The notes under the pieces are model-generated. The model was not told the DNA's origin, ran no database searches, and saw only the letters and a program-made list of their open reading frames with translations. The translations under genes were made by a program, and so were the position numbers. 42,080 nucleotides of DNA from Candidatus Eiseniibacteriota bacterium. Its GTDB lineage: Bacteria; Eisenbacteria; RBG-16-71-46. The stretch is from assembly GCA_031366795.1 (NCBI GenBank), contig JANLOX010000344.1, forward strand, positions 1 through 42,080, written 5' to 3'. Shown here in pieces: positions 1-42,080 of this stretch (position 1 is the first letter of the stretch; every line of letters begins with the position of its first letter).

Positions 1-399
1 CCGGGCGCCCAGGCACAAAACTTCGTCCGCGTCACCGACCCCGCGCACCCGTTCGTGACCGATGCCTACGAGAGCGATGGCGCCAGTTGGATCGACCTGG
101 TCGGCGATGGCGCGCTGGACGTGTTCGTCGCCAACGGTAACTTGTCGGTGCAGCCGAATACGTTCTACCGCAACACCCGAGCGGGTTCGTTCGCGCGGGT
201 GGTCAGCGGGCCCGTGGCGGCGGACGGAGGCTCGTCGATCGGCGGGACGTTCGGGGATTTCGACCACGACGGTCACCCCGACCTGTTCGTGACCAACCAC
301 AACAACTCCGGTGCCCCCGGCTTCGCGTTTGCCCGCGTCGACACCACGGGGCTGACGGCAGGAGTTGGGCGCGTAGTGCTTGGAGCCGTGCCTCCGTGA
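1..399 (+). pseudogene. Truncated FG-GAP/VCBS (CRTAC1/ASPIC-UnbV-like) repeat protein; open at the window edge
   Basis: Frame 1 is open from base 1 (PGAQAQNFVRVTDP...). It has the Ca-binding repeats WIDLVGDGALDVFVAN and GDFDHDGHPDLFVTN. Family-like sequence stops near 360, far short of a full propeller. Confidence 0.6.
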
Positions 400-600
400 G
401 TAGCGTGCGCAATTCCGCCTCGGCCGTGGCCTGGTGACGCGAGCGTTCGTGGTAGCGCAAAGCGTGGTAGGCCGCGGCGATCACCACGTTGTGGGCTACC
501 GCGAAGGCGATGGCACCGAACAGGTGCAACGGCACGCGGGCGAGCAGAGTGCAGCGGTCGAGTGGCGCGCGGTATACCAGCGCCGACGGCGGGCGCGCGT
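362..600 (-). pseudogene. Remnant of a LytS/YehU-family sensor histidine kinase
   Basis: ORF 203..826(-) contains ...AYHALRYHERSR...LRTLLTEARLQALRAQL, the segment that normally precedes the (N/Q)PHFLFN H-box. The H-box and catalytic domain are absent. Boundaries are approximate. Confidence 0.6.
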
Positions 601-738
601 CACGGCATCGATTCTGGGCCGCTGGGCCAGTCAGGGCAAGCGCTTGGGGGTAAGGCGGGGCGCAGGCGGGACGGAATTCAAAGCCCGCGGGATTAGGGCG
701 GCTTGAACAGGACGCGGTGTCTCGCCAGACTGTCCCCC

Positions 739-2688
739 ATGAATAACGCACGGAGCACGCACGGATGGACAGCGCTGCGACTTGCTGGGGTGTCCGTCGT
801 GGCTCTTGGGATGCTCCTTGCCGCATTCGGGTTCACGCCCGGTCCCGGCTACCGCGGGCTCTACCGGACGACGCTCGAACAGCTCGCCACTGAGCAGTCG
901 AGGCTCGTGGGGAAAATGGCCAGGGCAGGCGTGGGCTCTGGGGCGGGCCGCGACTCATTCAAGCATGAGATCGCCACGGCGCGGCTCAAGCTCAAAGCCG
1001 CCGACTTCTGGCTGCGCTACTTCGAGCCCAATGCCTACCGCCGGATCAATGGCCCGCTGCCGGTCGAGTGGGAAACGGAGGTGTTCGAGAAGTTCGAGAA
1101 GCCTTACCGCCGCGAGGGTGCGGGGCTGACGCTCGCGGAGTTGGCGTTGGACGATTCCACGGTGACGCGCGACTCGTTGCTCGCGCTGGTGCGGGCCTCG
1201 ATGTTGGCGGCGAAGGTATTCGAGGCGGACTCGATCACGCGCCAGCTGGCGAAGCCTGACCATTTCTTCCTCGCCAACCGGCTGTTCCTGCTGAATCTCG
1301 GCGCCATCTACACGACCGGTTTCGAATGTCCGGCGCCCGAACGCGTCATCCCCGAGCTGCGCTCGATGCTCGTGGGCACGCGCGACATTTACGCGGCGTT
1401 CGCGCGCGACTTCCCGGCCACCCCACTCAGCGCCGCCTATCTCGAGCGCTACGGTGCGGCGATCGCGTTTGTCCAGGCGCAGCCCGACGACTACGCAGCG
1501 TTCGATCACTTCGCCTTCATCCGCGACTACGTGAACCCGCTGTTCGCGATGAACCAGACGATGATTCTCGGCTACGCCGTCGCCTCGCACAGCGTGAACG
1601 ACTTCACGCTCAACGACTCGTGCGCCTCGATGTTCGACAAGGGGCTGTACAACGCCCAGAACACCAAAGGCGTCTACTCATTGATCGAGGACGCGCGCAC
1701 CCTCACGCAAATTCGCGAGACGGGCCGGTTGTTGTTCTACGACCCGCTGATGTCGGGGAACAACCAGCGCGCGTGCGTCTCGTGCCACAAGCCGGTGCAG
1801 TATTTCTCGGACCGCGCGGTCCCGACGCCCGAGGCGTTCGAGCACGCGGGCCGGCTCAAGCGCAACGCGCCATCGCTGGTCGATGCCCCGTTCAATCACC
1901 TGCTCATGCTCGATGGCCGGCATCTCACGCTGCAGGCTCAGGCCCACGACGTGATGACGAACCCCGCGGAACTCGGCAGCGTCGAGCAGGTGCTGGTTGA
2001 GAAAGTGATGAGCTGCAAGGACTACCGCTCGGCATTCCGCAGTTTCCTCAAGTGGATCCCGGAGGAGCCCAAGGTCACGCTGGACCACCTCATCTCGGCG
2101 ATCACGTTCTACTATGGTGGCTTCAGCTATTACCCCGCCGCGTTCGATGATGCGATCAATGGCAAGGCGACACTCGCACCTGAGGCGCACCGGGGTTTCA
2201 ACCTGTTCATGAGCAAAGCGCAATGCGCCACCTGCCACTTCGTTCCGCAGTTCAATGGGGTCAAGCCGCCGTATGTCGGATCGGAGTTCGAAGTGCTCGG
2301 TGTCCCCGCGGACACGTTGTACACACGGCTCGACCCGGACTCCGGCCGCGCGGTCGTGAATCCGGCCCTCGAGACCGTGCACGCGTTTCGCACGGGCTCG
2401 CTGCGCAACATCGCGCACACGGGCCCTTACATGCACAACGGAGTGTTCCGCACGCTGGACCAGGTCATCGAGTTCTACGACGCGGGAGGGGGTACGGGGC
2501 ATCACCTGAACGTGCCCAACCAGACACTCGCGGCGGACTCGTTGCACCTCACGGTCGGCGAAAAGTCGGATCTCCTCGCGTTCCTGCGCTCGCTCGATGA
2601 GCGTGTTCCCGTCGAGGCGCCGCCGGCGAAGTTGCCACGTTCCTCGCGTGCCGAGCTAAATCACCGCAAGATCGGGGGGGAGTACTAG
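739..2688 (+). CDS. Di-heme cytochrome c peroxidase/MauG-superfamily protein with a long N-terminal extension
   Basis: Two heme motifs (CVSCH, CATCH) plus GRLLFYDP, RNAPSL, GFNLF, FRTGSLRNIAHTGPYMHNG. Hydrophobic N-terminal signal/anchor. ATG 739 preferred over TTG 703. Confidence 0.9.
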   Translation: MNNARSTHGWTALRLAGVSVVALGMLLAAFGFTPGPGYRGLYRTTLEQLATEQSRLVGKMARAGVGSGAGRDSFKHEIATARLKLKAADFWLRYFEPNAYRRINGPLPVEWETEVFEKFEKPYRREGAGLTLAELALDDSTVTRDSLLALVRASMLAAKVFEADSITRQLAKPDHFFLANRLFLLNLGAIYTTGFECPAPERVIPELRSMLVGTRDIYAAFARDFPATPLSAAYLERYGAAIAFVQAQPDDYAAFDHFAFIRDYVNPLFAMNQTMILGYAVASHSVNDFTLNDSCASMFDKGLYNAQNTKGVYSLIEDARTLTQIRETGRLLFYDPLMSGNNQRACVSCHKPVQYFSDRAVPTPEAFEHAGRLKRNAPSLVDAPFNHLLMLDGRHLTLQAQAHDVMTNPAELGSVEQVLVEKVMSCKDYRSAFRSFLKWIPEEPKVTLDHLISAITFYYGGFSYYPAAFDDAINGKATLAPEAHRGFNLFMSKAQCATCHFVPQFNGVKPPYVGSEFEVLGVPADTLYTRLDPDSGRAVVNPALETVHAFRTGSLRNIAHTGPYMHNGVFRTLDQVIEFYDAGGGTGHHLNVPNQTLAADSLHLTVGEKSDLLAFLRSLDERVPVEAPPAKLPRSSRAELNHRKIGGEY

Positions 2689-2691
2689 CGC

Positions 2692-3090
2692 GTGACCGCT
2701 AAGCGAGGTATCCCTGTCGGCTGGCTCGCCGCGGCGGCGGGCGCGCTGCTGCTGTTCGCCGGCTGCGCCGCGCAGCGCAAGCTCGAATTCCCCGTCTCGC
2801 CCGACATAACACCCGGCAATCGCGCGCTGATGATCGAGCGCTACGACAAGGGCAAGATCCTGTTCCGCGCGAACTGCTCAGGCTGTCATGGCATCTTCGC
2901 CGCCGGCAAGGACAGCGTCCCGAATTTCAGCAAGGAACAGATCGACAACTACAACGCGAATTTCGTTAAGGGCGACCAGCGCAACCACGCGGTTGCGCGC
3001 AAGCTGAGCCAGCAACAGATTGACTACATCCTTACGTTCCTGGGGCTGCACAGCGCGGCTCATAACACGCCGCGCAAGCCTGCTCTCTAG
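2692..3090 (+). CDS. Monoheme c-type cytochrome lipoprotein
   Basis: Lipobox-like LLFAGC and GKILFRANCSGCH. Starts 3 nt after the peroxidase stop. Confidence 0.8.
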   Translation: MTAKRGIPVGWLAAAAGALLLFAGCAAQRKLEFPVSPDITPGNRALMIERYDKGKILFRANCSGCHGIFAAGKDSVPNFSKEQIDNYNANFVKGDQRNHAVARKLSQQQIDYILTFLGLHSAAHNTPRKPAL

Positions 3091-3135
3091 GCGCCCTGTG
3101 ATAGCCTGTCGGGTGGACCCGATGGAGGCACGATC

Positions 3136-5751
<2,616 letters not shown>

Positions 5752-5839
5752 CGGGCAGCTTGGTGGAAGCGTCGCTCGCGGAGTGGCGCAGCCTGGCGCA
5801 CAGCGCGCGCGGGATTGACGGCCGTCCAGCGCCTTTGCC

Positions 5840-7159
5840 CTACCGCTTCAACACCTGCGGCGCCGAGTAGAACACCACCTGGTTCTTCGTCGAGCGCTTT
5901 GCCACGAGCAGGGCGTGGTTGGCCGCGCGCCACAGGTCGGTGGGCGTCTTCTCGTGCTCGGGGAACACGGCAACGCCGATGCTCACCGTGACCGCCACCT
6001 GGTGCGTGACGCCATCGAGGCCTTCGACGCGGACGGACGCGCGCTCCACCAGAGTGCGGAGGCGCTCCGAGATGGTGCGCACGTCGGGCAGGTGTACGGG
6101 CTCGGTGAGCAGCACCGCGAATTCCTCGCCACCCCAGCGGCACACCGTGTCGAACGGGCGCACCCCACTGCGCAGCGCCTGGGCGACCTGCACCAACACG
6201 TGATTGCCAGCTTCGTAGCCGAAGCGGCTGTTGAAAGTCTTGAAGTCGTCAATGTCGGCGATGCACAGCGCCATCGACGCTCCTTCACGATGGGCACGCG
6301 CCATTTCATTGAGCAGCTGCAGATCGAAGTAGGGACGGTTGTAGGCGCCCGTCAGCGGATCGACAAATACCAATGTCTCGATGCGCGAGGCGCGGTCGAG
6401 CGCGCTCGCGCAGCAATCGGCGATCAGCGCGATCAATGCGAGCGCCTCGGGCGGGAACGGGTCGGTATCGCCGCTGCGTATTTCGATCAGGCCGAGCGGC
6501 GGGCTATCGGCCGGTGTGACCGCGGCGAGTACGAAGGAGCGCACGCCGCTGCGTAACGGCACGCCGCGAAGTGCTGCGGTGGCCGTGGTGTCGGGGCAAT
6601 AGAACAGCGCGTTCGGCTCGAGCAACGCGGTGGCGATCCACGGGTCGCCACTGCCGGGAGGCGTGGCGCTCTGGGGTGCTGGCACGAAGCGCAATTCGCG
6701 CGCGCCTAATAATTCGCGGCCGATGCCATCGAGCTGGCTGAGCAACGCCGCGCGCGGATCGCCGGTGCGCGGATCGGACGAGAACAGCGGCTCGTCGACG
6801 CGCAGCAGCCGTCGCACATGCGCGAGCGCCGTTTGCGCCTGAGCCGGCAACGTCGCGCGCGGGACCACGCGCACGCCATCGCGCACTTCGAGTTGCGGCA
6901 GGCGCAACGTGATGATGTCGAGCCGGTCGCGTGTCTGGTAGCGCACGGTGCCGAGGTTGCCGTTCTTGCTCGGCGGCAGCTTCGAAACGAGGCCGTGCCG
7001 CTCGAGTTGCGCGAGCGCCAGCAACGCCGCCTGCTCGATCTGTTCAGACACGCCGGTGGTCAGGGCGCGTTGAACTTGCGCGCGCTCCGCCGCGGGCAGT
7101 GCGTGGAGCGGCAGCACGCGCTCGAGCAGACTCCTGAAGTCGATGTGTTCCTGAGGCAT
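5840..7159 (-). CDS. GAF-GGDEF diguanylate cyclase
   Basis: DPLTGAYNR, DIDDFK, RWGGEEF active site with an RPFD (RxxD) I-site. A GAF-like segment precedes it. Confidence 0.9.
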   Translation of the reverse strand: MPQEHIDFRSLLERVLPLHALPAAERAQVQRALTTGVSEQIEQAALLALAQLERHGLVSKLPPSKNGNLGTVRYQTRDRLDIITLRLPQLEVRDGVRVVPRATLPAQAQTALAHVRRLLRVDEPLFSSDPRTGDPRAALLSQLDGIGRELLGARELRFVPAPQSATPPGSGDPWIATALLEPNALFYCPDTTATAALRGVPLRSGVRSFVLAAVTPADSPPLGLIEIRSGDTDPFPPEALALIALIADCCASALDRASRIETLVFVDPLTGAYNRPYFDLQLLNEMARAHREGASMALCIADIDDFKTFNSRFGYEAGNHVLVQVAQALRSGVRPFDTVCRWGGEEFAVLLTEPVHLPDVRTISERLRTLVERASVRVEGLDGVTHQVAVTVSIGVAVFPEHEKTPTDLWRAANHALLVAKRSTKNQVVFYSAPQVLKR

Positions 7160-7362
7160 GATCGGTTTCGGCCACGCTTGTGGGCGCGTTGGCGGCGGCT
7201 AGGGAGGTGAGCATCAGCGCAGGTGTCGTGGGGCCCTGGAACCGCGCCCGGAGACATAAGAATAGCACACGGATCAGTCAATTTGGCTTGACCCCAATGC
7301 CCGTTGGCCGATACGTTTCAAGATCTTGCGGCGAAAGCTGTTGCTGCCCCGGAGTGACCCCC

Positions 7363-7830
7363 ATGCGGCTGTCCGAATTGCTCAATCCCAGTGCCGTCAC
7401 CCTGCGGCTAAAGTCCCGTGAAAAGCGCGAGGCCATCGTCGAACTGGTCCAACTGCTGGAGTCCGCGCATGGGATTGCGAGCCAGGGCGAGGTGCTCGAC
7501 CGCGTCCTGCGCCGCGAAGCCATGATGTCGACCGGCATCGGCTACGGCGTGGCGATCCCGCACGGCAAGGCCCGGGCCGCCGACCGCATGGTGGCAGCCT
7601 GCGCCGTGTCGCCCGAAGGCGTGGACTTCGCCGCGGATGATGGGCAACCGGTCTACCTGATGGTGCTGTTTGTCTCACCCGAAAGTGCGACGACCCAACA
7701 TGTTCGGGCACTCGCCAACCTGTCGCGGTTGATGAAGGAGGAGTCCGTGCGCCGCTCGCTGCGCGAGGCTCCGAACGTCGAGGCATTCCTCGCCACCTTG
7801 CAGGCCGCGGAAGGCGTCTATATCCCCTGA
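7363..7830 (+). CDS. Stand-alone PTS EIIA component (Fru/Ntr type)
   Basis: RE..MSTGIGYGVAIPH with the phospho-acceptor His, and HVRALANLSR. ATG 7363 follows GGAG. Confidence 0.9.
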   Translation: MRLSELLNPSAVTLRLKSREKREAIVELVQLLESAHGIASQGEVLDRVLRREAMMSTGIGYGVAIPHGKARAADRMVAACAVSPEGVDFAADDGQPVYLMVLFVSPESATTQHVRALANLSRLMKEESVRRSLREAPNVEAFLATLQAAEGVYIP

Positions 7831-7892
7831 GTCGGCGGTCGCAAGGCGCTATTGCGCCGGCCGTGCTGGATCCGAAGGCCCGGGAGGTGACG

Positions 7893-8546
7893 ATGCAGTT
7901 CGTGGATGCGTGGACGAGCCTGGCGCCGCTTGAACTGTTGCTGCTGCTCGCCGCGCCCGGCATCGCCATCGCTGCTATGCTGCTGCCCGGCCGCGCCGTG
8001 GCGCGCACCGCCTCGATCGGCATGGCCTTCGCCGGCTCCGCGCTGCCTGACCAAGGTCCGCTCGAATTGCGCGCGGGCTGGTTCGTGCTGTGGATCGCGG
8101 TTTCGATCGTGTCGGGCTTCAAGCATGACATCACGCCGCGCGCCGGGCTCGCGCGTCCCGGCGGCGTCGAGTCGGGCGCGATCGCGTTGCTGCTCGGCGC
8201 AGGTTTGCTTGTGCTGCTGATCGTGGCGCTCGGCCGCCAGAACTTGTCGCCCGAGCTCACGCGCCCATCCGCCGTCGCGCTGGTGCTGATCATCGCGGGC
8301 GTCGCGCATTTGATGTTGCGGCGTGACGCGCTGCGCGGTGCGATGGCGTTCGCCACGATCGGGCTGGGTCTGCAGTGGCTCGACCGCGCCGCGCGCATCA
8401 GCGTGCTCGAAGCGCCGGCATTCCCCGAGGGTGCCGTGCTGGCCGCCACGGCGATCGCCGTGGCACTCGCCGCGCGCGTCGCGTTGATCCGCCAGCACGA
8501 CGCTGGCAGCGCGTGGGTCAGCCACGCGCACGATCTGCATGACTGA
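7893..8546 (+). CDS. Membrane protein, HyfE/NuoK-like (divergent)
   Basis: About 217 aa and multi-TM. The C-terminal half resembles NuoK/HyfE (IIAGVAHLMLRRDALR..., tail GSAWVSHAHDLHD). GGAGG precedes ATG 7893. Confidence 0.55.
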   Translation: MQFVDAWTSLAPLELLLLLAAPGIAIAAMLLPGRAVARTASIGMAFAGSALPDQGPLELRAGWFVLWIAVSIVSGFKHDITPRAGLARPGGVESGAIALLLGAGLLVLLIVALGRQNLSPELTRPSAVALVLIIAGVAHLMLRRDALRGAMAFATIGLGLQWLDRAARISVLEAPAFPEGAVLAATAIAVALAARVALIRQHDAGSAWVSHAHDLHD

Positions 8547-9897
8547 CGGGATGCCATTGACGCGCTGGCGTATCGACCCAGGCATCGCCGGGGCGATCGC
8601 GTGTGTTTCGGGACTCGCGCTGCTGGTCGTGCCCTCGTTGCTCGCGTGTGCGCTCGGGCTCGAGCTGTTGTCCGCGGCGTTCTGGCTGTGGGCGCGCACG
8701 GCGGCCGATGGCCGCGAACAGTTGCCACGCTGGGAATGGTTGCGCCGTCCCGCGATGGCCGCATGGCTGGCGTTCGCGGTCGATGCTGTGTTGTCGACTA
8801 TCACGCGCGATCCGCTGTTGCTGTCGGCGCCGCGTCTGGCACCGCTGTCGTGGCTCGAAGCCGCTGCGATCGTGTGGGCGGGGCTCGAACTCGTGGCGGC
8901 CTTGCCATTGGCGCGGCCCTATTCCGATTTCGCCGGACCCTATGAAGCGATGCGGCCGTGGATCCCGGTCGTGCTGCCCTCGGCGGGATTTCTCGCGTTG
9001 TGGACGCAGGCCGCGCACTGGGTGCCCGTGCCCGGCGTGCGCGATGTCGCGGTGACGCTGTTGGTGATCACCGCGCTGCTGTCCGCGCTCCGCGCCTTCG
9101 CGCGGCGCGGCTGGACCGCGAGCCTGCGCTGGCTGTGCGTGACGCAAACATCGCTCGCCTTGTTGCCGCTTGCGCAACGAACCGTGCATCCGCAGGCGTT
9201 ATTCCTGCTGTGGCTCGGCGCCTTCGGCGGCCCGGCGTTCGTGCTCGCCGGCGAGCTGTCGGGCGCTTCGCCTCGCCGTGGAAAATTCAATGCGCGACTG
9301 TGGCGCGCTGCCGGATGGGTTTCGGCCTCCTGCGTGGCGTGGCCCGCGCTGGTGGTGTTCGCCACCGGACGGGCGGCCCCGGTTTCCGTGCCGCTCTACC
9401 TCGCGACCGCCGTGTCCGCCGGCATCGCCGCGTGGATCATGGTGGGACGTCTCGAGGTCGCGCCCGAACGCCGCCGCCTGATGCGGCCAGGTTCCGGCGG
9501 CACGTCTGGACGCATCGCCGCCTTCATCGTGCTGGCGTTGGGCCCGCTCGGCCTGTCGATCGCATGGTGGTTCAGCTTCGAGCCCGCGTGGATTCCCAGT
9601 GTGATGAGCCTGGCGCCTGTGGCGATCGGCGGCGTGCTCGCCGTCGCTCCGCGCCAGAAGCAAGTCGTGCATCTCGCCCACCGCTTGAAGCGCCCGGCAC
9701 TGGGCCTGCGCATGGCGGCAGGCACGGCGTTTCGCTGGTCGGTGCGCACCGAACAAACCGCACTCCGCGCGGTGCTGTCGTTCGCCCGGCTGCTCGGCGC
9801 GCCCTTGCGCGACCTGCACACCGGTGACGCGCAGGAATACCTGCTGCTGCTCGCCGGAGTATCCGTGCTCGCACTCCTGCTGCCGTTGCTCCGATGA
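8539..9897 (+). CDS. Membrane protein, divergent NuoL/MrpA/HyfB-like antiporter-fold subunit
   Basis: Hydrophobic, with LGLELLSAAFWLW (TM5-like Glu) and a C-terminal amphipathic stretch plus RDLHTGDAQEYLLLL resembling the NuoL end. Overlaps the previous stop (ATGACTGA). Confidence 0.6.
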   Translation: MTDGMPLTRWRIDPGIAGAIACVSGLALLVVPSLLACALGLELLSAAFWLWARTAADGREQLPRWEWLRRPAMAAWLAFAVDAVLSTITRDPLLLSAPRLAPLSWLEAAAIVWAGLELVAALPLARPYSDFAGPYEAMRPWIPVVLPSAGFLALWTQAAHWVPVPGVRDVAVTLLVITALLSALRAFARRGWTASLRWLCVTQTSLALLPLAQRTVHPQALFLLWLGAFGGPAFVLAGELSGASPRRGKFNARLWRAAGWVSASCVAWPALVVFATGRAAPVSVPLYLATAVSAGIAAWIMVGRLEVAPERRRLMRPGSGGTSGRIAAFIVLALGPLGLSIAWWFSFEPAWIPSVMSLAPVAIGGVLAVAPRQKQVVHLAHRLKRPALGLRMAAGTAFRWSVRTEQTALRAVLSFARLLGAPLRDLHTGDAQEYLLLLAGVSVLALLLPLLR

Positions 9898-11084
9898 TGG
9901 CGCATATTCTGCTCATTTGCGCGATCGCATTGGTCGGCGTCGCCGCACTCGGCCTGTGGTTCGATCGCGGCCGTCGCGGGGGTCCCCTCGAGATGGCCGC
10001 GCTGTTGCCGCTGCTGCCGCTCGTCGCGGTCGTCACCGGGCGTTGGATGCCGGCGCCCTACGGGGTAGTCCTTGTGCTGGCACTGGTCGTCGCGATGTTG
10101 TCGCGCTCGCGTGATGACGTGTTGCACAGCGAGTGCGCGCTCAAGCTGCTGTGGGTGCTGGGGCCGGCGTTGGCGATTTCGTTCGCCGGCGTGGCGCTAA
10201 TGGCGATCGCTACCGGCACCTCGGTGAATGCCGAGCAATGGGCTGTGATGGCGTTGCCGCTCGAGCCCGCGATGTTGTGGACGATCTCGCTATCGCTTTC
10301 GCTGATCGTAGGTTTCGTGCTGATTGGCGGCGCGCCATTCCACTTCTGGGCTGCCGACGTGATGCAGGGGAGCCGTGCGTGGATGGGCGCGCTCGCTGTC
10401 GGCGCACTGCAAACGTGCGGTGCCGCGTGGTTCGCCTGGCGGCTCGAAGGGATCGACGCGCTGCCCGAAGCCGCGCGCATCGCCGGCGCATTGCTCGGCG
10501 CGGGCGCTGCTGTCGCGTTCGTCGTCGGCGCGATTACCTTGCCGTTCCAGCGCCGCCCCGAGCGCCGCGTCGGAACGCTCGCAAGTCTCAATGGAGGACT
10601 GCTGCTCGCCTCGCTCGCGGTGCGCTTCGGTGGCGCGCCCAATGCGGCGGCCGGCTTTCACGTGCCGCTGTGGAGCGCGCATCTCGCGCTGGCATTGAGT
10701 GGTGCCGCGACGCTCGCACCATTCCTGCCCGTCACCGTCCGCGCCCCGGCGCCCGGCACCGTGTTGTTCCGCCGACACCCCGCATGGGGCGCCATCGGCC
10801 TGTATTCGCTCGCCTCACTCGCGGGAGTTCCCGGCACGCCGGGTGCCACACTGTGGTTCAGCGGTGCGCGCATGCTGGTGGCGACATCGCGCACCGGCCT
10901 GCTCATGTTGCTTGCCTTCGCGTGGGTCACCGCGTTCGCGATCGTCGTGCGGCAGGTGCGTGAGGCATACGGTGTGTGGTCAGAAGCCCCGCTGCCCCCA
11001 CGCGGCGTACCCGCCGTGGCGCGATGGGCGATGCTCGTGGGCTGCGCGGGGCTGGTGGCGATGGCGGTGGGGCTGCGCGGGTAG
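9894..11084 (+). CDS. Membrane protein, divergent NuoN/MrpD-like antiporter-fold subunit
   Basis: SECALK, APFHFWAADVMQG, LFRRHP and SLAGVPGTPG match NuoN-type motifs. ATGA overlap with the previous gene. Confidence 0.75.
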   Translation: MMAHILLICAIALVGVAALGLWFDRGRRGGPLEMAALLPLLPLVAVVTGRWMPAPYGVVLVLALVVAMLSRSRDDVLHSECALKLLWVLGPALAISFAGVALMAIATGTSVNAEQWAVMALPLEPAMLWTISLSLSLIVGFVLIGGAPFHFWAADVMQGSRAWMGALAVGALQTCGAAWFAWRLEGIDALPEAARIAGALLGAGAAVAFVVGAITLPFQRRPERRVGTLASLNGGLLLASLAVRFGGAPNAAAGFHVPLWSAHLALALSGAATLAPFLPVTVRAPAPGTVLFRRHPAWGAIGLYSLASLAGVPGTPGATLWFSGARMLVATSRTGLLMLLAFAWVTAFAIVVRQVREAYGVWSEAPLPPRGVPAVARWAMLVGCAGLVAMAVGLRG

Positions 11085-11119
11085 GGAGCATGTTCCCCCG
11101 CAGCCCCAGTGCAGTCGCA

Positions 11120-13127
11120 TCACGGCATCAACACGATCCGAGTTCCCACCGAGAGGGAGTTCTGTGTGAGACGCGCCCAATACACGCCCGCTGAAAGCCA
11201 TGCGTTTGTGTTGAGCGCGGCGCCCGTCGCGCCGGATGCCACGCGCTTGATGGGCATTGACTCCACGCGGCGCCCCGCGATGTCGAAGAGATCCAGGGTC
11301 GCTGGATCCGCGGTGAGGAGAGTGCAAGCGAGCTGCACCCGGCCCCGCGCAGGGTTTCCATGGCTCAACGACAACGTCAGTGTGGCGGCGGGAACGTACA
11401 GTTCAATCGGCGCTGTGTGTTGAGCGACGCCACCGACGAGATAGTCGAGCCGGTACGAGTAATGCGCTCCCGCCCGGACACTGGCGTCAGTAAATGAGAG
11501 GAGCCCGCTGGCGTCGCTCCATGCGGTTCCAACTTCACGCCAGCCCCCCATGCTTAGAGGATTTCCGGGTCTGCAGACGTCGTCCCCCGGCGCGGCGGGA
11601 GGGAGAGCCCCTCCGCCCATCCGGGCAAAGCTCGCGGTTCCATCGTTGAGATAGACGACCAACGAGTCTGTCGAGTAGCCACCGTAGGCGGCCGCAATAT
11701 CCGAGCGCCCCTCTGCATTGAAATCCCCGAGGGTGATAAGGGCGTCTTCTCGTGGCAAGTCCGAGCCTGCGACGATCAGCGTTGGCTGCAGGTAGCCGTG
11801 GGCCGGGTCCCGGTAAGAGATCATGAGGGTTGGCCCCACTGGCCCGATCAGGAGATCGTCGAGTCCGTCCCCGTTGAAGTCGCCATGCCCCAGGATTGCC
11901 CCGCCGGGAAGCGCAGGAATGACCGTATGTCCTCCGCCATCGTACTGAATGTCGAGTGAGTCCCCGCGAGGAATTCCCCGATCGCTACAGCCGTCAGCAT
12001 TCCAATCGATTGAGACGCCGCCCGGAATGGTTTCTGGCCCCGCGTAGTCGATAGGCGTCGCGAAGCCGCGAGCCGCGACGTGGCGAAATCCGAGAAGGTC
12101 GTCGGAGTAGTTGTTGCCAGTGATGGGCAAATCGACGACGTCGAACAGGCCATCGAGATCAAAGTCGGACGCAAGGAGAGCCGTGGTCATGTGCGGAGAC
12201 GCGTTATCCGCGATGAACAGGCGAACCTGCTCCCAGTTGCGTGAACCCACGTTCCATTCGATCAAGATGCGATCGTTGTACCGCAAGCTCGAAGCGGCGA
12301 ACAGGTCCAATCGCCCATCGCCATTGAGATCCGCCACCGCCATCCGGTTCGCGAATTCGCTCGTGCCGGGCACATGTTGTGGTTCGGCGGAAAGTCCCGA
12401 ACCGGAATTCCAGAAAACCGCGAATGAGCCATCGGATTCCGGGAGCACGAGGTCGAGGGCGCCGTCGCGATCAAAATCTGCGAGGATCGGGTTACGAGGT
12501 GTCCCACATTCCGAAGGCGAGCGAATTGGGAACGTGCAGTGCGCCCGTGCTGTTCCCTGGATAGATCAGGGTCTTGTCGCCGAGTGTCACGACGATGTCC
12601 GCGTATCCGTCGCGATCCACGTCGCCCATGGTGAGCCCAGTAATCAAATTGTGGGGCTCCAGAGGAATTGCGTACCTCGCTGGCGGCTCGAAATTTGTGC
12701 CGTTGCTGAACAGGATCGACAATGAATCGTCGTATGTCGCAAGATCCGGGTGCTTGTCGCCGTTGAAGTCCCCCGAAGCGAGTTGCCACGTGGCACGCAT
12801 CGTCAGGGTCTGCGCTGACCGGAATGCGCCGCCGCCGAGTCCGGTAAGTAGCGTGAGCCGATTCGAGTCAGGGTCACATCCCGCGCCACAACCCATCGAG
12901 ATCGTGGCGATATCGATCACGCCATCCGCGTTGAAGTCCGCCGCGACCAGTGCGCCGGGTCGCTGACACGGAATCGTACTCTTGATGCGCAGCCCGCCCG
13001 CGCCACGGCACACGTCAAAGACAGTCGCTGCGATTGCTGCTAAGTACTGCACGCGCACCATTGCAGCGATGCGCTTGCGTGGGGCTGTCATCCGGGCGAC
13101 CTCTCCATGGTCCGGCACTGTAGTCAC
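11120..13127 (-). pseudogene. FG-GAP repeat secreted protein with FlgD/T9SS-like C-terminal domain, split by a frameshift
   Basis: ORFs 12492..13127 and 11120..12448 both carry DFNxDG repeats. The second frame continues upstream as PRNPILADFDRDGALDLVLPE across the first ORF's stop, so there is a frameshift near 12495-12535. C-terminus: NPARG...LFDIAGRRV...AGVYWARL. Confidence 0.75.
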
Positions 13128-13431
13128 GCGTGACGCAGCGGCAGTGTCGAAATTCTTTTCGGGAATTGCGCCTCGATGGCGCTGTGGAGGGCGCTACCGC
13201 AAGATGAGGGCCGAAATCACAGCTTCGCGCGCTGCACGCTGTTCCCGCACTCAAGGGCGCCCGCGTTCCAGCCGATAACTCCCTAGATCGTCCCTCACGA
13301 TCTTCGAACACCGCACGCTCGAGCTCCGGGAGCTTTCCCGCAGCGAGCTGCTGGGCGTGTCATACGCCACATCAACCTGCTCTTGATCCACTCGGCATGG
13401 ATGGAGCTTTGGCGCTCAAAGGAGAGGGAAC

Positions 13432-14082
13432 GTGCTGTCAACCCCCGTCAAGGTCCTGCTCGTCGACGATGACGAGGACGACTTCGTCATCACTCGCGAG
13501 CTGCTCGCCGACTTTCCCGTGGGCAAGTTTGAGCTCGAGTGGGCCGCCACTGCCGAGGCGGGGCTCGTCGCGATCCACGAAACCCGGCCGGACGTGTGCC
13601 TCGTGGACTACCGCATGGGCGCCCACAGCGGGCTCGACTTCATGCGGCTCGCGTTGGAGCGCGGGCTCGAGGTTCCGATGATCATGATGACCGGGCAGGG
13701 CGACCATGACATCGACGTGGAAGCGACGCGCATGGGCGCGGCCGACTACTTGGTCAAGGGCGAGGTGGGGCCGGCGCTGCTCGAACGGGCTTTGCGCCAC
13801 GCGATGCATCGCGCTGCCGAGCAGAAACCTGAAGACGCTGAACTCGTCCATTCGTTCCCGCGGCTCTCGGAGCGTGAACTCGACGTGGCTTGCCTGATCG
13901 CCGAGGGTTGCTCAAACAAAGAAATCGCGGCTGCCCTCGCCATCGGTATCCCGACGATCAAGAAGCATGTCGGTCGATTGCTCAAGAAGGCCGGTCTCCA
14001 GGACCGCCTTCAACTCGGCCTGTTCCTCGCTCGCAATCCCGCGACCCTGCGACGCGTCGATCCGAGCGGCGAGCGCGTCTAG
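13432..14082 (+). CDS. Response regulator, REC + LuxR/NarL HTH
   Basis: LLVDDD, phospho-Asp in CLVDY, MTG, YLVK. HTH LSERELDVACLIAEGCSNKEIA. GGAGAGG RBS before the GTG. Confidence 0.92.
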   Translation: MLSTPVKVLLVDDDEDDFVITRELLADFPVGKFELEWAATAEAGLVAIHETRPDVCLVDYRMGAHSGLDFMRLALERGLEVPMIMMTGQGDHDIDVEATRMGAADYLVKGEVGPALLERALRHAMHRAAEQKPEDAELVHSFPRLSERELDVACLIAEGCSNKEIAAALAIGIPTIKKHVGRLLKKAGLQDRLQLGLFLARNPATLRRVDPSGERV

Positions 14083-14090
14083 CCCCGGTC

Positions 14091-14135
14091 GCATGTTGCC
14101 CTAGGTCGCGGTAACCGCGGCCTAGGGCAACATGC
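14091..14135. terminator. Long hairpin between convergent genes (probable bidirectional terminator)
   Basis: GCATGTTGCCCTAGGTCGCGG-TAA-CCGCGGCCTAGGGCAACATGC: 21-bp arms with one non-Watson-Crick pair. No U-tract. Confidence 0.7.
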
Positions 14136-14147
14136 TGCATCCTGCGA

Positions 14148-14696
14148 CTATCCCGCCGATGCGGTAACCGTGACCGTGATGTTCTGCTGCGCGGTGACTG
14201 CGGTCGTGACGGGCGCGTTGAAGCGGAACCACGCGGACCGGCTGCCGGATGCGGCGACGGAAAGTCCCGTCTGGTTGCCCGCGAACTTGGTGCCGGAGCT
14301 CGTGACCGATGCAGTCGAGAGCGCGTGGTTCGCGTACGTGAAGCTGACTGCCGTCGGAGCCGAGGAATTGAACTGCATGAGCAGGGCGTACTCTTCCGCA
14401 CTTGCCGGAGCGGCTTGGACCGCGATCCAGGTCGAAGGATTCGTCAGCGACATCGAGAACGTTTCGGTGACGTTTCCATCGTTCGTGATGGTCGAGCCGG
14501 AGCCGGAAACGGTTTGGCTGCCTGCCACGACGGTGCCGAACGCGATCGCACCGGATGTCGATACACTCAGGTTCTGGATGGTGACGGTGACCGAGATCGT
14601 CGCCGGATTGCTGGCGTGGGCTACCGACGCGGCGCCGAGGATAAGCGTGAGCATGAGCTGAAGCGTTGCGATCCTGCCGAGTTTCTGGAACAACAT
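14148..14696 (-). CDS. Secreted beta-rich protein, pilin/fimbrial-subunit-like
   Basis: Strong RBS GAGGAGGAG and a Sec signal ending AHA. The mature part of about 155 aa is S/T/A/V-rich with alternating strands (ATISVTVTI, IAFGTV, TITNDGNV, NITVTVTA). Confidence 0.7.
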   Translation of the reverse strand: MLFQKLGRIATLQLMLTLILGAASVAHASNPATISVTVTIQNLSVSTSGAIAFGTVVAGSQTVSGSGSTITNDGNVTETFSMSLTNPSTWIAVQAAPASAEEYALLMQFNSSAPTAVSFTYANHALSTASVTSSGTKFAGNQTGLSVAASGSRSAWFRFNAPVTTAVTAQQNITVTVTASAG

Positions 14697-15012
14697 CGAA
14701 CTCCTCCTCGATGACTTTCCCAATCAATGGGAGCGTGATCCGGTTCGCCCTATGGGGCGGTTGGAATCCCTGCGTTTCACTGGATTGTGTGCATTCGTGA
14801 CGTCTCCGCATCGGGCCGGCACGAGCTCGCGACACGGGAAAGATCGGCCCGGCCGGCGCGGCGGGGGATGGTACCGAGGTAGCCCCTTGGGGGAGGTCCG
14901 ATTGCTGTCCTCCGGGCTCATCCGGGAGCGTTCGTCCGCCGATAACCGGGGAGGGCGCGTGTGTTGCGACGGGAAAGGGATTGCCGTCGCCGAGTGCCCT
15001 GACACCGATGCC

Positions 15013-17304
15013 ATGGAGGGTATCCCGTTGCGCCAGGTCTTCGGTGCTCAAGGCGGTTCTCGAGAGGACGCCATCAAGCGCGTCGTCCAGACGCTCGCGG
15101 CCGCGGCGCTGTATTACGGCGCGGCAAGACTCGGGTTGCTGTTGGCGTTCGACAAGACCAACGCGTCCCCGGTGTGGCCCCCGTCCGGGATCGGGCTTGC
15201 GTTAATGTTGCTGTTCGGTTTCCGGATGTGGCCCGGCGTTCTGCTCGGAGCCTTCCTCGGAAACATCACAGTGTTTCTCGTGAACCGTTCCGCGCCCCTG
15301 TCCACGGAGTTGCTCACCTCGGGTTTAATCGCGGTAGGTAACTCGCTGGAAGCCGTGTTGGGGTATTTCCTGCTTTCGCGCTGGGGGCTTCGCAACCCGC
15401 TCACGCGCGCGCAGGATGTGTTCCGCTTCGTGCTCGCAGCGCCACTGATGTGTCTGGCCAGTGCGTGTGTCGGTCCCACTGCGCTGGCCGCGACGGGTAT
15501 GATCCCATGGTCGCTGTTCAGGACGGTGTGGGTCACATGGTGGCTCGGGGACGTCGCCGGAGTGTTGGTCGTGGCGCCGTTGATGCTGTCGTGGTGCCGC
15601 AGGTCGTGGATCAAAGTGGATCCACGCTGGCCGGCTGAAGCCGCGTTGCTCACCGCGGTCCTGTTGTTTGCCTGCCGGCTTACATTCAGCGATTGGACTG
15701 GGACTGGCACTGTTCACGCGCCACTGGCATTCCTGCCCATTCCATTGCTGGTCTGGGCGGCGTTCCGGTTCGGCCCCTGCGGGGGAGCCACCGCCATCGC
15801 GCTGACTTCGGCGCTCGCGGTCTGGGCGACGATTCATGGGCGAGGACCGTTCGGGACCACGGACGTCAACGCAGCGCTGACGATGCTGCAAATGTTCCTG
15901 GGAGTGGTGACCATTACGGTGCTTGTGGTCGCTGCAACCGTTCAGGAGCGCACCGATGCCGCACGCGAGCTGCGCCGCGCCCATGACGACTTGGAAGTTC
16001 GGGTGCGCGAGCGGACCGCCGAGTTGGAGTCGGCGAACGCGCTGATGGTGCAGGAGGTGGCGGTGCGGCGGAGGGCCGAGCAAGTGCTCGAATTGAGCCA
16101 GGCGCGGCTCGCGGAGGCCCAGGCCGTCGCGCACCTCGGCAGTTGGGAATGGGACATCGCCCGGAACGAGGTCCTGTGGACGGAAGAATTGTATCGCATG
16201 CACGGCTTGGATTCCCGAGTGCCAGTGACCTACGAGTCGTGTCTCGAGCGCGTGCATCCTGACGATCAGCAGTTGGTCGGCCGCGCGGTCCAGCGGGCAG
16301 CCGAGGATCACCAGCCGTTTTCGTTCGACCACCGGATCATTCGCGCCGATGGCGAAGTGAGGTGGTTCCATGGCCGCGGGCGAGTCGAGGTCGATGCCTC
16401 GGGGCCGATTCGCATGTTCGGCACCTCCCATGAGATCACCGGGCGCCGCCAGGCGGAAGACGCCTTGCGGGCGCTCACGGACAGGCTGCAACGCAGCAAC
16501 CGCGCGCTCGAGGAGTTTGCCTCGGTGGCGGCCCACGAGCTGCAGGAACCGCTGCGCAAGATCAAGTACTTCGCGGAACGCACCGTCGCCACGCGTTCGC
16601 ATATTCCCCTCGAAAATCCGTCGCGAGTAATCCCGGACGCCGGATCGGACGGATTGAAGCGCATGAACAGCGCTGTCGGCCGAATGCAGAACCTGATTCA
16701 TGACCTGCTGGAAATCGCCAAGCTGTCGCACAAGCCGGAGTCGCTGTCGCTGGTCGATCTTGGGCAGGTCGCGCGCGAGGTCGTGGCGGACCTCGAGTTG
16801 CGGATCGCCCAGGTCGGCGCGAGCGTCGACATCGAATCGATGCCGAAGATCCAGGCGGATCGCACGCAGCTCCGGCAACTCTTGCAGAACCTCGTGGCCA
16901 ACGCGCTCAAGTTCCATCGCCCGGACGTGCGTGCCCACATCCGGGTGTCATCGGAGATGGTGGATGCGGGCACGGATGCGACCCAGTCGATGCCCGGTGC
17001 AGGACCCTATTGTCGTGTGGTCGTGGAGGACAATGGCATCGGCTTCGAGCCGAGCCAGGCGGAACGCATCTTCTCCGTGTTCGAGCGGCTCCATGGCCGC
17101 AGCGCCTACGAGGGGACGGGCATTGGGCTCTCGATTTGCCGCAAGATTACCGATTTGCATGGGGGGACGATTCGCGCAGAGGGGACGCCGGGATGGGGGG
17201 CACGATTCGTCATTCTGCTGCCGATGCGCCAGGGGTTACCCCGTCCCATTTCGAGGCCGGAGCCGGCCCGTGAGGAGGAGTTGTCATGCACGCTGCCCCA
17301 GTAA
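15013..17304 (+). CDS. MASE1-PAS sensor histidine kinase
   Basis: MASE1 motifs VWPPSG and WWLGD, a PAS/PAC domain (GSWEWD...VHPDD), H-box AHELQEPLRKI, N-box QNLVANALKF, DNGIGF and GTGIGL. The start is uncertain; the ORF is open from 14752. Confidence 0.92.
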   Translation: MEGIPLRQVFGAQGGSREDAIKRVVQTLAAAALYYGAARLGLLLAFDKTNASPVWPPSGIGLALMLLFGFRMWPGVLLGAFLGNITVFLVNRSAPLSTELLTSGLIAVGNSLEAVLGYFLLSRWGLRNPLTRAQDVFRFVLAAPLMCLASACVGPTALAATGMIPWSLFRTVWVTWWLGDVAGVLVVAPLMLSWCRRSWIKVDPRWPAEAALLTAVLLFACRLTFSDWTGTGTVHAPLAFLPIPLLVWAAFRFGPCGGATAIALTSALAVWATIHGRGPFGTTDVNAALTMLQMFLGVVTITVLVVAATVQERTDAARELRRAHDDLEVRVRERTAELESANALMVQEVAVRRRAEQVLELSQARLAEAQAVAHLGSWEWDIARNEVLWTEELYRMHGLDSRVPVTYESCLERVHPDDQQLVGRAVQRAAEDHQPFSFDHRIIRADGEVRWFHGRGRVEVDASGPIRMFGTSHEITGRRQAEDALRALTDRLQRSNRALEEFASVAAHELQEPLRKIKYFAERTVATRSHIPLENPSRVIPDAGSDGLKRMNSAVGRMQNLIHDLLEIAKLSHKPESLSLVDLGQVAREVVADLELRIAQVGASVDIESMPKIQADRTQLRQLLQNLVANALKFHRPDVRAHIRVSSEMVDAGTDATQSMPGAGPYCRVVVEDNGIGFEPSQAERIFSVFERLHGRSAYEGTGIGLSICRKITDLHGGTIRAEGTPGWGARFVILLPMRQGLPRPISRPEPAREEELSCTLPQ

Positions 17305-17687
17305 AGGTACTGCTTGTCGATGATGACGAGGATGATTTCGTCATCGCGCGCGAGATGCTGTGCGACCAGCCCAACGTCGAGTTCCAGGTGGACTGGGCGC
17401 CGACAGTCGAATCCGGACTCGAGGCGATCGCGGGAGATCGCCCGGATGTTTGCGTGGTGGATTTCCGGCTCGGCGAGCACAACGGTCTGGACTTCATGCG
17501 GCGCGCGATCGATCAGGGATGTGATATCCCGATGGTGATGATGACGGGGCATGGCGACCTGAGCGTCGACGTCGAGGCGGCGCGAATTGGCGCCGTCGGC
17601 TACCTGGTCAAGGGGGACGTACTGCCTGCACAGTTCAAGTGCGCCCTGCACGGCGCGATCGACTTCGCGCGGCTGCGGAAGGCATAG
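17286..17687 (+). CDS. Single-domain response regulator
   Basis: REC motifs LLVDDD, CVVDF, MTG, YLVK. GAGGAG RBS inside the 3' end of the kinase gene. Confidence 0.92.
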   Translation: MHAAPVKVLLVDDDEDDFVIAREMLCDQPNVEFQVDWAPTVESGLEAIAGDRPDVCVVDFRLGEHNGLDFMRRAIDQGCDIPMVMMTGHGDLSVDVEAARIGAVGYLVKGDVLPAQFKCALHGAIDFARLRKA

Positions 17688-17734
17688 CCGGTCGCGGTTG
17701 TGGCGGAACCGGCAAGCGGATCAACGGCGCCCGG

Positions 17735-20700
17735 TCACTTCAACATGACTAGCCGTTGCGCCGCGACCGCGCCGCCGGTGCGCATGCGCACCAGGTACAT
17801 CCCGCGCGGCAAGCCGCTGCAGTCCACCACGACCGATCCGGCTCCTGCCTCGCGGACTTCGGCCAGCACCTGTTGCACGCGCCGGCCCGCGATATCGTAG
17901 AGAGCGATGTCGACGCGGCCGCGCACCGGCAGGGTAAACGAGAGCAGCGTCCGGTCGCGCGTGGGATTGGGTGCCACCGAGAGCGATGTCGTAAGCGCCG
18001 CAGGCCGCGGCACCAGAACGGCGAGCGTTGCGATGGAATCCGCCGCGTAGCGCAGCACAGCCGAGGCCTGCGCGTCCCAAGTGCCATCGCCGTCTTCGTC
18101 CGCCGCGAGCACGATGTTGTAGGCGCGGAACGGCCGAGGCTCGGTGAAGCGGGTGAACACCTCGACTGCTATCGAGTCCCCTGGCCCGACGTTGGCGACA
18201 CCTGAATAGGGGAGGCCCGGCGCCACGCCGCCGAAGGCGATCGCGGGGCTCTCGCCCAACCCCGGTTCCGCGGCCATCGCGCGTACCGTGAAGGGTGTCG
18301 CGAGCGGCCCGTCGGACGTGTTGGTCAGCACGAATCGCAGCGTGGCTCCCGTTGAGATGTTGGCGGCTGCTTTGTTCAGCGCTGCGGTCAGGAAGCACCA
18401 TTGCCGGGCGGACGTGATCGATCCTTGGGCGACCGTCGAGTAGTTGCTGGCGATGTTCGTCATCGCGACCTGGTAGCACGTCGTGGCGTAGATCGGCATA
18501 CCCGCGGGTCGGAATACCTTGTACGAAACCGGAACGCAGCTGTTGGGCGGCACGGTGACCGGATTGGGACCGAGCACCTGGAAGGCGGTGGGACCTGGCC
18601 AGGTGCAGGCGCCACCCGTCGGCAAGCCCGTGAGCACGAGGTTGTAGGTCTGCGTCGCGGTGGTGTGGTTGCACACCTGCAGGGTGAGCGTGATGTCGCT
18701 CTGGTCGCGGCACAGGCTCGCGTAGGCCGGCACCCACGCGAACTCCTTGCACTTGCCGAGCGTGTCGGATTGCACGATGCCGAGGATGTCGGAGGTGGCA
18801 AGCGCGCGTTGGAACAACTCCACTTCGTCGATGGCGCCGTCGAAGAACGTGGACGGCCCGGTGGTCGATGCGCCGGCCCCGATCAGCAACTTCTCGGTCG
18901 TGGTGACGCTGCCCGTGGGATTGAACGCGGGGAAGTTCGCCGCCAGGTTGCCGTCCACGTAGAGCCGCGATCCGGTGGCGGCGTCGCTGCGATCTTCCAC
19001 GCTCGCCACGTGGTGCCATTGGCCGTCGGCGACGTTCGGATTGGTTCTCGTCCAGTTCTCCGTGCCACTCGCATTCGATGGATCGCTCAAGCGCAGCGCC
19101 AGCCGGCCGTTCTTCAGGTACATCGCGTAGCCGACCTCGGGATCCGGGAAGCGCTTGTCCACGATCGACCGGATCCCGGTCGTGGCGAGGGTGCGCACCC
19201 ACGCGTCGATCGTCAGGTTGCCGGTGCCGAAGTTGATACCGGGTGTGTCGTTGGCCCGCACGTAATTATTAACCCCATTGAACTGCCGCGCGCGCTTAAC
19301 CATTCCTGTGACGTGCGATGGAGCATTGATGTCCACGCCATGGCTGCCGAGCACGGTCTCGATGGCATTGGGACCCGTGGGTTCATCAAGTGGCCACCAG
19401 GCGCTCATGCCGAGCGGCGGCTTCGTGCAACTCGGGCAGGCCCCGACGTTCTTGGTCACGACCGTCGTGCAGCCGCTCGTCGAATCGGTCGCGATCAGGG
19501 TGAGCGTGCCGCCGGTGCTGAGCCAGGTGATATCCACGTTGCTGCCGGTGGCGGTAGGCGGCGTTCCACCCGAAGCCGACCAGTGGTAGGTGTAGTTCGC
19601 AGGTCCGATCGCCGAGTAGTTGTTGGGATTCGAGCACGCCGTGTTGGCGCCCGCGAGCGTCACCGGCTGCATGCCCAACGTCACGCCCTGCGTGGAGGTG
19701 GTCGGGCTCGCCGCCGGTACGGTGAGTGTTACCGAGTAGGTGCCGGGGCCGGCATACGTGTGCGACACGCTCACGCCACTGCCAGACGTATTATCGCCGA
19801 AGCTCCAATTGTAGGGACCGGCGCAGTTCACGGAGTGGAAGTTCACCGTGGTGCAATTGCTGACGGTGTACTCGAACTGGGCGGGCGGGTTCACGCCTGT
19901 GCATGCCAGCGGCATGTTCGGCAGCGAGCCGAACAGCGTTTCGGAGTAGGGGTAAGGGAACGGAATGCACAGCAGGTTCAGCCCGCACTCGTTCTGGTTG
20001 TTGGTGTTGAACTGGTTGGGGAAGTTGATGCAGTGCAGCGCCGACGCGGTCCCCCCGCCGACGTAGAGCTTCCCGTCGGGGCCGGGCCGGATGACGCATT
20101 CCTGGTTGGTGACGAGCTCCCGCGTCTGCATCGTCGTCAGGTTGAGCTGCCGCACGCCGAACACGCTCGAGATGTAGTAGCCGTAGTAGAGCAGCTTCTT
20201 GTCGGGGCTCAACACCGCGTCGTAGTAGGCGCCGATCACCGTCGAAGGCATCGATACGCTCACAGATCCCGTGGCGCGGTTGAAGTTATAGATCGCCACG
20301 TCGCCGATGTTGGCCACCGTGCTGAACATCGTGCCGTCCGCGCTCGGCACGATCGCGCCGGGGGCTGTCCCGTGGCCGCCGCTCGGCGTGTAGGCCTGCG
20401 TCACGCCTGGCCCCGCTGAAGTGACCGGCGTGACGAACACCTTCGCCACATTGCCGGTGGCCCCTTCGGTGATGAGCCACCAGTCCGTGCCGTTGCAATT
20501 GGGGATCAGCGCCAGGGCTTCCATCATGCCGTCCGGGTTGCCGGGTATGCTGATGGCCAAGTTCTTCTGCCCCGCGGGAATGTCCCCTAACCCTGCGTGC
20601 AGCGTCATGTCCACGACGCTGTAGTTGAGCAGGTTTGTGGTCGCGGCGTACTCGATCATCTTTACGGTGAACAGGTAGTACTGGCTCGTGGACCCCGGGC

Positions 20701-22324
20701 GCTGTACGGCGATCACTCCATTGTGCGAACTGCCGCCCGCGAGCAGGCCAGTGCCGTTGGGCATCACCGTGTTCGAGGCATCGAGCACGCGGTCGCCATC
20801 GCTATAGAAGCGCAGGTTGCCCGACGCATCCGAGATCGAAGTCGCGGCTTCCACGCCATTTCCCTGCGTGCCGTTGAATGCGATGGGCACGCCGGTCGCG
20901 AAGCTCACCGCCGTGTGGCTGCCGAACACCCAGTTCGTGCACTGGTTCTGGATCGGGGCGCAGGCTGTGACGTAAACCGTGGAGAAATTGCTGTTCGTAT
21001 GGGAATAAGCGTCGTTCACGCTCAGCGAGACCGGCCAGGCGCCAGCGGTGGGATAGGTCACCGAAGGGTTCTGGGTGGTATCGCTCGATGGAGTGCCGCC
21101 GGGGAACGACCACGCGTATGTATAGCCAGTTCCCGATGCAGGCGTGATGAACTGCACCGTGCCGCCCGCACACAACTGCGAGGGCGTGGCGATGATGTAG
21201 GCGTTGAGACCCGCCGTGCAGCCCGCCTGCACGAGTGCCGCGCCACCCACCAATTGGGTGCGGTAGGACGCGATCGCGGTGAACATGCGCATCTTCTGCC
21301 CCGCAGTGAATGCGAAGCGGCAGGCGTCGTTGGTGTAGTCCATGAAGTTCTCGATCGGATCGGCGGCCGAGGTGCAACTGGTGGGCGCAGTCGAGGGGCA
21401 GCCGCTGCGGTTCACCTGCTCGGGTGGCGTATCCGAGACCTGGTCGCCCGGCGTGGCACACCCGCCATGGAACGTGTGGAGCAGGTTCAAGAAGTGGCCG
21501 GCCTCGTGGGTCAGGATCTTCCCGTCGGGATTGCTCGCGAGCAAGTTGTAGCCGCTGCCGTAGGGCGTGTAGTTGCTGCCGAAGCAGTCCGCGCGCATGA
21601 CGATGCCGTCGACCGCCGGTTGCACTGTGGCGGGGAAAGTCGCGTAACCCGCGACTCCGGCAGTGATCGTCTTCACCACCCAGATGTTCAGGTACTGCGT
21701 CGAGGGCAGGTAGGACAGCGCCTTGAGCGCTGCCTCGCTCGCCGGGTTGCCGTACACGTGATTCGTCAGTGGCGCCGAATAGTCGCGCGTGATGCCGGGG
21801 GTCGCGGGGAAGGTGATCGTGCTGTTCGTCGGCAGGCCCAGGGCGAGGCAGAAGCTGATATTCGTGTTCACCGCGGGCGCCGGGTGGGCCGGCAAGTTCG
21901 CGAAGTCGCGATTGAGCGCATAGAGCTGGCTCAGGACCTGAGTGTCGCTGATGTCCTCGATCGCGTTCGGCGCGCTGGCGACGATGTGCACCACGACGGG
22001 GATGACATAAGACGTCGCGCTCGAACTGGTGCTGTTGCGCTGCTTGTTCGTCGACGACAGCAACCCCTGTCGCTCGGCCTCGCGCACCAACAGCTCGTAC
22101 ATCTCCCGGCGCTCGCGCAGCGCCGGGTCCAACGCGAGTTGGCGCTCGAGCAGGTCTTCGGACGCACACGGGTCCACGCCCTCGCTCGCGCCCCACGCCG
22201 AGCCCGCGGCCATGCGCGTGGGCTCGGCATGAGCGGTGCGGGTGAGCGTGCAGGCGAATAGCGCCGCCACGAGTGGCGCGAGCGCAAGCATCGCGGGGCG
22301 AAATGAGGGGCGGAGCGAGTTCAT
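17735..22324 (-). CDS. Secreted M43 (pappalysin/ulilysin) metalloprotease with PKD, propeller-like, PKD, LamG and FlgD/T9SS-like C-terminal domains
   Basis: Signal peptide, IPVVVHIV, HEAGHFLNLLH, Met-turn NFMDY, PKD motifs WSFPGG and WSFGD, LamG DGQWHHV...FDGAIDEV, C-terminal PNP...LYDIAGRRV...GMYLVRM. Confidence 0.9.
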   Translation of the reverse strand: MNSLRPSFRPAMLALAPLVAALFACTLTRTAHAEPTRMAAGSAWGASEGVDPCASEDLLERQLALDPALRERREMYELLVREAERQGLLSSTNKQRNSTSSSATSYVIPVVVHIVASAPNAIEDISDTQVLSQLYALNRDFANLPAHPAPAVNTNISFCLALGLPTNSTITFPATPGITRDYSAPLTNHVYGNPASEAALKALSYLPSTQYLNIWVVKTITAGVAGYATFPATVQPAVDGIVMRADCFGSNYTPYGSGYNLLASNPDGKILTHEAGHFLNLLHTFHGGCATPGDQVSDTPPEQVNRSGCPSTAPTSCTSAADPIENFMDYTNDACRFAFTAGQKMRMFTAIASYRTQLVGGAALVQAGCTAGLNAYIIATPSQLCAGGTVQFITPASGTGYTYAWSFPGGTPSSDTTQNPSVTYPTAGAWPVSLSVNDAYSHTNSNFSTVYVTACAPIQNQCTNWVFGSHTAVSFATGVPIAFNGTQGNGVEAATSISDASGNLRFYSDGDRVLDASNTVMPNGTGLLAGGSSHNGVIAVQRPGSTSQYYLFTVKMIEYAATTNLLNYSVVDMTLHAGLGDIPAGQKNLAISIPGNPDGMMEALALIPNCNGTDWWLITEGATGNVAKVFVTPVTSAGPGVTQAYTPSGGHGTAPGAIVPSADGTMFSTVANIGDVAIYNFNRATGSVSVSMPSTVIGAYYDAVLSPDKKLLYYGYYISSVFGVRQLNLTTMQTRELVTNQECVIRPGPDGKLYVGGGTASALHCINFPNQFNTNNQNECGLNLLCIPFPYPYSETLFGSLPNMPLACTGVNPPAQFEYTVSNCTTVNFHSVNCAGPYNWSFGDNTSGSGVSVSHTYAGPGTYSVTLTVPAASPTTSTQGVTLGMQPVTLAGANTACSNPNNYSAIGPANYTYHWSASGGTPPTATGSNVDITWLSTGGTLTLIATDSTSGCTTVVTKNVGACPSCTKPPLGMSAWWPLDEPTGPNAIETVLGSHGVDINAPSHVTGMVKRARQFNGVNNYVRANDTPGINFGTGNLTIDAWVRTLATTGIRSIVDKRFPDPEVGYAMYLKNGRLALRLSDPSNASGTENWTRTNPNVADGQWHHVASVEDRSDAATGSRLYVDGNLAANFPAFNPTGSVTTTEKLLIGAGASTTGPSTFFDGAIDEVELFQRALATSDILGIVQSDTLGKCKEFAWVPAYASLCRDQSDITLTLQVCNHTTATQTYNLVLTGLPTGGACTWPGPTAFQVLGPNPVTVPPNSCVPVSYKVFRPAGMPIYATTCYQVAMTNIASNYSTVAQGSITSARQWCFLTAALNKAAANISTGATLRFVLTNTSDGPLATPFTVRAMAAEPGLGESPAIAFGGVAPGLPYSGVANVGPGDSIAVEVFTRFTEPRPFRAYNIVLAADEDGDGTWDAQASAVLRYAADSIATLAVLVPRPAALTTSLSVAPNPTRDRTLLSFTLPVRGRVDIALYDIAGRRVQQVLAEVREAGAGSVVVDCSGLPRGMYLVRMRTGGAVAAQRLVMLK

Positions 22325-22504
22325 GATTCTAACGAGTATACGCGTGCCCGCCAGCGGAGGAACAAGAAAGGGGGGCGGGGCGACGCGAACTGGTGGGGCA
22401 ATCTTTCCATCGTTAATCAGGGCGAAATCGTGACGCTCTGCTCCCCCTTGGTTGTCGCACTCGTCGGTGGTTCAATTATGCCTTCATCTTGAGAGGTTTC
22501 CTCC

Positions 22505-24082
22505 GTGACCACCCGCTGCTCGGGGATGGCGCTCGCCGCCGTCCTCTCCCTGACGACAGTTTCGAGCACTCTTGCGGCAGCCGGCCGTGACGCATTTCTG
22601 TCCCTTGCGCCGCCTGCCCTCGCGGCTGGCCAGGTGTGGACGCGTGAGGTCGATCTCAGCTGGACGACCCCCGACAGTCTCACGGCGCTCACGTTCGCCG
22701 TGGAGCGCAGCACCAACGGGACGACATTCACGGTCGTCGATTCGGTCAGCACCACGGTGGCAGCCGTTGCGGGCCTGGCCCCGGGGACGACCTACTGGTT
22801 CCGCGTTCGCGCGTTTGATGCGAATGGAACCTCATCGTTTTCGAACGTGGTACAGGCGGTGACGCGCGCGTGTTCGCCATCGGCTCTCACGGAATCGCCG
22901 CCATCGGAGCTGTCGCTTGACCACGCTGAATCCAAGTCGACCGATTGGTGCGGCGCGGTGTTCGACCGGAGTGCGAGCCTGTTCGCCCGTTTCTCCGTGA
23001 GCGACTTGCCACCCTGTGTATCGGGTACATGCGACCTGCCTGCCACGCGCGACGGAACGCCACGCAATCCGATCGCAGTGCGAGTACTCGTCCACGTCAT
23101 GCGCGAGACGGATGGTTCGGGCGGCGTTTCGGGCGCGCTCGTCGACAGCATGATCGCGCAAATGAACCGCGACTTTGCGCCTCACGCGATTCGCGTCGAC
23201 GAGGTTGCGACGCTATTCCATGACGACAGCCAGTTCGCGACGCTCGCCACACGTGACCAGTTGGCCGCCATGAAGGACGCGTATTCGCAGTCGCCGTCCC
23301 AGAACCTGAATCTCTTCATCTCAGCCGCTGCGCTCCCGTTCGACGGGGTGGGCACCCTGCCATGGGATCCGGATGCGTTGGCTTCGCAAGGGGGAATCTG
23401 GCTCAACAGCAACCTCGTGGACGGCGTCCACCATTCGGCGAGCCACGAACTCGGCCACTGCCTCGGGCTCTACCACACGTTCCACGGTACGGATGAGGTC
23501 AAGAGTTGTGCCGCTGCGTGCTACGAACCAGCCACCGGTGCGAACGCCGATGCGAGTGGTGACTTGTGTTCGGACACCCGTTCAACGCCGCGCAACTTCT
23601 CATGTGCTGATCCCGGCGGATGCGATTGCGCCGGCACACCATGGGGCGCCACACCGCTACACAACATCATGGGGTACGGGCCCGCACTGTGCGTGAACGA
23701 GTTCACACCTCAGCAGGAGCGGCGCATGTTGTGCTGGGCGCGCGCGGCACTCGGCTCGATCATCGTGAACCTCGCGGGCGTCGAGCCGCCAATTGCGGAG
23801 CGCGCTGATCCCGCGATGTGGACCGCGGGGCTGGGTGAGCCGAGCGGGACGGCGCGGGTGTGGTACGCGCTGCCATCGCCAGGCCGCGCCACGCTCGCGC
23901 TCTATGATGTGCGGGGCCGGCGCGTGGTGACGCTCGTGGACCGCGATGAGACCGCGGGCAAGCATGAGCTGCGATGGGACGGCCGTGACGGCGCGGGCGG
24001 GCGCACGAGCCCGGGCATGTATCTATTGAGGATCGCAGCCGCGGGCGGGTCCGCTTCGGGCAAGCTGGTGATGGTTCGCTGA
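22505..24082 (+). CDS. Secreted FN3 + M43 metalloprotease + FlgD-like C-terminal domain
   Basis: FN3 (LSWT...GLAPGTTYWFRVRA), HELGHCLGLYH, NIMGY, and LYDVRGRRV...WDGRD...GMYLLRI. The start may be 22526. Confidence 0.88.
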   Translation: MTTRCSGMALAAVLSLTTVSSTLAAAGRDAFLSLAPPALAAGQVWTREVDLSWTTPDSLTALTFAVERSTNGTTFTVVDSVSTTVAAVAGLAPGTTYWFRVRAFDANGTSSFSNVVQAVTRACSPSALTESPPSELSLDHAESKSTDWCGAVFDRSASLFARFSVSDLPPCVSGTCDLPATRDGTPRNPIAVRVLVHVMRETDGSGGVSGALVDSMIAQMNRDFAPHAIRVDEVATLFHDDSQFATLATRDQLAAMKDAYSQSPSQNLNLFISAAALPFDGVGTLPWDPDALASQGGIWLNSNLVDGVHHSASHELGHCLGLYHTFHGTDEVKSCAAACYEPATGANADASGDLCSDTRSTPRNFSCADPGGCDCAGTPWGATPLHNIMGYGPALCVNEFTPQQERRMLCWARAALGSIIVNLAGVEPPIAERADPAMWTAGLGEPSGTARVWYALPSPGRATLALYDVRGRRVVTLVDRDETAGKHELRWDGRDGAGGRTSPGMYLLRIAAAGGSASGKLVMVR

Positions 24083-24122
24083 GCGCCGGGTCGCGGGGCG
24101 ACTGGAATCCTGAGCAGCGAGT

Positions 24123-24155
24123 GCGGGACGGCGACGAGGTTGGTCGCCGTCCCGC
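24123..24155. terminator. Hairpin between convergent genes
   Basis: GCGGGACGGCGAC-7nt-GTCGCCGTCCCGC, a perfect 13-bp stem. No U-tract. Confidence 0.6.
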
Positions 24156-24188
24156 TCCTCGCGATGGAAGGGGGTCGGATTCGGTAAA

Positions 24189-25196
24189 TCAGTGCAGCCG
24201 AACAATCCGCCGTCCGACGCTCTCTCCGTTGGCGTTGAACTCGTAGAAGTAGGCGCCTGCAGGCATCGCCCGCCCGTTCGTGTCGCGACCGTCCCAGATC
24301 GCTTCGTGCCGACCGGCCTGCACGGTGCCATCCACGAGCGTACGCACCTCGCGTCCCATCGTGTCGAACAAGCGCAGCGAGGCGCGTCCCGATGAGGGCA
24401 CGCTGTACTCGATGCGTGATTCGCGTGACGTAGGGTTCGGGAAGCTCGAGCCCAGAGCGATCGAACGCTGCGGACCCTGGTCTCCGGACTCAACCGAGAC
24501 CGGCGGCGCGCTGTTCTCGAACACATAGATGATGCGGTTTAGGGCGGTGCTGGGAAAGCCTTCCCTGAAGGTGAGCATCAACTCCTGGCGGCCATCGTTA
24601 TCGTAGTCCGCTGCGGTGTTGGACTCGTTCACCGAGGAGGAGCCCGGCCCGGTCGGGTTAAACGTCGCGAACAGCGCGCCGTTCCTATTGCGAACTTCGT
24701 AATTGTGGCCGGCCCCGGGACCGACCTCGGAGAAGACCAAGTAGAGATGCCCGTTGCCATCCAGGTCAGCGAAGAACCAGGTCGACGCTAGTCCAGGAAG
24801 GGGGATAAAGGCCCAACGCACGGCCAGGGTGCTCGAGCCTGTCGTGTAGTCGAGGCAGGTGAGCTTGAAGGTGACGTTGTCCAGAAAAATGATCTCCAAG
24901 TCGCCGTCGCCGTCGATGTCGGCGAAATTGAAATTGCTCGGCTGGTAAGCCGCAACCGTCAGTGCCTCGATCGCCCCGGTCGCGGCCGAGCGGATGGCGA
25001 TCTTCTCGCCGCCTGCGTCCAACTCGCCGGTGATCATGTCGAAGACTCCATCGCCATCGATGTCGCCGATCACGGAGATCACGTCGTAGCCGGAGCCGGT
25101 GGTATGCCACTTCTCGGTCATGGCGGCGGAGGCGAGCGTCGGGACCAGCGAGAGAGTTGCAATGGCGAGTGCTGCAAAGAATCGGCGGGTGAGCAT
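24189..25196 (-). CDS. Secreted FG-GAP repeat protein with FlgD-like C-terminal domain
   Basis: Signal peptide MLTRRFF...ASA, repeats DIDGDG, DLDGNG and DYDNDG, C-terminal FPNP...WDGRD...GAYFYEF. GGAG precedes ATG 25196. Confidence 0.85.
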   Translation of the reverse strand: MLTRRFFAALAIATLSLVPTLASAAMTEKWHTTGSGYDVISVIGDIDGDGVFDMITGELDAGGEKIAIRSAATGAIEALTVAAYQPSNFNFADIDGDGDLEIIFLDNVTFKLTCLDYTTGSSTLAVRWAFIPLPGLASTWFFADLDGNGHLYLVFSEVGPGAGHNYEVRNRNGALFATFNPTGPGSSSVNESNTAADYDNDGRQELMLTFREGFPSTALNRIIYVFENSAPPVSVESGDQGPQRSIALGSSFPNPTSRESRIEYSVPSSGRASLRLFDTMGREVRTLVDGTVQAGRHEAIWDGRDTNGRAMPAGAYFYEFNANGESVGRRIVRLH

Positions 25197-25331
25197 GGGG
25201 ACGCTCCAAGATGTGGGATCAGGCGCGGGCGTGCCCGGGCTACGACTCGCCCGGGTGGGCGAGAGTAAGCATGCATGAAAGGCCAATAAAACGGGTGGTC
25301 CTTGGTGCAAAGCAATTAGAGCGCTATCCGC

Positions 25332-25381
25332 CCGTGTTCGCGACTAAGGGATTTCAGCCGACGTTGTCGAAGTTGACCGCC
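25332..25381 (+). repeat. Diverged 50-bp direct repeat of 31310..31359 (remnant of the small-gene/nucleotidyltransferase junction)
   Basis: 43/50 nt identical by manual alignment. Encodes VFATKGFQPTLSKLTA versus (V/M)FPTEGFQPTLSKLTA. Confidence 0.8.
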
Positions 25382-25430
25382 CCGATCACAGCGTCCAACA
25401 ACTCCGCTCGGAGTCGCCCGGCTTTCACGT

Positions 25431-25436
25431 TATATT
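25431..25436 (+). promoter_or_regulatory. -10 hexamer of a probable leaderless promoter
   Basis: TATATT with a 6-nt spacer to ATG 25443. No SD sequence. Confidence 0.55.
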
Positions 25437-25442
25437 GGCCGA

Positions 25443-28208
25443 ATGCGCCTGACCCCTGCGACATGCCTTGGATCCTTCGAAGTCATCGCCCCGCTCGGCG
25501 CGGGCGGCATGGGCGAGGTGTATAGGGCACGCGACCTGCGGCTCGGTCGCGAGGTGGCCCTCAAGGTGCTCCCCGCGGAGGTGGCCGACAGCCCGGATCG
25601 CTTGGCCCGCTTCGAGCGCGAGGCCCGCACCGTTGCCAGCCTCAATCACCCGAACATCGTCGTCCTCTACTCCTTGGAGAACGTGGACGGCACACACTTC
25701 CTCACGATGGAGCTGATCGAGGGGCAAAGTCTCGACCGCCACGTTATGCGCGAGGGCCTCCCGCTCTCGCGTGTGGTCGAGTTAGGTATTGCGCTCGCTG
25801 ACGCGCTCACGGCCGCGCATGAGAAGGGTGTCGTGCACCGCGACTTGAAACCGGCCAACGTCATGCTGACCACCGAGGGCCGCGTGAAGGTGCTGGACTT
25901 CGGTCTCGCGAAACCGGCGGAGCCAAGACCCGCGCTCGACACGACCCAGGCGCCGACCATGACCACGCCGCTGTCGGTGCCGGGGCAGGTCCTCGGCACG
26001 ATGCCCTACATGGCGCCGGAGCAAGTGCGCGGCGAAACCGCGGACGCGCGCAGCGACTTATTCTCGCTCGGCATCATGCTCTACGAACTGGCCACGGGGC
26101 GCCGACCGTTCACGGGGGACGACCCGGCTTCGCTCATCTCCTCGATCCTGCGCGACGATCCTCCTCTGGTCACGAACCTTAACCCCGCGTTGCCCGCCGA
26201 GTTCGCGAAACTGGTCGCGCGCTGTCTGGCCAAGGCCGCGAACGACCGCTTCCAGAGTGCGCGTGATGTCCGTGCCGCGCTGGAGCACGTGCCGCGGGCG
26301 ACCGCGCAACAGGGACACGAGGTCCGCGCCGTTACGCCAACTCCTGTTTCGGCGCCGGCCTCTACTTCCAGCAGTCCATCAATAGCCGTGCTTCCTTTTC
26401 GCAACCTGAGCGCGGATCCCGAGAACGAATACTTCTCGGACGGCATCACCGAGGAACTGCTCAATTCGCTGGCCCAGCTTCGCGGGCTCAAGGTCGCGGC
26501 GCGCACGTCCTCGTTTGCATTCAAGAACCATGGGACGGATCTGCGGACCATCGCGGCCAGTCTCGGCGTCGGCGCGCTGCTGGAAGGCAGTGTGCGTCGC
26601 CAGGGTCAGCGCGTCCGCATCACCGCCCAGTTGGTGAACGCGTCCGATGGCTATCAATTGTGGTCAGAGTCGTTTGACCGCCAGCTCGACGACGTGTTTG
26701 CGATCCAAGCGGACATCGCCGAGCGGGTCGCTAGCGCATTGCGCGTGACGCTGTTGCAGTCAGACGCCGCGCGTCTGCGCAGCCCCGATACGCGGAATGC
26801 CGAGGCGTACGATGCGTATCTCCGTGGGCTCCAGCAGATGGCCACGTTCGGAGTCGAGACCGTGCTCGAAGCCGCTCGGTCCTTCCAGCGTGCCACCGAG
26901 CTCGACCCGCAGTTCGCAAAGGCCCATGCCGGGATCGCGAATGCCTACCTGTTCGGCTACGAGACCTCGGCCATTCCACTGGACGAACTGCTCCGAGTCG
27001 CCGAGCCTGCCGCCGACGTCGCGATGCGGCTCGACCCAGGCCTGAGCGAGGCTCATGCGGCGTTGGGCGGTCTGCTGGCGGTCAAGCGAGACGCGGCGGG
27101 AGCGCGGCAGGCGTTTCGCCGCGCGCTCGAACTCAATCCCGGCAACACGCACGCGAGCCATCTCTATGGAACCTTCCTGTGGCATCACTGGCAACTCGAT
27201 GAGATGAGCGAGGTCTACGATCGTGCGCTGCGGATCGACCCACTCGACGCGACTCTGCACGGGTTCTACGGTTTTGGATTGGAAACCATGGGCCGACTGG
27301 ACGATGCGGAGGCTGCCTTTGCGAGAGCTCGTTCCACCGACCCCTTGAATCCCGCCGGCTACTACATGGGTGGAATGTTCGTCTTCGACATGCGAGGCGA
27401 TGCGGTGGAAGCGTCGCAGTTGCTCCGCCGTTCCACCGAAGTCGACCCTGCGGATCCCGAGCTGCTGGCGTGGCTGGCCCACGTGTTGCTCACACTGGGC
27501 GAGCACGCGATGGCGATCGAAACGTCGCAGCGCGCGGTAAAGCTCGGACCATCAAATGGATTCGCGTTGTCCACCCGGGCCCTCGTACATCTTCAAGTGG
27601 GCGAAGTGGCAGAGGCGTTGGAACTGTCGCTCCACGCGCTCGCGCCGTCCATCCTGCAACGCATCGGGAGCCGGCTGGTATTGCTGCGCATTCTGCGGGT
27701 GGGCTGGCTACGGGAGGGAAGGGTGTTGGAGGCCGTCAAAGCCTTCGAGGACGCCTACCCGAGTGTGGCGCGAGGCGAGAGCCTGTTGGCGGCGCCGCTC
27801 GAGAATCCACAATACGGCGGCTTTGGCGAGGTGGTGGGAGCGGCACTCGACCTGGCGCACCTGCGAGTGGCGGCGGGAGACGAAGCGGGTAGCTCAGCGC
27901 TCGTTCGGCTCGTGCGCGCGACCCTTGATCGCCAGCCGGCGATGCAATTCCTACGCCTGTTCGGTCCCGGAACTGCCGACGCTGAGATTGCCATGCTCGA
28001 AGGTCGCTATCCCGATGCGCTTCGCTTGCTGTCCCGGTTGGTTGATTCTGGTTGGATCGCAAACTGGCGGTTCACGCTGGAGCACTCACCGATTTGGGAC
28101 CCAGCGCGACAGGATCCAGCGTTCGCCCGCATGGTGGCCACTCTCGAGGAGCGGACCCGAATGCAACGCGATCGGCTCCGCGCGAAGGATGGCGGAGGGT
28201 CGGAGTAA
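25443..28208 (+). CDS. Hanks-type Ser/Thr kinase with TolB-N-like domain and TPR repeats
   Basis: GAGGMGEVY, VALK, HRDLKPAN, DFG, YMAPE, then SIAVLPFRNLS...YFSDGITEEL, then TPRs. Confidence 0.93.
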   Translation: MRLTPATCLGSFEVIAPLGAGGMGEVYRARDLRLGREVALKVLPAEVADSPDRLARFEREARTVASLNHPNIVVLYSLENVDGTHFLTMELIEGQSLDRHVMREGLPLSRVVELGIALADALTAAHEKGVVHRDLKPANVMLTTEGRVKVLDFGLAKPAEPRPALDTTQAPTMTTPLSVPGQVLGTMPYMAPEQVRGETADARSDLFSLGIMLYELATGRRPFTGDDPASLISSILRDDPPLVTNLNPALPAEFAKLVARCLAKAANDRFQSARDVRAALEHVPRATAQQGHEVRAVTPTPVSAPASTSSSPSIAVLPFRNLSADPENEYFSDGITEELLNSLAQLRGLKVAARTSSFAFKNHGTDLRTIAASLGVGALLEGSVRRQGQRVRITAQLVNASDGYQLWSESFDRQLDDVFAIQADIAERVASALRVTLLQSDAARLRSPDTRNAEAYDAYLRGLQQMATFGVETVLEAARSFQRATELDPQFAKAHAGIANAYLFGYETSAIPLDELLRVAEPAADVAMRLDPGLSEAHAALGGLLAVKRDAAGARQAFRRALELNPGNTHASHLYGTFLWHHWQLDEMSEVYDRALRIDPLDATLHGFYGFGLETMGRLDDAEAAFARARSTDPLNPAGYYMGGMFVFDMRGDAVEASQLLRRSTEVDPADPELLAWLAHVLLTLGEHAMAIETSQRAVKLGPSNGFALSTRALVHLQVGEVAEALELSLHALAPSILQRIGSRLVLLRILRVGWLREGRVLEAVKAFEDAYPSVARGESLLAAPLENPQYGGFGEVVGAALDLAHLRVAAGDEAGSSALVRLVRATLDRQPAMQFLRLFGPGTADAEIAMLEGRYPDALRLLSRLVDSGWIANWRFTLEHSPIWDPARQDPAFARMVATLEERTRMQRDRLRAKDGGGSE

Positions 28209-28307
28209 AGTCAGCCGGGAGACATCCAGGAATACCGCGACGGGTAAGCCCTCGCACGAGTCGCACATCAGTCGCACTCCCGCTTCCCGCCAGCCGCGTG
28301 GATCGCG

Positions 28308-28313
28308 TATTCT
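28308..28313 (+). promoter_or_regulatory. -10 hexamer of a probable leaderless promoter
   Basis: TATTCT with a 6-nt spacer to ATG 28320. No SD sequence. Confidence 0.5.
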
Positions 28314-28319
28314 GCCCAT

Positions 28320-30989
28320 ATGACCCTGGCCGCAGGCACCCATCTCGGGCACTTCGAAGTCGTGGCACCTCTTGGCGCCGGCGGCATGGGCGAGGTGTTC
28401 CGCGCCCGCGACACCCGGCTTGGCCGCGATGTCGCGATCAAGGCGCTCCCCGCAGCATTCGCGCTGGACCCCGAGCGCTCGGCACGGTTCGAACGCGAGG
28501 CGAAGCTGCTCGCGTCGCTCAACCACCCGAATATCGGTGCGATCCACGGACTCGAGGAGGTCGAGGGCGTCCGCTACCTCGTGCTCGAGTTCATCGACGG
28601 CGAAACGCTCGACCGCCGGCTGTCGCGCGGCGCGCTGCCGGTGGGCGAGGCGCTCGACGCGTGCCGCCAGATCGCGACCGCGGTCGAGGCCGCGCATGAG
28701 AGTGGTGTCGTGCACCGCGACTTGAAGCCCGGCAATGTCATGCTCACGGCGGCCGGCGTGGTGAAGGTGCTCGACTTCGGGCTTGCGAAGGCTGCTGCTC
28801 CCGGGTCGCCGTCGGACCTCAACCTTTCCGCTTCGCCGACCATGACGTACACCGCGACGGCGGCGGGCGTGATCCTCGGCACGGCGGCGTACATGTCGCC
28901 CGAGCAGGCGCGTGGCAAGGCGGTCGACCGTCGCACCGACATCTGGTCGTTTGGCTGCGTGCTGTACGAGTGCCTCACCGGCCGCCGTTGCTTCGATGGC
29001 GAGACAACGTCCGACCTGATCGCGAGCATCCTGCAGGGCGAGCCCGACTGGAACGCGCTGCCGGGGCAGACGCCGGTGCGTGTGCGCGAGTTGCTGCGCC
29101 GCTGCCTCGACAAGAACGCGCGCCGCAGGCTCCGCGACATCGGCGACGCGCGGATCGAGATCGAAGAGGCCATTGCGCAGCGCACGTCCAGCGCCACCGG
29201 CATCGCGGCCGCCGCGGCGGCTGCGGACGCGCGCACGGCAGCACCGCGGCGCGCGTGGGTGATGGGGGCTGCAGTCGGCGCGGCGGTCGCTCTGGCAGCG
29301 GCGTTCGCGTGGCAGGCGGCGCATCACCCGCCCGCGGCGAGAGCCACGCGGTTCGAGATCGCGAGCACCGATGCGATGCGCATCGTGAACGACCCGGCGA
29401 ACGTCGCGCTGTCGCCCGACGGCACGCAGCTCGCGTTCGTCGCGGGAGACTCGACCCGCTCACAGCTGTGGGTGCGGCCGCTGAATGCGCTGGCGGCGCG
29501 GCCTATCTCCGGTACCGACCGCGCGGTCCTGCCATTCTGGTCACCCGACGGGCAGTCGATCGGTTTCTTCACCGACACCAAGCTCCCGCGCGTGCCCGCC
29601 AGCGGCGGCGACGTGCAGGAGTTGTGCGACGTGAAGGGCGCGCGAGGCGGCACGTGGAGCGACGGCGGAGTGATCGTCTATGCGCCGACATCCGATGGGC
29701 CCCTCTACCGCATCGCCGCCACCGGTGGCGATCCGCAACCGTTGACGTCGCTCGACAGCACGAAGCACGAGAGCGGGCACCGCTTCCCCGAGTTCCTGCC
29801 GGACGGAAAGCATGTGCTGTTTTCGGTGCTGCCGAAGAAGGACGATCGATACGGCATCGATTGCGTGAGCCTCGACGGGGGCCGCCGCGAGCACGTTGCA
29901 TCGCTCCCGAGCGGCGCGCACTACGCGGCGCCAGGCTGGCTACTGTACGAACGCAAGGGTGTGATCACCGCGCAGCGGTTCGACGCGGGACGGCGCAGGT
30001 CCCGCGGAACCGCGCTGTCGCTGCGCGACGCGTTGCAGCCGACGGGTTACTCCGGTAGTCCCGGCTTCACCGTCGCACGCAACGGCACGATCGCTTACGG
30101 GCCCGTCATCACACTGATGACACGCCTGAGCTGGTTGGGAACCGAAGGCCACGCCGGCGGGGCGGTCGCCGTCCCACCTGGTCCCTACCGCACCGCCAAG
30201 TTGTCGCCCGACGGCAAGCGGGCCGTGATGGAGAAACTCGACACCAGTGGGCAGGCTCAGCTGTGGTTGGGCGACCTCGAGCGTGGAACGCTATCGCGGT
30301 TGTCGGACGAAGGCGAAGACGATCCGATCAACGCTGTGTGGTCCCCGGACGGTTCCCAGGTCGCGTACCTCCTCGGCTCGAAGAGCATCGTCGTGCGCGC
30401 GGTGAACGGCGCGACGCCGCCCGAGACGTACCTGGCTGATGATCCGGCGTTCAAGACTCTCAACAGCTGGACACCGGACGGCCAGTACCTCGTGTACTCG
30501 CGACAGGAACCGGCCACACGCTACGACGTATGGCTGCTGCCGATGACCGGCGACCACAAGCCGCGGCGGTATTACGCCTCGCCCTACAACGATAACGGCG
30601 GCCTTGTGACTGCCGACGGTCGCTGGCTGGTGCTCAACTCGGACGAGACCGGCAAGAACGAGGGGTACGTGTTGGCATTCCCCGTGCCGGGTGCCAAGAC
30701 GCAGGTGACGACCGGCGACGACCTCGGCGCCGGCGTGTTGCGCGGCTCGAACCGCATCACCGCAACGAGCGGCCGGTCCGATGTGACCGTTCGGATCGCC
30801 GACGTGATGCCGGGGCCCGAATTCCGGCTCGGGCCCTGGCGCCCATTCGGGACGGTGCCGGGCGACCGGCTCGACGTCTCGTCCGTGGCGGGGACAAACC
30901 GATCGCTGGTCCTGCGCCCGGTGGGTGCGGCGCCGCGCGCGAGCATCGGTGTGGTGATGAACTGGCCCACGGCACTGCCGGAGAAGTAG
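28320..30989 (+). CDS. Hanks-type Ser/Thr kinase with a TM-like segment and PD40/TolB-like beta-propellers
   Basis: Full set of kinase motifs, hydrophobic AWVMGAAVGAAVALAAAFAW, repeated LSPDG/WSPDG/WTPDG. Confidence 0.93.
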   Translation: MTLAAGTHLGHFEVVAPLGAGGMGEVFRARDTRLGRDVAIKALPAAFALDPERSARFEREAKLLASLNHPNIGAIHGLEEVEGVRYLVLEFIDGETLDRRLSRGALPVGEALDACRQIATAVEAAHESGVVHRDLKPGNVMLTAAGVVKVLDFGLAKAAAPGSPSDLNLSASPTMTYTATAAGVILGTAAYMSPEQARGKAVDRRTDIWSFGCVLYECLTGRRCFDGETTSDLIASILQGEPDWNALPGQTPVRVRELLRRCLDKNARRRLRDIGDARIEIEEAIAQRTSSATGIAAAAAAADARTAAPRRAWVMGAAVGAAVALAAAFAWQAAHHPPAARATRFEIASTDAMRIVNDPANVALSPDGTQLAFVAGDSTRSQLWVRPLNALAARPISGTDRAVLPFWSPDGQSIGFFTDTKLPRVPASGGDVQELCDVKGARGGTWSDGGVIVYAPTSDGPLYRIAATGGDPQPLTSLDSTKHESGHRFPEFLPDGKHVLFSVLPKKDDRYGIDCVSLDGGRREHVASLPSGAHYAAPGWLLYERKGVITAQRFDAGRRRSRGTALSLRDALQPTGYSGSPGFTVARNGTIAYGPVITLMTRLSWLGTEGHAGGAVAVPPGPYRTAKLSPDGKRAVMEKLDTSGQAQLWLGDLERGTLSRLSDEGEDDPINAVWSPDGSQVAYLLGSKSIVVRAVNGATPPETYLADDPAFKTLNSWTPDGQYLVYSRQEPATRYDVWLLPMTGDHKPRRYYASPYNDNGGLVTADGRWLVLNSDETGKNEGYVLAFPVPGAKTQVTTGDDLGAGVLRGSNRITATSGRSDVTVRIADVMPGPEFRLGPWRPFGTVPGDRLDVSSVAGTNRSLVLRPVGAAPRASIGVVMNWPTALPEK

Positions 30990-31088
30990 CGGCCTCGACC
31001 CCTAAGGGATCTCCGGTCTCTTGCGAAGTGGTGTAGAATCACCGATGGACCAGCGCAGTCTTTCGGATACGCGAGGAAATTCGGTTCG

Positions 31089-31325
31089 ATGAACGTCGAG
31101 AACGAATACCGCAAGTTGATTGACGCGATGTCTGCAGCCGAGCGCGTCCGACGGGCAGAAGCGCTTTTTCGTTGGTCCCGGGACTATCTGGCTCGTTCGA
31201 TTCTTGCTACGCAAGGGCCGATGTCCGAGGCCCGCCTCAAGCGAGAAGTCGCAATGCGGCAGTACGGTTCGGATCCGGCCGCCCGGCGGCTGATCGAGGA
31301 TTGGCCTGTCCGTGTTCCCGACTGA
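31089..31325 (+). CDS. Small helical protein, putative partner (antitoxin-like) of the downstream nucleotidyltransferase
   Basis: 78 aa, with MSAAERVRRA...LKREVAMRQYG. Overlaps the next gene by 14 nt. Confidence 0.65.
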   Translation: MNVENEYRKLIDAMSAAERVRRAEALFRWSRDYLARSILATQGPMSEARLKREVAMRQYGSDPAARRLIEDWPVRVPD

Positions 31326-31887
31326 AGGGTTTCAGCCGACGCTGTCAAAGCTGACCGCCGTGCTCGACCACCTTCGGATCAGATACCACCTGACTGGCGG
31401 GATAGCGACGATCGCCTACGGCGAGCCTAGAATGACGCAGGATGTAGACCTCGTGCTCGACCGGGACCGGGTGCTCGCGGTGGAAGACGAGTTCCTCGTC
31501 GCGCTGGCCCGGGCCGGATTCCATTTCGGCGAGCCGACGGCTCGCCAGGCGATCGCATCGCAGCAGATGTTTCAGCTTCTCGACGTCGACCAGGTCATCA
31601 AGCTCGATCTTTACGTGCGCTGTCTCATTCCGGGGGAACTCGATCGATCGGTGCGAACCGAGATCTTTCCCGGGGTCGAGCTGCCGGTCGCGTCCCGTGC
31701 GGATGCGGCTCTTTCGAAGTTGATCTGGATTCGGCACGGCAGTCACCGGAGCCGCCGCGACCTGCGCAGGATTCTTGCGGGGGCGACTCGTGGCGAGCTT
31801 CGCACGGTGGAGCAGACGGCCGGTGAGTTGGGTCTGGCCGATCTGCTCGCAGAAGTGCTCGACGAGACGGACGAGATCGAAGTGTAG
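31312..31887 (+). CDS. Pol-beta-fold nucleotidyltransferase (AbiEii/DUF6036-like)
   Basis: LTGGIA...GEPRMTQDVDLV (GG...RxTxDxD), KLDL, LSKLIW...RRD. Confidence 0.8.
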   Translation: MFPTEGFQPTLSKLTAVLDHLRIRYHLTGGIATIAYGEPRMTQDVDLVLDRDRVLAVEDEFLVALARAGFHFGEPTARQAIASQQMFQLLDVDQVIKLDLYVRCLIPGELDRSVRTEIFPGVELPVASRADAALSKLIWIRHGSHRSRRDLRRILAGATRGELRTVEQTAGELGLADLLAEVLDETDEIEV

Positions 31888-31942
31888 CGCTCCCGGAGCC
31901 AGCGCTGACGCGCTGCACACCTGCACTACGGTCATACGAGCG

Positions 31943-32365
31943 CTACTCGACCTTCACGATCCTGCGCGTGCCATTGAGCGTGGGTGATGCGATGCGCACG
32001 TAGTAGATCCCGCTCGCGACCGAGCGGCCGTTCGCATCGAGGCCGTTCGCATCGAGGCCGTTCCAGCGCGCATCGTGCCGCCCCGCGGGCAACGTGGTGT
32101 CGAGGCTATTCGTCACGCGCTCGCCGAGCACGTTGAACACGTCGACCTTCACGCGGCTCTCCCGCGAAAGCGCGAATGCCAATCCCATCGCGGCGTGGAA
32201 CGGGTTCGGTCGCGCCGCTTCGATCATATCACGCGCTCGCACGCTCGTTGGCGCAGGCACGTCGACGAGCGACGTCTGGCACGCACAGCGGCCGATTCCC
32301 ACTGCGTCGATTTCGTTCCAGTCGGGCACGGCGGGAGAGAGGAAATACGCGACCGGCGCGGTCCA
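31943..32365 (-). pseudogene. 3' fragment of a secreted protein retaining mainly the FlgD-like C-terminal domain
   Basis: WNEIDAVG, then RPNPF...VFNVLGERV...WNG...SGIYYVRI. No signal peptide. The sequence upstream of about 32370 is abruptly more AT-rich. Confidence 0.65.
32026..32063. repeat. 15-bp tandem repeat, about 2.5 copies (in-frame LDANG duplication)
   Basis: GGCCGTTCGCATCGA twice, followed by GGCCGTTC. Confidence 0.9.
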
Positions 32366-32514
32366 GAGTCTTGAATAACACCTTGATATTAGGGGGTGGG
32401 TAGAGCAGGGAACAAGAAAAGCGAGTGGCGCACCCGCTGTGAATTCTCGTCGCCTGATCAAGAGACACTATTGACGGGACCACCTGTCCCGTTTGAGGGA
32501 TCCCTCCCGACTTC

Positions 32515-33702
32515 TCAGCTGAACCACTCCTGCGCCGGGCGACCGAGAAAGTCCTGCAGCGGGACTCCGGTGTCGCCCACGAGCCATACCTTGGACTTTG
32601 GGTAGCGCTTACGAAACGCCGCGAGCCCGCTCACGCGGTCACTGCGCCCGCTCTTGACCTCGACCGCCCAGGTCTGTGCACCGTGGCTAACGACAAAGTC
32701 CACTTCCTCACCCGCGTGCCGCCAGTAGGTAACGCTCCACGGCGGCCCCTGCAGGTGATTCAACAAGTGCGACCCGACGGCATTCTCGATCAGCCTTCCC
32801 CACCACGGGCCATCCGCGAAGGCTTGATCGAATGACTTGAGCGATGTGGCGTTCACCAGTGCGTTGTTCCAGAGGATGAGCTTGGGACTGCTTCCCCGCT
32901 TGCGCTCCTGGCCCCTCGAATAGAGCTCCAGGCCGCTCGCGAGGAAGGCGGTCTCGAGCAGGCGCAGGTAGTTCGCGAGCGTGACCGTATTCCCGGCGTC
33001 CTGCAGCTGGCCGAGCATCTTATTGTAGGAAAGGATCTGTGCCGGGTACGTGGCGGCCAAGGTAAACAGATGGCGGAGCAGCGTGGGCTTCGTGATCGTC
33101 TGCATCTGTAGGACGTCGCGCGAGACAACCGTCTCGATCAGCGAATCGGCGACGTAGCGCTTCCATTGCAACTCGTCGTCGGCCAGGGCCGCCGCGCCGG
33201 GATATCCTCCGAAGTAGATCCAGCGGTCCACGTCCCAACCGAACGCGTCACGACATTCGGGCCAGGACCAGTGCGTACAACGATGGAGGAAGAAACGGCC
33301 GGCCAGGCTTTCGGTCAGGCCACGTTGCACCAGCAGGGCCGAGGAGCCGAGAAGTACTGGGTACACTTTGACGCCGGTTCGAACTTCCGCGTCCCAAAGC
33401 CGCTTGACGACTTCGCTCCAGCCGCGAACCTTTTGGATTTCATCCAGAACGAGCAACACCCGATGCTTGCTCGAAACCGCCTTGGCACGGGCCAGCCGCC
33501 ACTGGGTCTCGATCCATTCCGGACGATGCGGCAGCGGCGCGTCCGCGGACGCGGTATGACTGGGCCACCCGAGCCGCTTCTCGACCTGACTTGCGGCGGT
33601 GGTCTTCCCCACCTGCCTGGGCCCGATGACAACTTGGAGCAAGGGCGGCCTTCGTCTGAGGGTGGCCTCGATCTCGCCCACCACTGCCCGCTCGAATTTC
33701 AT
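32515..33702 (-). CDS. AAA+ ATPase (AAA_14 type) with C-terminal DUF4143/PD-(D/E)xK-like domain
   Basis: GPRQVGKTT, VLDEIQK, LGSS, ESLAGR, FGGYP, EVDFV...AVEVKSG. ATG 33702 is preferred because the longer ORF overlaps the divergent gene. Confidence 0.9.
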   Translation of the reverse strand: MKFERAVVGEIEATLRRRPPLLQVVIGPRQVGKTTAASQVEKRLGWPSHTASADAPLPHRPEWIETQWRLARAKAVSSKHRVLLVLDEIQKVRGWSEVVKRLWDAEVRTGVKVYPVLLGSSALLVQRGLTESLAGRFFLHRCTHWSWPECRDAFGWDVDRWIYFGGYPGAAALADDELQWKRYVADSLIETVVSRDVLQMQTITKPTLLRHLFTLAATYPAQILSYNKMLGQLQDAGNTVTLANYLRLLETAFLASGLELYSRGQERKRGSSPKLILWNNALVNATSLKSFDQAFADGPWWGRLIENAVGSHLLNHLQGPPWSVTYWRHAGEEVDFVVSHGAQTWAVEVKSGRSDRVSGLAAFRKRYPKSKVWLVGDTGVPLQDFLGRPAQEWFS

Positions 33703-33708
33703 GCGGGC

Positions 33709-33757
33709 ATTGTAGCGAATACTCGATGACTGAGCAAAATTACTCAGTGGATGAGTA
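33709..33757 (-). promoter_or_regulatory. Leaderless-type -10 (TACAAT) plus upstream inverted repeat (putative operator)
   Basis: TACAAT(-) at 33709-33714 with a 6-nt spacer to the ATG. Inverted repeat TACTCgatgACTGAG-8nt-CTCAGTggatGAGTA at 33720-33757. Confidence 0.55.
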
Positions 33758-33831
33758 CGGCGGGCTGGCGAAGCGTCGATTGACCGCGCGCCGCCGCCCT
33801 GAATAGTCTGCCCCGCAGAGGAGGACCCCCT

Positions 33832-35253
33832 ATGAGTGTGCACCGCGACGGCCCCTGTGCTTGCGGAAGCGGCAAGAAGTTCAAGAACTGCTGTCTGCGT
33901 CGCGAACAACGCGAGGCTCAACGGACAGGTCAGCATGCGACGTCGTTAGCCCGGGTCCTCGATTGGCTCGGTGCCCGCTATTCGGCTGCCTGTCTTGCGG
34001 CGATCAATTCGGATTTCTCTTCCATGGCGAACGATGACTCTCCCGTGCAACCGGCTGAGATCCCCTCCGGGTTGCATCAGATGTTCCAGCTCAACGCCAT
34101 GGAGTGGCTGGTGGCGAGAGGCGAGATCCTGATCCGCCGGCAGGGCACGCCATGCCGACTCCGCGTAAGTGACCTGGTGCTGGGCCCGGGAGGGCCGCTA
34201 CTCACACCGGGACAACGCTGTTTCCTGGAAGAGATGGCCCGTCGTCCGATCCGACTCTACGAGGTTCTCGAGAGCCGTCCCGGGGATGGCTTCGTTCTCA
34301 AGGATGCGCTCGATTCCGAACTCCCCGAGTATTCCGTACGTGAACGGTCGGGCTCGCGGCAGCTCGTGCAATGGGACATTTTCGGTGCCCGCCTGGTTCC
34401 GGTCGACGACCACTGGGAGATCGCGGGATCGATCTATACGTTTGGTACCCAGGGACCTGAGCTGGTTCAGGATATTCGCGAAGCACTCGATGAATTAGCC
34501 GAGGCGTTTCCGGACGACGAAGCGCGCTTGGACCGGTTCGTCGAACGTGCGGTCATCGCCGGGTGGCTGGTATATGTGACAACTCTGCCGCCGATGCCCC
34601 AGATGGTGGACCAGGGCAGCGGTGAATCCCTCATGCTCATCACCGATCATTACGAAGTCCTCGACTGGAATGGGCTGGCGAAGGCGCTCGAATCGCAACC
34701 CGATGTGGATGGAGACCGCACGGAGGGATGGACACGATTCGTCTCGCTGGGAGAGGACACGCGCAGGTCGCTGCTTGCGATCAATATCGGCGAGACCAAG
34801 AACCGGATCGAACCGTTCGCCCGAACGCTACGGTTCGCCGACGAGGGCAAGGCGTGGCTACAGCAGTTGGCCGGCAATTCGATTCGTTTTCTCAATCGCG
34901 AAGCCGTCGATCCCGTGACGATCATGTCTGGACGCGATCGGAGTTCCGGCAGCGGGGAGCGCCGCGCTTCGGCATCGCCCATTCCCCCCGCGCAGCAGAC
35001 ACGGATTTATCAGGAGTTCTACGAGCGCCACTACCGCAACTGGGCCAACGAGTCCATTCCCGCCCTGGGTGATCGAACCCCGCGCGAGGCCGTCGCGACG
35101 CAGTCCGGACGCGTGGCCGTGATCGAGCTTCTCAAGCAGTACGAATCCAGCGAGTTCCGCAAGGCGCGGGCGGAACAGCGCGATCCCGTCCGGTTCGACT
35201 TCCTTTGGCAGCAGGTAGGGCTCGATCGAGCGAGCCAGCTCGCGACACCCTGA
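33832..35253 (+). CDS. SEC-C motif protein with C-terminal Xre/MbcA/ParS-antitoxin-like domain
   Basis: N-terminal CACGSGKKFKNCC and C-terminal WANESIPALGDRTPREAV...GRVAVIELL. GAGGAGG RBS. Confidence 0.8.
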   Translation: MSVHRDGPCACGSGKKFKNCCLRREQREAQRTGQHATSLARVLDWLGARYSAACLAAINSDFSSMANDDSPVQPAEIPSGLHQMFQLNAMEWLVARGEILIRRQGTPCRLRVSDLVLGPGGPLLTPGQRCFLEEMARRPIRLYEVLESRPGDGFVLKDALDSELPEYSVRERSGSRQLVQWDIFGARLVPVDDHWEIAGSIYTFGTQGPELVQDIREALDELAEAFPDDEARLDRFVERAVIAGWLVYVTTLPPMPQMVDQGSGESLMLITDHYEVLDWNGLAKALESQPDVDGDRTEGWTRFVSLGEDTRRSLLAINIGETKNRIEPFARTLRFADEGKAWLQQLAGNSIRFLNREAVDPVTIMSGRDRSSGSGERRASASPIPPAQQTRIYQEFYERHYRNWANESIPALGDRTPREAVATQSGRVAVIELLKQYESSEFRKARAEQRDPVRFDFLWQQVGLDRASQLATP

Positions 35254-35303
35254 AGCCGGGCGCTCCCGTGGGTTTCAGGCCTGCCGAACTTGCGGCCCGC
35301 CGT

Positions 35304-36243
35304 TCACCTCGGCATGCAGCATCGCTTGAACTTCTTCCCGGTTCCGCAGGGGCAGGGGGCGTTCGCCTCGGGAATGGGCTGGCCCGACGCCGGCCTCCAT
35401 CGTCGGGTGGCCAGGACCGATTCTCCTTCTCTTGGTTCCTTCAGCGCGACCGCGGGTGAAGTGGGCAAGCGACCGCCGCGCCCGGCGGATAATGCAAGGT
35501 TGTACCCGGCCATGAATCGGTCGACCTCCACCTCGTCACTGGAGTCGACCCCGCTTTCGTGCATCAGGGTCATGAAGCTCTTGGCCATTTCGAACCGCCG
35601 GGGATCCCGCGCGACTTCGAAAAACTCCCTCTGCGCCGCGGCGATGCTGGTGCGCGCCTCGTCAGCGCATGCCACCGGGATCCTGCCGGTGGAGCCCAGC
35701 CAATCGTAGAATCGGGGCAACACCTCGGGCATCCGCCGGATCAGCGCTTCGTCCGCAGTGACTTTGCGGGGGAAGTAGTCCAGCAGGAAGTCCAGCGCGT
35801 CGAACGTCGTGAACCGATCGAGACTTCCGCTCGAATGGAGCTTGTAGCGCAGAAACATTTCGCATGCCGGACCGTCGCCGGCCGCCGTGCGTGAATAAGG
35901 TGAATCGAGGAAACCAGCCACCATGCTGAGCGCCTGTTCCAGCGCTGCTTCTCCCTCGTCGTGAGATCCCTCTGTTCCGGCGGGGTCGAGAGCCATCGCG
36001 TCTTTCGAGTCAGCCGCGTCGTCTTCGAGCCACGAGTCCTCCGGGTGCGGAGCCGTGATGCGGACCGTGATCGCGCCGGGTGGGTCAACGTGATACTCGC
36101 GCTCAACGGGCGCCGCGACGGGCGTCGTGAACAGACGGGGCCGCTCGGTGAGGAGTCGAATGAGGGCTTCGGCCGCCGCGATGGCGAGCCGGAGGTCGCT
36201 CTCTGAGAGCGGCGCAGAGACTCCGTCGCGATCGACCAGCAGG
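35304..36243 (-). pseudogene. 5'-truncated protein with C-terminal SEC-C motif (residual ORF 35304..35996)
   Basis: Ends in CPCGTGKKFKRCC. The frame stays open and protein-like upstream of ATG 35996 (LLVDRDGVSAPLSESDLRLAIAAAEAL...VRITAPHP) with no ATG, GTG or TTG start. Confidence 0.65.
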
Positions 36244-36988
36244 CGGGTCGGCGCTTCACGTCGAAACTCATGTCGGTGTCCCGGTCTCCAAGGGTGGATT
36301 CAGCGTGCTGATCGGCAGCGTCCCGGGAGACCCCTTGCTGTTGCCGTTCACCGTTCCCTACTGGCTGGAGATCCAAGTGGCGCCCGACGCGTCGCCGCTC
36401 TCGCCACGTATCCAACTTGTCTCCTCGCCGTATGCCCAGACGGCGGAGACGGTGCTCGACGGCGCAATCACCAGTGCGAAGATAGCCGATGGGAGCGTCA
36501 CGAGCCTCGACATCCTCGATGAGCCGGGCGTCGCATTCGATCAGGGTTCTGTCAGCTACAGCGTTCCAGCCACGGGCGTCGACGTGGTTGCACGAACCGT
36601 CACGATCACGACGCCGGCCGCCGGGTACGTCATGGTCAACTTCAGTGGGTACATGGATATCGGCTCACACACGGCCGGCGTGTTGGGTCAACTGCGCGCC
36701 TCGATCTCAGAAACCACGGCACTGGGTCCCAACAGTACCTGGAGCCTCAGTACGGTAGGCCGCGAAGTTGCTTCCGGCACGGTATATGGATCGACAATCT
36801 CGAGGAGCTTTGTCTATTCCAAACCAGCCGGGACGTACACGTTCAATCTTGTTTGCGACAGCTTCGGTGGCGGCGAATCGGTCGTGATCCGGTACCCCTC
36901 ACTGAATGCCGTGTACCTCCCAACCGCGTATGGCACCTCGAACGGTGCCGGTGTGCAATCGTCTTCGGACGGCCTCGCTCCCCGCTGA
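36239..36988 (+). pseudogene. 5'-truncated fibre-like secreted protein
   Basis: The in-frame sequence upstream of 36305 reads AGGSALHVETHVGVPVSKGGFSVLIGS, followed by YWLEIQV...PRIQLVSSPYA, DGAITSAKIADGSVT repeats and a beta-sandwich head. No signal peptide or clear start. Confidence 0.6.
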
Positions 36989-37032
36989 CGATGAGCGTCG
37001 ACATGCGCGTCATCATGAAAGGCCGGCATCCG

Positions 37033-37578
37033 ATGAGACATTCGATGATCATGATCGTCGCGGCGACCTTGGCTGTGACAGCAATCAACGCAGACGCTTA
37101 TACGTTGCGTGGTTACATCATGGCGACCGGCGGCACGCCCGCGACAGGAATCACCGGCGCCGGGCGGGTCATGTATGGCACCATCGGCCAATCGGTGGTC
37201 GGTGTGAGCAGCGCCGCGCGTACCGTCTGCGATGGGTTTTGGTGTTTCGGCGGCGTGCGCGTCTTGGCGGTCGAGCCGCTGGGAACCCTGGGGCTGCCCA
37301 CGAAGGTGTCGTTCAGCGCGCCGCGACCGAATCCTGCGCACGACCAAGTCGGCTTCGAATTGGCCCTGCCCGGCGAGGCCAATGTGCTTCTGGCCATCTT
37401 CGATCTTCAAGGGCGACATGTGCTCACCATGCTCGACAGCCGGCTGCAGGGTGGCCATTACCGTGTGCAGTGGGATGGCTTGGACGGAGGCGGTGCCGGC
37501 GGCGCGGGAATCTATTTTGCGCGCCTCCTGATCGACGGACGGCCAGTGGGCACTCAGCGTATCGTGATGCTCCGGTAG
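37033..37578 (+). CDS. Small secreted GTIGQ...GFW-motif protein with FlgD-like C-terminal domain
   Basis: Signal peptide ending ADA, then ATGG...MYGTIGQSVVG...DGFW, then RPNP...IFDLQGR...WDG...GIYFARL. Confidence 0.8.
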   Translation: MRHSMIMIVAATLAVTAINADAYTLRGYIMATGGTPATGITGAGRVMYGTIGQSVVGVSSAARTVCDGFWCFGGVRVLAVEPLGTLGLPTKVSFSAPRPNPAHDQVGFELALPGEANVLLAIFDLQGRHVLTMLDSRLQGGHYRVQWDGLDGGGAGGAGIYFARLLIDGRPVGTQRIVMLR

Positions 37579-37702
37579 CAAGTTTACGGTCAGTAATCCC
37601 CGGCTCGCTCCGGGAAAATCGAAACATGCACCATGAAGGCTGGGCTCAAGTGCGTCGACGACTCGATTTAGACCAGCGATTGGGCGTCGCGCCGCATCGC
37701 GA

Positions 37703-37777
37703 ACGGCGGCGGGATCGCCCGAGCAGCAGGGCCGCGCTTATGCCGGCCGGTCCGCCCCCGATGGTGATGACGTCATA
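37703..37777 (-). pseudogene. 25-codon remnant of a thioredoxin-reductase-like FAD-dependent oxidoreductase N-terminus
   Basis: Translates as YDVITIGGGPAGISAALLLGRSRRR (Rossmann GxGxxG). Not in the ORF track, and no continuation. Confidence 0.7.
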
Positions 37778-37804
37778 CTCTCGCCCTGAATCCGTCGGCG
37801 CCCG

Positions 37805-38167
37805 CTAATTGGTGATCGCAGCGCTCATCTCGTGACAGCTTTTGGAGCATTGGCGGCATGCGTGAGCCACCTGGCGCATTTTCGAATCGTCCCCGAACTG
37901 TTCGCACGCCTTCGCGCAGGCATCGCATACATCGGCGCAGATTCCACAAACCTGAGTGTGGTGTTCCGAGCCGCGCACCATGAAATCGGATGCCGTGGCG
38001 CAGATCCGCGCGCAGTCCAAGAGCAACGAGATGTGTGCCGATGTCGCGTGGCGCCCGCCGAGGTCAACGCAGTGAGGCACCGATGACGAGCAGGCGTCCT
38101 CGCACGACCGGCACGAGTCGATACAGGCCTTCATCTTCGGGTCGTTCTTAGACATCTCGTGGTTCAT
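37805..38167 (-). CDS. Cys-rich four-helix-bundle copper storage protein (Csp3/DUF326 type)
   Basis: CIDSCRSCEDAC, LLDCARICATA, CGICADVCDACAKAC, CRQCSKSC. No signal peptide. AAGGAG RBS. Confidence 0.9.
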   Translation of the reverse strand: MNHEMSKNDPKMKACIDSCRSCEDACSSSVPHCVDLGGRHATSAHISLLLDCARICATASDFMVRGSEHHTQVCGICADVCDACAKACEQFGDDSKMRQVAHACRQCSKSCHEMSAAITN

Positions 38168-38280
38168 GGCTCGGGTCTCCTTGAGGTTCAATCGGGGGTG
38201 GGCATCGCAGACTTGCGTGCAACAAAGCGCTTGCTGACCTGTGTCACCGTCGCATCCACGCACGTCAGCATGCACGGGGC

Positions 38281-38296
38281 TGCCAGTTTCGTGCCA
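38281..38296 (-). promoter_or_regulatory. Candidate sigma-54 (-24/-12) promoter for the copper storage gene
   Basis: TGGCACG-AAAC-TGGCA versus consensus TGGCACG-N4-TTGC: correct GG-N10-GC spacing with one mismatch. About 115 nt upstream of the ATG. Confidence 0.4.
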
Positions 38297-38469
38297 CAGC
38301 CACGAGCTGAGTAAAAGGCGCTAACCTCATGCGGCTGTTCAAGCCAGTGCTCGTTCCTCACAAACTGGCGAGGGCGTAGGAGCAATTCCCTGATCCCGGA
38401 CGGAAAAACCTACATTCCCTTGCGGGCAGCCTGGCGGGGGAGTCAGGGCACAGACGGCGCTGGTACGGC

Positions 38470-39918
38470 TCACCTGCCGAGACTGACGATCCGACTCGTC
38501 CAGAATCTCGATCCCATGTTGAACCTCAGGAAGTAGACTCCGGCGGCCAGCCGTTTTCCGCTGTCACTTCGCCCATCCCACTCAAAGTCGTGCCAGCCAA
38601 CCCCCGGGGTCATGGGGCGTTCGATCACCCGCCGGCCGCTCAAGTCATGGATCGAGAGCGCCACGCGTCCGCTCTGGGGCTGGAACCAGCGGAATTGAAC
38701 GCTCGTCGTGAATGGATTTGGACTCACCGATCCGATGAACTCCGTCGATGGACGCTGCGGCGGGACGCTCACGGTCACGGAATCCTTGACGCTTATGACG
38801 ATGGACTTCGAAGGAATGCCATCGACGAGCGCAAACAGCATGTAGTGGCCAGCCGGCGCGAAGTTGACGTTCGCCGGAATTGTCGCCGTCACGGTCTGGC
38901 CCTGCTGAATGAACGTGAGCGGCACGATGAGCGGCAGGCCGCCGTCGACCCAGTGCGTCACGGCGCCGGTGCCGACGAGGACGACATCCGTCAGGGCATT
39001 CGTTCGGCTGATGGAGAGGGTGATGTTGCTTCCATGCGGCAAACTTGTGGCCGAGACCGCCTCGATGCGCGGACGGATTCCGAGGAAGAGGTAGGGTGGT
39101 TCGAATGCCTCGATATCGTTGCTGACCCCAGGACTTGCCGGGCCACCTGTACCCGCGGTCGTGATTACCCGCCCGTCGGGAACCAGCAAGGTCGTTGCGT
39201 GGTACTCGCGATACCAGGCCATATCAGCGCACCGGTGCCATATATTCGTTGCGGGATCGTAGAACTCGATCATGCTCGGCGACGTGAGCGTGCCGCGATA
39301 GATCCCCACCGCGCAGGCACGGCCATCGGAGAGCCGAAACAACGAATGGTCACAGTGTCCCGGCCAGAAGCGATTGGCCTGGACCATCGGCCCTGTATCG
39401 TCCCAGCGATCCAGCGCAGGGTCGTAGAGCTGCGGCGGCCACCAACTGCGCAAGACTTTACCCGTATGCAATAATACCGCGGGCGTGTATTCGGCCGGGT
39501 TGGACATCGAGGCAGCGACGGTCCAGGTGCGATTGCGCGAGTCGAATATTTCACAGGTTTCAGTGCGCTGCGCGTTGGGGCGTTGGCCTCCGCCCATCAC
39601 CAGGAAGCGTCCATCGCCCAGACGCACCATGCCCGGATACCACCGTTGCTCATTCAGCTGCGGCAGCACCTCCCACGTGCCGTTCGAGGGATCGAAAGCC
39701 TTCACCATACGAGTCGCATCGCGGAAATCCCCCGTATCCTGTCCGCCAATAAACAGCAGACGCCCGTCCGCCATCAGGGTGGGGATGTGGCAACCCTGAA
39801 TGGAGTTGGAGCCCGGCGGGAATGACTTGGTGCCGCTGACGGGATCGAACAGCACCGGATCGATGGTGCCGGCAGCGCCCCTTCTGATGTTATCTTCAAG
39901 CCAGCTCTGGCGATACAC
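38470..39918 (-). CDS. Galactose-oxidase-like copper radical oxidase (kelch + DUF1929-like Ig + FlgD-like C-terminal domain), probably N-terminally truncated
   Basis: QGCH, RWYP, REYHA, FEPPYL, VTHW, GHYMLF...GIPS, and C-terminal SPNPF...WDGR...GVYFLR. No signal peptide. Confidence 0.8.
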   Translation of the reverse strand: MYRQSWLEDNIRRGAAGTIDPVLFDPVSGTKSFPPGSNSIQGCHIPTLMADGRLLFIGGQDTGDFRDATRMVKAFDPSNGTWEVLPQLNEQRWYPGMVRLGDGRFLVMGGGQRPNAQRTETCEIFDSRNRTWTVAASMSNPAEYTPAVLLHTGKVLRSWWPPQLYDPALDRWDDTGPMVQANRFWPGHCDHSLFRLSDGRACAVGIYRGTLTSPSMIEFYDPATNIWHRCADMAWYREYHATTLLVPDGRVITTAGTGGPASPGVSNDIEAFEPPYLFLGIRPRIEAVSATSLPHGSNITLSISRTNALTDVVLVGTGAVTHWVDGGLPLIVPLTFIQQGQTVTATIPANVNFAPAGHYMLFALVDGIPSKSIVISVKDSVTVSVPPQRPSTEFIGSVSPNPFTTSVQFRWFQPQSGRVALSIHDLSGRRVIERPMTPGVGWHDFEWDGRSDSGKRLAAGVYFLRFNMGSRFWTSRIVSLGR

Positions 39919-39947
39919 TCACCGAGCAATCCCGAAAGGCGCTGCCC

Positions 39948-40877
39948 ATGACTGCTCGAGATCTCTGGAACCATGCCGCGTCCGCTGGGCTCGTGGCAGT
40001 GGTCGTGATGACAGGGCTGACCACGTCCTGCGCGAAGCAGAAGCTCACGGCCCAAGTGTACTGTGGGCCCGATGGCCAATTGACCGGGACGGCTTCCATC
40101 CAGAGCCACCGCAGCTACTGCGTCCGTGCCTTGACGCCGGTCCAGGGCTGGCGCCCCGGCGTTCCCACCGACTTTGCGTTCGATATCGTCGACGATCGCG
40201 GAGCGACGTTGCGAGAGTTCAAGACGGTGCACGAGAAGATCCTGCATTTCATTGTCGTCCGCCACGACCTCACGCAGTTCCAACATGTGCACCCCGTGTT
40301 CTCTGCCGCGGACGGACGTTTCACCGTGCGGGGACTAGTGTTGCCGAGTGCCGGGCCCTACCGGTTTTTCGCCGACTTCGCGCCGGCCGGCGGCATGGCT
40401 GCCCCGGATGGAATGGCGATGTCCGTGACCGTGCCGATCGACCACACGGTCGGCGAACAGGCGAGCTACCAACCGCAGAGCCTGGCCCAACCCGCGGATT
40501 CCGCGATTGCTGGCGATTATGAAGTGCGGCTCACGCATCCCGATACGCTCGAGGCGGGGGTGGAGTCGCGTCTCACGTTTGTGATTCGTCGCGCCGGTGC
40601 GGTGGTGAGCGATCTCGAACCGTATCTGGGAGCCCATGGCCACGCCGTGGTCTTGCGCGAGGGAGACCTGGCGTTCATTCATAGCCACGCGGTCGAGGAC
40701 TCGGCTGCGATTAGGGCCGGCCAGATTCCGTTCATGGTTGATTTCGCGGAGCCCGGTCGTTACCGCATGTTCGTTCAGTTCCAGCATCGCGGGGCCGTGC
40801 AGACGGTAGCGTTTACGCTGCCTGCGGTGGCCGACGCCGCGTCCCATATGGGCACCGGGGCGCACACGGGCCACTAA
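39948..40877 (+). CDS. Secreted or lipid-anchored His-rich heavy-metal-binding protein
   Basis: HEKILHFIVVRHDLTQFQHVHP, LEPYLGAHGH, FIHSH, GRYRMFVQF. Imperfect lipobox LTTSC. Confidence 0.75.
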   Translation: MTARDLWNHAASAGLVAVVVMTGLTTSCAKQKLTAQVYCGPDGQLTGTASIQSHRSYCVRALTPVQGWRPGVPTDFAFDIVDDRGATLREFKTVHEKILHFIVVRHDLTQFQHVHPVFSAADGRFTVRGLVLPSAGPYRFFADFAPAGGMAAPDGMAMSVTVPIDHTVGEQASYQPQSLAQPADSAIAGDYEVRLTHPDTLEAGVESRLTFVIRRAGAVVSDLEPYLGAHGHAVVLREGDLAFIHSHAVEDSAAIRAGQIPFMVDFAEPGRYRMFVQFQHRGAVQTVAFTLPAVADAASHMGTGAHTGH

Positions 40878-41241
40878 AAGCGCCGTTAGTCTTCACGACC
40901 CAACGCGGGCGCAGCCCGCCCGCTCGCCCGCCATGCGGCCCAGAAGGCGCCAGCGGCCGGGCTCACGAACATCAGCGCGCGCTCCCGTGGCAACCCCGGC
41001 ATCAAGCGCGCGTCCGAGCGCGCCGCGCCCCATAGGGACCTGACCAGACGATGGCACGATTGCGCCGTGGCAACCAAGGCTCGGTCATGATTATCGACGA
41101 AGGGTGTCGATGTTGGGATGAATTGACAATCCAAGGTGGGAGCGATCGCCAGTGAATGTTAGGAGTGTTGCCAAAGACTTTCCCGTCGTCTGTGTCGGCG
41201 ATTCGGCCGGCGGGACAGTGGACGTACAGCCATATACCGTG

Positions 41242-41463
41242 ATGTTGGCGGATCCCCAGGTGGGGCGATTCTTCATGGACGGGCGGCCTCTCGCGCGCAG
41301 CGAGGCATGGCGGCAGATGGCCATGTCCAGCGGGCATTGGGTCCTGCGCGGTTATGGGCTATGGGCAGTCGAGGAGCGCGCGACAGGTCGTTTCATTGGA
41401 CGCATCGGGTGTCTCGAGTCGGAAGGCGTTCCAGCGTTCGAGATCGCCTGCCTCGTCGCGTAA
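41242..41463 (+). pseudogene. Fragment of a RimJ/RimL-type GNAT acetyltransferase
   Basis: MLADPQVGRF...EAWRQMA...GHWVLRGYGLWAVEERATGRFIGRIG...EIA, then a stop before the acetyl-CoA-binding motif. Confidence 0.7.
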
Positions 41464-41470
41464 TCAGCAC

Positions 41471-41974
41471 ATGACGATCACCCTGCGCGATGTGACCGAC
41501 GCCGACCTGCCGATCTTCTTCGGGCTGCAACGCGACTTCACCTACAACCACATGGCCGCGTTCACCCAAAAGGACCCGGACGACCGCGTCGCGTTCGACG
41601 CTCACAGGAAGAAGATCCGCTCCAACCCGGAGCTCGCGAACCGGGCGATCCTCTTCGAGGGGCAGGTCGCCGGACACATCGCGAGCTTCGTGATCGACGG
41701 AAACCGCGAGATTACCCACAGGATCGCCCGGCACCTCTGGGGCCGCGGCCTCGCGACGGAGGCGCTCCGCGCGTTTCTCGCGGTCGACACGGAGCGCCCG
41801 CTCCACCCACGCGCGGCGACGGACAACGTCGGCTCGCTCCGCGTCCTCGCAAAGTGTGGCTTCGAGGTCACCGGCGAGGACATCGGCTTCGCGAACGCGC
41901 GCGGCCAGGAGATCGAAGAGTTCGTCCTCCGGCTCTCCCGATCAGGACGCCGCGCAGAGGAAGTGGAGTCGTAG
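41471..41974 (+). CDS. RimJ/RimL-type GNAT acetyltransferase
   Basis: ITLRDV, HLWGRGLATEAL, DNVGSLRVLAKCGF. ATG 41471. Confidence 0.88.
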   Translation: MTITLRDVTDADLPIFFGLQRDFTYNHMAAFTQKDPDDRVAFDAHRKKIRSNPELANRAILFEGQVAGHIASFVIDGNREITHRIARHLWGRGLATEALRAFLAVDTERPLHPRAATDNVGSLRVLAKCGFEVTGEDIGFANARGQEIEEFVLRLSRSGRRAEEVES

Positions 41975-41987
41975 CCGCTCGGGAAAA

Positions 41988-42032
41988 TGGTGCGCCGCCT
42001 TGGAATCGAACGAAGAACCTACTGATTATGAG
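41988..42032 (-). mobile_element. 3' half of a CAT-anticodon tRNA (Met/Ile2); probable att site
   Basis: The minus strand reads CTCATAA TCAGT AGGTT CTTCG TTCGATT CCAAG GCGGCGC A CCA. The 5' anticodon-stem strand (ACTGA) and D-arm are missing, and there is one T-stem mismatch. Confidence 0.8.
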
Positions 42033-42080
42033 ACAACAACCGCCGCCAGCACGAAGCGATTGTCGCGCAATGTATTGCAA

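Follow-up and report, generated by a model that had tools for sequence, protein, structure and literature searches.

What use can a bacterium have for membrane subunits of complex I that have lost their proton-carrying residues? To our knowledge, the antiporter-like subunits of complex I are known only as ion pumps. The 42,080-nucleotide stretch of Candidatus Eiseniibacteriota DNA analysed here (the window) carries three genes at 7893-11084 for which a sequence-only reading had proposed a repurposed membrane complex apart from complex I. That reading suggested checking the axis positions on structures, the orthologues for synteny and dN/dS, and the genome for a canonical nuo operon.

The three genes lie on the forward strand in the order J-K-L-N and encode 1065 residues in all: a NuoJ-NuoK fusion (7893-8546; 217 aa, with the layout of HyfE), a NuoL-derived gene (8539-9897; 452 aa, covering TM4-TM15, a shortened lateral helix and TM16) and a NuoN-derived gene (9894-11084; 396 aa, covering TM3-TM14 with both helix breaks). 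As had been claimed, all three are open and coupled by stop/start overlaps, ATGACTGA at 8539-8546 and ATGA at 9894-9897; the overlap at the end of the L gene is ATGA or GTGA in all 40 related loci whose L end was covered, and the L gene may really start at the ATG at 8551. A promoter scan returned 0 sites. A Pfam scan of 26 chosen window ORFs found no Fe-S, hydrogenase, NuoH, Mrp small-subunit or DabA gene, which bears out the earlier remark on the neighbourhood.

The N protein is the most readily identified. Its match to TIGR01770 (E 1.7e-7) falls far below the cut-off, but profile-profile comparison with NuoN gives a probability of 99.7, the AF2 model (pLDDT 95.5) superposes on E. coli NuoN with Z 32.3 (7z80_N), and 10/10 of the closest outside proteins put to the test score above cut-off as NuoN. 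The L protein has no sequence-level match in Pfam, NCBIfam or PDB; its AF2 model (pLDDT 87.7, lateral helix H374-428, TM16 H432-451) retrieves NuoL, ND5 or NdhF chains as 49/50 of the Foldseek matches listed and aligns with E. coli NuoL from residue 111 (Z 23.9). Both proteins lack the first helices of their counterparts. For the J-K protein, an Atlas model resembles, over residues 8-217, HyfE clusters with TM 0.74 and a cluster of NuoK/NuoJ fusions with TM 0.79; Oxidored_q2 gives weak matches in 11/69 members, with E 0.0029 at best. The K part keeps the NuoK RR motif; the J part no longer resembles NuoJ in sequence (profile E 0.018-0.2) and carries W63 (100% conserved) and W67 (99%) on what we take to be the helix that faces NuoA/NuoH in complex I. 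Profile comparison of L and J-K with NuoL, NuoJ and NuoK by sequence yields probabilities below 3%. The predicted folds back all three assignments, and the probable identities of L and J-K draw on predicted structure, motifs and position.

We then counted columns in homologue sets of 69 (J-K), 115 (N) and 118 (L) sequences, with the residue numbering of the E. coli subunits verified on the K-12 genes. All axis lysines, and NuoK E36 and E72, are missing throughout these sets; at the same positions, the axis residues are canonical in 6/6 intact operons that occupy the same genomic slot and missing in 15/15 family sequences. In N, K217 has become L143, K247 Q173 and K395 W321, and TM5 has no Glu (E133 is gone); in L, K229 has become L118 and H254, H334, H338, K342 and K399 are lost, the TM11 register being uncertain because of alignment gaps. 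Q173, W321 and L118 are fixed, each in 100% of sequences. TM12 of L is predicted to be unbroken, with no K399 equivalent in an unconserved column. Lysine makes up 0.7% of the L protein and 0.3% of the N protein. The substitutions listed by the sequence-only reading are therefore real, and neither Lys nor Glu is retained at these axis positions on structural alignment, except that NuoL E144 survives as E42.

That reading had also described the J-K protein as NuoK-like and without Glu after RRD. The E36 position is indeed A154 in the window (A 75%, G 23% among the 69 sequences), but the protein is a J-K fusion and not a plain NuoK, and its E72 column is uncertain owing to alignment gaps; acidic residues occur in the second K helix of 18/69 and the third K helix of 7/69 sequences, and E161 is found in some J-K proteins and not in the window's own. 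Similarly, the description of the set as stripped of its pumping residues holds for every axis Lys and goes too far for L, which keeps E144 and has other buried charges: E42-R70-E117/D is present in 117/118 sequences, and D203 with H/R232 in 98/118, this last pair being lost in the window's clade. H or R at 232, adjoining the K342 position, occurs in 83%; the window's L protein has Pro. These replacement charges escaped the earlier reading, as did the operon remnant's slot and the EIIA gene in front of it, described below. The structural motifs persist as stated: PFH and SLAGxP in N, and the lateral helix with TM16 in L, though the helix is shortened. N also retains both discontinuous helices and a polar core (Q173, T228, S231, N/Q/H233, H263, S308, T315), of which Q173, S231, H263, S308 and T315 are invariant; this is more than a scaffold obviously requires.

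The trait is family-wide rather than a strain oddity, and the trio is under purifying selection. Within one Ca. Eisenbacteria family, 76-81 of 86 genomes carry the genes (J-K in 81, N in 76; J-K in 0/114 other genomes), which are full length in 27-28 genera and contain 23, 31 and 11 invariant columns. Relatives are equally stripped, and dN/dS to the closest species is 0.05-0.07 (0.05-0.44 for the closest pairs overall). For 364-372 pairs, most of them distant, the median is 0.64-0.76, with some values above 1; these pairs are saturated, dS reaching a plateau at ~0.5-0.6 in these GC-rich genes, and the GGDEF gene gives 0.56 on the same pairs. Identity within the family is 41-50% for the trio proteins vs 76% for canonical NuoL (15 genomes). 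The possibility that the trio is a slowly decaying, functionless relic, for which one could cite the high median and the loss of the same operon in neighbouring families, is already largely refuted by the saturation of the high-dN/dS pairs, the low values of the closest ones and the intact, partly invariant genes, and we consider it barely credible.

Conservation is also lopsided across the membrane. With sides assigned by homology and family proteins counted alone, columns at least 90% conserved number 54/192 on the cytoplasmic vs 8/102 on the periplasmic side of L, and 40/126 vs 13/101 in N; this bias is partly due to the positive-inside rule and to lateral-helix contacts.

The trio sits between a PTS EIIA gene and vanZ-hisS. 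The EIIA gene (7363-7830, forward strand; stand-alone, PtsN/fructose type, PF00359 E 7.5e-31, with the phospho-acceptor His motif) is likely the first gene of the operon: it lies directly upstream in 37/41 loci, the remaining 4 ending at contig edges, and the gap to J-K is ~2-145 bases (median 61, n=37). The left flank is marked by clpB (3136-5751, forward strand; TIGR03346 above cut-off), in the same position in other families, and by a divergent GAF-GGDEF diguanylate cyclase gene (5840-7159, reverse strand; PF00990, PF01590), found at 35/41 family loci and likewise in families whose nuo operon is intact or absent; on the 3' side follow vanZ or unrelated genes. In related families, the same slot holds an intact nuo operon, headed by EIIA, a differently decayed remnant, or nothing. 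Because EIIA persists here even in families left with no nuo genes at the locus, its adjacency to the trio is perhaps history only. Some hyf/Ehr operons include, or have next to them, a second EIIA gene.

A complete canonical complex I is encoded elsewhere in the genome, with all 14 nuo subunits, a single NuoH and a single NuoD, and canonical antiporter-like genes are present in 86/86 family genomes. NuoA, NuoH, NuoM and a quinone module of the trio's own set were found at none of the 41 loci, by searches that copies diverged as far as L might escape; their canonical single copies lie elsewhere. None of the three conditions that the earlier reading had named as refuting it came true: the axis residues are lost, relatives are selected and equally stripped, and the genome has its own nuo set. 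This agrees with its view that the trio does not work as part of complex I. Canonical profiles detected no degenerate NuoA, H, B, CD or I elsewhere in the genome, a search too insensitive to exclude such partners, since it also missed the trio's own L and J-K. Two weak matches on contig C425, tried as degenerate partners, were rejected as resembling cell-division genes, which we take to be mraY and ftsW.

The trio is likely the leftover of a second nuo operon. Sequence does not single out the donor operon: second-set NuoN reaches a median of 29.7 bits with the family NuoN profile vs 10.8 for NuoN of this slot, three AU tests are compatible with either origin (p 0.31, 0.135, 0.156), and the NuoN trees (54 rows, quick tree; 26 rows), in which stems of 4.5-7.8 changes per column bring long branches together, do not separate the two.

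Compared with the complex I membrane arm (E. coli 7z80, 7p7l, 3rko; M. smegmatis 8e9g), the trio shares the folds, the J-K-L-N order, the lateral helix with TM16, NuoN PFH and SLAGxP, the cytoplasmic E154/K158/H224 and NuoL E144. It differs in that its locus lacks NuoM, A, H and the peripheral arm, J and K are fused, the first L and N helices are missing, the lateral helix falls short by 21-23 residues, N lacks the TM5 Glu/TM7 Lys pair of which L has E144 only, and the middle and terminal Lys and NuoK E36/E72 are replaced. The shortening is about one subunit's worth, each extra subunit adding ~26 residues to the helix according to the accessible text of PMC9040806. The distance from the TM15 Gly to the TM16 Gly has a family median of 64, vs 85 in E. 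coli and 84-87 in 11/12 second-set NuoL. It is an imperfect ruler, the family ranging from 54 to 96 and the intact NuoL of this slot measuring 112 with one nuoM. Helix length likewise tracks antiporter-subunit number in the 2M complexes and Manganitrophaceae Complex_I_3, but those gain pumping subunits, whereas the trio loses one together with the pumping residues.

Mrp antiporters (CPA3; MrpA-MrpD-MrpC, 6z16, 7qru, 7d3u) offer a similar predicted geometry, an L-type helix bracing one N-type beside a K-type subunit (PMC7419157, in the portion available), with Z 22.6 to MrpA and 30.1 to MrpD. Unlike Mrp, the trio has J fused to K and not L, no MrpB/E/F/G, an L that ends at TM16, an N derived from NuoN by sequence, and no axis residues. 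The J-K protein is like HyfE of formate hydrogenlyase-2/Ehr in fusion length and fold, its K part aligning with the same short third helix; the locus, unlike HyfE/HyfB/HyfF systems, has no HyfC, hydrogenase-like or HyfG/I-like soluble subunit. A HyfE origin is unsupported: the HyfE profile match is weak (E 0.0076, vs 0.002 to the sister family's J-K), and N matches NuoN (3e-16) rather than HyfF (7e-4). A separate, true hyfE is present in 52/86 family genomes. Unlike the DAB/MpsAB inorganic-carbon pump, the window has no DabA-type Pfam match among the 26 ORFs.

Because the relay lysines and most of the glutamates are lost and selection nevertheless persists, the trio is likely a non-pumping scaffold with a new job. 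The full reading that we favour, at about even chances, is that selected, shrunken complex I paralogues form a non-pumping L-N-JK arm that scaffolds a cytoplasmic partner, most plausibly EIIA. In this prediction, L, N and J-K combine into a short membrane arm in which, because NuoM is absent and the lateral helix is shortened, L would dock directly on N. The retained Glu of L would face a Trp in place of the relay Lys, residual buried charges would be paired and structural, and the Arg/Trp-rich cytoplasmic face would be the binding surface; EIIA as partner is a guess. In E. coli, one membrane antiporter is under the control of PtsN, which binds it (PMC11808508, as far as its available text goes). 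K247A and K395A bring E. coli complex I down to ~6-17% in proteoliposomes (PMC13073174, text seen in part), and loss of the middle or terminal Lys stops proton conduction in isolated subunits (PMC11496545, likewise).

The chief competitor, rather unlikely in our estimate, is a rewired secondary carrier or a channel that would pass Na+, some other cation or a small solute, with L E42/E117 and the N polar core as its path and EIIA as its gate, a part that EIIA plays for other cation transporters. The near-universal E42-R70-E117/D triad, and the two discontinuous helices and invariant polar residues of N, speak for it. Loss of K229 or E144 is compatible with Na+ movement, because NuoL K229A and E144Q still let a B. 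subtilis mrpA deletion strain grow with Na+ (PMC4938563, in its available part). Against it stand bulky Trp and Leu fixed at the axis, the unbroken TM12 of L, a locus without MrpB/E/F/G or an energising partner, a D203-H/R232 pair dispensable in the window's clade, and the drift of the family relative to canonical NuoL. Less probable still is an arm that occupies the NuoA/NuoH end of the real complex I as a decoy or placeholder, serving off-state storage or assembly. The complete complex I and the retained J-K module with its RR motif would suit such a role, but the J part is unlike NuoJ and carries W63/W67 although NuoA and NuoH are canonical, and in a sister family the genes at the A/H position have altered together with the remnant. 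That the trio still moves protons through E117, H/R232, H263 and, in some J-K, E161 is very improbable: several protonatable residues do lie one position off the classic sites, but the relay is broken at J-K, N TM5/7/8/12 and L TM8/12, lysine is scarce, no redox or Na+ module would drive it, and the window's own proteins lack H/R232 and E161.

In the sister family, NuoL survives at the same locus only as a free 80-residue lateral-helix protein, accompanied by a TPR protein, and the A/H-position protein, labelled by position only, matches neither the NuoA nor the NuoH profile. More tentatively than for the scaffold itself, we suggest that the complex I arm has a second function independent of pumping, whose minimal unit would be a PTS-linked L-N-JK pseudo-antiporter in this family and another unit with an 80-residue brace in its sister. 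A literature search covering open texts found no published account of such a module. A lineage that keeps pump-stripped subunits under selection implies another use for the fold, and one locus displays the whole series from intact operon through two different remnants to loss. The trio supplies a 1065-residue natural null for coupling models, separating proton-transfer from structural residues, and bears on whether the length of the lateral helix governs subunit number in both directions, toward fewer as well as more. A NuoN-like annotation in one of these genomes should accordingly not be taken for a second proton pump. As a minor observation, an RxxxR motif at 312-316 of L, with the GGDEF neighbour, raises the idea of a c-di-GMP receptor; the GGDEF gene, for its part, occurs whether or not the trio does.

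The trio consists of three open reading frames on the forward strand, JK (7893-8546, 217 aa), L (8539-9897, 452 aa) and N (9894-11084, 396 aa), overlapping by 8 bases (JK/L) and 4 bases (L/N). A Pfam scan returned no match for any of the three proteins, and in an NCBIfam scan N alone matched, weakly (NuoN, E 1.7e-7). Profile-profile comparison of N with NuoN gave a probability of 99.7, its closest PDB match is mycobacterial NuoN, and its AF2 model (pLDDT 95.5) matches E. coli NuoN with Z 32.3. When N was searched against 1.84 billion representatives, its own Ca. Eisenbacteria family came first, then proteins of full length with E no better than 2e-12, of which 10/10 tested were NuoN. N is thus NuoN-derived, and it lacks TM1-2, because its alignment to E. 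coli NuoN begins only at about residue 75-79. L gave no usable sequence match; its predicted fold (pLDDT 87.7) resembles NuoL from TM4 to TM16 with the lateral helix, 49 of 50 among the Foldseek matches listed are NuoL/ND5/NdhF, and the structural match to E. coli NuoL (Z 23.9) begins at residue 111. The predicted model of JK identifies it as a J-K fusion of HyfE layout (TM 0.74-0.79 to such fusions, predicted model against predicted model), and 11 of 69 JK members match Oxidored_q2.

With E. coli numbering taken from the fetched E. coli genes, the substitutions that the sequence-only reading had claimed for N proved real: E133 has no counterpart, K217 is Leu or Met, K247 is Gln in 100% of 115 sequences, and K395 is Trp in 100%; H305 is Asn, Gln or His. 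In L, D178 has become Ala or Gly, K229 is Leu in 100%, the H254 position is now hydrophobic, K399 is lost, and TM12 is without a break in the predicted model. In JK, E36 is Ala or Gly and the E72 position aligns to a gap. In E. coli complex I, K247A and K395A are reported to leave about 6-17% of activity in proteoliposomes, in contrast to the harmless E133A (PMC13073174), and isolated subunits are described as blocked in proton conduction once the middle or terminal Lys is lost (PMC11496545). We consider it very probable that the trio pumps no protons.

We sampled 200 other genomes of the phylum, 86 in the window's family and 114 outside it. N was found in 76 and JK in 81 of the family genomes; JK was found in none of the 114 outside, where N had 19 matches, all at E 1e-9 or weaker, the 5 that could be placed being canonical nuoN. 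The order JK-L-N holds in 38/41 loci taken, and a PTS EIIA gene (7363..7830, + strand) lies immediately upstream in 37/41, the remainder being cut by contig ends in both cases. Among metagenomic loci, 23/56 belong to the family and show this gene order for as far as they extend. A check for canonical nuo genes elsewhere in the window's genome found all 14 subunits, nuoB-CD-E-F-G-I on contig C19 and nuoA-H-J-K-L-M-N on C24/C134, with NuoH and NuoD in single copy. Canonical grouping varies by genus (G000:C24, L115-L124, L179-L183): etfA-nuoA-H..., nuoF-G-H... and nuoA-E-F-H....

Since the EIIA gene has close counterparts throughout the class, the same locus, between EIIA and vanZ-hisS, can be read in other families. 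In families f9 and f17, EIIA precedes an intact nuoA-B-CD-H-I-J-K, after which come nuoL-M-N, with a zinc-ribbon TPR gene placed between nuoK and nuoL; the operon is whole in G018, G030 and G068, where vanZ-hisS comes next, has nuoN displaced in G082, and is spread over separate contigs in G077 and G108. G033 reads EIIA-J-K-L-M-N-hemA-vanZ, and 4/5 checked genomes with an EIIA-led nuo operon carry two intact L-M-N sets. In the sister family f2, the locus begins with EIIA; the A/H position is occupied by one or two membrane genes, J/K come next (as a fusion in some genera) together with the TPR gene, and a free 80-residue lateral-helix/TM16 protein leads on to M, N, ccsA, hemA and vanZ-hisS. 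Its M and N are charge-stripped in another way: K234 has become R, K247 P and K395 R. These f2 loci (L136:3524-9461, L141, L127, L157, L173) are a second remnant of the same operon, decayed differently, with NuoL cut down to the free tail and the TPR gene well conserved. The f3 slot keeps EIIA-TPR, and those of f7 and f14 hold no nuo gene. In the window's family, vanZ lies within 3 kb after the trio in 11/41 loci, the TPR gene was found in none of the 86 genomes, and the L tail has the f2 free tail as its best match (E 4.9e-6). Because both flanks and gene order agree, the trio is probably the remainder of the EIIA-led nuo operon. NuoN trees, dominated by long branches, give no confirmation of this origin. 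AU tests left both paralogues standing as donors, and by profile score N leans towards the second set (canonical nuo paralogues outside the slot), not this slot's set.

The lateral helix, taken as the stretch between the glycine of TM15 and the one preceding TM16, has a family median of 64 residues (54-96), against 85 in E. coli, mostly 84-87 in second-set NuoL and 112 in intact NuoL at the slot. The EIIA-led operons (L147-L150, L160, L162) thus have a NuoL helix about 25 residues longer (112 vs 85-87) despite one nuoM. Each extra subunit is reported to add about 26 residues, with exceptions (PMC9040806), and MrpA is described as bracing MrpD (PMC7419157). By analogy, a 64-residue brace would fit L packed directly on N, and with such packing the kept Glu of L would face W321 of N. 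Conserved positions concentrate on the cytoplasmic side, where N retains E154, K158 and H224; we take K158 and H224 to be lateral-helix anchors. One study locates K158 on the cytoplasmic surface and reports that its mutants are moderately affected (PMC3046159).

We propose that the trio may be a self-contained, non-pumping L-N-JK membrane scaffold whose cytoplasmic face would bind a partner, and we lean slightly towards scaffolding over carrying. EIIA would be the best candidate, because it heads the operon, HPr and enzyme I-family genes are present in the genome, another EIIA gene lies inside or adjoining some hyf/Ehr operons, and PtsN is reported to bind and thereby regulate a membrane antiporter (PMC11808508); even so, we rate this pairing as less likely than not. 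That second EIIA occurs in or just before hyf/Ehr-type operons of some family genomes (L170:8641-8937, L171:2816-3118, L243-L245), within 1.5 kb at 3/30 hyfE loci.

The claim that the trio is stripped of its proton-pumping residues stood for the N sites, for K229 and K399 of L and for E36 of JK, but not throughout. L retains E144 as E42 in 99% of 118 sequences, and further charges run counter to a clean picture of stripping: E117 (98%), which adjoins the position where K229 was lost; R70 (100%); and, at 203, an acid paired with His or Arg at 232 in 98/118 sequences, which as kin are not independent. A group of 17 sequences that have Pro232, including the window's, lacks both members of this pair. 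N likewise keeps a neutral polar core and has a new H263. In a B. subtilis model, rescue of Na+ growth is reported to persist with NuoL K229A and E144Q (PMC4938563). Carriage of another ion or solute is the strongest rival, at roughly one chance in four. The trio has the folds of complex I, Mrp, Hyf/Ehr and DAB, yet membership tests failed for each; it would work like no described member of these, and a literature search turned up no account of such a module. That it is a decoy arm we judge improbable, and an alternative proton relay, the retained charges notwithstanding, still more so. Decay is scarcely credible: although sequence change has been quicker in the trio than in canonical NuoL (41-50% vs 76% identity, 15 genomes), a check for strain-specific decay found none, dN/dS to the closest species being 0.05 (JK), 0.07 (L) and 0.07 (N), with clpB at 0.04, and 0.13-0.44 in six further close pairs; values for distant pairs reach about 1, those pairs being saturated.

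Elsewhere in the window, a MauG/MbnH-like di-heme protein and, after it, a small c-type cytochrome (703-3090), a pair also found in L004, lie upstream of clpB, and a GAF-GGDEF protein (5840-7159) has an intact GGEEF motif with an RxxD site five residues ahead of it. On the minus strand, 11120-13127 holds two neighbouring FG-GAP repeat ORFs, maybe one split gene; the second ends in a sorting-type domain. The region 17735-40877 encodes a series of secreted proteins whose domains are of the M43 peptidase, PKD, laminin-G, kelch and FlgD types, along with SEC-C proteins and two Ser/Thr kinases that bear TPR and PD40 tails.
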